In this document: positions 1-45,125 of the stretch, in pieces
Numbering within the stretch: position 1 is the stretch's first letter
How the letters are laid out: every line of letters begins with the position of its first letter
Virus record (IMG/VR): IMGVR_UViG_2703718832_000003
Source: a virus
Taxonomy: Duplodnaviria; Heunggongvirae; Uroviricota; Caudoviricetes
Length of the DNA: 45,125 nucleotides
Reading direction: 5' to 3' (one strand)
Notes under the pieces: model-generated
Databases searched by the model: none
Told to the model about the DNA's origin: nothing
What the model saw: the letters and a program-made list of their open reading frames with translations, nothing else
Made by a program: the position numbers and the translations under genes

Positions 1-1194
1 ATGATCACCGACACAAAGCTCAGGAAGGCGCTCGGCAAGAAAAGAGATGATATCGAGATTATTTCTGATTCGCACGGGCTCAACGCCAGAATCAGCCAGG
101 CCGGAAAAATATCATTTTTCTATCGGTATCGCTGGGCCGGTAAAGCGGTAAAACTCAATGTTGGTGATTATCCTGCAATGAGTATCACCCAGGCAAGAGA
201 GCGTCGCCAACAATTCAGAAACTGGTTAACTGAGGGACTGGATCCGCGAGAGCAGGTGAAGCTGGATAAGCAGACCCGACAGGAAGCGATGTCCGTTGCC
301 GAAGCGTTCAATTACTGGATTGAAAGGCACTGTATCGCTAACGGGCTAGTTAAAGTCGATTACTATCGCCAGGTGTTTGAGAAACATATCGCCGAACCGA
401 TGAAGAATGTCAAAGTCGATAACACAGCGAAAATGCACTGGATCAACGTCTTCGATTCTATAGAAAGCAGGGTGATGGCTCATTACATGCTTTCGCTGTG
501 CAAACGGGCGTTTAGGTTCTGCGTTAACAGAAGTGTGATCGCCTCAAACCCACTCGAGGGATTACTGCCATCTGATGTCGGGCAAAAGCCTAAAAAGAGA
601 ACTCGCAGGATGGACGATGACGATCTGCGCAAAATCTATCAGTGGTTGAAAAGCCATATGTCGATAGAGTCCGTTTTCCTAGTGAAATTTATTATGCTTA
701 CCGGATGCCGTACGGCTGAGATTCGACTTAGTGAGAGATCATGGTTTCGATTGGATGATAATGAGTGGGTCGTGCCTGCGGGCAGTTATAAAACTCGGGT
801 ACATATTAGAAGGGGACTCTCAGACGCCGCCGTTAACCTGGTCAGAAATCACCTCAAGAAAATAAACACCAATCACCTGGTGACTTCACAACGTAAAATT
901 GATGGCGGGATCAAAGATTCGCCCGTTCATTCACCTGTGGCATCCAATTACGCCCGTTCTATTTGGAATGGAACAGGTATGGCAGAGTGGTCGCTTCATG
1001 ATATGAGGCGGACGATAGCCACAAATCTCTCTGAGTTAGGTTGCCCGCCGCACGTAATTGAAAAGCTGCTCGGGCATCAGATGGTGGGGGTTATGGCGCA
1101 TTACAACCTTCATGACTATATCGATGATCAGAAACACTGGCTCCGCGTTTGGCAGAGCCATCTTGAAGAGATCATCGGAGAGCCCTTCAGTTAA
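1..1194 (+). CDS. int: Tyrosine integrase, P4-type (arm-binding N-terminal domain plus C-terminal catalytic domain)
   Basis: 397-aa ORF; N-terminus [10 protein letters not shown]...FFYRYRW resembles the P4-family arm-binding domain; C-terminus has HDMRRT...LLGH...MAHY consistent with the R-H-R-Y catalytic signature. ORF starts exactly at window position 1, so the true start could lie upstream. Confidence 0.85.
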
Positions 1195-1433
1195 TTTATC
1201 TTCTTTTTATCCTCCCACTCTTTGATTGACTCAGAGCGCCAGCGGTTAGGGTTGCCGGGCCAGTCAGGGGGTGGGAACGGGCATACGAAGCCCCGAGGCA
1301 TTGTGTCTGCACTTTGCCATGACCAAAGGGTTTTGCGTGAAATTTTGTAGCGACTGGTCAGGTCTGACGTTACCAAAATATCATCCATAGCTCTCTCCAG
1401 TTGCCCGTTCGGGCCATTCAAAATCTTTTTCAA
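1191..1433 (-). CDS. AlpA-family excisionase / small DNA-binding regulator
   Basis: 80-aa ORF convergent with int, overlapping its 3' end by 4 nt; motif ...[11 protein letters not shown]...FPPP...W...IKEW typical of AlpA/Xis-like HTH proteins. Confidence 0.55.
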
Positions 1434-1672
1434 CCAACCTGCCCGGGCAGGGAGCGGAGACGGCGCATGCCGGTCATCGCTGTGGCCACGTAGCTCGCCT
1501 TTCGGTTCACCACCTCCACCCAGACTTTCACGCCTTCAACCTTCACCGTATAAGTCTCTTTCATCTTGCTTCGCCCATAGTCGCCATATGTTTGCAAGTG
1601 AGCTGCCAGCGCGATGTCGCATGCTTGGCGAGCTAAAGGTGATTGCTTACTTCCTCGATTGATCAGTCGCAT
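1430..1672 (-). CDS. Hypothetical small protein
   Basis: 80-aa ORF whose stop overlaps the start of the excisionase-like gene on the same strand; no recognisable motif. Confidence 0.4.
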   Translation of the reverse strand: MRLINRGSKQSPLARQACDIALAAHLQTYGDYGRSKMKETYTVKVEGVKVWVEVVNRKASYVATAMTGMRRLRSLPGQVG

Positions 1673-1710
1673 ATAATCTCCTTGAGGGAGGGTTACCCCT
1701 CCCGGTTTCG

Positions 1711-2829
1711 TCAGGCCACGTATTCCGGTTTCATATCCGCCAGGGTGATGCTGAATTGATCGTGCAGTTCATCGCCTAAGTGACGCTTTGAAGATGCAAG
1801 CATGCGCTCGGCTTCAGCGAACCGTTCGGCTGCATGCGGCTCGTCGGGCTGGGGCAGGGATTTAATAGCCTCCTCAACCTTGTTGCGTGCATCCACTAGG
1901 TAATAACGCTTTACGGCTTTGTTTTTCAGCTCGGTGAATAGTGCGGATCCCAGCGTAGCTTTCGCCGTTTCAATGTCGGCACGCAGCGATTTGGCGCTAT
2001 CCACGTCCTGAGCAGATTCGATGCGTTCGCGGAAATCATCGGCAAGAGAGTCGACATTTACCGACGATTCCTGTGCGCTTTGCGTGGTTGTGACGGTGTC
2101 ACCTGAGATATCAGCCAGGCTAACGCGTTGCGGCGTTGGGTTGATCTCTTTTTCTGTGCGCTGTTCAATCTCATCAGGGGTGTACACACCAAGAACAACT
2201 GCAGGGCAATACAGGCGCGCCCAGTATTTGAGTGCCAGATAAGCGATCTGCTGTTTCGGGTTTGATACCCAAAGTGGAGAATTACGTGTGATTACGCTGG
2301 AGAGGAAAACAGGCTCTCCCCAGGTGATATCACTTTCACCGCGAATAACGGCACCTACCCGTACCGACAGTCCTTGTTCATCAGCACTTTCCCAACCGCG
2401 TACCATTTCTTTCTTGTCGTACGTCCCGCCACCTTTCGCAGGCTTTTTAACGGTTATCTCGCGGCTGCTGGCACATTTCGACCAGTCGCCCTCGTACTCA
2501 TAGTGAAAGCGGCCAACGATGGCGTTTGAGCTGGAGATCACCGCATTAACCAGTTGCGCTTCGTATCCCAGGACACCGTTAACCAGGTGCGTCTTTTGCG
2601 CCACGGCGTAAGGGTTCATACCCCACTGCATCGCCTGCATGATGATGGCCATGCAGTCTGCCGGATTGCCGCGGAGGTGCTCAGGCACCGTTACGGCTGC
2701 CTGTGCCATCAACCCGGCGACAGACTGAAGCTGGGTTAAAGCCTGCACGTTGAAAATGGCATTGCTGGCTGAGATCGTGTTTGGAGTCTGCTGTTCAGCG
2801 GTTACGATATTCGTGTTTTCCATCATCAT
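1711..2829 (-). CDS. recT: RecT-family single-strand annealing recombinase
   Basis: 372-aa ORF immediately downstream of the RecE-like exonuclease on the same strand (classic recE-recT pair); sequence pattern consistent with RecT/Bet-type annealing proteins. Confidence 0.75.
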   Translation of the reverse strand: MMMENTNIVTAEQQTPNTISASNAIFNVQALTQLQSVAGLMAQAAVTVPEHLRGNPADCMAIIMQAMQWGMNPYAVAQKTHLVNGVLGYEAQLVNAVISSSNAIVGRFHYEYEGDWSKCASSREITVKKPAKGGGTYDKKEMVRGWESADEQGLSVRVGAVIRGESDITWGEPVFLSSVITRNSPLWVSNPKQQIAYLALKYWARLYCPAVVLGVYTPDEIEQRTEKEINPTPQRVSLADISGDTVTTTQSAQESSVNVDSLADDFRERIESAQDVDSAKSLRADIETAKATLGSALFTELKNKAVKRYYLVDARNKVEEAIKSLPQPDEPHAAERFAEAERMLASSKRHLGDELHDQFSITLADMKPEYVA

Positions 2830-2834
2830 TCCCC

Positions 2835-5741
2835 TTATGCCTGAGTACGCAGCGCTTCAAGGCGGCGCAGGTCGAAGTCGTTCAGTTCGTCGGTGTAGTC
2901 AGCAGTGATTGGCGCTGGCCATTCACCTGTGTCGAATCCGGTTGCGATATTGCGCATCGCTTTGCGGTACTCGAGCATACCCAGCTCCAGTAGTTCAGCG
3001 GATGCCTCGATGATGGCGATCCAGTGGTAGTTCTCGTCTTTGTTGACGAAAATCCAGAAGAACTGATCCAGCGCTGCGGTTTCGCAGTACATAGCCGCGC
3101 TCAGGTGATAATCACGTTCAATAATTTCCCGGTGTAGCCTGGCGCGCAGGCTTTCCTGCTTAACATTCCACATGCTGATGGTTTTCAGGTCTGCACCTAT
3201 ACGCACGCCATCCAGGTCGATCTCAAGGTCAGGGCGCACACGAACTTCCAAGCCCGTCTCCTCGTCAAAACCAAAGTAGCTCACCTCAACGGCTCGGCTA
3301 GGGTGGGTCAGCAGCATGCCGGCGGTCGGGTGTGCCAGAAGCGCTTTTTGAATATTCAGCGCGGTGCTCAGCTGCTGGCGGGTGACCAGCACTTTTCCTT
3401 CCGGGTTATCGCGCCAGGCATCCAGCAGTTCGTCGGCAAATACGGCATCTGGTTTGACTGCCTTCACGGCCTGGATCATGTCTGCTTTGGTACCGGACAC
3501 TTTCAGTGGTGCCGGTTTCTGTGCTTCCTGAGCCACAAGGTCAGGGTTGATGATTGCCAACTGCTCCAGCAGCGCGTCACGGCTGCCGCTGGTTTTAACC
3601 GGCGGCGGCAGGGTGGCGTTGTACTCTTTAATGCATGCCTTCATTGCCGTCGCCGTCTGCTTCTGGTCACCATCAATACGCTGGAAGTCAGCTGGCAGCG
3701 CCATATAGTTCTGTGCCGTTTCTTCCAGGTTAGCGCCAAGCGGAACCTGCGGCGGCAGGGTGGCGTTGTACTCTTCCAGTAACACCTTGATGTCGTCGGC
3801 AGACAGCAGCGCCGGCAGGCTGGCATTGTGCTCATCGATAAAGGCGCGCAGGGTCGCGGCCGTTGTGAATGCGCCTTCAGGGATCACCGGTTCAACGCTG
3901 AATTCTGCGTCCAGTAGTTCAGGCTGCAACGCCAGCGCATGCACCAAGTTGCCCATGTCCAGCACCGCTGAGCGCTCTTTGACGATGGTTTTCTCTACGT
4001 GGCGCGCATTGAAGTACATCAGCGAAACGCGCGCATCTTTCACCTGGGTTGAGCTGATGCCGTTGGCGGCGTGGTAAACCTCGTTTGGCAGCCCTTCATA
4101 GCGGCCTGGCTCGAAATAAGCGGGATAAACAACAGCTGGTTCGTCAGATTGCGCTTCTGGCTCGGTTTGTGCTGCAACTGGTTCGGTTTGGCTTACAGAA
4201 TCGCTATTTTTGGCGACAGAATCCGTATTCTGGTCTACATCGTCCTTCTGGCTGGTATCTGACTCTTCACCAGACTCCAGACTGCTTTCGCCTGGCTGTA
4301 CTTCATCACCAGCTTGTTTTTCATCACTGACAGTTTCTTGAACCTGCACATTGCTGGTGGTCTCCGTAGCCTTTTTCGTGCCATGAGTTGCTGAGTTCTG
4401 CAGCAAAGCCGTAACGTCGAATATTCCGTTGCCGACATTTTTAACCAGTTCTTGTTCGACTTTCTGCGGTTGTGCTGCCGCTTCCTCTGCGCGGCGGCGT
4501 GCTCCTTCTTCACGCACGCGTTGCAGGTTCTCTTCGTGAGTGCAGAAGGATTTGCGCGGAGACTCCTTACCTTCAGGTTGGGGAATTTCCTGTGCTGCGG
4601 GTTCAGCCTCATGCAACGGCAATAACTCGACCGCGGAATTGAACGCGGCTGTCATGGTCTGGTTAACAAATTCCAGGTGAGCGACAGGAGTTAAATGAAT
4701 ATTTTCCGGTGCGATACGTACCAGGTTAAAAATAGCCGTGCGGTTAACACCCAGAACGCCTGGCTGATTGCGCAGGATGTTGCTCCATGATTTCCATGGT
4801 TCTTCTTTTTTGGTCACGATTTCTTTAGCGCGACGAAGAATGCTGCCCGGGATCTCGAAGTGGTTGAAGTCCATAGGCAGAAGGGCACACGCAATCTCTA
4901 AATCGAGAGTGTCCAGTGTGTGGTGTGCGTCAGGTCCACGGTCAGTGACGTAACCGCCGTCGGCATTAGTGCCGGAATCAGTACGCTGCACACTACTGAT
5001 GCGATTACCGGCGGCCCATTCACGCGCCAGGATGCCACGGTCAATGTAATCAGTCGCCGCCCACATTCTGGTGAAACGGAGTACCAGCGCGAGTTCGTGA
5101 CGCTTGTCCTGGCTGAACACTTTGCGAATGGCATCGGTGTAGCGCCACAGGTCTTTGGTGTCGTAACCCTTCACTTCCGGGCAGTTCTCAGCAGCTAACA
5201 GCAAGTTCTGGACGTAACTGTTATCAGTGTCCATCTCCAGCGCGCCGATAGCTTCGTACTCTTCGTGGGTTACGTGGTGGCGCAGTTCGTCGGCGGTGAA
5301 CTGGGAAAGCAGTTGCTTACGAAACGGCATCTGCACTACCGGGTAGAGGGTTGAGTCGTCGTCGTGTTCGTCCAGCGTGATGCCAGCGGTTTCTGGCAGC
5401 GTTGACTCAGTAGTTATGTGACTATCAACGGTCTGAGCCGTTTTCTCGTCAGAGTTTTCAGCTGTGACTTTTGGCAGCCAGGTGCGCCCATCGTCCTGAA
5501 GCTCGTAGCGATCACACCAGGTAAAATCAACTTCACCTTCTTTCGGCAGGCCGTCGACAACTGGGAAATCAGTGCGAATCGGTTTGGCGTAGTCCTTACC
5601 CCGACCTGTTTCGATACCTGCATCTTCCAGCGCAACATCCAGCATCAGATTGGCGCGAGCCTCGGTTTTAGCAGTGAACCAGACCACTGCATCTTGCTTT
5701 CCGGATTTCTGAGTGGCTTTAACCACATTAAAGAATTCCAT
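2835..5741 (-). CDS. recE: RecE-like exonuclease VIII (long N-terminal region plus C-terminal nuclease domain)
   Basis: 968-aa ORF directly upstream of recT; long acidic/Ser-rich disordered middle region and conserved-looking C-terminal domain, as in Rac-type RecE. Contains an internal repeat encoding EYNATLPP twice. Confidence 0.65.
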   Translation of the reverse strand: MEFFNVVKATQKSGKQDAVVWFTAKTEARANLMLDVALEDAGIETGRGKDYAKPIRTDFPVVDGLPKEGEVDFTWCDRYELQDDGRTWLPKVTAENSDEKTAQTVDSHITTESTLPETAGITLDEHDDDSTLYPVVQMPFRKQLLSQFTADELRHHVTHEEYEAIGALEMDTDNSYVQNLLLAAENCPEVKGYDTKDLWRYTDAIRKVFSQDKRHELALVLRFTRMWAATDYIDRGILAREWAAGNRISSVQRTDSGTNADGGYVTDRGPDAHHTLDTLDLEIACALLPMDFNHFEIPGSILRRAKEIVTKKEEPWKSWSNILRNQPGVLGVNRTAIFNLVRIAPENIHLTPVAHLEFVNQTMTAAFNSAVELLPLHEAEPAAQEIPQPEGKESPRKSFCTHEENLQRVREEGARRRAEEAAAQPQKVEQELVKNVGNGIFDVTALLQNSATHGTKKATETTSNVQVQETVSDEKQAGDEVQPGESSLESGEESDTSQKDDVDQNTDSVAKNSDSVSQTEPVAAQTEPEAQSDEPAVVYPAYFEPGRYEGLPNEVYHAANGISSTQVKDARVSLMYFNARHVEKTIVKERSAVLDMGNLVHALALQPELLDAEFSVEPVIPEGAFTTAATLRAFIDEHNASLPALLSADDIKVLLEEYNATLPPQVPLGANLEETAQNYMALPADFQRIDGDQKQTATAMKACIKEYNATLPPPVKTSGSRDALLEQLAIINPDLVAQEAQKPAPLKVSGTKADMIQAVKAVKPDAVFADELLDAWRDNPEGKVLVTRQQLSTALNIQKALLAHPTAGMLLTHPSRAVEVSYFGFDEETGLEVRVRPDLEIDLDGVRIGADLKTISMWNVKQESLRARLHREIIERDYHLSAAMYCETAALDQFFWIFVNKDENYHWIAIIEASAELLELGMLEYRKAMRNIATGFDTGEWPAPITADYTDELNDFDLRRLEALRTQA

Positions 5742-5881
5742 GTGAGATCCTCATTTTTGGGTGTTAGAATCCCCGGACCATTGATAGCGCCCATTGGGTT
5801 AACTTTGGTTTTAATGTTGTTTCCGGTGTAACTTTGGTCGGTGAGGCCGGACATGGCGGGCCCACTTCGGTGGGCTTTCGC

Positions 5882-6169
5882 TTAACTGACGGCTACGATC
5901 GCCTCATTCATAAAATCTTGCTTGTATGTACGGTAGGTTCCCCAGCCGGCGTAATCGCTATCGCTGATTTTGAGTACCAGCAAGCTGATCTCCTCAATGG
6001 CGCAGTGCGGGCAATCAAACTTGCCAAGCACATAGCCACCGTCGAGAATGACTGTTGTTTCACCGTTTGTAGTTGAGTGAATAACGCCTGATACTTTCTT
6101 CTCGCAGTTGAATGCAGCCACTTCTTTATTCACTGCTTTCAGGTTCATTTCGATTTTTACGATTTCCAT
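5882..6169 (-). CDS. Hypothetical phage protein
   Basis: 95-aa ORF in the leftward early operon; no recognisable motif. Confidence 0.4.
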   Translation of the reverse strand: MEIVKIEMNLKAVNKEVAAFNCEKKVSGVIHSTTNGETTVILDGGYVLGKFDCPHCAIEEISLLVLKISDSDYAGWGTYRTYKQDFMNEAIVAVS

Positions 6170-6254
6170 AAAATCTCCAGTTGTTAAATTAAGGGTGTAA
6201 GAAGCCGCGCCAAATTAATGGCGAATTTTTCATTTCATATTTCAGGACTGCTAT

Positions 6255-6413
6255 TTAACTTTCGTTCGCCATCTGGTCGTATTCAGCGCATTGCTTAGAG
6301 CAATATTCTTTTTCTTTCTGTGCCAGTTGCGAACCGTTGAGATAGAGCAAGGTGCTCTTTACTTCTGCGCCTTCTTCAACAGGCTTGTGGCAATAACCAC
6401 ATTCTTTTTTCAT
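6255..6413 (-). CDS. Small Cys-rich (zinc-ribbon-like) protein, about 52 aa
   Basis: Not in the ORF track (under 60 aa). Read by eye on the minus strand: MKKECGYCHKPVEEGAEVKSTLLYLNGSQLAQKEKEYCSKQCAEYDQMANES, with an AGGTG RBS upstream and two CxxC-like pairs. Confidence 0.3.
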   Translation of the reverse strand: MKKECGYCHKPVEEGAEVKSTLLYLNGSQLAQKEKEYCSKQCAEYDQMANES

Positions 6414-6446
6414 CACCTGTCCTTAAAGTGTTTTGGCAACTCTCCG

Positions 6447-6653
6447 TTAATGGCTGAGGCCATTCCCCAGACCGTTCAGATAAACTTCAACCAGCAAATC
6501 CCTGGTGTAAGTCATCTCAACGCCGCGATGCAGATACAAACGACCACGAGCATTAGCTGATGCCGTCCAGGTTGAATCCTTGTGTTTGACGAGCATCCCC
6601 GGCTGAACTGCGCCGCGGTTTACTGTCTGTGTACCGTAGTGCTGGTTTACCAT
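6447..6653 (-). CDS. Hypothetical small protein
   Basis: 68-aa ORF in the leftward operon; weak evidence beyond ORF length and orientation. Confidence 0.3.
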   Translation of the reverse strand: MVNQHYGTQTVNRGAVQPGMLVKHKDSTWTASANARGRLYLHRGVEMTYTRDLLVEVYLNGLGNGLSH

Positions 6654-6817
6654 GATTTCCTCTTGGCCTTATCGCGGCGAACGGAACGGTTAATACAAGA
6701 CTTCAACGCATTTATTCAGTGTTTCAATGGGCGGTGGATGGCCGCCGGTTGTCATAAATGGGCAGACTCGAAAATCTGCCTATGTATGGCCGATAAAAAA
6801 CCCGCCGTTGCGGGTCT

Positions 6818-7138
6818 TCAGAAATAGTCTTTGTGGTCTTGCATCGCTCGCTCGAGGATTACCTTTGCATCTTCAAAGCTGGCAGATTCAAAAGCCTCTC
6901 TTATGGCCTTAGCCAGGCAAGTCGCATCGCTTTCATAGTCATCAGCTCTGCTTTCCCAGTTTGATGCCTCTTCTTCAGCCTCATAAAGGCGATCGCCATA
7001 CTCGCACTCGAGTTCCTGGCGCACTTCATCACGAAGCTTCTCCTTGATGATTTCGGAGGCTTCTTCAATCGGCATTGTTTCCAGAATCGTCTCTGGCTGA
7101 TGAGTGCCGTATTTCAGTGAGATGTCAGTAGCAAACAT
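6818..7138 (-). CDS. Acidic hypothetical protein (about 106 aa from the RBS-supported start; track start at 7255 is the alternative)
   Basis: In-frame ATG at 7136-7138 preceded by a strong GGAGG RBS; product is Glu/Asp-rich. The longer 145-aa version from 7255 has no obvious RBS but is preceded by the repeated 17-mer hairpin. Confidence 0.4.
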   Translation of the reverse strand: MFATDISLKYGTHQPETILETMPIEEASEIIKEKLRDEVRQELECEYGDRLYEAEEEASNWESRADDYESDATCLAKAIREAFESASFEDAKVILERAMQDHKDYF

Positions 7139-7302
7139 GCAACCTCCAAAAAAATGCCCGCGCGCTGGCGGGCCAAGAAGACTTTTCCAATCCAACCAGA
7201 ACAGGATCATCGTCTCCTGTGTGGTTGAGATGGCAGTATTACCATCACCAAGCATCGGCGTCCGGTGCTTGAGGCTGGCGCTGTCGTTACCCGCTGATGC
7301 GG

Positions 7303-7491
7303 TTATGTCTCATCGACGCATGGAAGTGATTTCCAGTCGATATCGTTTTTTGCCGAATCCCACAGGCCTTTCTTTTTGTACTTTTCTGAGCATGGAATGC
7401 AGATGTTGTAAGGCCTGCCAACCATGTTTACAGATATTCTCTGCATCTCTTCAGATGCCAGAAAGTACCCACAGAATTGACACTTGTGCAT
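7303..7491 (-). CDS. Small Cys-rich (zinc-finger-like) protein
   Basis: 62-aa ORF MHKCQFCGY...CIPCSEKY with CxxC...CxxC; GGAGAG RBS upstream; first gene downstream of the putative PL region. Confidence 0.45.
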   Translation of the reverse strand: MHKCQFCGYFLASEEMQRISVNMVGRPYNICIPCSEKYKKKGLWDSAKNDIDWKSLPCVDET

Positions 7492-7910
7492 ACGTACTCT
7501 CCACTTAGTTACCCGCTGATGCGGGAGAAATGCTTTGGCGATGTGGTAGGTGGGAGACCCATTTCGACCCGATTCGGCCTACTTATCTTCGGCAATAGCT
7601 CCTCGGGCCTCGCCGCTTTACGTGCGACATATTCCCGTCCATGAACCCTTCACCACATCCCATAACATTCCCTGTATTGGTCAGCGCCAACTCCCTGCCA
7701 GTGTTGCCCGTTCTCACGCCGTTCTCGCTCTCGCGCGGGGATACTCTCTCACCGACCGGATCGCACCCGGTGATACAGCACGTTTACGTGTAGGGGTCTT
7801 AACAGGTCATTGACGCTGTAAATCTGCATGTTGTTAAAAAGCAGGCGACTTGCTGTCCGCCGCTGGCTAACTTCGCTCAGCTGTCGATGTTTCGTTTCGA
7901 TGGATTAAAG

Positions 7911-7949
7911 ATAACCTTAGTTATGAGTGATGGCAATAACCTAATTTAT
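7911..7949. promoter_or_regulatory. OL-like operator region: two ATAAC-N5-TTAT sites (7911-7924 and 7936-7949)
   Basis: Same 14-bp site architecture and roughly 25-bp centre spacing as the three sites between cI and cro; AT-rich promoter-like sequence around it; positioned like lambda PL/OL. Confidence 0.4.
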
Positions 7950-8030
7950 AATTATCATCACATAAGTTATAATGCACTGATAGCTAAATGAATTTATTTT
8001 TGTAAAAAATGTGGCGGGGGGGGATTTCTG

Positions 8031-8057
8031 GCAATAAAAAACCCCGCAATGCGGGGC
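8031..8057 (-). terminator. Intrinsic terminator ending the cI / rex-slot operon
   Basis: Minus-strand transcript folds as GCCCCGC-AUU-GCGGGG (stem 8042-8047 with 8051-8056) followed by a U-run (plus-strand A-run 8032-8041); lies 20 nt downstream of the 8076 stop. Confidence 0.6.
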
Positions 8058-8075
8058 TTTCAATCAAGGTGGGGT

Positions 8076-8765
8076 TTAGAAATAACCACTGTCTTTGCAG
8101 ACGGATAGCGTTGACAGGGTCTCGGCATCATCTCCGCCCATACCAATAAAGCCAGCGTGAGGTTTGCCATTGTTGATAAGCATGACCATGAAAGGAGTGT
8201 TTCCAGCATAGCCGCCATATGAGTTTTTGGAATTAACCAGGCCGCAGTAAGCGCCTTTCCCGTTGCTCACAAACTTAGAGTGCTTGAATCTGGCACTTTC
8301 TGGATCCTTCAATTGGTCTTTCACTGCTGCCTCAACAGCATTTATCTCCTGCTTCGTGAGAGACCTATATTTCCAGGCAGTTGCCGGTTTGTCGTTATCT
8401 GAATTGTTCGGCGATGGACTAACATCAATGCAGTTGGCCCATTGCTCAGTAATTCGAGCAATTCGGTCAGAGATAGCGAAATCAGTTTTAGAAAGGCTTG
8501 CCGCGAACACTTTTGTCTTGTCGTCAAGAAAAAGCATTCCATTTTTTTGTTCACTGATTATTGGTGAAATGATCACACCACCATTTGGACGTGTGGCTTT
8601 AAAGGATTTTCCATCAAATTCGACAGTGCCTTTTCCGCCAGGAATCATTGGAGCATTAGCTCCATTACTGATGTCCGACTTAGCGTAATCGCAGCTCAGG
8701 GTGCTAGAGCCGATTGCGTTCGTAGTTAAAGCCAGTAAAGATAATGCTATTAGTTCTAATTTCAT
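8076..8765 (-). CDS. Secreted/periplasmic protein of unknown function in the rex position (lysogenic-conversion or exclusion candidate)
   Basis: 229-aa ORF with an N-terminal signal peptide (MKLELIALSLLALTTNAIG...) and four Cys; starts 14 nt after the cI stop with a GAGGGAAGG RBS, so co-transcribed with cI; followed by a terminator; appears lower in G+C than its neighbours by eye. Confidence 0.6.
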   Translation of the reverse strand: MKLELIALSLLALTTNAIGSSTLSCDYAKSDISNGANAPMIPGGKGTVEFDGKSFKATRPNGGVIISPIISEQKNGMLFLDDKTKVFAASLSKTDFAISDRIARITEQWANCIDVSPSPNNSDNDKPATAWKYRSLTKQEINAVEAAVKDQLKDPESARFKHSKFVSNGKGAYCGLVNSKNSYGGYAGNTPFMVMLINNGKPHAGFIGMGGDDAETLSTLSVCKDSGYF

Positions 8766-8779
8766 CCCTTCCCTCTTGA

Positions 8780-9484
8780 TTACCAGATAGTAGATGTCCA
8801 GAACATGCGACCAATAATCTCTACGCTCTCGATATCCGCTTCTTCATCAGGATACTCTTCACTGTTGAAGCTGCGAATCACGATGCGGGTAGGACTCACA
8901 CGATAAATGGATTTTAGCCTTTTCCATCCGTCCTGGCTTATTGCATAAACCTTGCCATCAACGATCTTTTTGTCGTTCGTGTTGATGGCGACCGTCGTCC
9001 CTTCCGGGATCATGGGCTCCATGCTATTTCCTGATGCCGGGAAGCACAGCACGCTATCTTTCTGGGCTCCCACCTTACGAAGGGTAGACTTCGCAAAACG
9101 AAGTTTGAATCCGTTATAGTCATCTTCCAAGCAGGAACCATCACCACACGCAAGTTCTATGTCTTTCAGATATGGCACTTCGACCTCGTCATCTGGCAGA
9201 TCTGTTTTGCTATCCCAAGCGTCAACTTTACCCCATTCCGATTCTGGTGGGATAGCGGAGTCCTTGCGTCCTTCGTCCTGCATTGAGCCTATGCCCGAAC
9301 TGAGCCATTCCGGACGCACGTTCAATGCATGAGCAAGCTCAACCATCTTACGGCTGCCTGTGGTTTTGCCTGATGTCATTTTCTGAATTGCAGGTTGAGA
9401 TATGCCGACTTTCTCAGCCAGCTGCCCTTGGGATATGCCTGCGGCTCTCATAGCCGCGTTGAGTCGATCTGCGAATGTTTTCAT
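8780..9484 (-). CDS. cI: CI-type prophage repressor (N-terminal HTH plus C-terminal S24 LexA-like autopeptidase)
   Basis: 234-aa ORF; N-terminal HTH (GISQGQLAEKVGISQPAIQKM); C-terminal S24 motif FPASGNSMEPMIPEG with downstream Lys; divergent from cro across an operator region. Confidence 0.9.
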   Translation of the reverse strand: MKTFADRLNAAMRAAGISQGQLAEKVGISQPAIQKMTSGKTTGSRKMVELAHALNVRPEWLSSGIGSMQDEGRKDSAIPPESEWGKVDAWDSKTDLPDDEVEVPYLKDIELACGDGSCLEDDYNGFKLRFAKSTLRKVGAQKDSVLCFPASGNSMEPMIPEGTTVAINTNDKKIVDGKVYAISQDGWKRLKSIYRVSPTRIVIRSFNSEEYPDEEADIESVEIIGRMFWTSTIW

Positions 9485-9495
9485 AGCGCCAATAT

Positions 9496-9558
9496 ATAAC
9501 TCAGGTTATGCAGAGTAAAATAACAAAGCTTATGGACAATGGTCATAACTTAGGTTAT
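9496..9558. promoter_or_regulatory. OR-like operator/promoter region: three ATAAC-N5-TTAT sites (9496-9509, 9520-9533, 9545-9558)
   Basis: Three near-identical 14-bp sites (ATAACTCAGGTTAT, ATAACAAAGCTTAT, ATAACTTAGGTTAT) with centres 24-25 bp apart in the 110-bp cI-cro intergenic region; tripartite architecture as in lambda OR1-3. Confidence 0.55.
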
Positions 9559-9594
9559 CTTTTCATTAATCCAGTAATCGGATAGGTAAAATCC

Positions 9595-9822
9595 ATGAAC
9601 AAAGTTATTCAACGAGCTTTAGAAATCGTTGGCAGCCAGAAGCGACTCGCAGATATTTGCGGCGTTAGCCAGCCAGCGGTTCACAAGTGGCTTAACGGTG
9701 GTTCCGTATCTCCGGAAAAAGTAACAGCCATCGTAAACGCTACTGGTGGCGAGATTAAGGCACACGAAATTCGACCTGATCTTCCCGACCTGTTTCCACA
9801 CCCAGAGAACCATGCCGCTTAA
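9595..9822 (+). CDS. cro: Cro-like HTH regulator
   Basis: 75-aa ORF divergent from cI; HTH segment QKRLADICGVSQPAVHKWLNG. Confidence 0.7.
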   Translation: MNKVIQRALEIVGSQKRLADICGVSQPAVHKWLNGGSVSPEKVTAIVNATGGEIKAHEIRPDLPDLFPHPENHAA

Positions 9823-9851
9823 CGGCGGCCCTAACCACGAAAGGGAAAGCA

Positions 9852-10394
9852 ATGCATTCACTTGCGTATCAACACAATACCGGAATACACCCGGGAGCGA
9901 TGATAAACCGCGCTCAACCTAAGGCGGCGCCAGACCACGAAAAGATCCGCGATGCGGTCCGGGCATGGTCGTCGGCGCTGGACAATCAGGACGTCGTTTC
10001 GGCGCTGATCATCAACGAATACCGGGAGCAGGGCGGGAACGCCATCAGCTTTCCGGAAGACATCAGCCGGGCGCGGCAGAAGCTATTTCGCTTTCTGGAT
10101 AACCGCTTCGACTCTGAGCAGTACCGCGAGAACGTGCGCCAGCTGACGCCCACAATCATGGCCGTTTTGCCGCTGGAGTATCGCCATCGACTTCTTCCAG
10201 AGGACAGTTTTATGTCCCGCTTAGCTCGACTTGAGAAAGAAACGAGCGAGGCGAAAGTGGCCGTTGCGATGAACGCCCCGCGTCACCAGAAGCTCAAGGA
10301 ACTCAGTGAGGGGATTGTAGAGATGTTCCGTGTCGACCCGGATCTGACCGCGCCGCTGATGGCTATGGTCACTTCGATGTTGGGGGTTATGTGA
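9852..10394 (+). CDS. YdaT-like / CII-position regulatory protein (hypothetical)
   Basis: 180-aa ORF immediately after cro, in the position of lambda cII / Rac ydaT; family assignment is from memory of sequence pattern only. Confidence 0.35.
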   Translation: MHSLAYQHNTGIHPGAMINRAQPKAAPDHEKIRDAVRAWSSALDNQDVVSALIINEYREQGGNAISFPEDISRARQKLFRFLDNRFDSEQYRENVRQLTPTIMAVLPLEYRHRLLPEDSFMSRLARLEKETSEAKVAVAMNAPRHQKLKELSEGIVEMFRVDPDLTAPLMAMVTSMLGVM

Positions 10395-10630
10395 TGGGAA
10401 GTTTCAAAAATGGCGAAAGCCAGTCTGCGCGAACAGAACTGGCCTTCAGATGCAAATCGTGTGCACTCATTGCAGGAGGAATAATGGCAAAAAATCCACG
10501 CTATTACCATACCGCTGTACATAAAAACATAACCCGCGACCGCTTCATCCGCTCGGTTAACCCGATTGTGGCAGAGAAGATGCGCGCCATCCTGGAAGAA
10601 CTGAAACGTAAGGAGAGTGGCCGTGGGTAA
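10391..10630 (+). CDS. Hypothetical small protein (possibly only 48 aa from the internal start at 10487)
   Basis: 79-aa track ORF; internal ATG at 10487 has a strong AGGAGGA RBS (MAKNPRYYHTAVHKN...), so the shorter product may be the real one. Confidence 0.3.
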   Translation: MMGSFKNGESQSARTELAFRCKSCALIAGGIMAKNPRYYHTAVHKNITRDRFIRSVNPIVAEKMRAILEELKRKESGRG

Positions 10631-11522
10631 CGTATCCAATTTAGCCGAAGCCAGAGAGGCCAGAAGGCTCCAGAAACCGCGCACGAATGACGGTAAGGGG
10701 TTTGCCTTGCTGCACCGTAAAATTATGGATGTGCCGTTCTACAAGGACGCTGAGGCGGCTCATTTATGGGTTCACCTGCTCCTGCGCGCTAATCATGAAC
10801 AGACACTGGTATCGACTGATGTCGGCGATGTGATCTGCGAGCGCGGAGAGTTCATTACCGGGCGAAACACGCTGGCAATGGAAACGGGTTTGACCGCTGA
10901 TCGCGTTAAATCACTGCTCCGTAAATTCCAGAACCTGGGCATGATCACCACCAAATCGAACAACCGTTTTACTGTTCTAAAAGTGGTCAAATATGACGAA
11001 TATCAGTCAAATTTTTGTCCAGCCGATGTCCAGCCGGTGTCCAGCGCAAACGCAGTTATATCAATGCCTGTGGATGTGGAGTGTCCAGCCGATGTCCAGC
11101 CAGTGTCCACAGATAACAATATATTAAATAACTTACTACCTAACGGTAGTAAGTATGTCGCAAATGACCAGAAACCCGCTGAAGAGAAAAAGTCTCGTTT
11201 GTCATGCGATGAAGTGTGGCAATGCCTGAAAGACGAACTGCCTGAAGCCAGGGGATGGAGATGCCTCACTGATGAGCGACGCAATCTGATCCGCACATTC
11301 TGGGGTAAGGCTAACAAAATTGCCCGCAACCTGGACGGCAAGCCGATGGACATGGACGGTTTCAGAAGTTATCTGCGTTACATCGCTCAGAACTGCCGAT
11401 GGATGCTTGAAGACCGACCAGACCAGAAATACGGGAAGACCTGGCGCCGCATGAAATTCGATAAGTTCCTGACCGAAAAGCTCTACATCGAAGTGCGCGA
11501 GGGGGATCGTGATGACCGCTGA
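10617..11522 (+). CDS. Replication initiation protein (lambda O-like) with embedded origin
   Basis: 301-aa ORF directly upstream of the DnaB-type helicase; contains the iteron array and AT-rich tract within its coding sequence, as lambda O contains ori-lambda. Confidence 0.6.
   Translation: MAVGNVSNLAEAREARRLQKPRTNDGKGFALLHRKIMDVPFYKDAEAAHLWVHLLLRANHEQTLVSTDVGDVICERGEFITGRNTLAMETGLTADRVKSLLRKFQNLGMITTKSNNRFTVLKVVKYDEYQSNFCPADVQPVSSANAVISMPVDVECPADVQPVSTDNNILNNLLPNGSKYVANDQKPAEEKKSRLSCDEVWQCLKDELPEARGWRCLTDERRNLIRTFWGKANKIARNLDGKPMDMDGFRSYLRYIAQNCRWMLEDRPDQKYGKTWRRMKFDKFLTEKLYIEVREGDRDDR
11016..11153. repeat. Phage origin of replication: six TGTCCAGCC iterons plus AT-rich tract and palindrome
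   Basis: Iterons at 11016, 11027, 11038 and 11082, 11093, 11104 (11-bp period); AT-rich ATAACAATATATTAAATAACTTA at 11111-11135; palindrome CTTACTACC-TAA-CGGTAGTAAG at 11132-11153. Confidence 0.55.
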
Positions 11523-12945
11523 TTTCATGGCCGTACCACAAAACCTCGAAGCAGAGCAGAGCGTTATCGGTGGCCTGCTGCTGGATGATGACAACAGCGA
11601 GCGAGTCCAGAAGGTTCTGGCGATGCTCAAGCCTGAGTCGTTTTACAGCCGACCTCACCAGCTGATCTTTGCCGAGATGCGCCAGATGTTCCGCGACAAC
11701 AAGCCAGTCGATGGCCTGACATTGTTCGACGCGCTCGAAGGCAAAGGGCTCGCGGAGCAGGTAGGTGGCTTTGCTTACCTGGCGGAGATCGCCAAGAACA
11801 CTCCCAGCGCTGCAAACATCGTGGCATACGCTGCGTCAGTCCGGGAAGCCGCAATGGAGCGCTACGGTATCAGCCGCCTGACCGAAGCTACTGAGCTGCT
11901 GTATTCCCGCAATGGCATGAGCGCCACGCAGAAGTACGAGGCCATTCAGGGTATTTTCACCCAGCTCGCAGACCATTCAAAAACCGGTAGTCGCCGTGGG
12001 TTGCGGTCGTTCGGCGAGGTTATGGATGACTGGGTGGCAGATCTGGAGAAACGCTTTGACCCTTCAGGCGAACAGCGCGGCATGAGCACCGGCATCCCGT
12101 CACTCGACCGGCTGCTGGCGCCGAAAGGTCTGGTTAAAGGCTCTCTGTTCGTGATTGGCGCAAGGCCAAAGATGGGCAAGACAACCCTGTACGGTCAGAT
12201 GGCGATCAACTGCGCGGTTCGTGAGAAAAAGCCAGCGCTGATGTTCAGCCTCGAAATGCCGGGCGACCAGATCCTCGAAAAACTGGTTGGTCAGAAGTCT
12301 GGAGTTAACCCGAGCATTTTTTACATGCCAGCCACGGATGACGCCGATGGCCAGTACCAGGGCGATTACGACGGCGACTTTAAGAAGGCGATCGCCACCG
12401 CCGGGCGATTGAGTGAAATCGACATGCTGTACATCGACGATACTCCTGGCCTGTCACTGGCGCACATCGTTAGCGAAAGCCGCCGAATCAAGCGCGAGAA
12501 GGGCTGCGTAGGAATGATTCTGGTTGACTACCTGACTCTAATGACCGCCGAAAAAGCCGACCGTAATGACCTGGCCTACGGGATGATCACCAAAGGTCTG
12601 AAGAATCTCGCCAAAGAGCTTGGCTGCGTCGTCGTGCTGCTGACCCAGCTCAACCGCGAACTGGAGAAGCGAGTGAATAAACGCCCGTTGCCGAGCGATT
12701 CCCGCGACACAGGGCAGATTGAGCAGGACTGCGACTACTGGGTTGGTATCCACCGGGAAGGTGCTTTCGATGACAGCGTGCCGCCGGAAGAAACCGAGTT
12801 AATACTGCGACTCAACCGCCACGGCAGTACCGGAACGGTTTATTGCAATCAGAACAACGGGGCAATTTACGACACAGACCAGCAGGCCGCCGCCGCAGAA
12901 CGCCGCGGGCGTGAGCAGCAGCCGAAAAAGAAAGGGGGGTTCTGA
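11509..12945 (+). CDS. DnaB-family replicative helicase
   Basis: 478-aa ORF; Walker A GARPKMGKTTL, Walker B-like ILVDYL, DnaB-like N-terminal domain; stop overlaps the next start. Confidence 0.85.
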   Translation: MMTADFMAVPQNLEAEQSVIGGLLLDDDNSERVQKVLAMLKPESFYSRPHQLIFAEMRQMFRDNKPVDGLTLFDALEGKGLAEQVGGFAYLAEIAKNTPSAANIVAYAASVREAAMERYGISRLTEATELLYSRNGMSATQKYEAIQGIFTQLADHSKTGSRRGLRSFGEVMDDWVADLEKRFDPSGEQRGMSTGIPSLDRLLAPKGLVKGSLFVIGARPKMGKTTLYGQMAINCAVREKKPALMFSLEMPGDQILEKLVGQKSGVNPSIFYMPATDDADGQYQGDYDGDFKKAIATAGRLSEIDMLYIDDTPGLSLAHIVSESRRIKREKGCVGMILVDYLTLMTAEKADRNDLAYGMITKGLKNLAKELGCVVVLLTQLNRELEKRVNKRPLPSDSRDTGQIEQDCDYWVGIHREGAFDDSVPPEETELILRLNRHGSTGTVYCNQNNGAIYDTDQQAAAAERRGREQQPKKKGGF

Positions 12946-13289
12946 TGACCATAACAATTCGTGGGCAGATTCTTGCAGCCCTGCGTAATAACCCGGGCCT
13001 GAACAGTGCTCGTATTGCCAGCATGATCGGCATGACCACCAAAAAGATATCCAGAACGGTGAGCACGCTGCTGGCAGACGGCTTGATCGAGTTCGAAGGC
13101 AAGCACGGACAGCGGCTTTATCGGCTGACCGATTACGGCATGAAATACGCACCAGAAACAATCCCGGCTATGCCGAAGGGAAATTCGAAGCTGGTGCAGC
13201 GTACAGAGGCAAACGTGATCTGCCAGGAGTGCCGCAACAGCGCGGCGATGAAGCGAGTATTGATGGTTTGGGGGAGGGCAGGGGTATGA
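12945..13289 (+). CDS. Hypothetical protein, winged-helix-like
   Basis: 114-aa ORF translationally coupled to the helicase (TGATGA overlap); MarR/wHTH-like pattern. Confidence 0.4.
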   Translation: MTITIRGQILAALRNNPGLNSARIASMIGMTTKKISRTVSTLLADGLIEFEGKHGQRLYRLTDYGMKYAPETIPAMPKGNSKLVQRTEANVICQECRNSAAMKRVLMVWGRAGV

Positions 13290-13741
13290 AATTATTTGAG
13301 ATGGAAGGTTTTCTGCGTGGCAAGTGCATTCCACGAGATTTAAAGGTTAACGAAACAAACGCTGAATATCTTGTCCGTAAGTTCGGTGAACTTGAATCAA
13401 AACTAGAAACGGCGTTGCGGGAGTGTCGTTCTGCTGGAATCACGATTGATAACCTTGAGGCCAAGTGCGCGGCGCTGGCTGCGGAGAATGCGGGGCTGAA
13501 GGCTGTGGAGTCTAACCTGGTGAGAAACATAATTAACGACCTTGGCGATACGGAATTCCAATACGAAAAAGTCAAAACCCCAGCCACCGATGCTTTTCTG
13601 GCTGAAGTGCGGGCGCAGGGTGTGGATTCAGCGATTAACACAGTCATTGCGATGATGAACCATCAGCATCCTGTCACATCGAAGGCAATCGACATAATGC
13701 GCGTCCATGCCTACCAAATTCGCAAAGGAGTGCAGTCATGA
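13286..13741 (+). CDS. Hypothetical coiled-coil protein
   Basis: ATG at 13286 with G-rich RBS, in frame with track ORF 13229-13741; stop overlaps the next start. Confidence 0.4.
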   Translation: MKLFEMEGFLRGKCIPRDLKVNETNAEYLVRKFGELESKLETALRECRSAGITIDNLEAKCAALAAENAGLKAVESNLVRNIINDLGDTEFQYEKVKTPATDAFLAEVRAQGVDSAINTVIAMMNHQHPVTSKAIDIMRVHAYQIRKGVQS

Positions 13742-14010
13742 GAAAATCATACATCGTTATTCAGCAGTACTGGTGGTGCAACGAGAAAGGCCATGGAGTT
13801 GAATACACGACAGACGGCGTTGACTTCGATAAGCGCGATAAGGCAATCAAGCATGGTCTGAAAACACAAGGTAGTGATGATTTCAACATCGGCGTTATCG
13901 AAGGCGGTAAGCTTGTTTCCTTCGACTGGATGAATGAGCCAGTGGGTGAAAGTGCAGAGACACTTGCTGAAATTGCAGAAGCCATCGGTTACGAAGGAAC
14001 CGCCCAATGA
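13738..14010 (+). CDS. Hypothetical protein
   Basis: 90-aa ORF with ATGA start/stop overlaps on both sides. Confidence 0.4.
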   Translation: MRKSYIVIQQYWWCNEKGHGVEYTTDGVDFDKRDKAIKHGLKTQGSDDFNIGVIEGGKLVSFDWMNEPVGESAETLAEIAEAIGYEGTAQ

Positions 14011-14612
14011 GCAACATCGACAAACAGGCGCTGCGTGAAATCGCAGCGGCAGCAGTTGGCGCACATGAGCGCCTTAGTGTTATGCCGCCTGATGACATTT
14101 TCGATATCTCACTGGCAGAAGGAACTCAGCTTGATGCAGATATCACTGCCTTGAACGCGCTGAACTCCGCAGCAAACCCCACTACCGTCTTGGCGCTGCT
14201 GGATGAGCTGGAGAAGATGCAGGCGCAATCGTCAAAATGGTGCGAAGCCTTCCATAAAGCCGTTTCCGTTGGCGCTCGGTATGAGGAGCGGATTGCTGAA
14301 CTGGAAGCGCGTGCATTCAATCCTGCAATTCTGGATGTGATAGCAGAGCGCCAGCGGCAACAATCGGTTGAGGGGTGGATGCCAGAGCATGATGACGAAC
14401 ACTGCAACGGGGAACTGGCAATGGCGGCGGTTTGTTACATAAACGAAACAGGAACTGTTAACCGCAATGGTGGCAAGCCGTGGGGGTGGCCTTGGGATGC
14501 TTCATGGTGGAAGCCAAATGCCCGCCGTCGCAACCTGGTAAAAGCAGGGGCTTTAATTCTGGCTGAAATCGAACGCATAGACCGCGCCGCTGGCATCGGT
14601 AAGGGGGAGTGA
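14007..14612 (+). CDS. Hypothetical protein (Ea22-like N-terminus / DUF550-like C-terminus, tentative)
   Basis: 201-aa ORF; C-terminal segment ...GKPWGWPWDASWWKPNARRRNLVKAGALILAEIERIDR resembles a phage domain of unknown function, from memory only. Confidence 0.35.
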   Translation: MSNIDKQALREIAAAAVGAHERLSVMPPDDIFDISLAEGTQLDADITALNALNSAANPTTVLALLDELEKMQAQSSKWCEAFHKAVSVGARYEERIAELEARAFNPAILDVIAERQRQQSVEGWMPEHDDEHCNGELAMAAVCYINETGTVNRNGGKPWGWPWDASWWKPNARRRNLVKAGALILAEIERIDRAAGIGKGE

Positions 14613-15043
14613 TGCTTCAACATCAAATGCAGCCAACATTTAACACCTGCATGGCTACCTGCGTTGCAATGGTTGCCGGTCAACCTGTCGATGAGGTAGT
14701 GGAACGCTGGCATCAGAAATTCCACGACAAAACAGACTGGCTCGACGACGCGCTGGATTATTACAAAATCCCGTATTTTTACGGAAGCCAGCGCAAGGCC
14801 GAATTGCTTTACGGGTTTATTTACTTCCTGACCGTTCCGTCACTGAACATCAAAGGCGGCCTGCATCAGATTCTGATGTCGTTAACGGCAGAACGCGGCA
14901 TAGAAGTATTTGACCCGGCAATGGGTCGGCCAGGATCAAAATATTACGTTTGGGGTGAAGCGCAGAACGATGATCAATTCGGCGTTATCTCCTGGTGCGT
15001 CGATTTATCGGTTCCGGTAGTGCAACAGAAAGGTGAGGACTAA
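14609..15043 (+). CDS. Hypothetical protein, possibly papain/C39-like cysteine peptidase fold
   Basis: 144-aa ORF; N-terminal Q...C motif (QPTFNTCMATCVAMVAG) reminiscent of a C39-like active site; very tentative. Confidence 0.35.
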   Translation: MMLQHQMQPTFNTCMATCVAMVAGQPVDEVVERWHQKFHDKTDWLDDALDYYKIPYFYGSQRKAELLYGFIYFLTVPSLNIKGGLHQILMSLTAERGIEVFDPAMGRPGSKYYVWGEAQNDDQFGVISWCVDLSVPVVQQKGED

Positions 15044-15046
15044 CCC

Positions 15047-15840
15047 ATGAGCACTATTACCAAAGAACGTATTGAATTGTTCATTAAAAATCCGCTTGAA
15101 AACGTGCTTACCCGTGGTGAACAAATGGAACTGGCACGGATTGCGCTGGCATCGCTCGAAGCGGAGCCGGTGGCGTGGTTGCTGTCAGGAGGCGGGGAAA
15201 AAAACAACGTCAGCTTCGATAGTGGCAATGCTTATGCCGACCCGCTGCGAGAAGTAACGCCGCTTTACGCCTCCCCGCCAGCGCCGGTATCTGTGCCTGA
15301 TTTGAAACCAGTTGGCTTTTTATTCGTGTCCGATGATGGCTCAGTTGCTTATTCTCCTGCTGGCTGGCCCATGAAAGGATTTAATCTAATCGGTCCGATT
15401 TACGGTGATGTGAACGCCTGCCGCGCCGCCATGCTTCAGTCCGATGGTACCCTCACCAATGAAGGTACCATGCAGTTGTCCGGTAATTCCGAACAAATCG
15501 AACCCGTAAGTAATCGTGATGAGTTGCCGTTGGACTATCTGCAAGGTCACAAAGACGGCCTTGAATGGGCGGCGCAACTGGCAGAGGCCAATCATCCGCA
15601 AACAGGTGACTGGTTATACGACGACCCAATCGATCTTGCCAGGGCGATTCGCAAAGGTCCGGATATGCCTACTGTTCAGGCTGGCAACTCTCCGGTAACT
15701 CCGGATGGTTGGATTCCGGTAAGCAAAAGGATGCCGGAGCCTTATGAATACGTTCTTGTAACTGATGGTTTTGATGGCTGTGAGGTTATGCGTGTTAATA
15801 CAGATGGCTACTGGGGGCCGACAAAGAGTTTATATCCAGG
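15047..15840 (+). CDS. Hypothetical protein, 3' end lost in the N-run
   Basis: ORF starts at 15047 and runs into the N-run at 15841; true length and C-terminus unknown. Confidence 0.4.
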
Positions 15841-16051
15841 TNNNNNNNNNNNNNNNNNNNNNNNNNNNNNNNNNNNNNNNNNNNNNNNNNNNNNNNNNNN
15901 NNNNNNNNNNNNNNNNNNNNNNNNNNNNNNNNNNNNNNNNNNNNNNNNNNNNNNNNNNNNNNNNNNNNNNNNNNNNNNNNNNNNNNNNNNNNNNNNNNNN
16001 NNNNNNNNNNNNNNNNNNNNNNNNNNNNNNNNNNNNNNNNNNNNNNNNNNN
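15841..16051. other. Run of 211 N (assembly gap or masked sequence)
   Basis: Continuous n characters in the sequence; not biological. Confidence 0.95.
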
Positions 16052-16360
16052 ACGTTACAGAAATACCAGCCTTCCCTGAAGTACTAATTGCAAATGTATT
16101 TTGTGAATCATCCCGGCGGGTAGAGATTTATAAACCAGCATCAAGACACCAATGGCCTCTTCGAAAGCCTTTCTCTTATGTTGATTTTCCATAATCAACC
16201 AGCCATAATTTAACCGTCGTCGGAGTTGAACGCCCGACGGTGACTTCTGCGCATTTAAGGGGACTTAAATGCGACCACAATCTGAACTCCTCACCTTGTC
16301 ACAGATGCAGAAATGCACCTGCGATTTTCTGTATTCTGCGTTACCTCTCGGAGGTGGCGT

Positions 16361-16798
16361 ATGAAACAGCCTGTTTTCTACCTCCGCGACGAACGCGTTC
16401 GCGATAACCTCATCGACTACATCAGGAAGCTGCCTGTTAACGACGCTCTGCCGCTCGTGGTGAAGTTTTCTGAGGCTGACCGCACTCTCGCCCAAAACGA
16501 CCTCTTCCACGCTCTCTGTGGCGATACAGCGAAGCAATTGCAATGGGCTGGCAAGTCGCGCGACCTCGCTTCATGGAAAGTCCTGTATGTCTCAGGCCAT
16601 GCCATTGCCACCGGTAAGCCTGGTGAAGTGGTGCCGGGTCTGGAAGGGGAGTTCTGCGCCATCCGGGAAAGCACTGCGAAGATGGGCATCCGTCGCATGA
16701 CCAGTCTCATCGAATACAGCCAGGCATTTGCTGTGCAAAACGGCGTGCAACTCCGTGAAGTTCGCTACTCAGGTGATTACTTCGGGAGGGTTGCGTAA
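16361..16798 (+). CDS. ninB: NinB (Orf-family recombination mediator)
   Basis: ATG at 16361 with GGAGGTGG RBS, in frame with track ORF 16313-16798; sequence MKQPVFYLRDERVRDN...LAQNDLFHALCGD parallels lambda NinB. Confidence 0.75.
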   Translation: MKQPVFYLRDERVRDNLIDYIRKLPVNDALPLVVKFSEADRTLAQNDLFHALCGDTAKQLQWAGKSRDLASWKVLYVSGHAIATGKPGEVVPGLEGEFCAIRESTAKMGIRRMTSLIEYSQAFAVQNGVQLREVRYSGDYFGRVA

Positions 16799-16968
16799 TG
16801 GCTAGCCCTCTCGCTCGCATCATCACCAACGAAATCTACCGGGTCCGGACACGCACTAAGCGCAAGCCTGAACTCAAGCCATCCGAAATCCCATCACTGC
16901 TCGGCTACACCGCGCGACTGACCCAGGTGAAATGGGATCGCCTGAAAGCGCGGAGGTCACATGGCTAA
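16798..16968 (+). CDS. NinE-like small basic protein (56 aa)
   Basis: Not in the track (under 60 aa). Starts at the TAATG overlap with the ninB stop; basic segment ...RTKRKPELKPSEIP...WDRLKARR resembles lambda NinE from memory. Confidence 0.4.
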   Translation: MASPLARIITNEIYRVRTRTKRKPELKPSEIPSLLGYTARLTQVKWDRLKARRSHG

Positions 16969-17251
16969 TTTATGCAAAGCGGCACGCGGCCGCGATTGTC
17001 AGGTGCGGATCCCCGGCGTATGCAACGGCAATCCTGAAACCTCAGTACTGGCTCACATACGTCTTGCTGGTCTATGCGGGACCGGAATAAAGCCGCCTGA
17101 CCTGATCGCCACCATCGCATGCAGCAGTTGCCACGACGAGATTGATCGCCGCACCCGTCTGGTCGATGCGGAATTTGCAAAGGAGTGCGCGCTGGAAGGC
17201 ATGGCTCGCACGCAGGTCATCTGGCTTAAAGAGGGGCTCGTGAAAGCATGA
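16961..17251 (+). CDS. Cys-rich nin-region protein (DUF1364-like, tentative)
   Basis: 96-aa ORF with [11 protein letters not shown]...CSSCHDEID cysteine pattern, between ninE-like and rusA. Confidence 0.4.
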
Positions 17252-17610
17252 ATGAATACCGCATTAGCCTCCCGTGGCCGCCGAGCAACAACCGCTACTA
17301 CCGGCATAACCGCGGGCGCACGCACATCAGCACAGAGGGGCAGGCGTACCGCGACAGTGTCGCCAGAATCATCAAAGACTCAATGCTGGATATCGGCCTG
17401 GCTACACCCGTGAAAATCCGCATTGAGTGCCACATGCCGGATCGCCGTCGCCGTGACCTGGATAATCTGCAAAAGGCCGCTTTTGACGCACTCACCAAAG
17501 CAGGTTTCTGGCTGGACGATGCTCAGGTCGTTGATTATCGCGTTGTGAAGATGCCCGTTACCAAAGGTGGAAAGCTGGAACTGACAATCACCGGGCTGGA
17601 GGCCGTATGA
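17248..17610 (+). CDS. rusA: RusA Holliday junction resolvase
   Basis: 120-aa ORF with typical RusA N-terminus ([15 protein letters not shown]) and acidic catalytic residues (DLDN..., LDDAQV). Confidence 0.85.
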
Positions 17611-17743
17611 CATTTGAATCCTGTTTTTCCGATCACCTCCGCGTTCGCTGGCAGCGGCTTCGCTTATACCACTTTCCCGGCTCTGTGCTAACGGACTACC
17701 GGATACTGAAGAATTACGTGAAAACTTATGCTGGAGAAGCGCT

Positions 17744-18508
17744 ATGAACCTTGAAAACACAGTGAAATACCACTTCGCGAAGTCAACGATGATTAGCGAC
17801 TCTCCACGCGCGACAGCATCTGACTCATTAACCGGCACTGACATTATGGCGGCGATCGGAATGACACAGAGCCGTGCTGCTCTCGGGTTCAGTGCATTCC
17901 TAGGAAAGATGGATATCAGTGATTACGATCGCGAGCGAGCGATTGATTTGCTGACAAAATATGCAATTGAGCACTGCGATAAGGTTGCTGCCTTACGCAA
18001 GCTTGAGAGTGATGTTAAGCCAAAGGTAATGCAAGTTCTCGCAACTTTCGCCTTTGCTGATTACTCCCGGAGTGCGGCCAGCACCAGAACGTGCGACTGC
18101 TGCCATGGAAATAAGTTTGTCGAAGCTGAAGTAATGACGATGAAGCATATCGGACAGCCACACCTTAGCGAAAAAAGAGAGATGGTTAAGGTGCTTTGCC
18201 ACAAATGCAAAGGGAAGGGTGCTCTGACCAACGCATGCCAGTGCAATGGCAAAGGAACAGTATTAGACAAAGAGAAAACTATTCTACAGCGCGGCGTTCC
18301 TGCATATAAAACCTGTACGCGCTGCAATGGGCGTGGTTATGCCAGATTGCTACCTGATAGCGTCCGTAAATACATCTGCGTAACGGTGATGGATATACCT
18401 GAAACCACGTGGCGCAGGTCTTACAAGGATTTTTTCGAAAGTCTGGTAGGTGAGTGCATCAAGCAGGAAGAGTACGCAAACCAGATGTTGAACAAAGTCA
18501 CGCGATAG
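17744..18508 (+). CDS. Q: Late-gene antiterminator Q
   Basis: 254-aa ORF immediately upstream of a promoter-terminator pair and the lysis genes; Cys-rich zinc-binding region (CDCCHGNKF...CHKCKGKG...CQCNGKG...CTRCNGRG). Confidence 0.7.
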   Translation: MNLENTVKYHFAKSTMISDSPRATASDSLTGTDIMAAIGMTQSRAALGFSAFLGKMDISDYDRERAIDLLTKYAIEHCDKVAALRKLESDVKPKVMQVLATFAFADYSRSAASTRTCDCCHGNKFVEAEVMTMKHIGQPHLSEKREMVKVLCHKCKGKGALTNACQCNGKGTVLDKEKTILQRGVPAYKTCTRCNGRGYARLLPDSVRKYICVTVMDIPETTWRRSYKDFFESLVGECIKQEEYANQMLNKVTR

Positions 18509-18550
18509 TGAATGTTTTCTATGAAATAGGATTTATCTAGAAAACTACAC

Positions 18551-18579
18551 TTTACAAAGTGGCGATTTTTGTTTAATCT
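18551..18579 (+). promoter_or_regulatory. PR'-like late promoter (TTTACA-17-TAATCT)
   Basis: -35 TTTACA at 18551-18556, 17-nt spacer, -10 TAATCT at 18574-18579; 40 nt downstream of the Q stop and just upstream of a strong terminator. Confidence 0.4.
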
Positions 18580-18612
18580 CGATTCTAACGATGGGTTACT
18601 GACTTCGTTTCA

Positions 18613-18648
18613 AGCCCCGCGGATAACACCGTGGGGCTTTTGCGTTTC
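18613..18648 (+). terminator. tR'-like intrinsic terminator
   Basis: 10-bp stem AGCCCCGCGG / CCGTGGGGCT (one G-U pair) with 6-nt loop, followed by TTTGCGTTTC. Confidence 0.55.
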
Positions 18649-18894
18649 TGGAGGGTAAGAAAATGCACGGGTAGAACGGACAGACCGCAGTCGAAAGGCA
18701 CTGCAGCAGTCATGATGCTGCCCCGAGTCGCGTAATGGCGAGCCTGTGTAGTGATGGGTAAGGGTTCATAGATCAAAATAAGCTCCGGTAAAGCAGCGTG
18801 AATGCCAGATACGCACCGGTTATCAGCGGCGATGACGCGACAGCACCTCAAGGGCATGAGCGTGGCCACTCCGGGAAGTGGCAAAGAATTTATA

Positions 18895-18920
18895 GCCTCG
18901 CTTATGCGGGGCTTTTCTAT
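18895..18920 (+). terminator. Intrinsic terminator (GCCTCGC-TTAT-GCGGGGC-TTTT), copy 1
   Basis: 7-bp stem with one G-U pair, 4-nt loop, T-run; near-identical copy at 21000-21025. Confidence 0.5.
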
Positions 18921-19031
18921 TTCAGGCCTCACGGGAATCATCCGCTACGTGCTTTGTTGATAAATCCAGCCCGTGAAGCCTGACCCTTTTCATACACACA
19001 CAGCGCCATCCGAAGAATCGGAGGTGAGGCT

Positions 19032-19310
19032 ATGACCAGAATGAGCACCATTTACAGCAGACTTTCATATGGAACAGGCACCACGCTGACCGGCTGCGGT
19101 GTATCAGCGAAGGCATATGCCGAAACAGCAAAAACAGCAAAAGAGGTGTCCTGGATGTTGGCCGACAGAATTGCAGGGTTAAGCCTGAGCGACTGGGCAA
19201 TTATTGTCGGTATCGCATGCACGGTAATCACCTGTGCAGTGAACTGGTATTTCCGCTGGAAAGAACGGGAGGATCGGCGCAATGGCTATGTCTCTAAAGC
19301 TGAAGAATAA
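19032..19310 (+). CDS. Holin
   Basis: 92-aa ORF with GGAGGTG RBS; hydrophobic TM segment LSDWAIIVGIACTVITCAVNWYF and charged C-terminus; first gene of the lysis cassette. Confidence 0.6.
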   Translation: MTRMSTIYSRLSYGTGTTLTGCGVSAKAYAETAKTAKEVSWMLADRIAGLSLSDWAIIVGIACTVITCAVNWYFRWKEREDRRNGYVSKAEE

Positions 19311-19830
19311 ATTGAGCGCAGCGGTCGTTGGTTTGATTCTTGCCGGGGCTTCCGCACCCGTGATTCTCGATCAGTTTCTGGATGAGAAAGAGGGTAACAG
19401 CTTGACAGCATATCGCGACGGCGGCGGACTCTGGACCATTTGCCGTGGTGCAACAATGGTTGATGGCAAGCCAGTAGTACAGGGCATGAAGCTGTCAGCT
19501 GAGAAATGCGCCCAGGTAAACGCCATTGAACGCGACAAGGCGCTGGCGTGGGTTGACCGAAATATCAAAGTACCACTGACCGAACCACAGAAAGCGGGTA
19601 TCGCTTCTTTCTGCCCGTATAACATCGGCCCCGGTAAATGCTTCCCATCGACCTTCTATAAGCGCATCAACGCAGGTGACCGCATCGGTGCATGCGAGGC
19701 AATCCGCTGGTGGATTAAAGACGGTGGCCGTGATTGTCGTCTAACCAAAGGCCAGAAGAATGGCTGCTATGGTCAGGTTGAGCGACGGGACCAGGAAAGC
19801 GCGCTGGCGTGCTGGGGGTTAGACCAATGA
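19282..19830 (+). CDS. SAR endolysin (phage lysozyme with N-terminal signal-anchor-release domain)
   Basis: 182-aa ORF; N-terminal weakly hydrophobic Gly/Ala-rich segment LSAAVVGLILAGASAPV followed by a lysozyme-like domain. Confidence 0.75.
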   Translation: MAMSLKLKNKLSAAVVGLILAGASAPVILDQFLDEKEGNSLTAYRDGGGLWTICRGATMVDGKPVVQGMKLSAEKCAQVNAIERDKALAWVDRNIKVPLTEPQKAGIASFCPYNIGPGKCFPSTFYKRINAGDRIGACEAIRWWIKDGGRDCRLTKGQKNGCYGQVERRDQESALACWGLDQ

Positions 19831-20342
19831 AAATTAATCCGGGTCTTATAGGCGTTGTTGTTATTGCTGTCCTTTCGGTCGCTCTCGCTAAGAGTTGCTC
19901 CAACGCCAGTCGCCTTCAGAGCGATAACGACGTTCTGCGAAGTGACAACTCTATGCAGGGGCAGGTGATCGCCACCCAGGCATTCAACTTCAATCGATTC
20001 AATCAGGTTGCAGAACATGCCAACAGGCTAAACTCCCTGATCGACACCAGCACCGAAGAAACTGTAATCGAATACCGGGAGATTCTCCGCCGTGAAAAAA
20101 CCTGTGATCTGCCTGTTCCTGCTGACATTGCTGGTGGGCTGCTCGAATACGCGTACCGTTTACGTTCCAGCGCAATGCACGCCGATACCGACGGACCTGA
20201 CGCAGCCGATGATAGTACCGCTGCCGCCGGCTCAATAACGTACTGCCAGGCTGTACTCTGGATTAAGCCGCTGCTGGCCGTGATTGAAAAGGGCAATAAC
20301 AATTTCGCTGGAATTCGTCAAATAGAGAGCGAGCGTCAATAG
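19827..20342 (+). CDS. Rz-like inner-membrane spanin (i-spanin)
   Basis: ATG at 19827 in frame with track ORF 19809-20342; N-terminal TM helix LIGVVVIAVLSVALA, coiled-coil body; Rz1 embedded in the +1 frame. Confidence 0.65.
   Translation: MKINPGLIGVVVIAVLSVALAKSCSNASRLQSDNDVLRSDNSMQGQVIATQAFNFNRFNQVAEHANRLNSLIDTSTEETVIEYREILRREKTCDLPVPADIAGGLLEYAYRLRSSAMHADTDGPDAADDSTAAAGSITYCQAVLWIKPLLAVIEKGNNNFAGIRQIESERQ
20092..20238 (+). CDS. Rz1-like outer-membrane lipoprotein spanin (o-spanin), embedded in Rz
   Basis: Not in the track (48 aa). GTG start with GGGAG RBS; VKKPVICLFLLTLLVGCSNTRTVYVPAQCTPIPTDLTQPMIVPLPPAQ has a lipobox (LLVGC) and Pro-rich mature region. Confidence 0.6.
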   Translation: MKKPVICLFLLTLLVGCSNTRTVYVPAQCTPIPTDLTQPMIVPLPPAQ

Positions 20343-20343
20343 T

Positions 20344-20392
20344 CTTTATCCCTAGCAAGGGATAAAGCAACCATTATCCCCGCTAAGGGATA
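20344..20392. promoter_or_regulatory. Two tandem palindromes sharing TTATCCC-N4-GGGATAA
   Basis: Perfect 10-bp inverted repeat CTTTATCCCT-AGCA-AGGGATAAAG at 20344-20367 and a second imperfect copy TTATCCCC-GCTA-AGGGATA at 20374-20392; no T-run after either. Confidence 0.35.
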
Positions 20393-20449
20393 GGCGTTAC
20401 AGCAGACACTCACCTAATGCCTGTTGCCATTCAGCCAAGGAGCCAGCCT

Positions 20450-20695
20450 ATGAAAAAAGTTAAAGTTACAATTGCTCACCTTGAAGAGCACTACGAGGGT
20501 ATTGTTCGAGCCGCAAACGTCACATTCCAGGTTATTCAGAATGAAAGTGTGATAGTGAAGGATTCTTTATCCGGTAAAGCTTCCCATCCCTTCACTAAAA
20601 TTTACGCTGTCGATGTTGATGAATCAGCTGTACATGTGATGCATGATCGGCCTGATTTGAGCTGGTTAACAATTACAGCAGAGCTTGTTGAATAG
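20450..20695 (+). CDS. Hypothetical small protein (moron candidate)
   Basis: ATG at 20450 with AAGGAG RBS, in frame with track ORF 20417-20695; no recognisable motif. Confidence 0.35.
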   Translation: MKKVKVTIAHLEEHYEGIVRAANVTFQVIQNESVIVKDSLSGKASHPFTKIYAVDVDESAVHVMHDRPDLSWLTITAELVE

Positions 20696-20754
20696 TATTT
20701 ATTTTGCAGCTTCAATTGCTTAGCATTATCTCCGGGTACCCAAAGGAGATAAAT

Positions 20755-20976
20755 ATGTTTGTTGCAGAAGGCTTGAAGCCTGACCTTGATAATATAGGTT
20801 GGGTTATGGGGTGGGGGGTTGTAAGGAATGCCCCGTGGCATTTAGTCGGTGTTTACGCCACCAAAGATGTGGCCGAAACTAAGGCAGCCTCACTAGGTGA
20901 GGGCTATGAAGCCCATTATGGCTCACATCGGTTAGGCTCTGACGACTTCATCCACCACAACTTCACGCGCAGTTAA
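20755..20976 (+). CDS. Hypothetical small protein (moron candidate)
   Basis: ATG at 20755 with AAAGGAG RBS, in frame with track ORF 20704-20976; followed by terminator copy 2. Confidence 0.35.
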   Translation: MFVAEGLKPDLDNIGWVMGWGVVRNAPWHLVGVYATKDVAETKAASLGEGYEAHYGSHRLGSDDFIHHNFTRS

Positions 20977-20999
20977 CAAAAGAAGTTGTTCGATATTTA

Positions 21000-21025
21000 G
21001 CCTCGCTTATGCGGGGCTTTTTTAT
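21000..21025 (+). terminator. Intrinsic terminator (GCCTCGC-TTAT-GCGGGGC-TTTTTT), copy 2
   Basis: Same stem-loop sequence as 18895-18920, with a longer T-run. Confidence 0.55.
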
Positions 21026-21136
21026 GCGCATCGCACGCGCACACCGTAGAAAGTCTTTCAGTTGTGAGCCTGGGCAAACCGTTAACTTTCGGCGGCTTTG
21101 CTGTGCGACAGGCTCACGTCTAAAAGGAAATAAATC

Positions 21137-21604
21137 ATGGGTCATAAAATTATCACGTTGTCCGGCGCGGCGACGGATGTTCTGTATGCGCTGTTTTTCC
21201 GTGGCGCGCTTCAGTCTGGTGATCTGCCAGCCAAATCTGGTGCTGCTGAGCTTCTAGAGCTGGGATTCGCTGAAACACGCCATACCGCGACGGAGTATCA
21301 AAAGGAAAATTATTACACCTTCCTGACCGCTGAAGGGCAGGAGTTCGCCATTAAGCACCTGGTGAATACGCGCTTTGGTGTTCCTGCTGGTGGTTATATT
21401 GGTGGCTCTGTAAATATTCAGTTTGGCCGGATAGAGAACGACCCACGAAAAGGCTATGCCATCAATGTTGGCATCTGTCCCGAAATTAAGACCGGCGTGA
21501 AGCTATCCCCTGAAATGGTAAAAGCGATCTCAGATGTTGTGTCCGAGGAACTGAAGAAGAGTCTTCGGCCAGGTGGCACGATATGGTCAGCGCTGTCGCG
21601 ATGA
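21137..21604 (+). CDS. Hypothetical protein (moron candidate upstream of cos)
   Basis: 155-aa ORF with AAAGGA RBS; preceded by a 9-bp inverted repeat GTGAGCCTG...CAGGCTCAC (21064-21117); no recognisable motif. Confidence 0.45.
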   Translation: MGHKIITLSGAATDVLYALFFRGALQSGDLPAKSGAAELLELGFAETRHTATEYQKENYYTFLTAEGQEFAIKHLVNTRFGVPAGGYIGGSVNIQFGRIENDPRKGYAINVGICPEIKTGVKLSPEMVKAISDVVSEELKKSLRPGGTIWSALSR

Positions 21605-21705
21605 ATGGACGTTTAGACGTCCAAATGGGTGCGAATCAAGTCGCATTCCAGCAAATGATAATCATTATCATTTGCGGGTCCTTTCCGGCGATCCGCCTTG
21701 TTACG

Positions 21706-21717
21706 GGGCGGCGTCCG
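21706..21717. other. cosN (cohesive-end nicking site), with cosB-like sequence extending to about 21890
   Basis: GTTACG|GGGCGGCGTCCG followed by CTATTTATGAAAATTTTC and TTTCCGTTCTTCTTC closely parallels the lambda cos region; lies about 190 bp upstream of Nu1. Confidence 0.6.
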
Positions 21718-21892
21718 CGCAGATTCTCGCTATTTATGAAAATTTTCTGGTTTATGCCATTTCCGTTCTTCTTCTTGTTTACTCATTGTTTTTGTTAAAA
21801 ACGTCCTCTCTCCAGAAAGGAAATGCTGAGCAAGGAAAACGGAAGTTTACCGTTGATTGTTTCCTTTCTCTGTTTTTTGCCAGGAGTAAGCC

Positions 21893-22438
21893 ATGGAGGT
21901 TAACAAAAAACGCTTATCCGAAATTTTCGGGGTAAGCGTCCGAACGATTCAGAACTGGCAGGAGCAAGGTATGCCGGTTGTCCGCGGTGGTGGCAAAGGT
22001 AATGAGGTTCTCTTTGAATCTGCTGCTGCAATCGAATGGTACAGTGCGCGCGATGCAGCTATAGAAAATGAAAAGTTGCGGAAGGAAGTTGAAGATCTCC
22101 GTATCGCTTCTGAGTCCGATCTTCAACCTGGCACGATTGAATATGAGCGACACCGACTTACGCGAGCTCAGGCTGACGCTCAGGAATTAAAAAATGCAAA
22201 AGAGTCCGCTGAAGTGGTGGAGACCGCATTCTGCACGTTCGTGCTGTCGCGGGTAGCCGGAGAAATCGCCAGCATTCTCGATGGAATACCTCTGTCGGTT
22301 CAGCGGCGCTTCCCGGAGCTGGAGAACCGACATATTGATTTCCTCAAGAAGGACATCATTAAGGCCATGAACAAGGCAGCTGCGCTGGATGAAATGATAC
22401 CGGGGTTGCTGAGTGAATATATCGAACAGTCAGGTTAA
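21893..22438 (+). CDS. nu1: Terminase small subunit (lambda Nu1-like)
   Basis: 181-aa protein MEVNKKRLSEIFGVSVRTIQNWQEQGMPV... nearly collinear with lambda Nu1. Confidence 0.9.
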   Translation: MEVNKKRLSEIFGVSVRTIQNWQEQGMPVVRGGGKGNEVLFESAAAIEWYSARDAAIENEKLRKEVEDLRIASESDLQPGTIEYERHRLTRAQADAQELKNAKESAEVVETAFCTFVLSRVAGEIASILDGIPLSVQRRFPELENRHIDFLKKDIIKAMNKAAALDEMIPGLLSEYIEQSG

Positions 22439-24335
22439 GGGGCTGCAGCACTCTGCGCGGGCGGGGTTACGTTCGCTGTACCGGCCGCAACCGCAAACAG
22501 CAGTTGAATGGGCAGATGAGAATTATTATCTCCCGAAAGAGTCTGCCTACCAGGAAGGGCGCTGGGAAACACTGCCATTTCAGCGTGCAATTATGAATGC
22601 GATGGGTAATGACTATATTCGCGAGGTGAATGTCGTTAAATCGGCTCGTGTCGGCTACTCAAAAATGTTGCTCGGCGTTTACGCATATTTCATCCAACAT
22701 AAACAGCGTAACTCCCTAATATGGTTACCAACCGACGGTGATGCTGAAAACTTCATGAAGTCTCATGTAGAACCGACCATTCGTGATATTCCGACGTTGC
22801 TGGCGCTTGCTCCCTGGTACGGTAAAAAACACCGGGACAATACGCTGAGCATGAAGCGTTTCTCGAATGGTCGTGGTTTCTGGTGCCTGGGCGGTAAGGC
22901 TGCAAAAAACTACCGTGAAAAATCAGTTGATGTGGCTGGCTACGACGAGCTCGCCGCTTTCGATGATGACATCGAGAAAGAAGGTTCTCCCACCTTTCTG
23001 GGTGATAAGCGTATTGAGGGTTCTGTATGGCCGAAATCCATTCGCGGATCTACACCGAAAGTCAAAGGTATGTGCCAGATAGAAAGAGCTGCTAAGGAGT
23101 CTGAACATTTTCTTCGGTTCCATGTTCCATGCCCACACTGTGGGGAAGAGCAGTATCTGAAATTCGGTGATAAAGAGACACCATTTGGCTTCAAATGGTC
23201 TCCGGGAGAACCTGCCAGCGTTTACTACCTCTGTGAACACAATGCCTGTGTGATTAAACAACAGGAGCTGGAATTTCTGGAGGCCAGGTATATTTGTGAT
23301 GAAACAGGTATCTGGACACGAGACGGCCTTAACTGGTTTTCTTCATCCGGTACCGAAATTGAACCTCCTGACAGCGTTACATTCCACATCTGGACCGCAT
23401 ATAGCCCGTTCACAACCTGGGTGCAGATCGTCAAGGACTGGATAAAAACAAAAGGTGATACGGGTAAGCGAAAAACTTTCGTTAACACGACCCTGGGCGA
23501 AACGTGGGAACCGAAAATAGGTGAACGACCCGATGCTGAAGTTTTAGCGGAACGAAAAGAGCACTTTGAAGCGTCTGTGCCGGAGCGAGTGGCATATCTG
23601 ACAGCGGGTATTGACTCCCAGCTTGACCGTTACGAAATGCGTGTTTGGGGATGGGGGCCGGGAGAGGAAAGCTGGCTTATCGACAAAATTATCATTATGG
23701 GTCGTCATGATGATGAGTCGACTCTCGCTCGAGTTGATGAAGCGATCAACAGGACGTATAAGCGCCAGAACGGTCTCGAAATGGTTATATCCCGCACTTG
23801 CTGGGATATTGGCGGCATTGATCCCACCATCGTCTACAACCGCTCAAAAAAACACGGTCTGTTTCGTGTGATCCCTATAAAGGGGGCGTCGGTTTATGGA
23901 AAGCCAGTGGCGAACATGCCACGCAAGCGTAACAAGAATGGTGTTTACCTCACAGAGGTAGGAACAGACACCGCAAAAGAGCAGATTTATAACCGTTTCA
24001 CGCTGGTGGCGCAAAGAGACGAGCCGCTGGCGGGAGCGGTTCATTTCCCGAATAACCCAGAAATCTACGATCTAACAGAGGCCCAACAACTAACAGCTGA
24101 AGAGCAGGTGGAAAAATGGGTAGACGGAAAGAAAAAGATCGTCTGGGACAGCAAAAAACGACGAAATGAGGCGCTCGATTGCTTTGTTTATGCACTGGCG
24201 GCGCTGCGTATAAGCATATCCCGCTGGCAGCTAAATCTTGATTCACTTCTGGCCAGCCTGCTGGAGGAAGAAGGCAGCCGTAACAATAACAAGACCCTGG
24301 CGGATTACGCGCGGGCATTATCTGGAGATGAATAA
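22413..24335 (+). CDS. A: Terminase large subunit (lambda A-like)
   Basis: 640-aa protein [11 protein letters not shown]... collinear with lambda gpA; start overlaps the Nu1 3' end as in lambda. Confidence 0.9.
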
Positions 24336-24541
24336 TGGCAACACAGACTGAACTGGATGCCGCGCGCGCTGCGTTACATGACCTGATGATGGGAAAGCGC
24401 GTGGCGACGGTACAGAAAGACGGTCGAAGAGTGGAATTTACAGCCACTTCAGTCAGCGATCTCAAAAAATATATTGCTGACCTTGAATCTCAGGTTGGCA
24501 CCACATCACGACGCCGGGGGCCAGCAGGGTTTTACGTATGA
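24335..24541 (+). CDS. W: Head-tail joining protein W
   Basis: 68-aa ORF between terminase and portal, lambda gpW-like in size and sequence. Confidence 0.8.
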
Positions 24542-26130
24542 AAATACCATCTTTGGTGGGACCTGACGGGAAAACATCCCTTCGGGAATACGCAGGATAT
24601 CATGGCGGTGGAGGCGGGTTTGGTGGGCAGCTGCGAGGCTGGAATCCGCCGAGTGAAAGTGCAGATGCCGCACTCCTACCCAACTATTCTCGCGGAAATG
24701 CCCGCGCTGACGATCTGGTGCGAAATAATGGCTACGCGGCAAACGCCGTGCAGCTCCACCAGGACCACATCGTCGGGTCATTTTTCAGACTAAGTTATCG
24801 ACCAAGCTGGCGTTATCTGGGAATAAATGAGGAGGATTCACGGGCATTCTCGCGGGATGTGGAAGCTGCATGGAATGAGTATGCCGAGGACGACTTTTGC
24901 GGGATTGATGCCGAGCGTAAGCGAACGTTTACGATGATGATCCGAGAAGGTGTGGCCATGCACGCGTTTAACGGTGAATTATGCACGCAGGCGACCTGGG
25001 ACAGCGATTCAACGCGTCTTTTCCGTACTCAGTTCAAAATGGTCAGTCCGAAGCGCGTCAGCAATCCGAATAATATCGGTGATACCCGGAACTGTCGCGC
25101 CGGTGTGAAAATAAATGATAGCGGTGCTGCGCTGGGATATTACGTCAGCGACGATGGTTATCCCGGCTGGATGGCGCAGAACTGGACCTACATTCCTCGC
25201 GAACTACCCGGCGGTCGACCTTCATTTATCCATGTATTCGAACCGATGGAGGATGGACAGACCCGTGGGGCCAATGCGTTTTACAGCGTGATGGAGCAGA
25301 TGAAAATGCTCGATACCCTGCAAAATACCCAGCTCCAGAGCGCGATAGTGAAGGCTATGTATGCCGCTACCATCGAGAGTGAACTGGATACCCAATCGGC
25401 GATGGACTTTATTCTCGGCGCGGATAATAAAGAGCAGCAGAGCAAACTTACGGGCTGGCTCGGTGAAATGGCGTCCTATTACTCAGCTGCGCCTGTTCGC
25501 CTGGGTGGGGCAAGGGTTCCACACCTGTTGCCGGGTGATTCTCTCAACCTTCAGTCGGCGCAGGATACCGATAACGGCTACTCGACTTTTGAACAGTCCC
25601 TGCTGCGTTATATTGCCGCTGGGCTTGGTGTGTCGTATGAGCAGCTTTCGCGAAACTATTCGCAGATGAGCTACTCGACCGCACGCGCAAGTGCTAACGA
25701 GTCCTGGGCGTACTTTATGGGGCGTCGCAAGTTTGTGGCATCCCGACAGGCCTGTCAGATGTTTCTTTGCTGGCTTGAAGAGGCGATTGTCCGCCGCGTG
25801 GTCACGCTTCCTTCGAAAGCCCGGTTCAGTTTCCAGGAGGCGAGAACAGCCTGGGGGAATGCCAACTGGATTGGCTCTGGTCGAATGGCAATTGACGGGC
25901 TGAAAGAGGTACAGGAGGCCGTCATGCTCATTGAGGCAGGTCTCAGCACGTATGAAAAAGAGTGCGCCAAACGCGGTGATGATTATCAGGAGATTTTTGC
26001 CCAGCAGGTCCGGGAAACCATGGAGCGTCGTGCTGCGGGTCTGAAACCACCGGCATGGGCCGCTGCAGCTTTTGAGGCCGGAGTGAAAAAATCAAACGAG
26101 GAGGAGCAAGATGGCGCACGAGCTGCGTAA
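24538..26130 (+). CDS. B: Portal protein (lambda B-like)
   Basis: 530-aa ORF in the canonical position with lambda gpB-like sequence. Confidence 0.85.
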
Positions 26131-27454
26131 TCTTCCGCATATTGCCAGTATGGCCTTTAATGAGCCGCTGATGCTTGAACCCGCCTATGCGCGGGTTTTC
26201 TTTTGCGCGCTGGCTGGCCAGTTGGGCATCACCCGGCTGACAGATACCGTCTCTGGCATCACGCTTGATGCCGGACAAATAGCCGAACCGCTGGCGCTGT
26301 TTGGTGAGGATGATGACATGGATCCCCGTCCATCACGCAGCTATCAGGTGGCAAATGGTATCGCGGTCTTGCCGGTTTCCGGCACGCTGGTCAGTAAAAC
26401 CCGTGCGCTTCAGCCTTATTCCGGCATGACGGGTTACAACGGGATCATTGCTCGCCTGCAGCAGGCAATCAGTGACCCCGGCGTTGACGGCATTCTTCTG
26501 GATATGGATACGCCGGGTGGAATGGTGTCCGGGGCGTTTGACTGCGCCGACATTATAGCCCGTATGCGCGATATCAAACCCATCTGGGCGCTGGCCAATG
26601 ACATGAACTGCAGTGCAGGGCAGCTTATAGCCAGTTCGGCATCGCGACGGCTGGTCACACAAACGGCCAGAACCGGCTCCATTGGGGTCATGATGGCGCA
26701 CAGCAACTATGGCGCTGCGCTCAAAACTAACGGCGTTGAGGTCACGCTGATTTACAGCGGCGATCGCAAGGTCGACGGCAACCCTTACGAAAAGCTTCCG
26801 AAAGATGTGCGTGCTGATTTCCAGACGCGTATCGATGCCACTCGTCAGATGTTTGCCGAAAAGGTTTCCGCTTATACCGGCATGTCTGTTCAGGACGTGC
26901 TGGACACCGAAGCGGCAGTATTCTCCGGCCAGGAGTCTTTGGATAACGGACTGGCGGATGAACTTGTTAACAATACCGATGCGCTCGGCGTGATGCGCGA
27001 AGCACTCGACAGACGCAAAAAAACAACCCTTGGAGGAACTATGCCATCACCTTCTGCTTCAGCTGTGACCACTAAGCCAGTTGACCAGGCAGCAACTCAG
27101 ACAACTGCCTCAGCTGAACAGGTCACTACCGTTGACACGACCATTGCTTCCGTAGCGGCCCCTGTAGATGTCAGTGCGCAGGTTACTGCAGCAGTAGCTG
27201 CAGAGAATAGCCGCATCATGGGCATCCTGAACTGCGATGAGGCTAAAGGGCGTGAGTCACAGGCGCGAGCACTGGCCGAAACGCCGGGTATGACGGTAGA
27301 GAGCGCACAGCGCATTCTGGCTGCTGCACCGCAAAGTGCCCAGGCGCGTACCGATACGGCGCTGGATCGTTTGATGGAAACAGCACCCGGTGCACTCCCA
27401 GCAGGTAGCGCATCTTCTGATGCCGCTGACGATTTGTTAAACACCCCCGTTTAA
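26111..27454 (+). CDS. C: Prohead protease / scaffold (lambda C / Nu3-like, S49 family)
   Basis: 447-aa ORF; ClpP/S49-like N-terminal part and Ala/Thr/Gln-rich scaffold-like C-terminal part, as in lambda C with nested Nu3. Confidence 0.8.
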   Translation: MAHELRNLPHIASMAFNEPLMLEPAYARVFFCALAGQLGITRLTDTVSGITLDAGQIAEPLALFGEDDDMDPRPSRSYQVANGIAVLPVSGTLVSKTRALQPYSGMTGYNGIIARLQQAISDPGVDGILLDMDTPGGMVSGAFDCADIIARMRDIKPIWALANDMNCSAGQLIASSASRRLVTQTARTGSIGVMMAHSNYGAALKTNGVEVTLIYSGDRKVDGNPYEKLPKDVRADFQTRIDATRQMFAEKVSAYTGMSVQDVLDTEAAVFSGQESLDNGLADELVNNTDALGVMREALDRRKKTTLGGTMPSPSASAVTTKPVDQAATQTTASAEQVTTVDTTIASVAAPVDVSAQVTAAVAAENSRIMGILNCDEAKGRESQARALAETPGMTVESAQRILAAAPQSAQARTDTALDRLMETAPGALPAGSASSDAADDLLNTPV

Positions 27455-27463
27455 GAGGCTATC

Positions 27464-27796
27464 ATGGCAATTACTGAAGTTTTCACACATAACCAGCCGC
27501 TCGGTAACAGCGACCCGGCGCACACTGCGTATGGTCCTGGCGAACTGACGGCTTCCACTCCAGCCATGACGCCGCTCATGCTGGATGCCACTTCTGGCAA
27601 GCTGACCGTCTGGGATGGTGCTCATGCTGGCGCGGCAATGGGCATCCTGGCTGTAACCGCAGACCAGAACAGCGCGGAACTGGCATATTACAAATCTGGC
27701 TCTTTCCGTATTGAAGATGTCCTCTGGCCATCTGCCGTCACCGACGACAACATTAAACGTAACGCGTTCGCCGGTACTGCAATCAGCATCGTTTAA
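27464..27796 (+). CDS. D: Head decoration protein D
   Basis: 110-aa protein ...[15 protein letters not shown]...MTPLMLD...[10 protein letters not shown] nearly identical in pattern to lambda gpD. Confidence 0.9.
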
Positions 27797-27863
27797 TCCG
27801 CATTTCTACAACCATCATCATTCATAAAAGCCGCTTGCGCGGCTTTTTTTACGGGAAAAATCT

Positions 27864-28889
27864 ATGTCCGTTTACACCACTGCCCAACTGCTGGCGGTCA
27901 ATGAGAAGAAATTCAAATTCGATCCGCTTTTCCTGCGTATCTTTTTCCGCGAAACCTATCCCTTCAGTACAGAGAAGGTTTACCTGTCGCAAATTCCTGG
28001 CCTGGTCAATATGGCGCTTTACGTCTCGCCGATTGTCTCCGGCAAAGTGATCCGCTCCCGTGGCGGCAGCACGTCTGAATTCACGCCGGGTTATGTGAAG
28101 CCGAAACACGAAGTTAACCCACTGATGACTCTCCGCCGCCTGCCGGATGAGGATCCGCAGAATCTCGCTGACCCGGTCTATCGCCGTCGCCGCATTATCC
28201 TTCAGAACATGAAGGATGAAGAGCTGGCGATTGCTCAGGTCGAAGAGAAACAGGCTGTTTCGGCGGTGCTCAGCGGTAAATACACCATGACCGGGGAAGC
28301 GTTCGAGCCTGTTGAAGTCGATATGGGCCGCAGCGCTGGTAACAACATTGTCCAGGCCGGTGCGGCTGCATGGTCAACCCGCGACAAAGAAACGTATGAC
28401 CCGACCGATGACATTGAAGCCTACGCGCTCAACGCCAGCGGTGTGGTCAACATCATTGTGTTCGATCCGAAAGGCTGGGCGCTGTTCCGTTCCTTCAAGG
28501 CTGTTGAGAAGAAGCTGGATACGCGTCGTGGTTCTAACTCTGAGCTGGAAACTGCCGTGAAAGACCTGGGTATGGCTGTTTCATACAAGGGGATGTTTGG
28601 CGATGTGGCCATCGTGGTGTACTCCGGCCAGTACGTCGAAAACGACGTCAAAAAGAATTATCTGCCGGACCTGACAATGGTGCTGGGGAATACCCAGGCT
28701 CGTGGCCTGCGTACCTATGGCTGCATTCTTGATGCTGATGCCCAGCGCGAAGGTATCAATGCCTCGACACGCTACCCGAAAAACTGGGTGCAGTCGGGGG
28801 ATCCGGCGCGCGAATTCACCATGATTCAGTCAGCTCCGCTGATGCTGCTGCCAGACCCTGACGCATTCGTCTCCGTCAAACTGGCATAA
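27864..28889 (+). CDS. E: Major capsid protein E
   Basis: 341-aa protein MSVYTTAQLLAVNEKKFKFDPLFLR... collinear with lambda gpE. Confidence 0.95.
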   Translation: MSVYTTAQLLAVNEKKFKFDPLFLRIFFRETYPFSTEKVYLSQIPGLVNMALYVSPIVSGKVIRSRGGSTSEFTPGYVKPKHEVNPLMTLRRLPDEDPQNLADPVYRRRRIILQNMKDEELAIAQVEEKQAVSAVLSGKYTMTGEAFEPVEVDMGRSAGNNIVQAGAAAWSTRDKETYDPTDDIEAYALNASGVVNIIVFDPKGWALFRSFKAVEKKLDTRRGSNSELETAVKDLGMAVSYKGMFGDVAIVVYSGQYVENDVKKNYLPDLTMVLGNTQARGLRTYGCILDADAQREGINASTRYPKNWVQSGDPAREFTMIQSAPLMLLPDPDAFVSVKLA

Positions 28890-28898
28890 CTTCCCCCA

Positions 28899-28922
28899 GT
28901 GGCCCTGTCGGGCCACCTTTCT
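28899..28922 (+). terminator. Stem-loop downstream of the major capsid gene (possible attenuator)
   Basis: GTGGCCC-TGTC-GGGCCAC at 28899-28916 followed by CTTTCT; weak T-run, so function is uncertain. Confidence 0.3.
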
Positions 28923-28934
28923 GGAGTATTTCCC

Positions 28935-29369
28935 ATGACAGAAAAAGAAAAGCTGGTCGCCCGCCTGAATGAACTTGGGACCCAGCTTAACCGCGAGGTC
29001 AGTACCAGCGGCACCATTCAGGAACTGACGATGCGTATTGCTGAGCTTGAAGAGGAACTGGATGGCAATGCCGGGTCAGTTGACGGTGAAAACGGCGTGC
29101 AGAATGCTTCCGACAGCACCGACAGCACCGACAGCACCGACAGCACCGACAGCACCGACAACAATGTTGCTAACGTGGCAAAAGTAAAAACGGAATCGGC
29201 CACAACGGGTGACCTGGTATCAGTAGAAACGCTGGCCACCCTGCATATTGACGCTCTGCATGCCACGCGTAACGAGCCGGTATCTATCGTAGAGCCTGGT
29301 GTGATTATCCGCGTATCTGAACAGGATGCCGACGACTTGATCGCAAAGGGGCTGGCTTTCGAAGTCTGA
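28935..29369 (+). CDS. FI: DNA packaging protein FI, carrying a (DST)5 repeat
   Basis: ATG at 28935, in frame with track ORF 28899-29369; MTEKEKLVARLNELGTQLNREV... and ...LHIDALHATRNEPV... parallel lambda FI. Confidence 0.7.
   Translation: MTEKEKLVARLNELGTQLNREVSTSGTIQELTMRIAELEEELDGNAGSVDGENGVQNASDSTDSTDSTDSTDSTDNNVANVAKVKTESATTGDLVSVETLATLHIDALHATRNEPVSIVEPGVIIRVSEQDADDLIAKGLAFEV
29112..29156 (+). repeat. Perfect 9-bp tandem repeat (GACAGCACC x5) encoding Asp-Ser-Thr x5 inside FI
   Basis: Five direct head-to-tail copies read directly in the sequence; in frame. Confidence 0.75.
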
Positions 29370-29379
29370 AGGGGGCCAC

Positions 29380-29733
29380 ATGGCTGATTTCGATAATCTC
29401 TTTGACGAGGCCATGTCGCGAGCTGATAGCGCTATCCGTGGTGTGATGGGCACAGAGGCAAAGGTGATGTCAGGCGCTTTGTCAGGTGCCACCCTGGTCG
29501 GTGTATTCGATGATCCAGAAAATATCGGATATGCCGGTGCCGGGATTCGTGTTGAAGGAACCAGCCCGACCCTGTTTGTGGAAACCGCCACTGTCAGGCA
29601 GCTGCAGCGTATGGACACGCTGACGATTAACGGTCGGCAATTCTGGGTTGAACGTATTGGTCCGGATGACTGTGGCTCCTGTCATATCTGTCTGGGTAAC
29701 GGCTCTCCACCTGCATCTTCGCGTCGCCGTTAA
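29380..29733 (+). CDS. FII: Head-tail connector protein FII
   Basis: 117-aa protein MADFDNLFDEAMSRAD... nearly identical in pattern to lambda FII. Confidence 0.85.
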   Translation: MADFDNLFDEAMSRADSAIRGVMGTEAKVMSGALSGATLVGVFDDPENIGYAGAGIRVEGTSPTLFVETATVRQLQRMDTLTINGRQFWVERIGPDDCGSCHICLGNGSPPASSRRR

Positions 29734-29742
29734 GGAGCGCAT

Positions 29743-30297
29743 ATGTCCATAAAAGGCCTTGAACAGGCCATAGAAAACCTTAACAGCATCAGCAAAACGG
29801 CTGTTCCGCGGGCATCGGCGCAGGCCGTTAACCGCGTGGCAAACCGGGCCGTCAGCCGCAGCGTGGCAGTCGTATCAAAAGATACGCGCGTACCGCGAAA
29901 ACTGGTAAAGCAACGCGCCAGGGTGAAGCGTGCGACGGTCAATAGACCTCGTGCACTTATCCGGGTAAACCGGGGAAATTTACCGGCCATTAAACTCGGT
30001 ACCGCAAGCGTGCGACTTTCCCGCAGAAAACGGGACAAGAAAGGGGCCAACAGCGTTCTGCGCATAGGGCCATTTCGTTTTCCGGGCGGCTTTATCCAGC
30101 AACTTAAAAATGGTCGCTGGCATGTCATGAGGCGGACTTCAAAACCTCGTTACCCCATTGAAGTGGTCAGCATCCCGCTGGCAGCTCCATTAACTACGGC
30201 ATTTAAAGAAGAACTGCCGAAGCTCATGGAGTCAGATATGCCCAAAGAGCTCCGGGCATCCCTTACCAACCAACTCAGGTTAATTCTGACACGATGA
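29743..30297 (+). CDS. Z: Tail completion protein Z
   Basis: 184-aa ORF in the lambda Z position with similar sequence. Confidence 0.8.
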   Translation: MSIKGLEQAIENLNSISKTAVPRASAQAVNRVANRAVSRSVAVVSKDTRVPRKLVKQRARVKRATVNRPRALIRVNRGNLPAIKLGTASVRLSRRKRDKKGANSVLRIGPFRFPGGFIQQLKNGRWHVMRRTSKPRYPIEVVSIPLAAPLTTAFKEELPKLMESDMPKELRASLTNQLRLILTR

Positions 30298-30692
30298 AAC
30301 ACAGCGATATTCGCAAGGTGATTATTGACGCGCTGGAAAGCGCGATTGGTACTGATGTCATTTATTTTGACGGCAGACCTGCAGTGCTCGAAGAGGGTGA
30401 TTTTCCCGCTGTTGCCGTCTACCTGACAGATGCGGAATACACAGGGGAAGAACTGGACGCCGATAGCTGGCAGGCCATTCTGCATATCGAAGTCTTTCTT
30501 GAGGCTCAGGTACCTGATTCTGATCTGGATGACTGGATGGAGACTAGAGTGTATCCGGTTCTCGCAGAGGTTCCGGGGCTTGAATCTCTTATCACCACAA
30601 TGGTTCAGCAGGGCTATGACTACCAGCGCGATGACGATATGGCGCTGTGGAGTTCTGCCGACCTGAAATATTCCATTACTTACGACATGTGA
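30294..30692 (+). CDS. U: Tail tube terminator U
   Basis: 132-aa protein [15 protein letters not shown]... similar to lambda gpU. Confidence 0.85.
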
Positions 30693-30699
30693 GGACCCT

Positions 30700-31437
30700 A
30701 TGGCCACACCAAACCCGCTGGCACCAACAAAAGGTGCTGGTACCACCCTCTGGGTTTACACCGGAACTGGTGATCCATACGCCAATCCGCTTTCAGACGT
30801 TGACTGGCTGCGCCTGGCAAAGATTAAAGACCTGCAGCCCGGAGAACTGACAGCTGAATCGGAAGATGACACCTACATCGATGATGAGAATGCCGACTGG
30901 ACATCAACGATGCAGGGGCAGAAATCAGCCGGTGAAACAAACCTGACGCTCGCATGGATGCCGGAGGATTCCGGTCAGCAGGACCTGGTGAACTGGTTCG
31001 ATGAAGGCACCGTGAAGGGGTATAAAATCAAATATCCGAATGGTGTTGTCGATGTCTTTAAGGGCTGGGTGAGCAGTCTCGGCAAGACCATCTCGTCTAA
31101 AGAGGTCATGACCCGCACGGCAAAAATCACCAACAATGGCAAACCATCGCTGGCCGAAGACAGTGGTACCGCGCCGATTGCCGTTACGGGGATCAGCCTG
31201 GATAAATCCACGGCGGCTGTGGCTGTCGCGGCCACGACGCAACTGGTTGTTTCTGTCCTGCCAGCAAGTGCTTCAGATAAGTCTTTCCGCGTAGCCAGTT
31301 CTGATCCGTCAAAAGCAACGGTCACCGTCAGCGGCAATACCCTGACTGTTACCGGCGTGGCGGCAGGCACCGTCGAGATCATCGTAATGAGCAATGACGG
31401 TAACTTTGTGGCGATCTGCAAAGTCACTGTTTCCTGA
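30700..31437 (+). CDS. V: Major tail tube protein V with C-terminal Ig-like domain
   Basis: 245-aa ORF; lambda V-like N-terminal domain and Big_2-like C-terminus. Confidence 0.9.
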
Positions 31438-31473
31438 TAACCGGGGCGAAAGCCCCGTTCCCCCGGAGTAATT

Positions 31474-31896
31474 ATGTTTCTAAAGAGCGAGCTGCTTGAA
31501 AGTAACGGCAGCAGCGTCACATTGTTCCAGCTGTCGGCGCTGCAGCGTATTGAATACCTCGAATACCTGAAACAACTTGAGGCGGTTGAAGCTGGTGATT
31601 TTCAGGCTGCCATTACCCTTACCGTGAAGAGTGGAGCATATCTGGTGGCAATGTCACTCTGGCATGGCCACGCGCTTAAAGGATCGCAGGGAGAAAACGC
31701 GGCGGCGGAAGTGGAGCAGATTCAGGATGAGGTCATGCAGACATGGCCGACCGAACTTGTTGCCGAAGCCGAATATAAGGTGAAACTCCTGTCCGGGATG
31801 ATTGCGCCGGTCACTGATGACCAGGCTGAGCCCGGTGAAGAACGTAATGAACCCGCTGAACCTGTTACTGCGGAAAAGCCCTCGCCAGTGAGCTGA
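31474..31896 (+). CDS. G: Tail assembly chaperone G
   Basis: 140-aa ORF in the lambda G position, followed by an overlapping -1 frame ORF (T). Confidence 0.8.
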   Translation: MFLKSELLESNGSSVTLFQLSALQRIEYLEYLKQLEAVEAGDFQAAITLTVKSGAYLVAMSLWHGHALKGSQGENAAAEVEQIQDEVMQTWPTELVAEAEYKVKLLSGMIAPVTDDQAEPGEERNEPAEPVTAEKPSPVS

Positions 31897-32225
31897 AGTT
31901 TGCCATGAAACTGGCGCGTGAGTTCGGTCGCCCGGACTGGCGTGCCATGCTTGCTGGCATGTCCTCAACGGAATACGGCGACTGGAAAATCTTCTACCAG
32001 GACAATTACTTTCATGATGCGCAGCTGGATGCTCATTTCTCCGGTTTGCTCTACACCATCTCAACCCTGTTTTTTGCTGATCCGGAATTAACACCGGACA
32101 GTTTCAGCATCCTTTCCCCTGTATCGGAAAGCATCGACGTTGATGAGCCGGATGACGATACGCTGATGGCGAAGGCTGCAGGTATTTCAGGAGGCGTGCG
32201 CTATGGCCCAGACGGCAGTGGGTGA
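31872..32225 (+). CDS. T: T portion of the G-T frameshift fusion chaperone
   Basis: The -1 frame is open from about 31863 through track ORF 31905-32225; an A-rich slip-prone stretch GCGGAAAAG sits at 31870-31878 near the end of G. Confidence 0.55.
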   Translation, partial: GKALASELKFAMKLAREFGRPDWRAMLAGMSSTEYGDWKIFYQDNYFHDAQLDAHFSGLLYTISTLFFADPELTPDSFSILSPVSESIDVDEPDDDTLMAKAAGISGGVRYGPDGSG

Positions 32226-34719
32226 TCTGGTCGTTAACCTTGACGTTAACTCGACGAAATTTAACGAGCAGCTTAACTACGTCAAAAAAGAATTAAAGCA
32301 GACTGGCAGCGCGGCGAACGACGAAGCGCTACGGATCCAGCAGTCCTTTAGCCGCCAGGAGAACGCCGCGCGCAAGGCGGGTATTTCAATAGGCCAGTAT
32401 AACGCAGCAATGCGTATGCTTCCGGCGCAGTTTACCGATATAGCTACGCAGCTAGCGGGCGGGCAGAACCCATGGCTGATTCTGCTTCAGCAGGGCGGTC
32501 AGGTTAAGGACTCCTTTGGCGGGATAATACCAACATTCAGGGCCTTACTGGGTACGATCTCACCGTTGATGGTCGGCATCGGTGCACTGTCCGCCGCAAC
32601 GGGTGCGCTGTTCTATGCCTGGTACCAGGGCTCATCCACACTATCTGACTTCAACAAAACGCTGGTACTGTCGGGGAACACGGCCGGATTGACTGCCGAT
32701 CGTATGTTGGCGCTGGCACGAAACGGCCAGGCAGCGGGGCTGACGTTCAATCAGACCAGCGAAGCCCTGAGCGAGCTTATCAACGCGGGGGTGGGCGCGA
32801 GTTCGCGCTTTGATGAAATGAGCCAGGCGGTGGCGCGATTTACTGATGCCTCCGGCGTGCCGGTGGAAAAAGTCGCAGCCGCATACGGCAAGCTCACTAC
32901 TGACCCTACATCAGGCCTGATCGCGATGGCTCAGCAGTTCCACAACGTTACGGCCGAACAGATTGCCCATGTGGCACAGCTGCAGCGTGCCGGTGATGAG
33001 GCTGGCGCACTGCAGGCGGCTAATCAGGCTGCTACTGCCGGATTCAACGATCAGACCAAGGCCATCCGCGACAATATGGGGACGATTGAGTCTTCAGCGG
33101 ATTCCCTGAAGCGTGCCTTCAAGTCGATGTGGGATGCTGCACTTGATATTGGCAGACCTGACACCGCCCAGGAGATGGTGGCAAAAGCCCAGGCCGCGTT
33201 TAAAAAGGCTGATGAAATCTGGAATCTGCGTAAAGGCGATCATTATGTGAATGATGAGGCCCGCGCCCGGTTCTGGAATGATCGTGAAACGGCCAGACTG
33301 GCACTGGATATGGCGCAGCAGCAGGCTGGTATTGCCAAAGCGAACGAAGAGAATGCTTCCCGTGAAGCGGTCGCAGAGTCCGATCGTCAGAAATATGCCG
33401 CGCAGGCTCAGGCCAACTATGCCAAAACCCAAACTGCCCTTGAGAAATACACGGCCAGGCAGAGCGAGCTCAACAAGGCGCTGAAAGAGGGGCGGATCCT
33501 CCAGGCTGACTACAACATCAACCTGGCTGCCGCGAAAAAAGAGTACGAAGACACCCTTAAAAAGCCGAAGAAGACCCCGGCAATCAGAACCCCCGCAGGT
33601 GCCCGTGCCACCGATACGGCCAGTGCCCAGACGCTGGAGCTACAGACACAGCTGCGCACCCTGCAGGAGCATAAGAGCATCAATGACACCATCAGCCAGC
33701 AGCGTCAGGAGCTGTGGCGTCAGCAGTCCCGCTTTACGGTTCTGGAAGAGGCCGCGAAGACCCGAACGCTTTCTGCTGAGGAAAAATCCCTGCTGGCCAG
33801 TAAAAGTGAGGTGCTTTCCCGTGCGGAGCTGAATGCGAAGCTCGGCGATCAGATAGTGGCGCAGGAGCGGCTTAATCGCCTGCAGGATACGTCCCAAAAA
33901 TACGTCACGCAGATCGGCGAGAAAACCCGAGCCCTTGCGGAAAGTGCTGGTATGAGCAGTCGTGCAGCACAACGTCGCAATGAAGAGGCCCAGCTTCTTC
34001 AGGGCTGGAAAAATGGTGGTGGTTCGGAGAACGATGCTGGTTATCAGAATGAGCTGCAGGCGCTGCAGGCGTATTACGCCGAGCAGGATAAGCTGCGGGA
34101 CGACTGGCAGTCCGGAGCCAAATCCGCATGGGCAGATTATGTTGATTCTGCTTCAGATGCTTATGGCCAGATGAAGTCGGCTGCCACCAGTGCGTTTGAT
34201 GGCATCGGGCAAAATATGGCTGACATGCTGACGCGCGGAAAGGCTGACTGGGCTGACTTCACCCGCTCCACGCTCTCCATGCTGACACAGATCCTGCTGA
34301 AACAGGCGATGGTAGGCCTGGTGGATTCAGCGACAACCGCGCTGGGATTTGCAGGTGGCGGTTATACCGGTTCAGGCGGGAAATATGAACCTGCAGGTGT
34401 CGTTCACCGTGGTGAATTTGTTTTCACCAAAGAGGCTACCAGCCGGATCGGCGTCGGCAATCTTTACCGGATGATGAAAGGGTATGCCACGGGTGGGTAT
34501 GTCGGGGGCGGTGGTACAGGCCCGGCTGCAGCACCTTTCGGTGTCAGTGTATATGCCCCGGTGACGGTCGAGAATGCTTCCGGTAACGCACAGCAGCAAA
34601 ACGACGGAGACAGGCTGGGTAAGGCGTATCAGCAGGTGATTAACAAATCTGTCAACGATGGTATCGCCAGGGCAATCCAGCCCGGTGGGCTTATCTGGAA
34701 TGCGAACAATCGCAGGTAA
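32203..34719 (+). CDS. H: Tail tape measure protein H
   Basis: 838-aa ORF, Ala/Gln-rich helical, in the canonical position; C-terminal region lambda H-like. Confidence 0.9.
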   Translation: MAQTAVGDLVVNLDVNSTKFNEQLNYVKKELKQTGSAANDEALRIQQSFSRQENAARKAGISIGQYNAAMRMLPAQFTDIATQLAGGQNPWLILLQQGGQVKDSFGGIIPTFRALLGTISPLMVGIGALSAATGALFYAWYQGSSTLSDFNKTLVLSGNTAGLTADRMLALARNGQAAGLTFNQTSEALSELINAGVGASSRFDEMSQAVARFTDASGVPVEKVAAAYGKLTTDPTSGLIAMAQQFHNVTAEQIAHVAQLQRAGDEAGALQAANQAATAGFNDQTKAIRDNMGTIESSADSLKRAFKSMWDAALDIGRPDTAQEMVAKAQAAFKKADEIWNLRKGDHYVNDEARARFWNDRETARLALDMAQQQAGIAKANEENASREAVAESDRQKYAAQAQANYAKTQTALEKYTARQSELNKALKEGRILQADYNINLAAAKKEYEDTLKKPKKTPAIRTPAGARATDTASAQTLELQTQLRTLQEHKSINDTISQQRQELWRQQSRFTVLEEAAKTRTLSAEEKSLLASKSEVLSRAELNAKLGDQIVAQERLNRLQDTSQKYVTQIGEKTRALAESAGMSSRAAQRRNEEAQLLQGWKNGGGSENDAGYQNELQALQAYYAEQDKLRDDWQSGAKSAWADYVDSASDAYGQMKSAATSAFDGIGQNMADMLTRGKADWADFTRSTLSMLTQILLKQAMVGLVDSATTALGFAGGGYTGSGGKYEPAGVVHRGEFVFTKEATSRIGVGNLYRMMKGYATGGYVGGGGTGPAAAPFGVSVYAPVTVENASGNAQQQNDGDRLGKAYQQVINKSVNDGIARAIQPGGLIWNANNRR

Positions 34720-34724
34720 CAGTT

Positions 34725-35072
34725 ATGACGATAGAAACATTCTCCTGGGGTATTAAGGTCTCCAGCCAGCCCACAGAGGGAAGCAAAGACACCGTCAGGA
34801 AGGTCCAGTTCGGCGACGGTTACGCACAGGTGAGCGGCTCAGGTCTGAATGATGAAATTCGCACCTATGAATTTTCCTTCTCAGGGGATCCGACTACAGC
34901 GAATGAAATTCATGCCTTCCTTCGGCGGCATAAAGTGAAGTCGTTTATTTTCACTCCGCCTTTCGGCGATACCGCGCTGTGGCGTGTCGAGGCTGACACG
35001 CTCAAAAAGGTGGTTAAAAACGTAAAAGTGATAACCGTAACCGCAACGTTTGAACAGGCATTTGCACCATGA
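34725..35072 (+). CDS. M: Minor tail protein M
   Basis: 115-aa ORF, lambda M-like sequence and position. Confidence 0.85.
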   Translation: MTIETFSWGIKVSSQPTEGSKDTVRKVQFGDGYAQVSGSGLNDEIRTYEFSFSGDPTTANEIHAFLRRHKVKSFIFTPPFGDTALWRVEADTLKKVVKNVKVITVTATFEQAFAP

Positions 35073-35824
35073 GTCTTAATGCTGATTATCAAAAACTTGA
35101 GCCGGGCAATGAAGTCCGGCTTTTTTCTGTCGATGGTACAGCGTTCGGTATGTCAGATGTGCTCCGCTTCCACGCACACAATATCGCACACACCCCGGAA
35201 GAGATTGAAGCCGCAGGCGGGGATGAGAATAAACTTCCGGCGAAGTCCATATGGTGGCAGGGGGAGGAATATAAAGCCTGGCCATGTCAGGTGGAGGGTA
35301 TTGAGGCGACCACAGACGGTACCAGCCCACAGCCAAAATTGACGGTGGCGAACCTGGACAGCTCGATCTCAGCGCTCTGTCTTGCGTATGACGATCTGCT
35401 GCAGGCGAAAGTCAGTATCCACGACACGCTGGCTAAGTATCTGGACGCCAGAAATTTTCCGCAGGGCAACCCCACCGCAGACCCGTCACAGGAAAAGCTG
35501 AAGGTCTTTTATATCGACGCCAGAAGTACCGAGACGGATGAAGCTGTTGAATTTACGCTTTCCAGTCCGATGGATTTACAGGGCCGGATGATACCGACGC
35601 GGCAGCTGCATTCGCTGTGTTCCTGGTGCATCCGGAACAAGTACCGCACCGGCGACGGCTGCGACTATGCCGGAACGCTCTATTTCGATAAACACAATAA
35701 TCCGGTTGACGATCCTTCGCGGGATGAATGCAACGGTACGCTGACGGCCTGCAAACTCCGGCATGGAGACAGCAACGAGCTGCCGTTCGGCGGCTTCCCC
35801 GGTACATCCCTTATCAGGAGCTGA
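35069..35824 (+). CDS. L: Minor tail protein L
   Basis: 251-aa ORF; C-terminal Cys cluster (CSWC...C...C) as in lambda L. Confidence 0.85.
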   Translation: MSLNADYQKLEPGNEVRLFSVDGTAFGMSDVLRFHAHNIAHTPEEIEAAGGDENKLPAKSIWWQGEEYKAWPCQVEGIEATTDGTSPQPKLTVANLDSSISALCLAYDDLLQAKVSIHDTLAKYLDARNFPQGNPTADPSQEKLKVFYIDARSTETDEAVEFTLSSPMDLQGRMIPTRQLHSLCSWCIRNKYRTGDGCDYAGTLYFDKHNNPVDDPSRDECNGTLTACKLRHGDSNELPFGGFPGTSLIRS

Positions 35825-35825
35825 T

Positions 35826-36560
35826 ATGCGTCAGAAAACCATTGATGCCATCATGGCGCATGCCGCTGCGGAATACCCGCGAGAGTGCTGCGGCGTGGTG
35901 GCGCAGAAAAGCCGGGTTGAGCGTTATTTCCCCTGCCGCAACCTTTCTGAAGAGCCGACAGAACATTTTCACCTTTCTCCCGAAGACTACGCAGCTGCCG
36001 AAGACTGGGGGACGGTGGTAGCCATTGTTCACAGCCACCCTGACGCGACGACGCAGGCCAGCGAGCTTGATAAGGCGCAATGTGATGCAACGCTGCTGCC
36101 CTGGCATATTGTGAGCTGGCCGGAGGGGGATTTACGCACTATTCAGCCGCGCGGGGAACTGCCGCTGCTGGAGCGCCCGTTCGTGCTTGGCCACTTCGAT
36201 TGCTGGGGGCTGGTAATGAGCTATTTCCGGCAGACCCACGGCATCGAACTCCATGATTACCGCGTCGATTATCCCTGGTGGGAGAACAGCTATCCGGACA
36301 ACTTCTATCAGGACTGCTGGTACGAGTGCGGATTCAGGGAGTTTGACGGCCCGCCTCAGGAAGGCGATCTGGTCATCATGCAGGTGCAGGCCGATAAGTG
36401 GAATCATGCCGGGATTTTACTGGAGGGTAACATGCTGCTGCACCATCTTTACGGGCATCTGAGTCAGCGTGTTCCTTATGGCGGATACTGGCAGGAGCGC
36501 ACGATGAAAATCGTTCGCTATAAAGATTTAAGGGGGAATGAATCATGCAGGAAGTCATGA
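35826..36560 (+). CDS. K: Tail assembly protein K (JAB/MPN plus NlpC/P60-like)
   Basis: ATG at 35826, in frame with track ORF 35763-36560; MRQKTIDAIMAHAAAEYPRECCGV... typical of lambda K. Confidence 0.85.
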   Translation: MRQKTIDAIMAHAAAEYPRECCGVVAQKSRVERYFPCRNLSEEPTEHFHLSPEDYAAAEDWGTVVAIVHSHPDATTQASELDKAQCDATLLPWHIVSWPEGDLRTIQPRGELPLLERPFVLGHFDCWGLVMSYFRQTHGIELHDYRVDYPWWENSYPDNFYQDCWYECGFREFDGPPQEGDLVIMQVQADKWNHAGILLEGNMLLHHLYGHLSQRVPYGGYWQERTMKIVRYKDLRGNESCRKS

Positions 36561-37135
36561 GCCGCATTGAGCTTGGCGGCGTGCTCGGCAAAACGTTCGG
36601 TAAAGTTCACCACCGCCTGATTTCCCGCGTTAACGAGGCGAGTGTTGCGCTGGCAAAGACGGTTCCGGGATTTGAGCAGTTTATGATCTCCAGCCAGCGC
36701 CGTGGGCTCACTTATTCCGTATTCAAAGGGAAAAAGAATATTGGTGTTGATGACCTTGGCTTCCCGGTCACCGGCGATGTTATCCGCATTGTCCCGGTCA
36801 TTATCGGGAGTAAAAAAGCGGGTGTACTACAGACTATTTTAGGTGCGGTTCTGGTTGCTGTCGGTGTGGTTCTTAATTTCACGCCCTGGGCTGCGGCTTC
36901 ACCATTCTTCTACAAACTTGGTGCCGCAGTCATGCTGGGCGGCGTTGTCCAGATGCTTTCCCCTCAACCAGCAGGTCTGGCCAGCAAACAAAGCTCTGAT
37001 AACCGCGCCTCCTACGCGTTTGGCGGGGTCACAAACACCGCTGCGCAGGGCTACCCGGTACCACTTCTTTATGGTCGCCGGCGAATCGGCGGTGCGATTA
37101 TTTCTGCCGGGATATATGTCGAAGATCAGCAGTAA
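36545..37135 (+). CDS. I: Tail assembly protein I
   Basis: 196-aa ORF overlapping the K 3' end; lambda I-like hydrophobic central region. Confidence 0.8.
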   Translation: MQEVMSRIELGGVLGKTFGKVHHRLISRVNEASVALAKTVPGFEQFMISSQRRGLTYSVFKGKKNIGVDDLGFPVTGDVIRIVPVIIGSKKAGVLQTILGAVLVAVGVVLNFTPWAAASPFFYKLGAAVMLGGVVQMLSPQPAGLASKQSSDNRASYAFGGVTNTAAQGYPVPLLYGRRRIGGAIISAGIYVEDQQ

Positions 37136-37186
37136 ATAAAACCTTCTTTCAGGCCACCTCAGGGTGGCTTTTTTTATGGGCGCAAT

Positions 37187-40100
37187 ATGGCTACTTCCAC
37201 TCCGATTAGAGGCCGCAAGGGCGGCAGTTCCAGTTCCCGTACCCCTACAGAACAGCCAGACGATCTCCAGTCCGTAGCGAAGGCCAAGATTCTTGTTGCG
37301 CTGGGAGAAGGGGAATTTGCGGGGCAGTTAACGGCTAAAGATATCTATCTTGACGGCACGCCACTGGAGAATGCAGACGGATCGCAAAACTTCAGCGGCG
37401 TGGCATGGGAGTTCCGCCCGGGGACTCAGGCTCAAAAGTATATTCAGGGCATCCCCGGTACCGAGAATGAAATCAGCGTAGGTACCGAAGTTTCAAGCGC
37501 TACGGCCTGGACGCATACCTTTACCAACACCCAGCTGTCAGCCATTCGTCTGCGCCTCAAATGGCCATCACTGTTTAAACAGGAGGACGACGGCGATCTG
37601 GTCGGCTATTCGATTAATTACGCTATCGATCTGCAGACAGATGGCGGTACCTGGCAGACCGTGCTTAATACCAGCGTCACCGGGAAAACCACGTCAGGCT
37701 ACGAACGCAGCCACCGTATCGACTTACCGCAGGCGGGAAGCACCTGGACGGTACGTCTTCGTAAGCTCACCGCAGATGCGAACAGTGCGAAAATTGGCGA
37801 CACGATGACGCTGCAGAGCTACACGGAGGTAATCGATGCCAAACTGCGCTATCCAAACACCGCGCTGCTGTACATTGAATTCGATTCAAGCCAGTTTAAC
37901 GGCTCCATCCCGCAAATTTCCTGTGAACCGCGCGGGCGCGTTATCCGCGTGCCGGATACTTACGATCCGGAAACCCGGACCTATAGCGGTACCTGGACGG
38001 GGGCGTTTAAGTGGGCATGGACGGACAATCCGGCGTGGATTTTTTACGATCTGGTGGTGAGCGACCGTTTTGGACTTGGCGACCGCCTGACGGCGGCAAA
38101 TATTGATAAATGGACGCTTTACCAGGTCGCACAATATTGCGATCAGCTGGTTCCTGATGGTAAAGGCGGTAGCGGCACCGAGCCTCGCTATACCTGTAAC
38201 GTGTACGTGCAGGAGAGGAATGACGCCTATACCGTGTTACGTGATTTTGCGGCGATATTCCGTGGCATGACGTACTGGGGCGGCAATCAAATCGTTGCAC
38301 TGGCAGATATGCCCCGCGATGTTGATTACAGCTACACCCGCGCTAACGTGGTTGACGGCCGCTTTACCTATTCTGGCAGCACCACTAAAAACCGCTATAC
38401 CACCGCGCTGGTTTCCTGGTCAGATCCGGGTAATGCCTACGCAGATGCGATGGAGCCGGTTTTTGAACAGGAGCTCGTCGCTCGCTTTGGCACAAACCAG
38501 CTCGAGATGACAGCCATTGGCTGTACCCGGCAGTCTGAGGCAAACCGTAAGGGGCGCTGGGGGATTCAGACCAATAACAAGGATCGCATCGTATCGTTTG
38601 ATGTTGGTCTGGACGGCAACATTCCACAGCCTGGTTATATTATCGCGGTTGCCGATGAGCTGTTATCCGGAAAGGTGATGGGAGGGCGTATCAGCGCGGT
38701 TAATGGTCGCGTTATCACGCTTGATCGTGATTCCGCTGCCGTTGCCGGAAGCCGTCTTATGGTTAACCTGCCGTCTGGCGCATCGCAGAGCAGGACGATT
38801 CAGAGCGTAAACGGCCGGGCTGTCACCGTGACCACGGCATACAGCGAAACACCGGCAGTCGAATCGGTATGGATTGTCGAATCCGACGAGCTTTATGCAC
38901 AGCAATATCGTGTTATCAGCGTCTCTGATAATAACGACGGCACGTTTTCTATTACTGGTGCTTTTCACGATCCGGATAAGTATGCCCGTATCGATACCGG
39001 CGCCATCGTCGACCAGCGGCCAATAAGTGTAATTCCGCCCGGTAATCAGTCCCCGCCAGCTAATATCGCGATCAGTTCGTTTTCTGTCGTTCAGCAGAAT
39101 ATCAGCGTTGAGACCATGCGCGTCAGCTGGGACCAGGCGAAAAATGCTATCGCGTATGAGGCACAGTGGCGTCGCAATGACGGGAACTGGGTGAATGTGC
39201 CGCGCAGCTCCACCACGTCATTCGATGTTCCGGGGATTTATGCAGGACGCTACCTGGTTCGCGTGCGTGCCATCAATGCCGCCGAAATTTCATCTGGGTG
39301 GGGCTATTCAGAAGAGAAAACGTTGACGGGTAAAGTGGGAAACCCACCGAAGCCGGTTGGCTTCATCGCTTCTGAAAACGTGGTATTCGGTATTGAGCTG
39401 AACTGGGGATTCCCGGCGAATACCGAAGACACGCTGAAGACGGAAATTCAGTACAGCCTGACCGGTACTGAAGACGATGCCATGCTGCTGGCCGATGTGC
39501 CTTACCCGCAGCGCAAATATCAGCAGATGGGCCTTAAGGCTGGGCAGATTTTCTGGTACCGCGCGCAGCTGGTGGACCGCAGCGGCAACGAATCAGGGTA
39601 CACAGAATGGGTGCGAGGACAGGCCAGCATCGATGTTTCCGATATCACAGATGTGATTCTGGAGGAAATTAAAGACTCCGATACGTTCAAAGACCTGATC
39701 GAGAACGCGGTGGACAGCAACGAAAAAATTGCTGGCATGGCTAACGATATCAAACAGGCCAACGACGAACTGGAGCAGCAAGCGAAAGATATCGCCAAAA
39801 ATGCCCAGGACGTCGGGAAGGTTCAGACCAGCGTTAATGAGCTTTCCAGCACGGTCGGGAATGTTTCGTCTTCACTCAGTCAGCTTGAGCAGACCGTTGC
39901 GACGGCTGATACCGCCCTGGGCCAGCGAATCGACAACATCAGCGTTTCTATGGACGGCATGACGGGCGGGGTGAAGAACTCTGCAATTGCGATTATTCAG
40001 AATGGGCTGGCGCAGGTGGTAAGCCGTCGCTCGCAGACCGCCACGAACGGCGGGAACAGCGCCAGTATAGACAGAGTGGATACTACAATTGCCGATGCCA

Positions 40101-40735
40101 GCCAGGCGGTCGCGCGCGCGCTGGTCACGCTGGATGCAGAAGCTGGTGGCAATATCTCTAACTCAACGGACCTGACAGAAACTCTTGCTGATTTCACACA
40201 GGCATCGGCGACAAAAATTAACACCCTGACTGTTAAATCTGGCGAAAACAGCGCCGCGATAAACGTCAACGCACAGGCTATCGCAGATGTAAACGGTAAC
40301 CTCAGTGCCATGTACAACATCAAGGTGGGCGTAACCAGTAACGGGCAGTATTACGCTGCCGGGATGGGGATTGGGGTTCAGAATACACCCTCCGGCATGC
40401 AGTCACAGGTAATATTCCTGGCCGACCGATTTGCTGTTACCACTGCTGCCGGAAACAGCGTGGCGTTACCATTTGTGATCCAGAATGGTCAGACGTTCAT
40501 CAGGGCCAGCTTCATTCAGGACGGTACCATTGAGAACGCCAAAATCGGTAACTATATCCAGTCGAATAACTATGTGGCTGGCTCTGCAGGCTGGAAACTT
40601 GATAAGGGGGGCACCTGGGAAAACTACGGCAGCGACGGTCAGGGAGCAAGAAAATCCACCAATGTCACTGACAGTATCAGGGATTCAAATGGCGTGCTCC
40701 GCGTGCAAATCGGCAAACTTACAGGGGTGTTTTGA
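37187..40735 (+). CDS. J: Host specificity protein J (central tail fiber / tip attachment protein)
   Basis: 1182-aa ORF in the canonical position, lambda J-like N-terminal two-thirds. Confidence 0.9.
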   Translation: MATSTPIRGRKGGSSSSRTPTEQPDDLQSVAKAKILVALGEGEFAGQLTAKDIYLDGTPLENADGSQNFSGVAWEFRPGTQAQKYIQGIPGTENEISVGTEVSSATAWTHTFTNTQLSAIRLRLKWPSLFKQEDDGDLVGYSINYAIDLQTDGGTWQTVLNTSVTGKTTSGYERSHRIDLPQAGSTWTVRLRKLTADANSAKIGDTMTLQSYTEVIDAKLRYPNTALLYIEFDSSQFNGSIPQISCEPRGRVIRVPDTYDPETRTYSGTWTGAFKWAWTDNPAWIFYDLVVSDRFGLGDRLTAANIDKWTLYQVAQYCDQLVPDGKGGSGTEPRYTCNVYVQERNDAYTVLRDFAAIFRGMTYWGGNQIVALADMPRDVDYSYTRANVVDGRFTYSGSTTKNRYTTALVSWSDPGNAYADAMEPVFEQELVARFGTNQLEMTAIGCTRQSEANRKGRWGIQTNNKDRIVSFDVGLDGNIPQPGYIIAVADELLSGKVMGGRISAVNGRVITLDRDSAAVAGSRLMVNLPSGASQSRTIQSVNGRAVTVTTAYSETPAVESVWIVESDELYAQQYRVISVSDNNDGTFSITGAFHDPDKYARIDTGAIVDQRPISVIPPGNQSPPANIAISSFSVVQQNISVETMRVSWDQAKNAIAYEAQWRRNDGNWVNVPRSSTTSFDVPGIYAGRYLVRVRAINAAEISSGWGYSEEKTLTGKVGNPPKPVGFIASENVVFGIELNWGFPANTEDTLKTEIQYSLTGTEDDAMLLADVPYPQRKYQQMGLKAGQIFWYRAQLVDRSGNESGYTEWVRGQASIDVSDITDVILEEIKDSDTFKDLIENAVDSNEKIAGMANDIKQANDELEQQAKDIAKNAQDVGKVQTSVNELSSTVGNVSSSLSQLEQTVATADTALGQRIDNISVSMDGMTGGVKNSAIAIIQNGLAQVVSRRSQTATNGGNSASIDRVDTTIADASQAVARALVTLDAEAGGNISNSTDLTETLADFTQASATKINTLTVKSGENSAAINVNAQAIADVNGNLSAMYNIKVGVTSNGQYYAAGMGIGVQNTPSGMQSQVIFLADRFAVTTAAGNSVALPFVIQNGQTFIRASFIQDGTIENAKIGNYIQSNNYVAGSAGWKLDKGGTWENYGSDGQGARKSTNVTDSIRDSNGVLRVQIGKLTGVF

Positions 40736-41037
40736 TGTCATGGGGTATACAAACATGGGATGCGTCGGGTAAACCCAACAACTACGGTATCAAGCCAGTT
40801 TCAGTTGTTGGGCGTATACAGCTGGCTGCCGGACAAAACTCCGGCAGTTGGTCTTTCGCGATGCCCTCAGGAATGAAGGTCGGCTTTGTGCTCTCACTTG
40901 ATGAAGGTGGAAACAGCGTAGGGAGGCGCATTGTCGCGTCAGGGAACACAATAACCGTAACCGCTGCCTCTTCTGTAGGCCTAGGTAATTACCCGGCCTC
41001 TAAGTGTGAGGTGATCGTTTTCATGGAGAAAGTATAG
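40732..41037 (+). CDS. Hypothetical protein downstream of J (contains WDASGK motif)
   Basis: 101-aa ORF, stop/start overlap with J and with the next gene; motif IQTWDASGKP. Confidence 0.4.
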   Translation: MMSWGIQTWDASGKPNNYGIKPVSVVGRIQLAAGQNSGSWSFAMPSGMKVGFVLSLDEGGNSVGRRIVASGNTITVTAASSVGLGNYPASKCEVIVFMEKV

Positions 41038-41711
41038 TGTCTGACTTTGGCGCAATGATATTAATGGAGAACGGCAATCCCTTTGTTACACCACAATCAA
41101 CGCCTTTCTGCCTCTACGGAAAATACTCCTTCAATTCCTCAGCTAATGGCAGCTCTCAGCAGGTGGCGCAATATCTTTCGGTTCCTGACGATTATCCGGC
41201 AATGGTCTTCATAAAAACGACTAATACTGCGCAGCCGACCCCGGTCATTTCATATCGGATTGGAGGAAATGTCTATATTAGTGGCGTAAATCCCTATAAC
41301 CAGGGCTTTACGCTGACAGCATATGTATTTGCAATTTTTCCGCAAACACTTCCCGCGTGGGGATTTGCTATCTGGGATGCCTCCGGGAAGCTTGTTCTGA
41401 CGAACGAATCAAGGGTGCTTTCTGATCTGCAAACAGTGGGCACGCCAGGTGCAAGCGGCGGGATTAATATTGACCAGACGCTGAGCGGGTCATGGGCTGT
41501 TGCGCCTGCTCAGTTGGGTCAGACCATCATTGTGAATAATTCAACCAAGCCTCCGACTATCTACACGATAAATGCTTATTCTTCATGCAGGTTTGACGGG
41601 GCCAATACGAGGATAAACGCAGGGGGGACCTCCACTGGGGCAGGTTCACCTGGAGGGGGAACGAATACTGGCATTTCATTAACCGCCATAAATACAGCGG
41701 CCTATGATTGA
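41037..41711 (+). CDS. Hypothetical protein (contains WDASGK motif)
   Basis: 224-aa ORF; motif FAIWDASGKLVLTNE echoes the upstream gene; Gly/Thr-rich C-terminus. Confidence 0.4.
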   Translation: MSDFGAMILMENGNPFVTPQSTPFCLYGKYSFNSSANGSSQQVAQYLSVPDDYPAMVFIKTTNTAQPTPVISYRIGGNVYISGVNPYNQGFTLTAYVFAIFPQTLPAWGFAIWDASGKLVLTNESRVLSDLQTVGTPGASGGINIDQTLSGSWAVAPAQLGQTIIVNNSTKPPTIYTINAYSSCRFDGANTRINAGGTSTGAGSPGGGTNTGISLTAINTAAYD

Positions 41712-41822
41712 TTGATCGTTTTTAGCGATCAATAACATAATATTGATCTATCCAATCAATTATACCCACCAGAATTGTATTGGTATCGTCTAAGATACTG
41801 AATTCCTCTGGATACTATCAAA

Positions 41823-42056
41823 ATGAGAAAACTGATTATCTGCATGGCAGGCGCTGTCATGCTTACAGGATGCGCTGGCGTAATTGAGAAACAGGAACCA
41901 GTTTGCAGCGGCACTGCAATCGTTGGCGGTCAGGAAACTACGGTTCAGATTTACGGTGTGCGTAAACAAAACAACCAGACGCAGTACCGGGCTGGATATC
42001 CTTTCAGCTGGCGCTGGGTAAGTGCGAATACATTTACCGAAACAACCTGCAAATAA
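41823..42056 (+). CDS. Small lipoprotein, Cor-like superinfection-exclusion candidate
   Basis: 77-aa ORF with signal peptide and lipobox (MRKLIICMAGAVMLTGCAG); sits between J and the side tail fiber, the position of cor in related phages; followed by a terminator. Confidence 0.45.
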   Translation: MRKLIICMAGAVMLTGCAGVIEKQEPVCSGTAIVGGQETTVQIYGVRKQNNQTQYRAGYPFSWRWVSANTFTETTCK

Positions 42057-42077
42057 CCCACTACGCTTAAACATAAA

Positions 42078-42100
42078 CCTCGCTCCGGCGGGGTTTTTTT
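42078..42100 (+). terminator. Intrinsic terminator after the Cor-like gene
   Basis: CCTCGC-TCCG-GCGGGG stem-loop (one G-U pair) followed by seven T. Confidence 0.6.
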
Positions 42101-42116
42101 ATTGCCTGGAGAAAAT

Positions 42117-43685
42117 ATGCTTTATAACACCGGCACCATCGCCATTAATGGAAATACCGCCACCGGGACGGGTACAAACTGGACGGAACCGGCCAGCCAG
42201 GTCCGCGCTGGCCAGACGATTATCGTGATGTCTAACCCGGTGCAGCTGTTTCATATTTCATCCGTGAACAGCGCCACGTCAATGACGGTTACGCCTGCCG
42301 CTTCCCCGGCGCTGAGCCGCCAGAAATACGCCATTCTGGTGTCAGACATTATCTCCGTGGACGGACTGGCCCAGGCAATGTCGCAGCTCATCAAAGAGTA
42401 TGACGAGAACATTGGCGCGTGGGAGACGTTCGCCACTACCTCAGCAAACCAGACCATCACCGTTACCATCAACGGAACCTCCGTTAATATTCCAAGTATT
42501 GGCGCGCTTGCCAGAAAGGGGTCCAACAGCGATATCACCGAGCTGAAAGGGCTCACTACTGCGCTGTCTATTGCACAGGGCGGGACTGGGGCAAAGACCG
42601 AAGCTGACGCTCGCGCAAACCTCGGTTTAGGATACGGCACCAAAGCGGGCACTGTAGCCCAGGGAAATGATGAAAGGCTGAACACCGTCAATGGTAAATC
42701 AGGAGGAAATGTTACCGGCAGTTTGATGGTAACTCAGGGTAGCAGCATTGGCGTATCTACTCAGGAAGGTGGTGATAAGACTGTAAAGCTATACAACATT
42801 ACAGGGGATGGGACTGTCGGAGGTTATGTAAACGCCGTGGGAGGTGCCTGGTATAACGGGAACTGGTCTCTTGGCGGCGTTCGGGGGAGTGGGACTAATT
42901 TAGACAGAGCGCAGTTAAATGTTAATAGCGGAACTGGTACCGCGGGTTCATTTTTATTTTACCACGATGAGAGATTCAAATCATCTTCGTGTGGAGCTGA
43001 TGGGGCTGGTTATGGTGGCTCATGGTTAGACATTAACACATGGCAAAGAAATATCTCTTTTTTCCGAGGTAACGTATCAGTTAATAATGATGCAGGGTTT
43101 ATTCCCTTTGCCCGTTGGCATAGTCAATGCAGTGGTGGATATTCTTCAACAGTAGGGCTTGGTTCTATAGCTACCGGGCCTAGTTCGTGGGCGGATGTAG
43201 CAATAATAACGCTCGGGGATGGTGGTTCTTCCGGGAAACGTTTATTTCAATTCACGACAGCAAACGGTGATATATACGCTAACGCTGGTGGAAATATTTC
43301 CGGTAACTATATTTTCCAGAAGCAGCCTAACTGTGACATTACGCTGAAGCACGATATTAAATATGATGATGGTTATCAGTCATACGAGAATATCAAAAAA
43401 TTTCTGCCAGCAACTTACGTCTACAATGATGACCCTCGTGAGAGAGTTCGCCGAGGCGTAATTGCTCAGGACGCGATGAAGATTGACAGTGAGTACGTCA
43501 AACTGGTACCTGCATCACCGGCGTTCGACAGTGAAGGCAACAGGATTGATGCTGATGATACGTTGGCGCTTGATACGAACGTCATTATGCTTGATACCGT
43601 GCTGGCCCTGAATTACGTCATCAAGAAGCTGGAGGCTACACAGAACGAGCTGGAGGAGATTAAGCAAAAAATAGCGGCATCATGA
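42117..43685 (+). CDS. Side tail fiber protein with invertible C-terminal part and S74-like intramolecular chaperone
   Basis: ATG at 42117 (track ORF begins at TTG 42102); N-terminus MLYNTGTIAINGNTATGTGTNWT...; C-terminus ...DAMKIDSEYVKLV...LALNYVIKKLEA...; a crossover site lies inside the gene. Confidence 0.75.
   Translation: MLYNTGTIAINGNTATGTGTNWTEPASQVRAGQTIIVMSNPVQLFHISSVNSATSMTVTPAASPALSRQKYAILVSDIISVDGLAQAMSQLIKEYDENIGAWETFATTSANQTITVTINGTSVNIPSIGALARKGSNSDITELKGLTTALSIAQGGTGAKTEADARANLGLGYGTKAGTVAQGNDERLNTVNGKSGGNVTGSLMVTQGSSIGVSTQEGGDKTVKLYNITGDGTVGGYVNAVGGAWYNGNWSLGGVRGSGTNLDRAQLNVNSGTGTAGSFLFYHDERFKSSSCGADGAGYGGSWLDINTWQRNISFFRGNVSVNNDAGFIPFARWHSQCSGGYSSTVGLGSIATGPSSWADVAIITLGDGGSSGKRLFQFTTANGDIYANAGGNISGNYIFQKQPNCDITLKHDIKYDDGYQSYENIKKFLPATYVYNDDPRERVRRGVIAQDAMKIDSEYVKLVPASPAFDSEGNRIDADDTLALDTNVIMLDTVLALNYVIKKLEATQNELEEIKQKIAAS
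42610..42635. promoter_or_regulatory. Left inversion crossover site (gix/hix-like), inside the tail fiber gene
   Basis: CTCGCGCAAACC-TC-GGTTTAGGATAC; the AAACC-NN-GGTTT core and GTATCC half-site match the Gin/Hin-family site pattern; core dinucleotide TC at 42622-42623. Confidence 0.5.
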
Positions 43686-44498
43686 ATCCTGAGCATTCAA
43701 CTGCAGCCCGTTCCGGAAAATTACGGGCTGCAAATTATTCAGCTTCCTTGTTCCAGTTTTTCAACCTTACTCGTCAAATTATCGACCCTAACCATTAGGG
43801 CCAGAATTGCCTCATGGTGCAAAGCTGCAGCAACCCCGTAAGTATCGACAGTTTTCACATCAGGAATAATAGTTCCGTCCTCCAGAGTAATATCATAGCC
43901 ACCTTTAACAGCTTCGGGAAATACTTGCTCAACGTCCTGTGCAATAAAGCCGTAACCAGTGGTTTCATTGTCTATACGCTCCCAAAAGCAGCCTTTAATG
44001 GCTTTCATCTTTGTGAGAGGATCGGATATGCGCGCGATGTCTTTTTTTATACGCGCATCTGAGAGTGATACCCATTGACCACCAGTGCCACGACCATCTG
44101 GGTAAAACATAAATGATGCTGCTGCCCCTCCAGATTCTGCCACCACATTTAACTGAACACGATCAAGTGGGGTAGAGCCGCTACGTATTGCACCAAACGC
44201 CCATGAACCGCTATACCACTTACCAATTATCTGATTAACATAATTCCCCTGAGATGGATCAGTGGTCGTATTATTCATCTCAATGGAGTTATCACCGCCA
44301 CTTCCCTTTCTGACCCCTAAACCACCACCGGCATTTGTATGCCAGTCAGTTGCTCCGCCGCCAACACCGTTGATTGTCACAGCAGATGAAATCGTTCCTC
44401 CTGATTTTCCGTTCACCGTACCCATGCGTGAATCATCCCCGGCCGCCACCGTTCCCGCCGCCGTTCCAACGTTCCTGGTGGCGCTGTTTCCCAAACCG
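42623..44498. mobile_element. Invertible tail fiber segment (G/C-segment-like host-range switch), about 1.9 kb
   Basis: Bounded by inverted gix-like sites with identical TC core when the right site is reverse-complemented; contains the 3' part of the plus-strand fiber gene and a startless inverted alternative; invertase gene immediately adjacent. Confidence 0.5.
43739..44494 (-). CDS. Alternative tail fiber C-terminal segment (no own start codon; expressed only after inversion)
   Basis: Open frame continues upstream to a stop at 44504-44506 with no ATG; first codons NVGLGN run through the right crossover site in the same frame relation as the left site; homologous to the plus-strand fiber (TVNGKSGG) and ends in a chaperone-like segment. 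Confidence 0.6.
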   Translation of the reverse strand: MGNSATRNVGTAAGTVAAGDDSRMGTVNGKSGGTISSAVTINGVGGGATDWHTNAGGGLGVRKGSGGDNSIEMNNTTTDPSQGNYVNQIIGKWYSGSWAFGAIRSGSTPLDRVQLNVVAESGGAAASFMFYPDGRGTGGQWVSLSDARIKKDIARISDPLTKMKAIKGCFWERIDNETTGYGFIAQDVEQVFPEAVKGGYDITLEDGTIIPDVKTVDTYGVAAALHHEAILALMVRVDNLTSKVEKLEQGS

Positions 44499-44511
44499 AC
44501 GTTTTATAGAT
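44486..44511. promoter_or_regulatory. Right inversion crossover site (gix/hix-like)
   Basis: Top strand GTTTCCCAAACC-GA-CGTTTTATAGAT; reverse complement ATCTATAAAACG-TC-GGTTTGGGAAAC matches the left site in inverted orientation. Confidence 0.5.
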
Positions 44512-44576
44512 TGCTCTCGAGCGGCCTGGCCGATAACTTCACCTGATTTTTTTGCAGAAATAACTGGGTGAAAAAT

Positions 44577-45125
44577 ATGCAAATTGGCTATGTCAGAGTG
44601 TCAACAAATGACCAAAATACAGATCTCCAGCGCCAAGCTCTCGAACGCGCAGGATGTGAACAGGTTTTTGAAGAAAAAATGAGCGGGACGGTAGCGAACC
44701 GGCCAGCGCTCAAAAAGCTTCTGCGGACTCTGAATGCGGGCGATACACTGGTGGTGTGGAAGCTGGACAGGATAGGCCGCAACGTTCTGCATGCGCTGTT
44801 GATGTTCCAGCAGTTACAGGAAAAGGGTATCAACTTCCGCAGTATTACCGATGGCGTGGATCTCAAAACAGCCAGCGGCCGCTATAACTTTCGTAACATC
44901 CTTTCCGCAGCACAATATGAATCTGATCTTAATAGCGAACGTACCTTAGCAGGGCTGGCCGTAGCCAGGGCAAAATGGCGAGTTGGTGGTCGCAGGCCTA
45001 AGTTCACGGATGAGCAATGGCGGGAAATGGGGGAGCGGATGGCAACCGGTGAATCACGACAAAGCGTATCAAAAACGTATGGAGTAGGGCTCTCAACTCT
45101 GTATAAAAAGTTTCCAGCTAGCTGA
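44577..45125 (+). CDS. Serine recombinase, DNA invertase of the Gin/Hin/Pin/Cin family
   Basis: ATG at 44577 in frame with track ORF 44568-45125; MQIGYVRVSTNDQNTDLQ... with catalytic Ser in the conserved VRVST motif; adjacent to the invertible fiber segment. Confidence 0.85.
   Translation: MQIGYVRVSTNDQNTDLQRQALERAGCEQVFEEKMSGTVANRPALKKLLRTLNAGDTLVVWKLDRIGRNVLHALLMFQQLQEKGINFRSITDGVDLKTASGRYNFRNILSAAQYESDLNSERTLAGLAVARAKWRVGGRRPKFTDEQWREMGERMATGESRQSVSKTYGVGLSTLYKKFPAS

What the first reader, a model, noticed from the sequence alone, without database searches (positions are those of the whole stretch)
7279..7530. Repeated 17-nt hairpin motif bracketing the first leftward gene (possible boxB-like RNA element or cassette boundary)
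GTTACCCGCTGATGCGG occurs twice on the plus strand (7286-7302 and 7508-7525). On the leftward transcript each copy forms CCCGC-AUCA-GCGGG-UAAC and sits 16-30 nt upstream of a start codon (7491 and 7255). This could be an N-utilisation-like boxB hairpin, a processing or translational-control site, or direct repeats left by insertion of the 62-aa zinc-finger gene as a cassette.
Basis: seen in the sequence. Interest (0 to 1): 0.4.

Follow-up and report, generated by a model that had tools for sequence, protein, structure and literature searches.

The report
Conserved leader hairpin bracketing inserted gene
The repeated 17-base hairpin is the end-piece of a nearly invariant 45-base junction that closes the early-left leader in phi80-like phages and opens a slot where dozens of unrelated small genes are swapped; here one zinc-ribbon gene was inserted behind it with the hairpin duplicated, and it is not a lambda-style boxB site.

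Summary
GTTACCCGCTGATGCGG occurs exactly twice (7286-7302, 7508-7524), more than chance gives.

The boxB reading fails. The "cassette boundary" reading is supported.

On the leftward transcript the 17-mer is a small hairpin. It sits flush against a long, covariation-supported stem that is homologous to the lambda N-leader stem, which I recall is cleaved by RNase III. In most relatives a Shine-Dalgarno sequence and an ATG follow 16 nt later.

This ~45-nt core is almost invariant in more than 120 viral contigs and 17 Enterobacteriaceae species. DNA on both sides of it is mosaic:
- 30 upstream classes and 41 first-gene clusters occur in 83 combinations among 102 loci.
- The first gene, at lambda N's position, falls into 47 unrelated clusters of unknown function. 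phi80 "N" is only one of them.
- The slot is closed by the tL1 terminator.

In this window the 62-aa zinc-ribbon gene sits between two copies of the 17-mer. The same 17mer-gene-17mer unit occurs in 11 other contigs, with different leaders and different downstream genes.

What the hairpin does in RNA is inferred only; I suggest it stabilises or insulates the mRNA. No compensatory changes were found. At the DNA level, the core most likely acts as a short homology linker for cassette exchange.

The parts
7508..7525 (-). Promoter-proximal copy of the 17-mer (7524-7508 in transcript sense) plus C7525. It forms a 5-bp hairpin CCCGC-AUCA-GCGGG followed by UAAC. This is the native end of the pL leader.
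   Evidence: phi80 homology (99.8%) starts exactly at 7508.
7286..7302 (-). Distal, duplicated copy of the 17-mer. It forms a 4-bp hairpin CCGC-AUCA-GCGG and directly abuts the TAA stop codon of the 62-aa ORF.
7303..7491 (-). 62-aa CxxC...CxxC zinc-ribbon ORF (phrog_19863, function unknown). This is the cargo lying between the two copies.
7492..7507 (-). The cargo gene's own translation initiation region, UAAGUGGAGAGUACGU. It differs from the family-wide GACAGAGGGUAAGGnn.
7526..7549 (-). 3' strand of the long leader stem (...CCUACCACAUCGCCAAAGCAUUUCU), ending flush against the hairpin.
   Evidence: Folds. Covariation. Homology to the lambda N-leader stem.
7651..7672 (-). 5' strand of the long leader stem (GGGAAUGUUAUGGGAUGUGGUG). 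Positions 7550-7650, between the two strands, form the variable apical insert.
7831..7861 (-). Hairpin GGCGGACAGCAAGUCGCC followed by a boxA-like UGCUUUUUAACAA. This corresponds to phi80's annotated nutL boxA region.
7908..7936 (-). pL promoter (TTGCCA-17-TATCTT). It corresponds to the -35 and -10 elements annotated in phi80.
7139..7285 (-). Highly conserved non-coding block behind the distal copy. It contains an intrinsic terminator (stem 7173-7156 plus T run).
6818..7138 (-). 106-aa acidic ORF, the second cargo of the slot. Its start is ATG 7138, behind a GGAGG.
6655..6816 (-). 3' boundary of the slot. It consists of the tL1-type terminator ACCCGCAACGGCGGGUUUUUU and the conserved spacer ...UUAUGACAACCGGCGGCCAUCCACCGCC..., running up to the kil start.

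Best explanation
The 17-mer is the small terminal hairpin of a ~45-nt, almost invariant junction element. In transcript sense the element reads CCAAAGCAUUUCU-CCCGCAUCAGCGGG-UAAC-GACAGAGGGUAAGG. It ends the early-left (pL) leader of phi80-type lambdoid phages of Enterobacteriaceae.

Upstream, the element supplies the 3' strand of a roughly 20-bp stem. That stem is homologous to the lambda N-leader stem, which from my own knowledge of the literature is cleaved by RNase III. Downstream, in most relatives, the element supplies the ribosome-binding site of the first gene.

The first-gene position is the one N occupies in lambda. In this family it is a hypervariable accessory-gene slot, closed at its far end by the tL1 terminator and a conserved spacer.

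The DNA on both sides of the core is mosaic, so the core is the shared homology through which leader modules and cargo genes are re-assorted. I infer that this happens by short-homology recombination, probably using phage RecT, Red-beta or Erf-type enzymes.

In this window the 62-aa zinc-ribbon gene, with its own ribosome-binding site, was placed immediately behind the hairpin, and exactly the 17 nt were duplicated. That is why the hairpin brackets the gene.

Shown: the repeat, the junction structure, the mosaicism, the stem covariation, the homology to lambda and the insertion footprint.

Inferred: that at the RNA level the hairpin serves as a 5'-proximal stabiliser or insulator, keeping the ribosome-binding site accessible after cleavage of the adjacent stem; and that the core is the actual crossover site.
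For: Repeat: exact and non-random.

Insertion footprint:
- phi80 has one copy, 16 nt before its first gene, and its homology to the window starts exactly at 7508.
- E. coli G3/10 equals phi80 plus a 222-bp insert (gene plus second 17-mer).
- HK225 has both copies.
- 11 further contigs carry 17mer-ZnF-17mer between at least 5 leaders and at least 5 downstream genes.
- More distant ZnF homologues are bracketed by repeats of their own local ribosome-binding regions.

Distribution: at least 120 IMG/VR contigs carry the 17-mer. Almost all have the same flanks, and in most the ATG is 16 nt downstream.

Variable slot:
- The following ORF falls into 47 unrelated clusters.
- 46 representatives match 27 different PHROGs, all without a named function. 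There are no PADLOC hits and only one marginal NCBIfam hit.
- The 3' boundary is a conserved terminator plus spacer, often with the stop codon inside the terminator.

Mosaicism: 102 loci give 83 combinations of 30 upstream classes and 41 downstream clusters.

Long stem:
- 94.9% of cells are paired, against 42-48% in slid controls.
- 9 pairs carry compensatory changes.
- The stem is present in the window's minimum-free-energy fold, z = -2.4.
- Lambda has GGCTTTGGGGTGTGTG...CACACACCACCAAAGC-TAAC-TGACAGGAG...ATG(N). The phi80 type equals lambda plus a 20-nt insertion that contains the hairpin.

Other:
- The window encodes a RecE-like exonuclease, and relatives encode RecT.
- In silico, the ribosome-binding site is slightly more accessible with the hairpin intact: 0.51, against 0.47 with it deleted and 0.41 with it broken.
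Against: - No compensatory double changes occur in the hairpin. Across the IMG/VR scans only 7 left-arm variants were found: 4 are C-to-U changes that keep a G.U pair and 3 are disruptive. Right-arm variants are disruptive. The structure is therefore not demonstrated by covariation, and conservation is at the level of sequence.
- The distal copy in this window is not next to a ribosome-binding site. It precedes a 147-nt non-coding block that contains a terminator. The hairpin is therefore not always part of a translation initiation region.
- Junction positions differ between cargos: right after the 17-mer, 7 nt later, or at the ATG. The crossover is not at one fixed point.
- RNase III cleavage and any effect of the hairpin on stability or translation are untested here.
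- The accessibility effect is small, and the loci are not independent.
- Sequences for the covariation test were pre-selected for duplex energy, and the upper-stem register was chosen among four options.
Confidence: 0.8

Rival explanations
1. The hairpin is a boxB-like N-utilisation site. It would be bound by an N-type antiterminator to modify RNA polymerase.
For: It is a small GC-rich hairpin in a pL leader that also carries a boxA. The phi80 record calls the gene behind it 'N'.
Against: - The loop is AUCA (4 nt), whereas the lambda nutL boxB loop is 5 nt (GAAGA). That boxB loops in general are GNRA-like pentaloops is from my own knowledge.
- boxA lies about 300 nt upstream rather than a few nt upstream.
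- The protein encoded behind the hairpin differs in 47 ways between phages with the identical hairpin.
- phi80 'N' has no BLASTP or Pfam similarity to lambda N, whereas the lambda N control hits Pfam N36 at 1.5e-26.
- A third of related leaders carry HK022 put-like RNA instead.
- Prophages with a true arginine-rich N share the leader but lack the hairpin (L125).
Confidence: 0.03
2. The 17-mer is a sequence-specific operator for a trans-acting factor that controls translation or decay of the first gene. The factor could be a host or phage RNA-binding protein, or a small RNA. Its near-invariance would reflect recognition of sequence rather than structure.
For: Loop and flanks (AUCA, GUAAC) are as conserved as the stem. 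Only a handful of variants were found in the IMG/VR scans, although both neighbours are mosaic.
Against: No candidate factor was identified. Nothing in the slot or its neighbours co-occurs with the hairpin. No Rfam family matches. This reading does not exclude the main explanation.
Confidence: 0.15
3. The hairpin is a site-specific recombination site, analogous to an integron attC or attI site. A dedicated recombinase would use it to insert gene cassettes.
For: Cargo genes are bracketed by repeats of a hairpin-forming sequence at the first position behind a promoter, and stacked cassettes occur.
Against: - Junctions fall at different positions relative to the hairpin.
- Some junctions cut through it, for example GCGGGTAAT remnants directly after a terminator.
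- The element is a 14-nt perfect hairpin. From my own knowledge, attC sites are far longer imperfect inverted repeats.
- No integron-type integrase gene lies in the conserved neighbourhood, which contains kil, agt/Mog, gamL and recombinase genes.
- Other cassette junctions use a terminator plus ribosome-binding site with no hairpin.
Confidence: 0.04
4. The second copy is a neutral scar with no function of its own. It would be a by-product of two staggered illegitimate crossovers, and the hairpin's conservation would only reflect recent common descent.
For: In this window the distal copy has lost the outer base pair and is not adjacent to a ribosome-binding site. In L298 both copies have drifted independently.
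Against: The single-copy element persists unchanged across 30 upstream classes, 41 downstream clusters and several genera. That is hard to explain without selection or constant use in recombination.
Confidence: 0.3

Closest known systems
Lambda N-leader RNase III-sensitive stem, between nutL and the N ribosome-binding site
   Same: - Same position in the pL leader.
- Homologous stem sequences: lambda GGCTTTGGGGTGTGTG / CACACACCACCAAAGC against the window's GGGAATGTTATGGGATGTGGTG / CACCTACCACATCGCCAAAGCATTTC.
- The same UAAC-(U)GACAG-purine-rich Shine-Dalgarno arrangement follows.
- PMC5725501 states that the region between nutL and the N Shine-Dalgarno sequence is highly structured.
   Different: - Lambda has no small hairpin. 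The phi80 type carries a 20-nt insertion (AUUUCU plus CCCGCAUCAGCGGG) that lengthens the stem and adds the hairpin.
- The gene that follows is not N but any of dozens of unrelated ORFs.
- RNase III cleavage in lambda is recalled from the literature (Steege 1987, Kameyama 1991, Wilson 2002; not read here) and is untested for this family.
Boundary or linker sequences of the modular theory of lambdoid phage evolution (Susskind and Botstein; later lambdoid genome comparisons). This is from my own knowledge.
   Same: It is a short conserved sequence at a gene boundary, flanked by non-homologous modules that occur in many combinations.
   Different: Here the linker is a defined functional RNA segment (stem strand, hairpin and Shine-Dalgarno sequence). 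It also bounds a single-gene slot rather than a large functional module.
Phage accessory regions, meaning hotspots of variable, often anti-defence, genes (Silas et al., bioRxiv 10.1101/2023.04.06.535777; P2/P4 hotspots, PMC9122126)
   Same: Conserved flanks, highly variable small genes of unknown function, and early expression.
   Different: - The slot is defined by RNA elements (leader end and terminator) rather than by conserved protein genes.
- It sits at the N position.
- None of the cargo has a demonstrated defence or anti-defence role.
HK022 nun/put arrangement
   Same: In HK022 the N position is held by a non-N accessory gene (nun) and antitermination is RNA-based (own knowledge). 36 of 113 related leaders carry sequences matching HK022 putL and putR.
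   Different: HK022 itself lacks the long stem, the 17-mer and the conserved ribosome-binding region. The window's own leader has a boxA-type module, not a put-type one.
boxB of nut sites
   Same: A small GC-rich hairpin in an early leader.
   Different: The loop type, the distance to boxA and the absence of a cognate N protein all differ.

Membership tests
nut-site boxB | A hairpin whose loop resembles known boxB loops and is recognised by an arginine-rich N peptide. That these loops are GNRA-like pentaloops is my own knowledge; the lambda nutL loop is GAAGA. | tested here: not met
   The loop is the tetraloop AUCA on a 4-5 bp stem.
nut-site boxB | boxA lies a few nucleotides upstream of the hairpin. 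| tested here: not met
   The only boxA-like sequence is at 7843-7831, about 300 nt upstream.
nut-site boxB | A cognate N-type protein is encoded by the same phage. | tested here: not met
   The first gene is hypervariable, with 47 clusters. phi80 'N' shows no similarity to lambda N. No slot protein matched a Pfam N family.
Lambda-type N-leader RNase III stem | A long double-stranded stem between the nut region and the first-gene Shine-Dalgarno sequence. | tested here: met
   A stem of about 20 bp, 7672-7651 paired with 7549-7526, appears in the minimum-free-energy fold. 94.9% of cells are paired and 9 pairs covary across 35 distinct stems.
Lambda-type N-leader RNase III stem | Sequence homology to the lambda stem and its downstream ribosome-binding region. 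| tested here: met
   TTTGGGGTGTG...CACACCACCAAAGC and TAAC-GACAG are shared with lambda (one search compared).
Lambda-type N-leader RNase III stem | Cleavage by RNase III in vivo or in vitro. | not testable with these tools
   This needs RNA-end mapping in rnc+ and rnc- hosts.
Integron attC/attI cassette site | A long imperfect inverted repeat with a fixed crossover point (own knowledge of attC architecture). | tested here: not met
   The element is a 14-nt perfect hairpin. Junctions fall at +0, +7 or about +16 nt, or inside the hairpin.
Integron attC/attI cassette site | An adjacent integron-type tyrosine recombinase gene. | tested here: not met
   Neighbouring genes are kil, agt/Mog, gamL and RecT/Erf/RecE. 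No integron-type integrase gene lies next to the slot.
Host repetitive extragenic palindromes (REP/BIME) | Hundreds of copies scattered through the host chromosome (own knowledge). | tested here: not met
   The 45-nt core occurs at 118 places in 112 of 5426 E. coli genomes, with a median of 1 per genome that has it. In the viral and genome loci inspected, the 17-mer always sits in the same phage-leader context.
Phage accessory region (variable-gene hotspot) | Conserved flanks enclosing many unrelated alternative genes among related phages. | tested here: met
   There are 47 first-gene clusters between the conserved core and the conserved terminator and spacer. 27 distinct PHROGs are matched.
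Phage accessory region (variable-gene hotspot) | Cargo acts in defence or counter-defence. | tested here: inconclusive
   There are no PADLOC hits and only one marginal NCBIfam hit. Pfam gives only DUF2528, Nmad5, DUF551 and three marginal hits. Function is unknown.

The most novel reading that the evidence does not exclude
The ~45-nt core (stem strand, hairpin and Shine-Dalgarno sequence) together with the tL1 terminator would form a dedicated, integrase-free cassette-exchange system. The phage's own single-strand-annealing recombinase would use the short invariant arms to swap or stack promoterless accessory genes at the first-expressed position of the early operon. The hairpin would make expression of any incoming gene independent of context. 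In effect this would be a recombineering landing pad evolved by the phage, possibly for anti-defence genes.
Probability: 0.2. Interest if true: 0.7.

Novelty: new variant of a known kind. Interest (0 to 1): 0.5.

Why it matters
If this reading is right, four things follow.
- It gives a concrete, sequence-defined example of the linker sequences long postulated to drive modular exchange in lambdoid phages. Here the linker coincides with a functional RNA segment.
- It shows that in a widespread group of enterobacterial phages, including the laboratory contaminant phi80, the "N position" is not occupied by an antiterminator. It is a freely exchangeable slot for small genes of unknown function that are expressed first after infection or induction. 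That is the place where counter-defence genes would be expected.
- It flags the phi80 'N' annotation as doubtful.
- It provides dozens of candidate early accessory genes, and a compact leader, hairpin and ribosome-binding module that could be tested as an expression insulator.

Tried and rejected
- Rfam, at gathering and at permissive thresholds: nothing on the hairpin or the leader. The only hit at gathering score is isrB at 5783-5880, which is unrelated.
- tRNA scan: none in the window. tRNA-like calls occur in the apical inserts of two relatives only, so this is not a general feature.
- Covariation in the hairpin: four targeted IMG/VR scans, each excluding the canonical base at one stem position, found only 7 variants and no compensatory pair. 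The structure therefore could not be supported in this way.
- GTDB genome scan with the bare 17-mer: 76 hits. I estimate about 69 would be expected by chance from the collection size. Only 17 have the proper flanks, and all 17 are Enterobacteriaceae.
- Terminator reading: rejected, because there is no U tract after the hairpin.
- ORF start at 7255: rejected on substitution pattern.
- HK022 as a direct relative: it has put but neither the stem nor the hairpin.
- Literature: the phi80 genome paper and the lambda RNase III papers are not held in the library. Statements about them rest on my own knowledge.
- Function of the cargo: the Pfam, PHROG, NCBIfam and PADLOC scans gave no functional names.

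Full report
**Observation**

GTTACCCGCTGATGCGG occurs exactly twice in the window, at 7286-7302 and 7508-7524 on the + strand. Neither strand has any further match at up to three mismatches. Shuffles give 0.13 matches on average, and 1 of 100 shuffles reaches two. It is the only perfect dispersed direct repeat of 17 nt or more in the 45 kb.

On the leftward strand it reads CCGCAUCAGCGGGUAAC and brackets the 62-aa ORF 7303-7491(-).
- The promoter-proximal copy is preceded by C. It folds into a 5-bp hairpin with an AUCA loop at -9.0 kcal/mol.
- The distal copy is preceded by A. It has 4 bp and folds at -6.6 kcal/mol.

**Context in the window**

The window is a lambdoid phage. The closest cultured relatives are mEp237 and HK225. 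The leftward strand carries, in order:
- an S24-type repressor gene and a 229-aa insert;
- pL at 7936-7908;
- a hairpin followed by a boxA-like UGCUUUUUAACAA at 7861-7831;
- a roughly 300-nt leader;
- the first 17-mer, the zinc-ribbon ORF and the second 17-mer;
- a 147-nt block with an intrinsic terminator (stem 7173-7156);
- a 106-aa ORF starting at ATG 7138;
- a second terminator and a conserved spacer;
- kil, several small ORFs and a RecE-like gene.

Among 16 distinct relatives, 7139-7209 has no variable site and 7210-7255 has three, with no codon bias. The ORF from 7138 onward varies mainly at third positions, 33 of 45 variable sites.

**The repeat marks mosaic joints**

- phi80 is 99.8% identical to the window from exactly 7508 to 7908. 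It has a single 17-mer, 16 nt before its first gene.
- The E. coli G3/10 prophage matches from 7281. It differs from phi80 by a 222-bp insert that consists of the zinc-ribbon gene plus a second 17-mer.
- HK225 has both copies but a different leader.
- A protein-guided scan found 11 more viral contigs with 17mer-gene-17mer. Between them they show at least five different leaders and at least five different downstream genes.
- More distant homologues of the gene are bracketed by direct repeats of their own local ribosome-binding regions. In mEp213-type phages the gene instead sits 3 nt behind a true lambda-type N gene.

This is the footprint of a gene inserted at a junction with duplication of the junction sequence.

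**The junction is a family-wide element**

In transcript sense the conserved unit is ...CCAAAGCAUUUCU-CCCGCAUCAGCGGG-UAAC-GACAGAGGGUAAGGnn-AUG, with the ATG 16 nt after the 17-mer in most loci.

The ORF that follows falls into 47 clusters with no BLASTP similarity to one another. Forty-six representatives match 27 different PHROGs, all without a named function. Pfam gives only DUF2528, Nmad5, DUF551 and three marginal hits. PADLOC gives nothing and NCBIfam gives one marginal hit.

phi80 'N' is just one occupant, found in 6 loci. It has no detectable similarity to lambda N, while lambda N itself hits Pfam N36 at 1.5e-26.

The far end of the slot is a conserved intrinsic terminator, phi80 tL1A or one of two alternatives. 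The stop codon often lies inside this terminator, which is why unrelated proteins end in -AA. A conserved spacer follows, then a semi-variable second gene, a 52-aa ORF, kil, agt/Mog, gamL and a recombinase.

**The upstream side is mosaic too**

The 120 nt before the core fall into about 30 classes. Among 102 loci there are 83 different combinations of 30 upstream classes and 41 downstream clusters. One downstream cassette is found behind 11 different leaders. The roughly 45-nt core is therefore the only sequence shared between two freely re-assorting segments.

Stacked cassettes are common. The second unit follows either another 17-mer, a variant hairpin, a different hairpin at the same distance, or simply a terminator plus the same ribosome-binding sequence.

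**What lies next to the hairpin**

In most classes the 12-14 nt before the hairpin (CCAAAGCAUUUC) pair with GGAAUGUUUUGG about 60-130 nt upstream. Together with the next 9 bp they form a roughly 20-bp stem around a variable apical insert. In the window this is 7672-7651 paired with 7549-7526, ending flush against the hairpin. The 193-nt fold gives -66.4 kcal/mol, z = -2.4.

On 35 distinct stems:
- 94.9% of cells are paired, against 42-48% when the partner is slid;
- nine pairs show compensatory changes, in 56 cells;
- no shuffle reaches the covariation score.

Two caveats apply. Sequences were pre-selected by duplex energy, and the register above the bulge was chosen among four options.

**Homology to the lambda N leader**

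The lambda N leader reads GGCTTTGGGGTGTGTG...CACACACCACCAAAGC-TAAC-TGACAGGAGAATCCAG-ATG. This stem is homologous to the one here. From my own knowledge (Steege 1987; Kameyama 1991; Wilson 2002; not read here), it is the lambda stem cleaved by RNase III. PMC5725501 confirms that this region is highly structured and lies between nutL and the N Shine-Dalgarno sequence.

Relative to lambda, the phi80 type has a 20-nt insertion, AUUUCU-CCCGCAUCAGCGGG. It lengthens the stem and adds the hairpin. A prophage with a genuine arginine-rich N gene shares the stem but lacks the hairpin (L125). So do Stx phages that share the leader.

**Is the hairpin a conserved structure?**

This is not demonstrated. Four scans that each excluded the canonical base at one stem position found only seven variants. 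Four are C-to-U changes that keep a G.U pair, and three are disruptive. Right-arm variants seen elsewhere are disruptive, and no compensatory pair was found. Loop and flanks are as invariant as the stem. The element is thus conserved as a sequence.

An in-silico test on 75 leader-cargo combinations gave slightly higher accessibility of the ribosome-binding site with the hairpin intact: 0.51, against 0.47 when deleted and 0.41 when broken. This fits an insulating role but is weak evidence.

**Why it is not boxB**

- The loop type is wrong.
- boxA is about 300 nt away.
- The protein behind the hairpin is not conserved.
- Related leaders carry either a boxA-like sequence (38 of 113) or sequences matching HK022 putL and putR (36 of 113), and never both.

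This suggests that antitermination in this family does not rely on an N protein encoded in the slot. That would explain why the N position is free to vary. It is an inference.

**Distribution**

- In one genome per species, only 17 of 76 exact hits have the proper flanks. All 17 are Enterobacteriaceae: Enterobacter, Citrobacter, Pseudocitrobacter, Scandinavium, Kosakonia, Trabulsiella, Pseudescherichia and Escherichia. The remaining hits match my estimate of the chance expectation, about 69.
- The 45-nt core is in 112 of 5426 complete E. coli genomes. The ten top hits listed include DH5alpha, DH10B and NEB derivatives, which I know carry phi80-derived DNA.
- Among cultured phages it is in phi80, HK225, four Enterobacter phages and a Klebsiella phage.

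**Conclusion**

The 17-mer is the terminal hairpin of a conserved junction element at the end of a lambda-type N leader. It is duplicated here because a zinc-ribbon gene was inserted behind it.

The element bounds a hypervariable first-gene slot and is the shared homology across which leaders and cargos re-assort. The likely mechanism at the DNA level is short-homology exchange, since these phages encode RecE/RecT-, Red- or Erf-type functions.

The likely RNA role is a 5'-proximal stabiliser or insulator next to an RNase III-type stem. Both roles are inferred and are testable with the experiments listed under next steps.

The general kinds are known: accessory-gene hotspots, N-leader structure and linker sequences. 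This particular element and slot appear to be undescribed in the literature I could search.

Noticed in passing
window 5783-5880 (+): Rfam isrB (Hfq-binding sRNA, RF01386) match at 38.2 bits against a gathering score of 35. It lies antisense to the leftward operon, between the RecE-like gene and the small upstream ORFs.
   Followed up: no
window 7139-7285 (-): A 147-nt block behind the distal 17-mer is far more conserved than the coding sequence after it: 0 variable sites in 7139-7209 among 16 distinct relatives. It contains an intrinsic terminator (stem 7173-7156) immediately before GGAGG-ATG 7138. The annotated 145-aa ORF (HK225_039 type, start 7255) is probably mis-started. There is a weak Trp_leader-like hit.
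   Followed up: partly
window 7831-7861 (-): A hairpin is followed by UGCUUUUUAACAA. From my own knowledge this is one mismatch from the rrn boxA consensus, and hairpin-then-boxA is the rrn order. 38 of 113 related leaders carry this boxA. 36 of 113 carry HK022 put-like RNA instead, and none carries both.
   Followed up: partly
L001 (phi80) 2688-2984: The gene annotated 'early transcription antiterminator protein N, similar to lambda N' shows no BLASTP alignment to lambda N (E up to 100) and no Pfam N family hit. It is one of 47 alternative occupants of the slot.
   Followed up: yes
related loci, 3' end of the slot (for example L004, L006, L014, L021): Unrelated first-gene proteins end in -AA because their stop codon lies in the loop of the terminator GCCGCC-UAA-CCAGCGGC-U6. 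The recombination joint is therefore inside the terminator stem.
   Followed up: partly
L044 6974-7053 (-); L069 11356-11426 (+): ARAGORN calls tRNA-like genes (Ile-gat with an atypical anticodon position, and Ser-tga) inside the variable apical insert of the long leader stem. They end 11-13 nt before the 17-mer.
   Followed up: no
L128, L134 and about 40 other loci: Another phage group joins a different pL leader of about 150 nt directly to the same conserved spacer (...UUAUGACAACCGGCGGCCAUCCACCGCC...). It has no first-gene slot and no terminator in between.
   Followed up: partly
window 29101-29172; 11005-11109; 18888, 20993, 26171 and 42070: A tandem 9-mer array (CCGACAGCA, about 6 copies), 11-nt iteron-like repeats (TGTCCAGCCGA), and a dispersed family of four similar terminator-like hairpins.
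   Followed up: no
L203 (mEp213) 2690-2740; L204 (Louie): In these phages the zinc-ribbon homologue is followed by the hairpin GCCGCAUAGUCGGC plus a U-rich tail. This resembles the 17-mer core CCGCAUCAGCGG, and the microhomology could have guided the original capture. This is speculative.
   Followed up: no

What the first reader, a model, noticed from the sequence alone, without database searches (positions are those of the whole stretch)
7492..7910. About 400-nt leader with no convincing ORF between the OL-like operators and the first leftward gene; no obvious N-like antiterminator
In lambda, PL is followed within about 100 nt by nutL and the N gene. Here the first credible leftward ORF begins about 420 nt downstream of the operator sites and encodes a zinc-finger-like peptide rather than an N-like protein. 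The intervening G+C-rich sequence holds only short ORFs, one with an Arg-rich peptide (MDGNMSHVKRRGPRSYCRR). Early antitermination may use a different mechanism, such as an RNA element or a very small peptide.
Basis: inference. Interest (0 to 1): 0.4.

Follow-up and report, generated by a model that had tools for sequence, protein, structure and literature searches.

The report
N-less PL leader with conserved RNA
The long untranslated stretch after this prophage's leftward early promoter is the phage phi80-type "nutL" leader, and it carries a host-factor binding site (boxA) joined to a conserved, folded 136-base RNA that occurs in many enterobacterial prophages lacking any lambda-type N protein, so it is a good candidate for an RNA-based way to read through terminators.

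Summary
PL sits at 7908-7936 (-), flanked by three operator repeats. About 410 nt of non-coding leader follow before the first ORF, a 62-aa Cys4 peptide (7303-7491). No N homologue exists in the window.

The leader is not anonymous. Positions 7908-7508 are 99.8% identical to the phi80 PL-N leader, whose "nutL regulatory signal" was mapped there in 1985. In this phage the phi80 "N" gene is replaced.

Inside the leader I found a discrete module:
- an rrn-like boxA (7843-7831);
- a 136-nt multi-helix RNA domain (7818-7682).

The module occurs once per phage, always just after PL. It is present in more than 115 viral contigs and in prophages of at least 8 genera. Covariation is strong: 90-93% of cells are paired, against 25-43% when partners are slid. 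It has no coding signal and no Rfam match.

The genes downstream are highly diverse. None of 127 loci has a lambda/HK97/HK620-type N. Sibling phages HK639 and CobraSix carry a put-type antiterminator RNA in the same slot.

Best reading: a cis-acting, boxA-linked antitermination RNA that works without a lambda-type N. The function is inferred, not shown. The small Arg-rich peptide and the Zn-ribbon ORF are unlikely antiterminators.

The parts
7911..7970 (.). OL: three 14-bp operator repeats (7911-7924, 7936-7949, 7957-7970)
   Evidence: Pattern ATAACNNAGGTTAT gives 12 matches against 1.8 expected. The same repeat occurs three times at OR, 9496-9558.
7908..7936 (-). PL promoter (-35 TTGCCA, 17 nt, -10 TATCTT); transcription start about 7901
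   Evidence: Promoter scan. Same position as the annotated phi80 pL -10 and the HK639 'putative pL'.
7858..7907 (-). First ~50 nt of the transcript, shared with phi80, HK639, CobraSix and BHUENT3, whatever module follows
   Evidence: blastn: 96-100% identity to HK639, CobraSix and BHUENT3 over 7913/7920->7858.
7844..7861 (-). G+C-rich stem-loop GGCGGACAGCAAGUCGCC directly before boxA (rrn-like order). It scores as terminator-like together with the U-run of boxA. It is not well conserved.
   Evidence: Terminator scan. Relatives show uncompensated changes or a different hairpin.
7831..7843 (-). boxA, UGCUUUUUAACAA. The family consensus is YGCU-N-UUUAACAA; the E. coli rrn boxA is UGCUCUUUAACAA.
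   Evidence: Annotated as 'nutL boxA' in phi80 JX871397. Nearly invariant in all 31-65 aligned homologues. It is the only boxA-like site in the early region of the window.
7682..7818 (-). Conserved structured RNA domain. P1 7818-7810/7690-7682; P2 7806-7801/7699-7694; P3 7796-7794/7709-7707. P3 encloses three hairpins.
   Evidence: RNAalifold consensus, covariance model R1 and pair counts. 90-93% of cells are paired against 25-43% when slid. 15-21 of 36 pairs change on both sides.
7779..7790 (-). Hairpin Ha, CACG-UAAA-CGUG. This is the 'nutL core' of the phi80 annotation.
   Evidence: Mapped from JX871397. Stem pairs covary: A-U/G-C 16:14 and G-C/A-U 14:11. The loop varies (UAAA, AAAA, AGAAA, CAAA, UUAA).
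7750..7772 (-). Hairpin Hb, a 9-pair stem with one G-G mismatch and an invariant CGAUC loop
   Evidence: 99% of cells are paired. 5 of 8 counted pairs change on both sides. The Serratia and Providencia versions differ at most stem positions yet still pair.
7719..7738 (-). Hairpin Hc. The inner stem CGC-GAGA-GCG has a GNRA-type loop. The outer stem is weakly supported. One subclass replaces it with a simple hairpin.
   Evidence: Inner helix 94-100% paired with G-C/A-U changes. Outer helix only 67-79% paired.
7528..7672 (-). Long irregular hairpin forming the 3' part of the leader. 7662-7533 is homologous to the segment directly upstream of N in HK97/933W-type phages. It contains the Arg-rich uORF (7642-7583).
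   Evidence: blastn 91% to HK97 26435-26564, which ends 18 nt before the HK97 N start. Fold z = -2.3. GAUGUGGU/ACCACAUC in the window becomes GGUGUGGU/ACCACACC in HK97.
7508..7525 (-). Hairpin motif CCCGCAUCAGCGGGUAAC, copy 1, at the end of the leader
   Evidence: Read from the sequence. The 30-nt segment 7537-7508 is 97-100% conserved in phi80, HK639, CobraSix, BHUENT3 and KO-TP1, in front of different genes.
7303..7491 (-). 62-aa Cys4 zinc-ribbon-like ORF. It is an accessory cassette, not an N analogue.
   Evidence: PHROG 19863, function unknown. Homologues in mEp213 and Louie lie directly after a genuine N gene. In E. coli KL53 it lies between this leader and the phi80 'N' gene.
7286..7302 (-). 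Hairpin motif CCGCAUCAGCGGGUAAC, copy 2, directly after the 62-aa ORF
   Evidence: Direct repeat of 7508-7524.
7146..7173 (-). Strong intrinsic terminator GCCCGCCAGCGCGCGGGC + AUUUUUUU (tL1 equivalent), between the 62-aa ORF and the rest of the leftward operon
   Evidence: Terminator scans.

Best explanation
The 400-nt leader is a mosaic of four modules.
1. PL plus a ~50-nt initial transcribed region.
2. A small hairpin, an rrn-type boxA and a conserved 136-nt multi-helix RNA domain.
3. A long hairpin inherited from the N-leader of HK97/933W-type phages. It is probably an RNase III-type processing or translation-control structure.
4. A short hairpin that marks a gene-cassette boundary.

Module 2 is the functional heart. 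I propose it is the cis-acting antitermination (nut-type) signal of the leftward early operon. Host NusB/S10 would bind boxA on the nascent RNA. The folded domain next to it would take the place of the boxB-N protein pair and hold the elongation complex in a terminator-resistant state. That state would carry RNA polymerase through the intrinsic terminator at 7173-7146 and on to kil, recET and xis.

Shown: the module exists, is a structured RNA on the leftward strand, and is always just downstream of PL. It is independent of the downstream gene and mutually exclusive with recognisable N genes in this sample. It lies within the fragment mapped as nutL in phi80.

Inferred: it causes antitermination, it uses Nus factors, and it needs no phage protein.
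For: 1. Identity with phi80. 7908-7508 is 99.8% identical to phi80. GenBank M11919 maps a 'nutL regulatory signal' to bases 661-938, which equals window 7880-7603 and contains the whole module. JX871397 annotates boxA and a 'nutL core' there.

2. Structure. 90.4% of cells pair on a MAFFT alignment and 92.9% on a model-fitted one, against 25-43% when partners are slid. 15 and 21 of 36 pairs change on both sides, against 1-10 when slid. Conserved U-G and G-U pairs exist only on the leftward strand.

3. Not coding. Variable columns fall 36/37/34 by codon phase. No frame stays open across homologues.

4. Distribution.
- More than 115 IMG/VR contigs.
- Prophages of Serratia, Providencia, Xenorhabdus, Arsenophonus, Kluyvera, Citrobacter and Enterobacter.
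- In Providencia and Xenorhabdus it sits just after a cI-like repressor gene.

5. One copy per phage, on the PL side only.

6. Downstream genes are dozens of unrelated families. 0 of 127 loci carry a lambda/HK97/HK620/Erwinia/Hafnia-type N. Control loci without the element do carry one.

7. HK225 is an isolated phage whose deposited complete-genome annotation carries the module but has no N gene annotated, and no N homologue is detected by tblastn.

8. HK639 and CobraSix share PL, the first 50 nt and the terminal hairpin. In the slot between, they carry an annotated putL-like antiterminator RNA.

9. Terminators. 56 of 89 distinct downstream regions have a strict sense-strand intrinsic terminator within 2.5 kb, against 18 of 89 on the antisense strand. 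In the window the only strong terminator between the early promoters and Q is on the PL side.
Against: - No experiment on this sequence is available to me. The 1985 phi80 work named a 98-aa downstream protein 'N', which implies a trans-acting factor was thought necessary. I could not read that paper.
- rrn-type boxA complexes are known (my knowledge) to counter Rho-dependent termination, not strong intrinsic terminators such as the one at 7173.
- The single-sequence fold is not unusually stable (z = -1.6).
- Covariation comes from a few clades. The structure was partly derived from the same sequences.
- The outer stem of Hc and the outermost P1 pairs are weakly supported.
- HK225 has a chimeric P1 3' strand, yet it was isolated as a phage.
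- A partner protein encoded elsewhere in the phage or host is not excluded.
Confidence: 0.5

Rival explanations
1. It is a conventional, protein-dependent nutL. The structured domain, or its Ha hairpin, is the binding site of the phi80 98-aa 'N' protein. This prophage and HK225 have lost that gene, so the site is an orphan and leftward transcription is largely stopped at tL1. Lytic growth is unaffected because the rightward operon has no strong terminator before Q.
For: phi80 records annotate the downstream gene as N and the region as nutL. In E. coli KL53 the 62-aa cassette sits between the leader and an intact phi80 'N', so the window looks like a later deletion. No + strand terminator of note lies between cro and Q.
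Against: Only 11 of 127 loci with the module carry the phi80 'N' family. That family matches no Pfam N model. It also occurs without the module in Salmonella, Erwinia, Hafnia and Vibrio phages. In the Erwinia and Hafnia phages it lies downstream of a genuine lambda-like N, whose C-terminus is RQK(I/M)RGKSIPLI. High conservation with covariation across 8 or more genera is not expected of orphan sites.
Confidence: 0.2
2. The domain is a structured leader with a different job. Candidates are shielding a long untranslated RNA from Rho or RNases, an RNase III/E processing signal, a sensor (riboswitch-like) or a protein-binding site that sets the level of early-left expression. It would not make polymerase processively terminator-resistant.
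For: The leader is long, G-rich and untranslated. boxA/Nus complexes are known to protect untranslated RNA from Rho (my knowledge; background in PMC5725501). The sequence immediately 3' of P1 is not conserved, so there is no local expression platform.
Against: The lack of a conserved expression platform argues against a classical riboswitch. The slot is occupied by a proven type of antiterminator RNA in sibling phages. Sense-strand intrinsic terminators are enriched downstream. There is no Rfam riboswitch or ribozyme match.
Confidence: 0.2
3. A protein or peptide encoded at the start of the operon is the antiterminator. Candidates are the 62-aa zinc-ribbon protein and the 19-aa Arg-rich leader peptide.
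For: The 62-aa ORF occupies the N position and has a good ribosome-binding site. The peptide is Arg-rich like an N ARM.
Against: The 62-aa family occurs in only 4 of 104 loci with the module. In other phages it follows a genuine N. The peptide segment is also present upstream of genuine N genes in HK97/933W-type phages. Its reading frame is not conserved, and many module-bearing loci lack it.
Confidence: 0.05

Closest known systems
phi80 nutL / PL-N leader (Tanaka & Matsushiro 1985, GenBank M11919; Rotman et al. 2012, JX871397)
   Same: The same sequence: 99.8% over 401 nt. The annotated boxA, 'nutL core' and mapped nutL fragment all fall on the module described here.
   Different: In the window the phi80 'N' gene is absent. 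It is replaced by a 62-aa cassette and a different downstream gene. OL/PL are of HK639 type rather than phi80 type. The phi80 annotation describes a boxA and a 12-nt 'core', not a 136-nt folded domain.
Lambda-type nut sites (boxA-boxB) with N protein
   Same: Position just downstream of PL. There is a boxA, and a small A-rich-loop hairpin (Ha). The presumed task is to read through tL1.
   Different: There is no 15-nt boxB at the usual ~8-nt spacing. Ha is 41 nt from boxA, has only 4 pairs, and its loop varies in length and sequence. There is no ARM-bearing N, no nutR copy, and a much larger conserved structure.
put RNAs of HK022 / HK639 (protein-independent antiterminator RNAs; PMC9378689)
   Same: A cis-acting structured RNA right after PL in a lambdoid phage without N. 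It occupies the same mosaic slot as putL in HK639 and CobraSix, which share the flanks.
   Different: There is no sequence or covariance-model similarity to the HK639, CobraSix or HK022 loci. The module is about twice as long and forms a junction rather than two stem-loops. It is always joined to a boxA, which put lacks (my knowledge). There is a single copy, with no putR equivalent.
rrn operon antitermination leader (boxB-boxA-boxC with NusA/B/E/G, SuhB, S4; PMC6614797)
   Same: A near-consensus rrn boxA (UGCUCUUUAACAA in many members), a hairpin before boxA in the window, and no dedicated phage protein.
   Different: The upstream hairpin is not conserved. No conserved boxC exists. The 136-nt domain has no counterpart in rrn leaders. 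rrn complexes act mainly against Rho (my knowledge), whereas the terminator here is intrinsic.

Membership tests
phi80-type PL leader / nutL region | Sequence identity with the phi80 PL-N intergenic region, including the annotated boxA and core | tested here: met
   99.8% over window 7908-7508. The annotated features map to 7843-7835 and 7790-7779.
phi80-type PL leader / nutL region | Followed by the phi80 98-aa 'N' gene | tested here: not met
   Homology ends at 7508. tblastn of phi80 N against the window finds nothing.
Lambda-type N/nut system | boxA on the nascent RNA just downstream of the early promoter | tested here: met
   UGCUUUUUAACAA at 7843-7831, conserved in all homologues.
Lambda-type N/nut system | boxB: a ~15-nt hairpin with a GNRA-like pentaloop a few nt 3' of boxA | tested here: not met
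   The nearest 3' hairpin (Ha) is 41 nt away and has a 4-bp stem. Its loop varies between 4 and 5 nt and in sequence.
Lambda-type N/nut system | An N protein with an arginine-rich motif encoded downstream | tested here: not met
   No tblastn hit for seven N proteins. No Pfam N36 or N_peptide hit in the leftward ORFs.
Lambda-type N/nut system | A second site (nutR) downstream of PR | tested here: not met
   No second boxA in the early region. No second copy by nhmmer or cmsearch. The cro-cII gap is only 29 nt.
put antiterminator RNA (HK022/HK639) | Sequence or structure similarity to known put RNAs | tested here: not met
   Model R1 and nhmmer find nothing in the HK639, HK022 or CobraSix loci. 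There is no visible similarity to the annotated HK639 putL.
put antiterminator RNA (HK022/HK639) | Paired putL and putR copies | tested here: not met
   A single copy per phage.
put antiterminator RNA (HK022/HK639) | Acts in cis on RNA polymerase (beta' zinc-binding domain) without any protein factor | not testable with these tools
   This needs reporter assays in rpoC mutants or in vitro transcription.
rrn-type antitermination leader | Consensus boxA preceded by a hairpin and followed by a GU-rich boxC | tested here: inconclusive
   boxA is met. The upstream hairpin is present in the window (7861-7844) but variable in relatives. A GU-rich run (GGGAUGUGGUG, about 7657-7647) lies in a segment that many relatives lack.
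Any Rfam 15 family | Covariance-model match at or near the gathering score | tested here: not met
   No match in 7492-7910 at gathering threshold. Only chance-level hits at E up to 10.

The most novel reading that the evidence does not exclude
boxA plus the 136-nt junction RNA is a third kind of phage early antitermination device. It would be an RNA that replaces the N protein itself, assembling with host Nus factors on boxA and making RNA polymerase processively resistant to intrinsic terminators. It is spread by mosaic exchange through prophages of many Enterobacterales. These include phi80, HK225 and the TL-2011c/P13374/PA2 group of Stx2a phages, none of which has a recognisable N. A corollary is that the phi80 'N' gene is not the antiterminator.
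Probability: 0.3. Interest if true: 0.8.

Novelty: new variant of a known kind. Interest (0 to 1): 0.6.

Why it matters
Early antitermination is the switch that commits a lambdoid prophage to expressing its delayed-early genes. Only two solutions are established: the N protein with boxA-boxB, and the put RNAs of HK022-like phages.

Many sequenced lambdoid phages have no recognisable N. The default guess in the literature is "maybe put-like" (for example PMC12315714). Here a defined, alignable RNA module with a boxA accounts for a large group of such phages. The group includes the laboratory contaminant phi80 and the Stx2a phages related to the 2011 O104:H4 outbreak phage.

The module gives a direct handle: a 175-nt fragment that can be tested in a reporter. 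If it works without phage proteins, it would show how an RNA can stand in for N inside a Nus-factor complex. If it needs a partner, its diversity of neighbours makes that partner an interesting unknown.

It also questions whether the gene called N in phi80 is really an antiterminator.

Tried and rejected
1. Rfam at gathering score and at E up to 10: nothing in the leader. The only hit in the window is isrB, elsewhere.

2. A missed N gene. tblastn with seven N-type proteins and Pfam scans of all small leftward ORFs found none.

3. The 62-aa Zn-ribbon ORF as an N analogue: rejected on context.

4. HK225_041, a 70-aa basic protein that replaces part of the leader in HK225, as a hidden N: rejected. 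Its homologue in mEp213 follows a genuine HK620-type N.

5. A protein gene on either strand of the conserved domain. Spurious antisense ORFs do cluster in 64-70 loci. There is no codon periodicity and no conserved frame.

6. A second, rightward copy of the element (a putR/nutR analogue): none in the window. Only 3 of 64 relatives have a boxA plus small hairpin between cro and cII.

7. A universally co-occurring partner protein within about 5 kb: none found beyond ordinary lambdoid neighbours (Kil, YdaT-like CII, two cI types).

8. The alternative register for hairpin Hb proposed by RNAalifold: rejected, because it fails in the Serratia and Providencia sequences.

9. Reading 'GGCGCUGAC' at 7689-7681 as a decayed P22/HK97-type boxB. 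It is better explained as the 3' strand of P1, which covaries with its partner.

10. Literature. The phi80 genome paper (PMC3510586) and the 1985 Gene paper are not held. Searches for N-less Stx phages and boxA-only antitermination gave nothing specific.

Full report
**1. What is at the coordinates**

The window is a lambdoid prophage.
- cI is at 8780-9484 (-) and cro at 9595-9822 (+).
- A YdaT-like cII is at 9852-10394 (+), and a Q antiterminator at 17744-18508 (+).
- A 14-bp operator repeat occurs three times on each side of cI, 12 matches against 1.8 expected.
- At OL it overlaps a -35/-10 promoter reading leftward, 7936->7908.

From there to the first ORF with a ribosome-binding site (ATG 7491) is about 415 nt. 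That ORF encodes 62 aa with two CxxC pairs and belongs only to a PHROG of unknown function.

**2. The leader is the phi80 leader**

Positions 7908-7508 are 99.8% identical to the PL-N interval of phage phi80.
- GenBank M11919 (1985) marks a 'nutL regulatory signal' that corresponds to window 7880-7603.
- The 2012 genome record marks a boxA (window 7843-7835) and a 12-nt 'nutL core' (window 7790-7779).

Homology stops exactly where the phi80 98-aa 'N' gene would begin.

The leader as a whole is a mosaic:
- The first ~50 transcribed nt are shared with HK639, CobraSix and BHUENT3.
- 7843-7527 is shared at 95% with PA2-type Stx2a phages, and 7843-7656 at about 94% with TL-2011c- and P13374-type phages.
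- 7662-7533 is shared at 91% with the stretch immediately upstream of N in HK97/933W-type phages.
- A 30-nt hairpin segment (7537-7508) recurs in front of unrelated genes.

**3. No N**

tblastn with lambda N, HK97 N, two mEp213 N proteins, Erwinia Eho59 gp50, Hafnia yong1 gp20 and phi80 'N' finds nothing in the window. It also finds nothing in the complete genome of HK225, the closest isolated relative, which shares 5468-7536 at 98.6% identity. Pfam N36 and N_peptide models do not match any leftward ORF. HK225's deposited complete-genome annotation lists a Q gene but no N.

The 62-aa ORF is not a substitute.
- Its homologues in mEp213 and Louie sit directly after a genuine N, which matches Pfam N36 at 1.7e-26.
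- In E. coli KL53 it lies between this same leader and an intact phi80 'N'.
- It is bracketed by a 17-nt direct repeat of the hairpin motif (7524-7508 and 7302-7286).

It looks like an inserted cassette.

The Arg-rich uORF lies in the HK97/933W-type segment. It is found upstream of real N genes and has no conserved frame or length.

**4. A conserved structured RNA**

123 of the 137 loci held at that point, reference phage loci included, show extended homology.

A gapped pattern on one genome per species found the element in Serratia, Providencia, four Xenorhabdus, Arsenophonus, Kluyvera, Citrobacter and several Enterobacter genomes. One further hit was a chance tRNA match.

Homology consistently runs from boxA to about 7682 and then breaks. 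This defines a module of boxA (7843-7831) plus 136 nt (7818-7682).

The sequences support the following structure:
- a closing helix P1;
- a second helix P2 with two invariant U-G pairs;
- a CCC/GGG helix P3;
- three hairpins inside P3:
  - Ha, the 'nutL core', with an A-rich loop;
  - Hb, with an invariant CGAUC loop;
  - Hc, with a GAGA tetraloop (replaced by a plain hairpin in one subclass).

| Measure | MAFFT alignment (31 sequences) | Model-fitted alignment (45 matches) |
|---|---|---|
| Cells that form a standard pair | 90.4% | 92.9% |
| Same, with 3' partners slid | 25-43% | 26-43% |
| Pairs (of 36) changed on both sides | 15 | 21 |
| Same, with 3' partners slid | 1-8 | 1-10 |

Caveats:
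- The structure was partly read from these sequences.
- The changes come from a handful of clades.
- The outer stem of Hc and the outermost pairs of P1 are weak.
- The single-sequence fold is not exceptional (z = -1.6).

Variable columns show no codon periodicity (36/37/34), and no frame stays open in either strand. No Rfam family matches.

**5. Context of the module**

- It occurs once per phage.
- In Providencia and Xenorhabdus it again lies just after a cI-like repressor gene.
- The first genes downstream fall into dozens of unrelated clusters: Rha-like in about 21 loci, phi80 'N' in 11, the 62-aa ORF in 4, and many singletons.
- None of 127 loci carries a lambda/HK97/HK620/Erwinia/Hafnia-type N. 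Six control PL regions without the module do carry one.
- No protein within about 5 kb co-occurs universally.
- Strict sense-strand intrinsic terminators lie within 2.5 kb downstream in 56 of 89 distinct loci, against 18 of 89 on the other strand.
- In the window the convincing terminator is at 7173-7146 (-). The rightward operon has none of comparable quality before Q, and it has no boxA.
- HK639 (annotated 'putL-like antiterminator RNA') and CobraSix share the promoter, the first 50 nt and the terminal hairpin with the window. They carry the put-type RNA where the window carries boxA plus the domain.

**6. The phi80 'N' family**

This family matches no Pfam N model. It occurs in Salmonella, Erwinia, Hafnia, Morganella, Pseudomonas and Vibrio phages. 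The four of these that I checked with the model (Salmonella, Erwinia, Hafnia, Vibrio) lack the module. In Erwinia Eho59 and Hafnia yong1 it lies two genes downstream of a protein with the lambda-N C-terminal motif RQK(I/M)RGKSIPLI. So the family is not tied to the module. Outside phi80 it is not the N of its phage. Whether it contributes in phi80 cannot be decided here.

**7. Interpretation**

The most economical reading is that boxA plus the domain is the antitermination signal of the leftward operon. It would be a nut-type site in which a large RNA structure stands where boxB and N stand in lambda. It is exchangeable by recombination with put modules.

- Direct support is limited to the old functional mapping in phi80.
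- The rest is comparative inference.
- The main rival is that it still needs a phage protein: phi80 gp45 or something unrecognised. In that case this prophage carries an orphan site.
- A second rival is a non-antitermination role for the structure, such as Rho or RNase shielding, processing or sensing.

The 3' third of the leader (7672-7528) is a separate long hairpin shared with N-leaders of other phages. By analogy with the lambda N leader (my knowledge), it is probably an RNase III-type or translation-control element. One compensatory change against HK97 supports the stem.

**8. Verdict**

The region is already annotated as nutL in phi80. The folded domain, its breadth and its independence from any N gene are not in Rfam or in the papers I could search. 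I rate it a new variant of a known kind, interest 0.6.

Noticed in passing
window 5783-5880 (+): Rfam isrB (Hfq-binding sRNA of Salmonella islands) matches at 38.2 bits (gathering score 35, E 0.002). It ends in a terminator hairpin, lies between recE and the next leftward ORF, and is antisense to the PL operon.
   Followed up: no
window 7286-7302 and 7508-7524 (-): A 17-nt direct repeat containing the hairpin CCGCAUCAGCGGG brackets the 62-aa ORF. The same motif ends the leaders of phi80, HK639, CobraSix, BHUENT3 and KO-TP1 in front of unrelated genes. It may be a cassette or recombination boundary, or a processing site.
   Followed up: partly
window 8038-8765 (-): A 229-aa protein with a lipoprotein-like signal sequence (MKLELIALSLLALTTNAIGSSTLSC...) sits between cI and OL, in the rexAB position. 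A strong terminator follows it at 8060-8038. It looks like a lysogeny-expressed moron. It has PHROG matches only, function unknown.
   Followed up: no
L154 1942-2791 (Erwinia phage Eho59); L155 2010-2800 (Hafnia phage yong1): Homologues of the phi80 'N' protein lie downstream of genuine lambda-like N proteins in the same operon. The phi80 'N' family is therefore probably not an N family. The phi80 annotation 'similar to lambda N' is not borne out by Pfam.
   Followed up: partly
L116 5785-5850 (+); also L096 5452-5512 (-), L076 5343-5403 (+): A few relatives have a consensus boxA (CGCUCUUUAACAAU) followed by the hairpin CUGGCUGA-GUUA-UCAGCCA between cro and cII. This is a nutR-like site although no N gene was found. 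The window has only 29 nt there.
   Followed up: partly
L004 about 3870-3990 (-) (phage PA2); same in L011 (TL-2011c): In these Stx2a phages the leader contains a near-consensus promoter (TTGACT-17-TATATT). About 80 nt later comes a strong terminator (AGACGCGCCAGCGUCUUUUUUU), before the Rha-like first gene. It looks like a small-RNA gene inserted into the PL leader.
   Followed up: no
window 7681-7689 (-) versus HK97 (L006 about 2150-2180): The 3' strand of P1 (GGCGCUGAC) is identical to the 5' half of the HK97/P22-type boxB (GCGCUGACAAAGCGC) at the equivalent place in the HK97 leader. This is either a recombination micro-homology or a trace of common descent.
   Followed up: partly
L003 4645-4337 (HK225): HK225 is chimeric within the module. 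It has a class-1 5' part but a 3' strand of P1 resembling the divergent subclass. P1 is therefore poorly paired, yet HK225 was isolated as a phage.
   Followed up: no
window 7858-7907 (-): The first ~50 nt of the PL transcript are 96-100% conserved among phages that then carry quite different leader modules (put-type, boxA-domain or other). This suggests a function of its own, such as a promoter-proximal pause or a stability element.
   Followed up: no

What the first reader, a model, noticed from the sequence alone, without database searches (positions are those of the whole stretch)
8031..8779. Lysogen-expressed secreted protein of unknown function in the rex slot, co-transcribed with the CI repressor
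The 229-aa signal-peptide protein (8076-8765) starts 14 nt after the cI stop behind its own strong RBS and is followed by an intrinsic terminator, with the OL-like operators beyond. That is exactly the position of rexA/rexB in lambda, a slot that in lambdoid phages typically carries exclusion or defence cargo expressed in the lysogen. The protein has no motif I recognise, four cysteines, and appears lower in G+C than its neighbours, suggesting a horizontally acquired moron. A periplasmic rather than cytoplasmic product would be an unusual type for this slot.
Basis: partly seen in the sequence, partly recalled or inferred. Interest (0 to 1): 0.7.

Follow-up and report, generated by a model that had tools for sequence, protein, structure and literature searches.

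The report
Repressor-linked secreted prophage moron protein
A lambda-like prophage carries, directly behind its repressor gene, a mobile add-on gene for an exported two-domain protein of unknown function whose relatives nearly always sit just before phage tape-measure genes, which makes it a good but unproven candidate for a new periplasmic blocker of phage DNA entry.

Summary
A 229-aa ORF (8076-8765, minus strand) starts 14 nt after the cI stop behind a strong Shine-Dalgarno sequence. It ends at a stable intrinsic terminator and lies between cI and three OL operators, which is lambda's rex slot. G+C is 44.5% against 52% for the window. dN/dS against a 94%-identical homologue is 0.05, so it is a real, constrained gene.

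The product has a Sec signal peptide and no lipobox. An eight-stranded beta-barrel domain (Cys25-Cys112 invariant) is joined by a linker to an alpha+beta domain carrying the motif LKDPxSAxF...CGxVNxKNSYGGYxG. Neither domain matches Pfam, NCBIfam, PADLOC or a solved structure.

The C-domain family is very large (about 15,600 clusters at 50% identity) and often phage-borne. In two phages it is fused to peptidoglycan-binding domains. In a sister prophage with the same cI, the C-domain is replaced as a cassette by an unrelated all-beta domain.

Only one close lineage has the gene behind cI. More distant two-domain relatives (22 of 24) lie directly upstream of the tape measure gene and keep the same terminator. 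That is the slot of the HK97 gp15 exclusion moron.

Best reading: a lysogen-expressed periplasmic entry-blocking factor. This function is inferred, not shown.

The parts
8076..8765 (-). Moron gene: 229-aa precursor of an exported two-domain protein
   Evidence: ORF. dN/dS 0.047 against L002. Homologues in Enterobacteriaceae prophages.
8709..8765 (-). Sec signal peptide (residues 1-19, cleavage AIG|S); not a lipobox
   Evidence: Single hydrophobic core LIALSLLAL. The -3/-1 rule is met at 19/20. Homologues have AxA at the aligned position, and the residues before Cys25 are incompatible with a lipobox.
8424..8708 (-). N-terminal module (residues 20-114): eight/nine-stranded beta-barrel with invariant Cys25 and Cys112
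8373..8423 (-). Low-confidence Ser/Pro/Asn/Asp-rich linker (residues 115-131)
   Evidence: pLDDT about 51-76. Variable in A1.
8079..8372 (-). C-terminal module (residues 132-229): alpha+beta roll with motif LKDPxSAxF...CGxVNxKNSYGGYxG; Cys174 and Cys223 nearly invariant
8057..8430 (-). Exchangeable cassette: replaced by an unrelated C-domain in a sister prophage with the same cI and the same N-domain
   Evidence: blastn against L024: homology runs 9900->8431, breaks, and resumes 8056->7840. The type-B domain is two helices plus an all-beta fold.
8766..8779 (-). 14-nt cI-moron spacer with Shine-Dalgarno GAGGGAAGGG
   Evidence: Sequence. The 14-nt gap is conserved in 16 of 16 close IMG/VR copies.
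8030..8065 (-). Intrinsic terminator that travels with the gene
   Evidence: -17.3 kcal/mol, z -3.07. The hairpin plus TTTTTTATTGCC is invariant between copies in the cI slot and copies in the tape-measure slot.
8780..9484 (-). cI repressor (HTH_3 + Peptidase_S24), upstream cistron of the presumed operon
   Evidence: 94-100% identical cI precedes every close homologue.
9491..9561 (.). OR region: three operators, pRM-like (-) and pR-like (+) promoters. The pRM -10 ends 6 nt before the cI ATG, which implies a leaderless cI mRNA.
7908..7970 (.). OL region: three operators overlapping a pL-like promoter (-), downstream of the moron terminator
   Evidence: The adjoining 7508-7908 is 99.8% identical to the phi80 OL/nutL region.

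Best explanation
This is a moron, meaning a self-contained gene-plus-terminator unit. In one prophage lineage it has been captured between cI and OL.

Expression (inferred). In a lysogen it would be transcribed from pRM together with cI, and from pRE during establishment. It would be translated from its own strong SD, and transcription would stop at its terminator before reaching OL/pL.

Product (predicted). The protein is exported by Sec, cleaved after residue 19, and stabilised by two likely disulfides (Cys25-Cys112 and Cys174-Cys223). It would be a soluble periplasmic protein with a beta-barrel module and an exchangeable C-terminal module.

Function (inferred). The most likely role is superinfection exclusion at the entry step. 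The protein would sit in the periplasm, near the peptidoglycan layer, and interfere with the trans-periplasmic DNA-delivery stage of long-tailed phages, which involves the tape measure protein and tail tip. The constant barrel would serve as a common scaffold or docking part and the swappable C-domain as the specificity or effector part.

What is shown: the gene anatomy, purifying selection, modularity, cassette swap, genomic associations and predicted folds.
What is inferred: lysogenic transcription, export, disulfides and the anti-entry function.

My confidence in the anatomy and moron part is about 0.85. My confidence in the exclusion function is about 0.35-0.4.
For: Anatomy.

Real, constrained gene: dN/dS 0.047.

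Export: signal peptide without lipobox. Cys pairs are invariant or nearly invariant within each module.

Mobility:
- Low G+C.
- 16 of 16 close homologues lie 14 nt behind the same cI. 22 of 24 diverged two-domain homologues lie 9-104 nt upstream of a giant ORF. Sampled giant ORFs of this kind match tape measure families (TMP_3 in 12 of 17, plus HK97_TLTM, TMP_2, TMP_4 and the lambda C-terminal domain).
- Independent look-ups give the same picture.
- The terminator is conserved in both slots.

Precedent: the chaperone-to-tape-measure slot is where the HK97 gp15 moron sits. gp15 blocks genome injection, and escape from it depends on the tail region (PMC3594210). Exclusion proteins acting on long-tailed phages have been linked to the tape measure protein (PMC10883804).

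C-domain relatives:
- ES18 gp20 ('possible moron') and proteins of Klebsiella phage 5 and Paracoccus Pkon1 lie next to tape measure genes.
- Others lie in a repressor operon of a Mu-like prophage or next to an integrase.
- Fusions to SPOR and PG_binding_1 place the domain at the cell wall.

Diversification: non-homologous C-domain cassette exchange inside an otherwise 94%-identical immunity region fits diversification of specificity.

A soluble periplasmic exclusion factor has a precedent in T4 Spackle (PMC7677548).
Against: - No functional or expression data exist. No paper mentions the protein.
- There is no hit in PADLOC.
- Point substitutions show strong purifying selection rather than an arms-race signature.
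- I see no relationship between the protein's type and the neighbouring tape measure family. Type-A proteins precede TMP_2 and TMP_3 proteins. The window's own TMP_2/lambda-type tape measure protein is unrelated to that of L007.
- sigma-70-like promoters upstream of the tape-measure-slot copies were found in only one of four loci scanned. Lysogenic expression of those copies is therefore not established.
- Some C-domain copies lie beside lysis genes.
- The strongly conserved polar motif of the C-domain suggests a conserved ligand rather than a rapidly changing phage target.
Confidence: 0.4

Rival explanations
1. Lysogenic-conversion envelope factor unrelated to phage entry. The periplasmic protein would bind peptidoglycan or inhibit incoming cell-wall hydrolases or toxins, such as host lysozyme, type VI amidase or muramidase effectors, or colicin-type bacteriocins. 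That would raise the fitness of the lysogen.
For: - C-domain relatives are fused to SPOR and PG_binding_1.
- The invariant polar motif suggests a conserved ligand.
- The C-domain family is very large and spread across Proteobacteria.
- Eight Enterobacteriaceae genomes hold the barrel domain in a protein whose surroundings show no obvious prophage genes, judged by ORF sizes only.
Against: - No hit to Pfam MliC/PliC or any inhibitor family at E <= 1.
- This reading does not explain the tight and repeated adjacency to tape measure genes.
Confidence: 0.25
2. A lytic-cycle accessory protein. In most relatives the gene would be expressed late with the tail operon, for example to stop progeny from injecting into doomed cells or debris, or to tune lysis. 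Its placement behind cI in this lineage would be incidental.
For: - Most relatives lie inside the late tail operon.
- No consistent sigma-70-like promoter was found upstream of those copies.
- One C-domain copy lies between Mor and the holin/transglycosylase genes of a Mu-like phage.
Against: - A conserved intrinsic terminator directly before the essential tape measure gene makes sense mainly if the gene is transcribed on its own in the prophage.
- In the window and in 16 of 16 close relatives the gene is fixed 14 nt behind cI, an arrangement under purifying selection.
- Other copies sit in a repressor operon or next to an integrase.
Confidence: 0.15
3. A secreted polymorphic toxin or bacteriocin-like protein, with a conserved N-terminal delivery domain and variable C-terminal toxin domains.
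For: Constant N-domain, conserved junction (TEQWxxC) and non-homologous C-terminal cassettes.
Against: - No immunity gene follows. The terminator, or the tape measure gene, comes directly after the stop codon.
- The C-domains are small, have no toxin family hit, and also occur on their own as lipoproteins.
- There is no secretion machinery beyond Sec.
Confidence: 0.03
4. A chance ORF or decaying remnant with no function.
For: No family annotation anywhere.
Against: - dN/dS 0.047, with 58 synonymous against 13 non-synonymous changes.
- Confident two-domain AF2 model, pLDDT 86.
- Full-length homologues occur in at least ten enterobacterial genera.
- Conserved SD, spacer and terminator.
Confidence: 0.02

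Closest known systems
HK97 gp15 moron (superinfection exclusion; Cumby et al. 2012, reviewed in PMC3594210)
   Same: [quoted passage not shown]
   Different: gp15 is a small YebO-like inner-membrane protein. This protein is a 210-residue soluble exported two-domain protein with no transmembrane segment and no sequence relationship. In this window the gene is behind cI, not in the tail operon. Exclusion is not demonstrated here.
Lambda rexA/rexB
   Same: The position between cI and OL, and presumed co-transcription with cI from pRM in the lysogen.
   Different: RexA/RexB is a cytoplasmic sensor plus inner-membrane channel that causes abortive infection. There is no sequence hit (Pfam, PADLOC). 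The present product is a single exported protein.
T4 Spackle (PMC7677548)
   Same: A small, Sec-exported, soluble periplasmic phage protein that blocks superinfection at the cell-wall penetration step.
   Different: Spackle is helical, is expressed early by a lytic phage, and inhibits the gp5 tail lysozyme. The present protein has a beta-barrel plus an alpha+beta roll, is prophage-borne, and has an unknown target. No hydrolase domain was detected in the neighbouring tape measure proteins.
Lipoprotein exclusion factors: TP-J34 Ltp, T5 Llp, phi80/N15 Cor
   Same: Extracytoplasmic products of (pro)phages that prevent entry. Ltp exclusion is overcome by changes in the tape measure protein (PMC10883804). 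Many stand-alone relatives of the C-domain are lipoproteins.
   Different: The window protein has no lipobox. Llp and Cor act by blocking the outer-membrane receptor FhuA. No sequence or fold match to them was detected.
ES18 gp20 and PHROG families 2578, 14768 and 2320 (all 'unknown function')
   Same: Direct sequence relatives. ES18 gp20 carries the C-domain, lies immediately before the tape measure gene with its own terminator, and was annotated 'possible moron'.
   Different: gp20 lacks the barrel domain. None of these families has an assigned function.
MliC/PliC/PhiA periplasmic lysozyme inhibitors
   Different: The resemblance is at fold level only and is no better than to many unrelated barrels. 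There is no Pfam MliC hit.

Membership tests
Moron (Juhala/Hendrix sense) | Extra gene present between conserved neighbours in some relatives and absent or different in others | tested here: met
   phi80 has protein 40A and HK639 has three other ORFs behind cI. Only 1 of 5,426 complete E. coli genomes carries this gene. The window's own G/T-to-tape-measure junction lacks it, while other prophages have it there.
Moron (Juhala/Hendrix sense) | Own transcription terminator | tested here: met
   -17.3 kcal/mol hairpin plus U-run, conserved with the gene in both slots.
Moron (Juhala/Hendrix sense) | Own promoter active in the prophage | tested here: inconclusive
   In the window no promoter-like site lies between pRM and the gene, so it appears to borrow pRM. 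Upstream of the tape-measure-slot copies a consensus promoter was found in one of four loci.
Moron (Juhala/Hendrix sense) | Base composition differing from the neighbours | tested here: met
   44.5% against 52.0% G+C, 2.4th percentile.
Lambda RexA/RexB | Sequence homology to RexA or RexB | tested here: not met
   No Pfam hit at E <= 1 other than a sub-threshold DUF6456 match. No PADLOC hit.
Lambda RexA/RexB | Location between cI and OL, downstream of cI on the same strand | tested here: met
HK97 gp15 / YebO-type exclusion protein | Small inner-membrane protein with a transmembrane helix | tested here: not met
   The only hydrophobic segment is the cleavable signal peptide. The highest 19-residue hydropathy beyond residue 22 is 0.83. 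The AF2 model shows two globular domains.
HK97 gp15 / YebO-type exclusion protein | Blocks genome injection of specific siphophages | not testable with these tools
   Needs plating-efficiency and DNA-entry assays.
Bacterial lipoprotein exclusion factors (Cor, Llp, Ltp) | Lipobox [LVI][ASTVI][GAS]C at the end of the signal peptide | tested here: not met
   The residues before Cys25 are T-L-S. Homologues have N, E, H, Q, I or V at position -1. Cys25 co-varies with Cys112 as an invariant pair.
MliC/PliC lysozyme inhibitor family (PF09864) | Match to the family profile | tested here: not met
Known anti-phage defence systems (PADLOC-DB 2.0) | Match to any component model | tested here: not met
   0 families at E <= 1.
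Sec-exported periplasmic protein | N-terminal signal peptide with a signal peptidase I site and no further membrane anchor | tested here: met
   Hydropathy and the -3/-1 rule. AxA sites in homologues. No dedicated predictor was available and export has not been shown experimentally.

The most novel reading that the evidence does not exclude
The protein represents an unrecognised, widespread class of modular periplasmic anti-entry factors of temperate phages. A constant beta-barrel module would carry interchangeable effector domains, one of which belongs to a roughly 15,000-cluster, unmodelled, cell-wall-associated domain family. These factors would intercept the tape-measure-mediated trans-periplasmic DNA conduit of competing siphophages. 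Specificity would be re-programmed by cassette exchange rather than by point mutation.
Probability: 0.25. Interest if true: 0.75.

Novelty: new variant of a known kind. Interest (0 to 1): 0.55.

Why it matters
Genes expressed from prophages shape which phages can infect a lysogen, and the entry step is the least understood layer of that protection in Gram-negative bacteria.

- This locus gives a compact, testable candidate: one exported protein made of two separable modules.
- A natural domain-swap variant sits in an otherwise near-identical immunity region and can serve as a built-in control.
- There is a clear genomic association with tape measure genes.
- The work also flags a very large domain family (LKDPxSAxF...NSYGGYxG) that has no Pfam or NCBIfam model and no solved structure. 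The family is repeatedly phage-borne and is sometimes fused to peptidoglycan-binding domains.

If the exclusion role is confirmed, it would add a soluble periplasmic mechanism to the membrane-protein and lipoprotein mechanisms known for siphophages. If it is refuted, the locus is still a clean example of a moron moving between the tail operon and the immunity operon with its terminator attached.

Tried and rejected
- The word-index homology search with the N-domain alone returned a single fragment and was uninformative.
- The AlphaFold-database fold library was not available. Foldseek against the PDB gave nothing below 1e-3. BFVD gave only uncharacterised small phage (lipo)proteins.
- Profile searches against PDB sequences gave only a spurious 'DPxSARF' match to mitoribosomal protein mL64.
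- Pfam scans of proteins with alternative C-domains, and of multi-copy or long C-domain proteins, gave nothing significant.
- I tested whether the protein type tracks the neighbouring tape measure family. It does not. The window's tape measure protein and that of L007 are unrelated, and type-A proteins precede both TMP_2 and TMP_3 proteins.
- My automatic terminator flag was too strict, because the minimum-energy fold pairs the U-run. The hairpins were therefore read by eye from the printed sequences: 15 of 18 distinct intergenic regions have one.
- The lipoprotein reading was rejected because there is no lipobox.
- The polymorphic-toxin reading was rejected because there is no immunity gene.
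- The antisense ORF at 8263-8688 (+) was disregarded. The substitution pattern fits the minus-strand frame.
- A literature search for the RefSeq accession WP_016245456 found nothing.

Full report
**1. What is in the sequence**

The window is a complete lambda-like siphovirus prophage. It encodes:
- an integrase at 1-1194;
- RecT and an Exo VIII-type RecE;
- a cI/cro switch;
- a DnaB-type helicase;
- a lambda-type tail: chaperone G, a tape measure protein with TMP_2 plus the lambda C-terminal domain, and J.

On the minus strand, the CI-type repressor (8780-9484; HTH_3 and Peptidase_S24) is followed after 14 nt (TCAAGAGGGAAGGG) by the 229-aa ORF at 8076-8765.

The ORF is followed by the hairpin AAAGCCCCGCAUUGCGGGGUUUUUUAUU. 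It folds at -17.3 kcal/mol with z = -3.07, and none of 200 shuffles folds as well.

Beyond the terminator lie three operators (7911-7970). They match the three between cI and cro (9496-9558), with consensus ATAACnnnnGTTAT. They overlap a pL-like promoter. No promoter-like site lies between pRM (9519->9491) and the ORF on the minus strand.

The pRM -10 hexamer ends 6 nt before the cI ATG. The cI message would therefore be leaderless, as in lambda, whereas the downstream gene has a strong SD. This is my inference.

G+C is 44.5% against 52.0% for the window, the 2.4th percentile.

**2. It is a real gene**

The closest distinct homologue is P0001 (94% identical) at loci L002/L003. Against it the gene shows 13 non-synonymous and 58 synonymous differences, dN/dS 0.047. 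That is as constrained as the adjacent cI, at 0.065.

The exact protein or near-identical copies occur in IMG/VR viral contigs. Among 5,426 complete E. coli genomes, only one carries the gene: strain ET729, in a prophage beside kch. Named homologues come from Enterobacter, Citrobacter, Hafnia, Klebsiella/Raoultella, Leclercia, Cronobacter and Brenneria. Among 185,579 species representatives, only 11 loci were found, all in Enterobacteriaceae.

**3. The protein**

The N-terminus has a single hydrophobic core (LIALSLLAL) and an A-I-G|S site at residues 19/20. This site aligns with classical A-x-A sites in homologues. There is no other hydrophobic segment.

The residues before the first cysteine are incompatible with a lipobox. 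That cysteine (Cys25) is invariant together with Cys112.

AlphaFold2 gives a confident model (mean pLDDT 86) with three parts:
- an all-beta domain, residues 21-114;
- a disordered Ser/Pro/Asn/Asp-rich linker;
- an alpha+beta domain, residues 132-225.

Cys174 and Cys223 are nearly invariant in the second domain. Two conserved cysteine pairs, each within one domain, fit an oxidising compartment. The disulfides themselves are inferred, because I could not measure distances in the model.

No curated family matches: Pfam, NCBIfam, PADLOC and PDB sequences all gave nothing. PHROGs splits the protein into two unknown-function groups. Residues 17-117 match phrog_2578 and phrog_14768. Residues 126-201 match phrog_2320 and others.

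- The second domain is a helix-on-sheet roll of the cystatin/NTF2/PepSY type. Hits include cystatins, DUF4467, amine-oxidase D2/D3, TraE and YpeB, with Z between 5.5 and 6.4.

**4. Two independent modules and a cassette swap**

Alignment of homologues shows a constant N-module ending in TEQWxxC, joined to at least three unrelated C-terminal parts.

The clearest case is P0013 (locus L024). It lies behind the same cI, and the DNA is 94% identical to the window from 9900 down to 8431, which is codon 112. Homology then disappears and resumes at 8056, inside the terminator. The C-domain coding segment has therefore been exchanged as a cassette between two fixed boundaries.

The replacement domain is predicted as two helices plus a ten-stranded beta domain, while the N-module keeps the same strand order. 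The exchange is thus non-homologous.

The barrel module also occurs at the C-terminus of a different secreted protein in eight enterobacterial genomes. That protein has a signal peptide, a KNCKKGIPCGNSCI motif and a Ser-rich linker. It is always followed by a 165-aa secreted ORF.

**5. The C-domain family**

A profile of the C-domain (motif LKDPxSAxF...CGxVNxKNSYGGYxG) finds 15,579 clusters at 50% identity with E <= 1e-3, and 7,451 with E <= 1e-10. Most are 120-150-residue proteins with a signal peptide or lipobox. They come from many Proteobacteria and are named only 'hypothetical', 'lipoprotein' or 'secreted protein'. Ten diverse members have no Pfam or NCBIfam match.

In Pseudomonas phage AUS531phi the domain is fused to a SPOR domain. 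In Paracoccus phage Pkon1 it is fused to PG_binding_1. Both fusions place it at the peptidoglycan layer.

**6. Genomic homes**

Among the 80 best IMG/VR loci:
- All 16 close homologues (82-100% identity) lie exactly 14 nt behind a cI that is 94-100% identical to the window's.
- Of the 24 more distant two-domain homologues (43-65%), 22 are followed within 9-104 nt by a co-directional ORF of 743-1,151 aa. The other two reach the contig end.
- Of 37 C-domain-only loci, 11 have the same arrangement.

I scanned 17 giant ORFs from that survey: 15 lying just downstream of a homologue and 2 lying just upstream of a C-domain-only copy. They match tape measure families: TMP_3 in 12 of 17, plus HK97_TLTM, TMP_2, TMP_4 and the lambda C-terminal domain.

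Independent look-ups agree:
- P0006, P0020 and P0044 lie directly upstream of tape measure genes.
- Three GTDB loci show the same arrangement.
- ES18 gp20 is annotated 'possible moron'.
- Klebsiella phage 5 and Pkon1 have copies next to tape measure genes.

These counts include near-duplicate contigs. There are 18 distinct gene-to-tape-measure spacers, and 15 of them contain a GC-rich hairpin followed by a T-run (read by eye).

The hairpin and the following TTTTTTATTGCC are invariant between copies in the cI slot and copies in the tape-measure slot. The gene and its terminator therefore move as one unit.

Other C-domain copies lie:
- two genes after an S24 repressor in a Mu-like prophage;
- between Mor and the holin of another Mu-like phage;
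- next to an integrase.

phi80 and HK639 carry unrelated cargo in their own cI-to-pL slots. The slot is thus a general cargo site.

**7. How it most likely works**

The anatomy shows a moron captured in the immunity operon. It follows that the protein is made whenever cI is made and is exported to the periplasm.

For function I rely on association. The chaperone-to-tape-measure slot is where the first described moron, HK97 gene 15, sits. Its product blocks genome injection in a way that depends on the tail region (PMC3594210). Exclusion proteins directed at long-tailed phages have been linked to the tape measure protein (PMC10883804). A soluble periplasmic exclusion factor also exists in T4 Spackle (PMC7677548).

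The evidence that fits a periplasmic anti-entry factor is:
- a prophage-expressed protein located at the cell wall;
- repeated placement beside the tape measure gene;
- an effector domain exchanged by cassette swap.

I put this at about 0.35-0.4.

Several points count against it:
- There are no experimental data and no defence-database hit.
- Fold matches are generic.
- Selection on substitutions is purifying.
- The protein type does not track the tape measure family.
- Promoter evidence for the tail-operon copies is weak.

Rival explanations:
- The main rival (0.25) is a cell-wall or fitness factor, such as a hydrolase inhibitor or peptidoglycan binder. The SPOR and PG_binding fusions and the inhibitor-like folds support it.
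- A late-cycle role (0.15) is possible for the tail-operon copies, but it fits the fixed cI linkage poorly.
- The toxin reading (0.03) and the non-functional ORF reading (0.02) are unlikely.

**8. Comparison with what is known, and novelty**

By position the gene is the equivalent of rexAB, but it fails the homology test. By family habit it behaves like the HK97 gp15 moron, but it is not a membrane protein. By compartment it resembles Spackle, but it has different folds. It is not a lipoprotein like Cor, Llp or Ltp.

The kind of element is familiar: a moron encoding an envelope protein, probably protective. The protein itself is not. Both modules lack curated models and solved structures, and the modular cassette design has no characterised counterpart that I could find. 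I rate it a new variant of a known kind.

Interest is 0.55. It is a well-defined and unusually testable candidate that also exposes a very large unannotated domain family, but its function remains inferred.

Noticed in passing
window 15400-16400 (ORF 15047-16087, + strand): A sharp AT-rich island (G+C 29-31% in 600-nt windows, the lowest in the window) overlaps a 346-aa ORF in the nin-like region. The ORF has no Pfam hit at E <= 1e-4 and no PADLOC hit. It is a second candidate for acquired cargo.
   Followed up: partly
window 7303-7908: 7508-7908 is 99.8% identical to the phi80 OL/nutL region and about 95% identical to many Stx-converting phages. The phi80 N gene that follows in phi80 is absent. 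In its place is a 62-aa ORF (7303-7491, minus strand) with two CxxC pairs (phrog_19863, unknown function).
   Followed up: partly
L034-L041 (for example L035:4722-5288 and 5312-5809): Eight enterobacterial genomes (Enterobacter, Kosakonia, Kluyvera, Buttiauxella, Scandinavium, Citrobacter, Pseudenterobacter) encode a secreted protein of 186-199 aa as called from the first possible start codon. It consists of a signal peptide, a KNCKKGIPCGNSCI cysteine motif, a Ser-rich linker and the same beta-barrel module at the C-terminus. In seven of the eight it is followed within about 20 nt by a conserved 165-aa secreted ORF; the eighth (L040) has a 148-aa ORF further downstream. The surroundings differ between genomes.
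   Followed up: partly
window 42102-44494: Two convergent ORFs (42102-43685 on the plus strand, 43739-44494 on the minus strand) both carry the Peptidase_S74 intramolecular-chaperone domain typical of tail fibres and spikes. This suggests alternative or duplicated fibre genes at the right end of the prophage.
   Followed up: no
window 9484-9519: The pRM-like -10 hexamer ends at 9491 and the cI ATG is at 9484. This implies a leaderless cI mRNA, as in lambda, while the downstream cargo gene has a strong SD.
   Followed up: no
window 9595-10394: The cro-position gene is a YdaS-type HTH protein (PF15943, 8.9e-17). The gene in the cII position is YdaT-like (PF06254, 1.5e-25). This is the YdaS/YdaT pair of Rac-type prophages rather than lambda cro/cII.
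   Followed up: no
L031:4354-4869; L007, L014 and L018 moron islands: The chaperone-to-tape-measure gap in Klebsiella, Atlantibacter and related prophages is a multi-gene cargo island. It holds P22 immI-like Arc/antirepressor modules, Rha, KilA-N and a DUF4823 lipoprotein. The homologue of the studied gene is usually the last gene before the tape measure gene.
   Followed up: partly

Follow-up and report, generated by a model that had tools for sequence, protein, structure and literature searches.

A known arrangement close to the one analysed here is that of phage lambda, in which the replication gene P is followed by ren, a spacer of only 73 nt and ninB. Accessory proteins of the Ea22 family combine a shared N-terminal and helical part with an exchangeable C-terminal domain (PMC10834534), lambda Ea22 itself is described as a developmental factor that favours lysogeny (PMC10834534, PMC7093339), and DUF551 is described as a portable domain (PMC10834534, PMC4776307). 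C39 peptidase domains, as in ComA, CvaB, PCAT1 and LahT, belong to bacteriocin or peptide ABC exporters. The locus studied here lies in a viral DNA stretch of 45,125 nt (IMGVR_UViG_2703718832_000003; the window) with the gene order integrase, RecT, RecE-like, S24 repressor, YdaT, O-like initiator, DnaB-like helicase, accessory block, NinB. As in lambda, a Ren homologue directly follows the replication genes, and a structured spacer lies ahead of ninB; unlike in lambda, a DnaB-like helicase takes the place of P, and five extra genes (approximately 2.6 kb or more) are inserted between ren and the spacer. The block is best explained as the accessory slot that separates the replication genes from ninB in a lambda/Rac-like E. 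coli prophage, within its early-right operon. It opens with a Ren homologue in the usual ren place and continues with five mosaic 'ea-type' accessory genes. We consider it highly probable that this account as a whole is correct, namely an accessory slot of portable modules that includes a probable peptidase and is interrupted by a true assembly gap.

Six consecutive plus-strand genes (g1 to g6, 12945-15841) directly follow the DnaB-like helicase gene, in agreement with the six open reading frames listed in the initial annotation, which had described them as coupled by overlaps. Read from the sequence, five of the six junctions do overlap, as TGATG (helicase/g1 and g4/g5) or ATGA (g1/g2, g2/g3 and g3/g4), whereas g5 and g6 do not (TAA, 3 nt, ATG). 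The mechanical ORF list starts g2 at a GTG at 13229, and the ATG at 13286 yields the ATGA overlap. For g5, gene callers choose the ATG at 14612, 5 nt downstream of the Shine-Dalgarno sequence AAGGGGGAG; the alternative GTG at 14609 had been used in the initial annotation. Each of the six products matched a PHROG family (E 7e-30 to 3e-81), and exact or near-exact copies of the block genes are found on many contigs, so g1 to g6 are real genes rather than chance ORFs. A 346-aa ORF (15047-16087) spanning the run of N letters downstream was rejected as an artefact of translating those letters. Gene spacing suggests that the block would be co-transcribed with the replication genes, presumably from an early-right promoter equivalent to lambda pR, and that its genes may be translationally coupled.

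By sequence and position, g1 (12945-13289, 114 aa) is a homologue of lambda Ren. It is composed of a winged-helix N-terminal part and a conserved C-terminal motif, ECRxSAAMKRVLxVxG, of which ECRxSAAMKRVL is shared with lambda Ren, and the two proteins align over nearly their full length (28% identity by BLASTP, E 2e-10). The product matched phrog_142, 'Ren-like exclusion protein' (E 7e-30), and the Pfam families HTH_24 (E 1.7e-7) and MarR_2 (E 1.6e-6), and the names given to it in NCBI records include 'Ren protein' and 'wHTH transcriptional regulator'. The gene occupies the position of lambda ren immediately downstream of the replication genes, with its start overlapping the helicase stop.

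Two of the following three genes resemble lambda Ea22 and P22 EaE. The g4 product (14007-14612, 201 aa) passes the Pfam family PF13935 Ead_Ea22 (E 1.5e-17, 64.9 bits against a cutoff of 27) through its residues 2-100 (14010-14306), and a separate C-terminal domain follows (residues 93-199, 14283-14603); a central coiled coil would complete the tripartite layout of the family (short N-terminus, coiled coil, exchangeable C-terminal domain). The initial annotation had noticed a Trp-rich C-terminal domain in this product, and this proved to be a distinct domain with six Trp in 109 aa. It has 1760 homologues, matches the C-termini of approximately nine other PHROGs, and occurs as a stand-alone protein of approximately 95-130 aa in phages of Pseudomonas (B3), Rhodobacter and Nostoc. 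No match to it was found in Pfam, NCBIfam or the PDB, where the solved chains searched included the NMR structure of the Ea22 C-terminal domain; it therefore differs from the C-terminal domain of lambda Ea22 and represents a second conserved phage domain lacking any Pfam match. The g2 product (13286-13741, 151 aa) is EaE/Ea22-like: it matched phrog_614 (E 9e-49) and shares phrog_14548 and phrog_368 with g4, and its relatives in HK639 and HK225 carry the annotation 'eae-like' or 'similar to P22 EaE'. In Pfam, g2 gave no significant match, only weak ones of coiled-coil type (ZapB, bZIP). Its exact sequence is the sole member of its 90% identity cluster and occurs on eight contigs. Between the two lies g3 (13738-14010, 90 aa), a small conserved phage protein that matched phrog_26897 over its full length (E 9e-59) and, apart from the weak PADLOC similarity given below, nothing in Pfam, NCBIfam, PADLOC or the PDB. 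Some NCBI/UniProt records label g3 'antitoxin' and others 'hypothetical'; no model supporting the former label was found.

The g5 product (14612-15043, 143 aa) is a stand-alone candidate cysteine peptidase of papain fold, closest in that fold to C39 domains. The Q...C motif that the initial annotation had likened to papain/C39 peptidases corresponds to Gln7 and Cys13 (numbered from the ATG at 14612), which together with His85 and Asp101 form the predicted catalytic set and are invariant in 94 diverse relatives. The Cys, His and Asp align with the corresponding residues of CvaB. PF03412 was matched by 35 of the 94 relatives (best E 2.4e-6) and not by g5 itself at E ≤ 1; g5 likewise reached no Pfam or NCBIfam threshold, and its PDB sequence-profile match to a double-glycine protease was not significant (E 1.1). 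In contrast to the exporter domains, g5 falls below the Pfam C39 threshold and stands alone: no ABC transporter, leader peptide or adjacent double-glycine leader was found near it, its neighbours being the Ea22-like and DUF551 genes, and a GG in the g6 leader is not conserved among the g6 versions that follow g5. We consider it most likely that g5 is an active cytoplasmic cysteine peptidase with a C39/papain fold. Cys13, at the N-terminus of a helix, would be the nucleophile and His85 the base, with Asp101 orienting His85 and Gln7 forming the oxyanion hole. On the model of C39 enzymes and of related papain-fold hydrolases directed at Gly-Gly, the enzyme may cut after small residues, and it would act on a host or phage protein in the early stages of infection or induction. 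The family, phrog_4049, comprises at least 712 clusters at 50% identity and is present in phages of Enterobacteria, Vibrio, Pseudomonas and Erwinia, both temperate and virulent, with relatives standing alone in early/DNA-metabolism regions of unrelated phages (Kuttervirus, Seuratvirus, Vibrio phages). The identical g5 sequence occurs on more than 1000 contigs, from E. coli and, by source names, other Enterobacteriaceae. Its current annotation is 'hypothetical', one phage record labels a relative a bacteriocin-transporter peptidase domain, and literature searches returned no paper on the family and no published function. The useful, narrower result is that this very common, unnamed prophage protein falls into an extensive phage family whose C39/papain catalytic residues are intact. 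Phage proteases that are both non-structural and expressed early are seldom met with, and little is understood of them, so g5 offers a concrete candidate for finding host or defence targets.

The last gene, g6 (15047-15841, first 265 codons present), encodes a mosaic DUF551-type protein that runs into the assembly gap. A shared N-terminal leader and a conserved middle precede the start of a C-terminal DUF551 domain, an alignment of 16 versions revealed swapped segments, and the protein matched phrog_60 (E 3e-45). Its score against DUF551 (PF04448; E 6e-4, 21.0 bits) is below the cutoff of 22 because only the first approximately 20 profile positions precede the gap. Residues 221-265 are 97.8% identical to a relative annotated DUF551 that ends THWMPLP, and nucleotides 15640-15841 share 98.5% identity with a DUF551 gene in E. 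coli NT1F10 that runs 54 nt further (...SITHWMPLPAAPQQEVK*). Among DUF551 proteins such as YfdS of the cryptic prophage CPS-53 and the Stx-phage Ea22 variant V2, g6 likewise begins a C-terminal DUF551 domain on a modular N-terminal scaffold, which fits the portable character of the domain; here, however, the assembly gap truncates it. The gap comprises 210 N (15842-16051), one fewer than the 211 first reported, and sequence is indeed missing from the gene that enters it. The same N-run, with 100% identical sequence on either side, is found in an E. coli contig (L012; GCA_001575965.1, LONS01000032.1); since the run is already present in the deposited assembly, it is a real, and ordinary, scaffold gap. 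By comparison with a near-identical relative, it probably conceals about 18 codons at the end of g6, that is, the THWMPLP end of DUF551, and would leave at most approximately 150 nt (about 156) beyond the end of g6 if its length is accurate. The right flank (16052-16065) had no match anywhere searched, and the content of the gap is therefore bounded only.

The initial annotation had described a variable accessory block in the position of the lambda ea/nin region, and this was borne out; the block is also mosaic. Partial matches were found in 2655 of 5426 E. coli genomes, but none of the complete E. coli genomes or phage records covered 80% or more of the block, the best coverage being 57%. Nucleotides 13715-15712 are 99.3-99.7% identical in one prophage where they lie in the nin region (L008) and in another where they adjoin xis/int (L016); likewise, the g3-g6 segment adjoins xis/int at approximately 99% identity in P22-like prophages, and the exact g4 protein, here on the nin side rather than in the exo-xis/ea region, stands beside xis/int in six loci (L009-L011 and L014-L016). 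Since genes approximately 99% identical occupy the int-xis 'ea' region of other prophages, the block is, judged from sequence, a set of independent portable modules and not one system, and each of its genes evidently recombines internally. Where no confident function had been offered for any of the six, g1 can now be assigned as a Ren homologue, g4 as an Ead_Ea22 member and g6 as DUF551-type; profile searches placed all six in known phage families, five of them without known biochemistry. The block as a whole fits textbook lambdoid mosaicism, to which it adds little.

Several other interpretations of these genes were considered. It is unlikely that the papain fold of g5 serves another Cys-His-Asp enzyme or a toxin-like domain, such as a deamidase, transglutaminase, acyltransferase, lyase or cell-wall amidase, as its best sequence-profile and fold matches are consistently C39 peptidase domains, the Gln-x5-Cys spacing and His...Asp-Pro motif align with those of CvaB, and the protein has no signal peptide and is encoded in the early region, not in a lysis cassette. 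Equally doubtful is a reading of the block as an anti-restriction or anti-defence island in which one or more of g2 to g6 would inactivate host immune systems, g5 being a possible effector protease that cleaves a defence protein or removes a Gly-Gly-linked ubiquitin-like modification. The initial annotation had raised an anti-restriction or host-takeover role from position, which alone is weak evidence, and direct support was not obtained. The Ren family of g1 is annotated as exclusion-related, Lar-like genes or domains for restriction alleviation are present in sister slots (PF14354 in L013 and L025; phage Louie), and relatives of g5 are spread across many unrelated temperate and virulent phages, as counter-defence accessory genes often are. 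Against this, the only characterised relative of g2 and g4, lambda Ea22, is reported to be pro-lysogenic (PMC10834534, PMC7093339), and g2 to g6 matched no anti-defence family and had no specific match in PADLOC, in which g1 showed generic winged-helix similarity, g2 and g3 weak similarity (E 0.005-0.03) and g4 to g6 none; as PADLOC covers defence systems and not anti-defence proteins, its negative result is weak evidence. The narrower proposal that the g5 family is a counter-defence or host-takeover protease, cutting a host immune or regulatory protein or stripping ubiquitin-like modifications from phage proteins, is quite improbable; such an enzyme could cut after small or Gly-Gly residues and, if the proposal is true, the family would be a phage analogue of viral papain-like deubiquitinases.

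A two-component unit, for example a toxin-antitoxin or enzyme-partner pair, formed by the g4 C-terminal domain and g5 (or by g3 and a neighbour) would account for the position of this domain immediately upstream of the exact g5, with a 1-nt overlap, in nine of ten sampled places, for five perfect tandem copies of a 917-bp unit of the two in E. coli ABWA45, and for the NCBI 'antitoxin' label of g3. However, that label has no model behind it, toxin-antitoxin and defence models in Pfam, NCBIfam and PADLOC gave no match, the exact g4 occurs without g5 in five places (L009-L011, L014 and L015), g5 occurs without the g4 domain in another (L027), and the two families are not adjacent in distant phages. 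A dedicated pair is very improbable. A further gene hidden in the gap, which would extend the block beyond six, is somewhat unlikely. Nucleotides 16061-16260 are 98% identical to DNA of E. coli KL53 just upstream of a minus-strand, AT-rich gene for a 145-aa membrane protein, a possible reverse-strand moron inserted between the DUF551 gene and ninB; other relatives carry a plus-strand gene of 80-111 aa there, and the length given for a scaffold gap is an estimate. With a true length of 210 nt, though, only approximately 156 nt would remain once g6 is completed, and two relatives (L008 and L028) pass from a g6-type gene straight to a spacer of approximately 220 nt and ninB. The main content of the gap is most likely the 3′ end of a known gene.

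Between the gap and NinB, 309 nt (16052-16360, plus strand) form a non-coding, structured spacer where lambda has its ren-ninB spacer. Many E. coli genomes have, upstream of ninB, unannotated DNA with 98% identity to its segment 16061-16260. No Rfam match was found for the spacer, whose RNA fold has a z-score of -3.58. Several hairpins are present, including the equivalent (approximately 16218-16239) of 'IR4', which the phi80 annotation has at the equivalent place upstream of ninB, and a terminator-like hairpin at 16306-16323. The ATG of NinB (PF05772, E 5.5e-39) follows at 16361.

The six plus-strand genes between the DnaB-like helicase and NinB, here g1 to g6, are an ordinary mosaic accessory slot of known phage families and not one system. 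The window itself is a lambda/Rac-like prophage that encodes an integrase (1-1194), RecT and a RecE-like exonuclease, an S24 repressor, a YdaT-family protein, an O-like initiator (10617-11522) and the helicase (11509-12945). The six genes follow at 12945-13289 (g1), 13286-13741 (g2), 13738-14010 (g3), 14007-14612 (g4), 14612-15043 (g5) and from 15047 into an N-run (g6), with NinB starting at 16361. The helicase/g1 and g4/g5 junctions are TGATG, the three junctions between them (g1 to g4) are ATGA, and g5 and g6 are separated by a 3-nt spacer. The block described in the initial annotation, six coupled genes ending in an N-run, stood with small corrections to the g5/g6 spacing and to the N-run, which had been given as 211 nt and is 210 nt (15842-16051). 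A 346-aa ORF drawn through the Ns by the ORF lister is an artefact.

The same annotation had read the block as an accessory slot filled with genes of no confident function; the first part of that reading holds, and the second only in part, as all six fall into known phage families, five of them of uncharacterised biochemistry. The g1 protein is a Ren homologue: it matches phrog_142 (E 7e-30), has a winged-helix N-terminal part, matches lambda Ren in BLASTP (E 2e-10) with a C-terminal ECRxSAAMKRVL motif common to both, and occupies the same position as ren in lambda. The g2 protein matches phrog_614 (E 9e-49) and has relatives that carry eae-like annotation, and PHROGs 14548 and 368 are matched by both g2 and g4. 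The sole match of g3 is phrog_26897 (E 9e-59). Many NCBI/UniProt records for g3 (13738-14010) say 'antitoxin' and others 'hypothetical protein'; the former name was not adopted, there being no Pfam, NCBIfam or PADLOC model behind it. PADLOC found nothing specific among the block genes, and the analysis gave no evidence pointing either to or away from anti-defence activity.

Published accounts (PMC10834534, PMC7093339, PMC4776307) present lambda Ea22 as a pro-lysogenic protein whose N-terminal and coiled-coil part is shared and whose C-terminal domain can be exchanged, and DUF551 as a domain of unknown function that is portable. Both patterns fit the block: g4 scores above the Pfam Ead_Ea22 threshold (64.9 bits), and g6, which matches phrog_60, starts a DUF551 domain that is cut by the gap (21.0 bits against a cutoff of 22). 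Among 16 aligned versions of g6, segments are swapped piecewise, different C-terminal domains included. Genes of the g6 type (15047-15841 in the window; loci L001-L033) are built from at least four exchangeable segments and end in different C-terminal domains, among them DUF551 and an unrelated acidic tail. In phage Louie, the stretch that matches the middle of g6 is covered by a feature named 'Lar-like restriction alleviation protein'.

The Trp-rich C-terminus noticed earlier in g4 proved to be a separate domain (g4-CTD, 14283-14603) with six Trp in 109 aa. The conserved domain, ~95 aa long, has the motif DV..ER.RQ…EGW..HDD.H..GELA.AA.CY…WPW…WWKP..RR.LVKAGALILAEIER.DR, of which the ER.RQ / HDD.H..GELA / WWKP set is strongly conserved. 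It is a widespread phage domain (1760 homologues) that also occurs as a stand-alone protein in Pseudomonas phage B3 and in Rhodobacter and Nostoc phages; searches of Pfam, NCBIfam and PDB, distant homologues included, returned no match.

Of the 5426 complete E. coli genomes, 2655 match some part of the block, as do 384 phage records, and no record in either set covers 80% or more of it (best 57%). The g3-g6 segment (13715-15712) recurs at 99.3% identity in a metagenomic prophage, again between replication genes and ninB, and at 99.7% identity in a contig where its neighbours are xis/int, in the region classically called 'ea'. Five more loci have the exact g4 protein next to xis/int. The block genes are portable modules, moving between the two accessory regions of lambdoid and P22-like prophages.

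The one item of the block that is worth an experiment is the C39-like character of g5, for which the initial annotation had pointed to a papain/C39-like Q...C motif. Searched alone as a single sequence, g5 had no match in Pfam, NCBIfam or PDB. Its close relatives form 27 clusters, all enterobacterial, and an exhaustive profile search retrieved 712 representative proteins at E <= 1e-3, of which 94, with 23-59% identity to g5, were used for the family alignment. The only invariant columns among these 94 are Gln7, Cys13, His85, Asp101 and Pro102 (numbered from the ATG at 14612). Scanned singly, 35 of the 94 match Pfam Peptidase_C39 (best E 2.4e-6), and a few match C58, C39_2 or DUF3335. An AlphaFold model built from the 94-relative alignment (pLDDT 95.5) places Cys13 at a helix start, His85 at a strand start and Asp101 just past the next strand; an earlier AF2 model from a shallow alignment (pLDDT 56) was discarded. 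In hhalign, the family profile aligned with the N-terminus of CvaB with a probability of 90.9 and an E of 1.2e-6, and the Cys, His and Asp-Pro columns of the family fall on the CvaB positions that we take to be the catalytic Cys, His and Asp. These results bear out the C39-like call, and on the basis of the invariant Gln/Cys/His/Asp, the C39 matches of the relatives, the model and the CvaB alignment, g5 would work like a C39/papain-type cysteine peptidase; we infer both the activity and a substrate. It is not a strict C39 member: its score stays below the Pfam threshold, it does not belong to an ABC exporter and no leader-peptide gene adjoins it. As a double-glycine substrate of g5, the LLSGGG of the g6 leader was considered and rejected because it is not conserved in the g6 versions that follow g5. 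Literature searches for accessory proteases of the C39 or papain-like type in phages turned up no relevant work; the paper on phage proteases and CBASS deals with prohead proteases.

The identical 143-aa g5 protein is present on more than 1000 contigs, with source names including E. coli and other Enterobacteriaceae, and members of its 90% cluster also come from Enterobacter and Raoultella. The 226-229-aa 'ead/Ea22-like' members of that cluster are g4-like and contain no g5 sequence, so their membership is an artefact of clustering and no sign of a fusion. No copy above 60% identity was found in sequenced phage isolates; relatives occur in 193 phage records, among them Kuttervirus, Seuratvirus, Vibrio, Pseudomonas and Erwinia phages, and one Kuttervirus record annotates the relative 'ABC-type bacteriocin transporter peptidase domain'. 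In the three distant phages examined (Seurat, SeF6a and Vibrio H1) the relative is stand-alone with no neighbour in common. The Kuttervirus relative lies between the two topoisomerase II subunit genes (Salmonella phage SeF6a, L019:2405-2935), an unusual site for a gene of accessory type. In enterobacterial prophages, g4-CTD lies just upstream of g5 in nine of ten sampled places, which raised the possibility of a functional pair. As a general rule this was rejected because g4 occurs without g5, g5 occurs without g4-CTD, and distant relatives are not adjacent; we read the adjacency as shared descent and not as a functional couple. E. coli ABWA45 (L031:816-5400; CP022154.1, ~2.736-2.743 Mb) carries five 100% identical tandem g4-CTD + g5 units with a period of 917 bp, either a true amplification or an artefact of assembly.

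The gap itself is an ordinary scaffold gap, and what it hides is probably for the most part the end of a known gene. The source contig (L012; GCA_001575965.1, LONS01000032.1), found by exact look-up of the g4 protein, matches the window at 100% identity to the left and right of the N-run and contains the same N-run, which places the gap in the deposited assembly; the NCBI records KXP87078-KXP87080 and KXP87082 give the organism as Escherichia coli. On the left, a DUF551 gene of E. coli NT1F10 matches window 15640-15841 at 98.5% identity and runs on for 54 nt past the gap edge (…SITHWMPLPAAPQQEVK, stop), in agreement with the earlier statement that g6 enters the N-run and that content is missing there. 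On the right, many E. coli genomes carry 16061-16260 at 98% identity, as unannotated DNA upstream of ninB. Closure by comparison with relatives failed: the first 9-14 nt past the gap matched nothing in any collection searched, a 24-nt right-flank junction had no exact match in genome, viral and metagenome contig collections, a 39-nt query gave no match in E. coli genomes or phages, and among the listed top matches in the 5,426 complete E. coli genomes the flanks were at no place joined. A single genome can hold segments of the block in several of its prophages (up to eight places in complete E. coli genomes), and we infer that the gap probably arose from this recurrence. If 210 nt is right, ~156 nt would be left over once g6 is completed. 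Two relatives (L008, from a nin region, and L028) have nothing extra at this spot, some have an additional 80-111-aa plus-strand gene, and KL53 (L005:1996-2433) has a reverse-strand, AT-rich gene for a 145-aa membrane protein with a hydrophobic N-terminus. Given the leftover length and these three arrangements, the gap may hold a small extra gene. The KL53 gene resembles a moron that entered between the DUF551 gene and ninB.

The 98%-conserved segment, unannotated in many E. coli genomes, contains a 47-codon minus-strand ORF (16055-16198); in KL53 the segment lies just upstream of the minus-strand 145-aa gene. The spacer at 16200-16362 folds unusually well (z -3.58), with hairpins at ~16218-16239 (the equivalent of phi80 'IR4'), at 16250-16273, at 16304-16335 (terminator-like, then a U-rich run) and at 16337-16361, the last of which pairs the NinB Shine-Dalgarno sequence. 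An Rfam search of 12500-17000 gave no match; the hairpins may act as a tR2-like terminator and as elements of translational control. Elsewhere in the window, a 229-aa minus-strand gene (8076-8765) without a Pfam or PADLOC match, and with PHROG matches only to function-unknown families, follows the S24 repressor gene directly, on the same strand. This is the position of rexA/rexB in lambda, and the gene might be expressed by the prophage for exclusion or defence.

Follow-up and report, generated by a model that had tools for sequence, protein, structure and literature searches.

Between the antiterminator Q gene and the holin gene of a caudoviricete genome, a stretch of 45,125 nucleotides (IMG/VR record IMGVR_UViG_2703718832_000003) that is in the following referred to as the window, we have identified a segment at positions 18650-18881 that is best explained as a copy of a portable and so far undescribed RNA cassette, which belongs to lambdoid phages and prophages of the Enterobacterales. 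The gap contains, in this order, a PR'-type promoter, the terminator tR', about 245 nt without a long open reading frame (ORF) and a second terminator (Table 1). That its conserved part represents a real family of structured RNAs, which starts with a functional mini-ORF, we consider highly probable. The broader proposal of a ribosome-loading structured RNA cassette with a role in the lytic cycle is, taken as a whole, the explanation towards which the data lean, if only by a modest degree.

Table 1. Features in and around the gap between the Q and holin genes of the window. Helix limits refer to the 95-sequence alignment model; base-pair counts give the combinations found at one position pair.
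Feature	Position	Strand	Detail
Antiterminator Q gene	17744..18508	+	254 aa; Pfam PF03589 Antiterm, E = 8.4e-44
PR'-type late promoter	18551..18579	+	-35 TTTACA 18551-18556, 17-nt spacer, -10 TAATCT 18574-18579
Predicted transcript start and sigma70-dependent pause/Q-loading segment	18587..18598	+	AACGATGGGTTA; 12/12 identity to lambda
tR' intrinsic terminator	18612..18649	+	stem 18612-18639, 11 pairs, 8 G-C, then TTGCGTTTCT
Shine-Dalgarno site, cassette 5' edge	18650..18655	+	GGAGGG
Mini-ORF	18663..18674	+	ATG CAC GGG TAG (Met-His-Gly-stop)
P1 hairpin	18676..18688	+	18676-79 : 18685-88, loop ACAGA; alignment helix 1
P2 hairpin	18690..18699	+	18690-92 : 18697-99, GAAA loop; GC/CG/UA/AU swaps
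P3 hairpin	18703..18721	+	6 bp, conserved loop GUCAUGA; compensatory double changes in all 6 pairs, for example A-U 62 / C-G 17 / U-A 5
Three-way junction	18722..18764	+	P3a (18722-24 : 18762-64) closes P4 and P5; pair 18724:18762 C-G 62 / U-A 27
P4, inside P3a	18728-31 : 18738-41	+	G-C 67 / U-A 14 / C-G 7
P5, inside P3a	18743-46 : 18755-58	+	U-G 52 / A-U 23 / G-C 14
A-rich linker	18765..18784	+	last 3 nt GCU 18782-84
P6	18785..18819	+	outer helix CCGG/CCGG, inner GCGUG/UACGC, loop AAUGCCAGA; alignment helices 7-8; outer pair C-G 86 / U-A 4, inner pairs 3-6 double changes each
J6/7, unpaired	18820..18836	+	UUAUCAGCGGCGAUGAC; near invariant, in part as a result of the search pattern
P7, around P8	18837..18863	+	18837-39 : 18861-63; G-C 51 / G-U 35
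P8 hairpin	18847-60	+	CUCA-AGGGCA-UGAG, loop invariant; U-A 76 / U-G 9 / C-G 5
P9 hairpin, cassette 3' edge	18866..18881	+	CCAC/GUGG; C-G 83 / U-A 6, C-G 88 / U-A 2
Second intrinsic terminator	18894..18923	+	stem 18894-18913, 8 pairs, 6 G-C, then TTTTCTATTT
Holin gene	19032..19310	+	Pfam PF16080/PF04971
Endolysin gene, after holin	19282-19830		Pfam PF00959

The sequence preceding the cassette contains a late promoter and a terminator that are truly of the lambda type and are predicted to give rise to a very short transcript of the 6S/StxS type. Three features of such units are found: a Q gene directly upstream, whose product shows an additional weak Pfam match to the DnaJ CXXCXGXG zinc-finger, a lambda-like start and pause segment and a terminator shortly after the start, with a T-tract that extends to 18649 and a predicted transcript of about 60 nt. 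The promoter, whose -35 hexamer begins 43 nt past the Q stop codon, is weak by comparison to the consensus (5/6 positions in the -35 and 3/6 in the -10 hexamer, 8/12 in total) and was left uncalled, below threshold, in a generic consensus scan. Its hexamers align one-to-one with those of lambda PR' (TTGACT-17-TAAATT), and AACGATGGGTTA equals the initial transcribed, pause-inducing region found just 3' of the lambda PR' -10 element, whose role in pausing and Q loading we take to be established for lambda. The alignment of the hexamers, the identity of this segment and the adjoining Q gene confirmed by Pfam together identify the promoter as homologous to PR' and place the predicted transcript start near 18587. 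The first-pass annotation had proposed a near-consensus promoter followed by a strong terminator, giving a 6S-like short transcript, and a second terminator at 18895-18920. Both terminators were recovered and the promoter kept its position and spacing, whereas the label 'near-consensus' had to be replaced by the resemblance to lambda PR'. Since the three terminator-like sites detected in a scan of 2.5 kb do not exceed the number in shuffled sequences (mean 2.5), the case for both terminators is based on their strength, position and conservation. The flank that is common to the window, HK225 and mEp237 begins at 18906.

The block downstream of tR' had initially been described as about 250 nt of untranslated, stop-rich sequence that ends at the second terminator and might encode a regulatory RNA. 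In the list of ORFs, none on the + strand spans 18650-18893, in line with this description, a reverse-strand ORF of 118 aa is present in the window, and automatic annotation of RothC and of some E. coli genomes has placed a 'hypothetical protein' on the reverse strand over the element. Stop-free frames across the element are found in 2 of 104 unique sequences in forward and in 20 in reverse direction, stops interrupt all three frames in 102 and 84 of these copies, respectively, and indels of 1, 9 and 17 nt inside the element break the frame. On the basis of this census of 104 copies, the reverse 118-aa ORF and the other ORFs were rejected as protein genes, and the cassette at 18650-18881 encodes no protein. 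The term 'untranslated' is thus appropriate with respect to long ORFs, but not to a conserved mini-ORF of 1-3 codons with a strong ribosome-binding site. Neither did the terminators turn out to bound the unit, which instead is conserved from the Shine-Dalgarno (SD) site to helix P9. Of 105 unique copies, no more than 21 have a terminator within about 90 nt past P9, for 17 of them, including all window-type ones, within about 30 nt, and a terminator U-tract abuts the 5' side of the cassette in about 29 of 106. Past P9, the sequence splits at once into context-specific classes. Judged from this comparison, the flanking terminators are located outside the conserved cassette, and the second terminator is a context-specific element that is not part of the family core.

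That the block encodes a conserved RNA, as had been suspected, is borne out by an alignment of 95 sequences, by compensatory changes and by its wide spread among phages. In a manually built model consisting of 11 helices and 44 pairs, 96.2% of the cells are paired, compared to 27-38% in controls where the partners were slid relative to each other. Double changes are observed in 23 of the 44 pairs and in 197 cells, compared to 11.5 pairs and 41 cells in shuffled alignments, and in none of 500 shuffles, a control that ignores the kinship between sequences, were the observed compensatory values reached. The opposite scenario, in which the region would be poorly conserved junk in close relatives, is decisively contradicted by its conservation and covariation. 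Compensatory changes are also seen in 17 of the 30 pairs that RNAalifold assigned, and the fact that G·U is far commoner than A·C indicates an RNA that is read from the + strand. Folding of the single sequence is uninformative, as the predicted stability on either strand does not exceed that of shuffled sequences (z = -0.20 and -0.76). Besides its 11 helices, the fold contains about 45 unpaired invariant bases, a combination that resembles a complex folded RNA and not a base-pairing small RNA. Among the individual elements, P2 is deleted from one subtype, pair 18724:18762 of P3a ranks second in an independent analysis of mutual information and P6 harbors a conserved 7-nt internal loop (UAAAGCA) between its outer and inner helices. 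The conservation of J6/7 in part reflects the use of 18813-18830 as search pattern: family members were collected by exact matches to two motifs, so that 18813-18830 and 18847-18862 look more invariant than they are, and in divergent subfamilies J6/7 is replaced by other sequence.

Several contacts beyond the secondary structure were considered. The linker GCU (18782-84) may pair with AGU in the loop of P5 (18750-52) to form a pseudoknot, as suggested by the matched variants AGU:GCU, GGU:GCC, AAC:GUU, UAC:GUA, CAUAC:GUAUG and CACAC:GUGUG. In a permutation test, this pairing scored 3.70 compared to 3.63 +/- 0.06 and was thus not above chance, and column counts were likewise non-significant. Pairing of the P3 loop with UUAU (18820-23) and of loop GCC (18804-06) with loop GGC (18853-55) is in both cases fully compatible with the alignment, with variation that is one-sided or absent, and both are unproven because divergent copies with altered UUAU show no compensation. 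A scan of mutual information chiefly returned the known helices and linkage between sequence subtypes, and it contained no covariation in support of an alternative pairing. Inspection by eye provided no consistent support for P1 as a boxB-like N site, for pairing of the SD with the P9 loop or for an alternative helix between P1 and J6/7, which were all dropped.

At its 5' edge, the cassette carries a feature that the first-pass annotation had overlooked, an SD site followed by a minute ORF, which in the window is arranged as GGAGGG-N7-ATG CAC GGG TAG. An SD-like purine run about 5-10 nt ahead of a start codon is present in 118 of 138 unique members, divergent subfamilies included, while the sequence 5' of the SD varies between genomic contexts. 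In these 118 scored copies, the start codon is ATG in 112 and TTG in 6 cases, is located 12-13 nt 5' of P1 in 115 and is followed by TAA (78), TAG (27) or TGA (13) as stop codon. The mini-ORF extends over 1-3 codons in 112 of the 118 and is reduced to a bare start-stop in 15 copies. The encoded peptide (MKH, MKQ, MVH, MHQ and others) is not conserved, and the position of the stop varies as well. Of all features of the cassette, the mini-ORF depends least on the genomic context.

Each scan placed the family on at least 120 viral contigs. It is also present in the named phages mEp213, RothC, 733R5, yong1 and Stx2c phages, 122 out of 5426 E. coli genomes contain it (about 2% of the complete ones), and prophages from no fewer than 12 genera of Enterobacterales carry it as well. 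E. coli KL53 and H5 match the window over 18640-18930 with 100% identity. In genomes of Enterobacterales species, 30 copies were confirmed, and 90 chance matches of an 18-mer in a scan of GTDB were removed by requiring the P8 motif. With 77-87% identity, the cassette matches unannotated gaps in phages of E. coli, Klebsiella, Hafnia and Providencia, and its copies almost always lack annotation. It is always found in sense orientation within lytic operons, where it recurs at three sites: directly past Q-PR'-tR' as in the window, past the lysis genes, and in the PL leader ahead of N. In mEp213 it is preceded by four ORFs, and upstream of the yong1 copy there are a promoter resembling PL and a sequence similar to boxA. 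Depending on the phage, it is followed by a holin, N, terminase, tRNAs or small ORFs, and clustering of all flanking ORFs revealed no conserved protein neighbor, the genes in its context being Q, cI, N-like, Rz/Rz1, endolysin and terminase. A conserved promoter or terminator of its own is absent.

These properties can be combined in a putative mechanism. In the window phage, the cassette RNA would be transcribed once polymerase modified by Q passes tR', whereas leaky read-through in the lysogen would stop at 18923. A ribosome would be loaded at the 5' edge of the cassette, where it would abut P1 during initiation and transiently melt this hairpin during termination. As the mini-ORF stops ahead of the folded body, the ribosome would then leave the RNA. 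Loading could protect and position the RNA and may gate its folding, and the compact body might bind a host component, most plausibly one linked to translation or to a translation-targeting defence, and in this way aid lytic growth. A ribosome-docked, trans-acting mechanism of this kind is a tentative proposal, which we view as possible rather than probable. Its most specific version, a 'ribosome-gated' RNA whose fold acts as aptamer, decoy or ribozyme on the translation machinery or on a defence that senses or targets translation, is speculative and rather unlikely. The conserved SD-AUG could in principle serve the stability of the RNA alone, and a purely cis role as stabilizer, insulator or antitermination element would fit the promoter-less placement within operons equally well.

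Among the rival readings, a cis-acting transcription element, either similar to HK022 put or a Rho antagonist, would keep long lytic transcripts going by means of its nascent fold, which would act on the very polymerase that is transcribing it or block Rho. Such a role would agree with a promoter-less cassette in sense orientation inside antiterminated operons, with the placement of two of its three sites close to where the PL or PR' transcript begins, in the neighborhood that also harbors the nut, put and qut signals, and with its position immediately ahead of the second terminator in the window. Since carrier phages already contain Q and N-like proteins, the third site is found mid-operon past the lysis genes, the blastn search for distant relatives gave no match to a phage outside the family and an action of the put type requires neither a ribosome-binding site nor a mini-ORF, we regard this as improbable. 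Translation normally interferes with RNA signals of the nut-site type, which provides a further argument against it. Even smaller is the probability that we assign to a leader-peptide attenuator or riboswitch, where the position of a ribosome or a ligand would control a downstream terminator and hence, in the window, the lysis genes. The succession of short ORF, structure, terminator and genes found here would correspond to a classic layout and the density of unpaired invariant bases is reminiscent of riboswitches, but the terminator is not a conserved part of the family, the downstream genes belong to no consistent class, the fold is located 3' of the ribosome-binding site instead of 5' of an expression platform and covariation for alternative pairing was not found in the mutual-information scan. 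Q-modified polymerase, moreover, ignores intrinsic terminators.

Equally doubtful appears a toxic minigene akin to bar, in which repeated translation of the mini-ORF would release peptidyl-tRNA or use up initiation and termination factors and the fold would act as stabilizer; the effect proposed in this case is assistance in the shut-off of host translation. The architecture matches the lambda bar minigenes, which also reside in the PL operon, with the window copy displaying their succession of SD, AUG, 1-2 sense codons and stop, and the context independence of the mini-ORF points in the same direction. Conversely, the invariant unpaired bases and covarying helices far exceed the needs of a stabilizer, the codon before the stop (His, Gln, Lys, Asn, Val) is not conserved and is read by abundant tRNAs, and 15 copies consist of a bare start-stop. 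A terminator-bounded, Hfq-dependent base-pairing sRNA, comparable to PasD, STnc100, AgvB and AsxR, is very unlikely. In its genomic location the window copy coincides with the Pas sRNAs, its 3' end consists of A/U-rich sequence and a terminator with U-tail, and it shows a weak match to the STnc100 covariance model at 18804-18924. This match failed with 16.5 bits at a gathering threshold of 47, passes over 133 model positions and is carried by the terminator alone, most family members have no terminator and no single-stranded 'seed' stands out from a conservation pattern that is typical for a folded RNA. Finally, the possibility that a small protein gene has been missed on one of the two strands, or that the block is a site acting at the level of DNA (in recombination, packaging or as operator), is close to negligible. 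The reverse ORF of the window and the annotated 'hypothetical proteins' would speak for a protein, yet the stop codons and frame-breaking indels described above contradict it, and the substitutions keep base pairs including strand-specific G·U, which is the signature of an RNA and not of a protein or a DNA site.

Lambdoid coliphages are among the best-studied genomes, and still an RNA of about 230 nt has stayed unannotated in mEp213, in Stx2c converting phages and in the Klebsiella phage RothC. If the preferred reading is correct and the RNA acts on ribosomes or host defence, it would constitute a new kind of weapon in the interaction between phage and host that is made from RNA, and if ribosome gating applies, a class of phage RNA effectors without known precedent. 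In case of a cis-acting role, it would add an extra layer to the textbook antitermination circuits of N and Q, including those of Shiga-toxin phages. In either case, an entry in RNA family databases would end the spurious calls of hypothetical proteins across the cassette.

In a search of the window and eight divergent loci against the 4227 families of Rfam 15, at the gathering score as well as at E <= 10, no match other than terminator-driven noise was obtained in the cassette or in its divergent relatives. Outside of it, a tRNA was detected in another part of L271 and isrB in another part of the window, where ARAGORN identified no tRNA or tmRNA gene. Matches to STnc100, Leu-leader, RsmY and CRISPR-repeat families were dismissed as terminator or hairpin noise, and short identities to segments of the E. 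coli 4.5S, M1 and 23S RNAs, which fall into variable positions, were taken as chance. A blastn search with distant settings of 50,697 phage records returned members of the family exclusively, and a search of the literature retrieved no description of the cassette RNA or an equivalent. Its design, with an SD and an ORF of 1-3 codons at fixed distance from a fold of 11 helices, fits none of the RNA classes that we found.

The cassette nevertheless shares individual traits with known systems. The put RNAs of HK022 are encoded downstream of PL and PR and act as antiterminators in cis. Like the cassette, they are structured, independent of protein and located in sense orientation inside early or late operons of a lambdoid phage near promoters, but they are only about 70 nt long, form two stem-loops and lack a ribosome-binding site, the carriers of the cassette have N and Q, and blastn, which addresses the sequence level alone, detected no relationship between the two. 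Lambda 6S and StxS are the short transcripts that lambdoid and Stx phages make from PR' to tR' (PMC7547250), which have the Q gene, a constitutive late promoter with AACGATGGGTTA start and the immediate terminator in common with the region 18551-18649 of the window. With 194 nt, lambda 6S is longer than the transcript of about 60 nt predicted here, and the cassette RNA is located past tR' and unrelated in sequence. The gap between Q and the lysis genes, a hot spot for RNA cargo, is in other prophages occupied by the sRNAs PasA/C/D, STnc100, AgvB and AsxR (bioRxiv 10.64898/2026.05.13.724894). Sharing the slot of the window cassette, these sRNAs are short, Hfq-dependent, base-pairing and equipped with their own terminators, whereas the cassette adopts a multi-helix fold. 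ROOL and GOLLD are large, phage-associated structured RNAs with unknown roles (PMC12286853) that resemble the cassette in being complex, supported by covariation, borne by phages or prophages and at times located next to tRNA genes, as is the case for the cassette in RothC. They measure 500-800 nt, come from other bacterial phyla, do without an obligatory mini-ORF and have entries in Rfam, in contrast to the cassette with its approximately 230 nt, its restriction to Enterobacterales and its lack of an Rfam match. The bar minigenes of lambda, well established as units consisting of a strong SD, AUG, 1-2 sense codons and a stop in the PL operon (PMC2490762), place the same combination of a strong ribosome-binding site and a tiny ORF (SD-AUG-AUA-stop) on lambdoid lytic transcripts. 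Whereas they stand alone, the minigene of the cassette uses other codons and is fused at fixed distance to a covarying fold of about 200 nt.

The window comes from a lambdoid (pro)phage. Between its Q and holin genes, sequence, terminator and ORF scans located all the features that the first-pass annotation had described. Its idea of an RNA gene was correct in essence, but the extent and the nature of the proposed unit, as well as its limits, have to be revised: positions 18650-18881 (+) encompass a conserved non-coding RNA of multiple helices, which extends from a Shine-Dalgarno (SD) sequence to helix P9. Rather than being poorly conserved junk in close relatives, the core of this cassette (about 18682-18876) is 77-87% identical in the phage records in which BLAST matched it: mEp213 and vB_EcoS-733R5 of E. 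coli, two Stx2c converters, RothC and RothD of Klebsiella, yong1 of Hafnia and PSTCR7lys of Providencia. There it almost always coincides with 'no annotated feature'.

Features of the window and helices of the cassette RNA
Feature	Position	Strand	Remarks
isrB match (Hfq-binding sRNA, RF01386)	5783-5880	+	38.2 bits, gathering score 35, E = 0.002; sole gathering-level Rfam match in the window, just over the gathering score
Antiterminator Q	17744-18508	+	Pfam PF03589, E = 8e-44
PR'-type promoter	18551-18579	+	TTTACA-17-TAATCT; alignment with lambda PR'
First terminator (tR')	stem 18612-18639, T-tract to 18649	+	strong
Middle block	about 245 nt between both terminators	+	no long ORF
P1	18676-18688	+	
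P2	18690-18699	+	GAAA loop; variable or missing
P3	18703-18721	+	
P3a	18722-18724 : 18762-18764	+	closing helix of three-way junction around P4 and P5
P4	18728-18741	+	
P5	18743-18758	+	
Linker	18765-18784	+	A-rich
P6	18785-18819	+	conserved UAAAGCA internal loop; apical loop with GCCA
J6/7	18820-18836	+	unpaired, nearly invariant
P7	18837-18839 : 18861-18863	+	around P8
P8	18847-18860	+	invariant AGGGCA loop
P9	18866-18881	+	
Second terminator	stem 18894-18913, T-tract to 18923	+	
Holin	19032-19310	+	Pfam
Lysozyme	19282-19830	+	Pfam
Rz-like ORF	19809-20342	+	177 aa; no Pfam match
48-aa ORF	20092-20238	+	+1 frame, inside Rz-like ORF; begins MKKPVICLFLLTLLVGC; resembles a gene for an Rz1-type lipoprotein (o-spanin) within that of the i-spanin

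A stop-free frame across the element is found in only 2 of 104 unique copies in the forward and in only 20 of 104 in the reverse direction, its indels measure 1, 9 and 17 nt, and we give scarcely any credence to a protein gene or a DNA site. From 95 sequences, RNAalifold predicted 30 pairs, and compensatory double changes occur in 17 of these; in a manual model of 11 helices and 44 pairs, 96.2% of cells are paired, compared to 27-38% in a control where partners were slid by 1-3 columns. The covariation analysis suggested in the first-pass annotation revealed double changes in 23 of the 44 pairs (197 cells) vs 11.5 pairs and 41 cells in shuffles, none of 500 attaining the observed values; this control takes no account of phylogeny, but the slid-partner control and many independent pair types agree with its result. 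Since G·U pairs are common and A·C pairs scarce in the alignment, the transcribed strand is that of the surrounding operon (+). The single-sequence fold of the window copy shows no unusual stability. Matched variants (AGU:GCU, GGU:GCC, AAC:GUU, UAC:GUA, CAUAC:GUAUG, CACAC:GUGUG) suggest a pseudoknot of the P5 loop with the three bases 5' of P6, which did not pass a permutation test, and two further loop-loop pairings, both unproven, are compatible with the sequences.

The 5' edge of conservation is defined by an SD, a start codon and a near-immediate stop (GGAGGG-N7-ATG CAC GGG TAG at 18650-18674 (+) in the window), upstream of which the sequence is unrelated from context to context. SD and start codon are present in 118 of the 138 unique elements from all scans (ATG in 112, TTG in 6), with the start codon located 12-13 nt 5' of P1 in 115 of these and a mini-ORF length of 1-3 codons in 112 (three codons in 75); the remaining elements mostly contain a weaker SD, or ATC or ATA at the start position. 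The peptide varies (MKH, MKQ, MVH, MHQ, MNQ, M and others) and the stop moves among codons 2, 3 and 4, as expected if selection acted on ribosome loading and quick release instead of a peptide or an RNA helix. Judged from geometry, an initiating ribosome would just touch P1, and a terminating ribosome would have melted it. The copy in Escherichia sp. ESNIH1 (contig L173, about 1000-1250) lacks P1-P3, its 5' third being deleted directly past the start codon, and would seem to be a degenerate cassette within the remains of a prophage.

The promoter upstream of the element had been described as near-consensus, which does not apply to its -10 hexamer with only three of six matches, and a generic promoter scan made no call there. 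Its identity as PR' is accepted because it aligns hexamer for hexamer with lambda PR' and because AACGATGGGTTA just 3' of it is identical to the lambda start/pause segment; we likewise accept a predicted transcript start near 18587 and a putative terminated product of about 60 nt. This PR'-tR' arrangement is also that of 6S RNA in lambda and of StxS in Stx phages (PMC7547250). The second terminator does exist, but the conserved unit is not bounded by it: of 105 unique copies, only 21 have a terminator within about 90 nt 3' of P9, and in 17 of them, all window-type ones included, it lies within about 30 nt. As so few copies contain a 3' terminator, and as the flank that HK225 and mEp237 have in common with the window starts within its second terminator (BLAST), we assign both terminators to an insertion slot and not to the RNA. 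HK225, mEp237 and Louie (BLAST matches H1, H3 and H9 to the window flanks) are 95-98% identical to the window both on the side of tR' and from the second terminator to the holin (18906-19040), with another insert in between, annotated in HK225 as 'hypothetical protein'; with shared flanks and differing inserts, the inter-terminator gap acts as a slot for cargo exchange.

The cassette recurs at three sites, in all cases co-oriented with local transcription. One lies directly 3' of a Q gene plus tR'-like terminator, the arrangement of the window, whose U-tract/GGAGG junction is common to about 29 of 106 unique copies; the second lies 3' of the Rz/Rz1 lysis genes and 5' of the small terminase (733R5); the third is within the PL operon, 3' of cI or rexAB and a short distance 5' of an arginine-rich N-like protein, as in yong1, PSTCR7lys and numerous viral contigs. 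In RothC (locus L002; 2450-2786, 2823-2982, 3123-3662), tRNA-Ile, tRNA-Arg and an HNH homing endonuclease lie between cassette and holin, and two reverse-strand 'hypothetical proteins' annotated over the cassette are probably spurious. In yong1 (locus L005), a PL-like promoter (2339-2367) amid operator-like repeats and a boxA-like GCTCTTTAA (2414-2422) precede the cassette, and a boxB-like hairpin with the loop GGCTGA (2736-2750), whose stem shows a compensatory difference in locus L096 (GAGCA/TGCTC), follows it before the N-like gene. The PL operon of mEp213 (locus L001) contains two different annotated N antiterminator genes (1825-2157, 3310-3582), with the cassette at about 2975-3200 in a 470-nt unannotated gap directly before the second, a layout that suggests a recombination join. 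Among the flanking ORFs we found no consistently adjacent protein family. No promoter of its own was seen for the cassette, and expression should thus require lytic transcription modified by N or Q or, in the window, leak through tR'.

A single copy resides in the window (nhmmer, 18646-18887, E = 1e-72), and 122 of 5426 complete E. coli genomes carry the cassette, in every case on the chromosome. The invariant 18-mer 18813-18830 matched at least 120 IMG/VR contigs and a second motif (18847-18862) at least 120 viral contigs, the latter adding more divergent subfamilies; these counts are lower bounds, and as the family was gathered by exact motifs, the invariance of both segments is partly an artefact of collection. 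The divergent subfamilies (contigs L252, L253, L256, L259, L271 and L280, and L257, L260, L270 and L294) retain SD/mini-ORF, P1-P6, P8 and P9, but in place of the invariant J6/7-P7 they carry a longer insert (about 35 nt), of which there are two kinds. Among the first 120 18-mer matches in GTDB contigs (one genome per species, again a lower bound), 30 are real copies and the other 90, removed by demanding the second motif, are chance matches. Enterobacterales genus names are attached to 29 copies (Kluyvera, Citrobacter, Pseudocitrobacter, Enterobacter, Leclercia, Yokenella, Scandinavium, Silvania, Hafnia, Morganella, Xenorhabdus, Ewingella and Escherichia). The remaining copy (L188), a typical enterobacterial-type copy, is on a contig labelled Vagococcus sp. 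WN89Y, a Firmicute, which most likely reflects contamination or mis-binning and not true host range.

Translation start and early stop are conserved in this RNA, which moves between lytic operons. As mechanism we tentatively prefer a ribosome-capped RNA whose body binds a host factor: a ribosome on the mini-ORF would cap and position the RNA and perhaps gate its folding, and the compact body would then bind, during lytic growth, a factor most plausibly tied to translation or translation-targeting defence. A leader-peptide attenuator or riboswitch, for which a short ORF ahead of a structured RNA might be taken, is improbable, since terminators are missing in most copies and downstream genes are heterogeneous. 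An Hfq sRNA appears more improbable still. Rfam 15, searched up to E = 10 with the copy of the window and with eight divergent relatives, provided no match. The weak score of STnc100 (16.5 bits, gathering score 47) comes from aligned terminators alone; it is worth mentioning since the Q-to-holin gap of other prophages is where STnc100, PasD and further sRNAs reside (bioRxiv 10.64898/2026.05.13.724894). ARAGORN detected no tRNA or tmRNA in the window, and full-text literature searches, recent ncRNA-discovery papers included, returned no published description of this RNA.

We regard the cassette as a new, widespread phage RNA family, structurally well supported, with an unusual ribosome-loading 5' module. 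That it acts in cis as a put-like or anti-Rho element is rather doubtful; the put RNAs of HK022 are, like the cassette, structured RNAs within operons, but they are small and lack a ribosome-binding site. It is equally improbable as the attenuator that the cassette is a bar-like toxic minigene with a stabiliser, given its elaborate conserved fold: the bar minigenes of lambda have the minigene in common with it but no fold. ROOL and GOLLD, finally, are likewise complex phage-borne RNAs, but they come from other phyla, far exceed the cassette in size and contain no mini-ORF.
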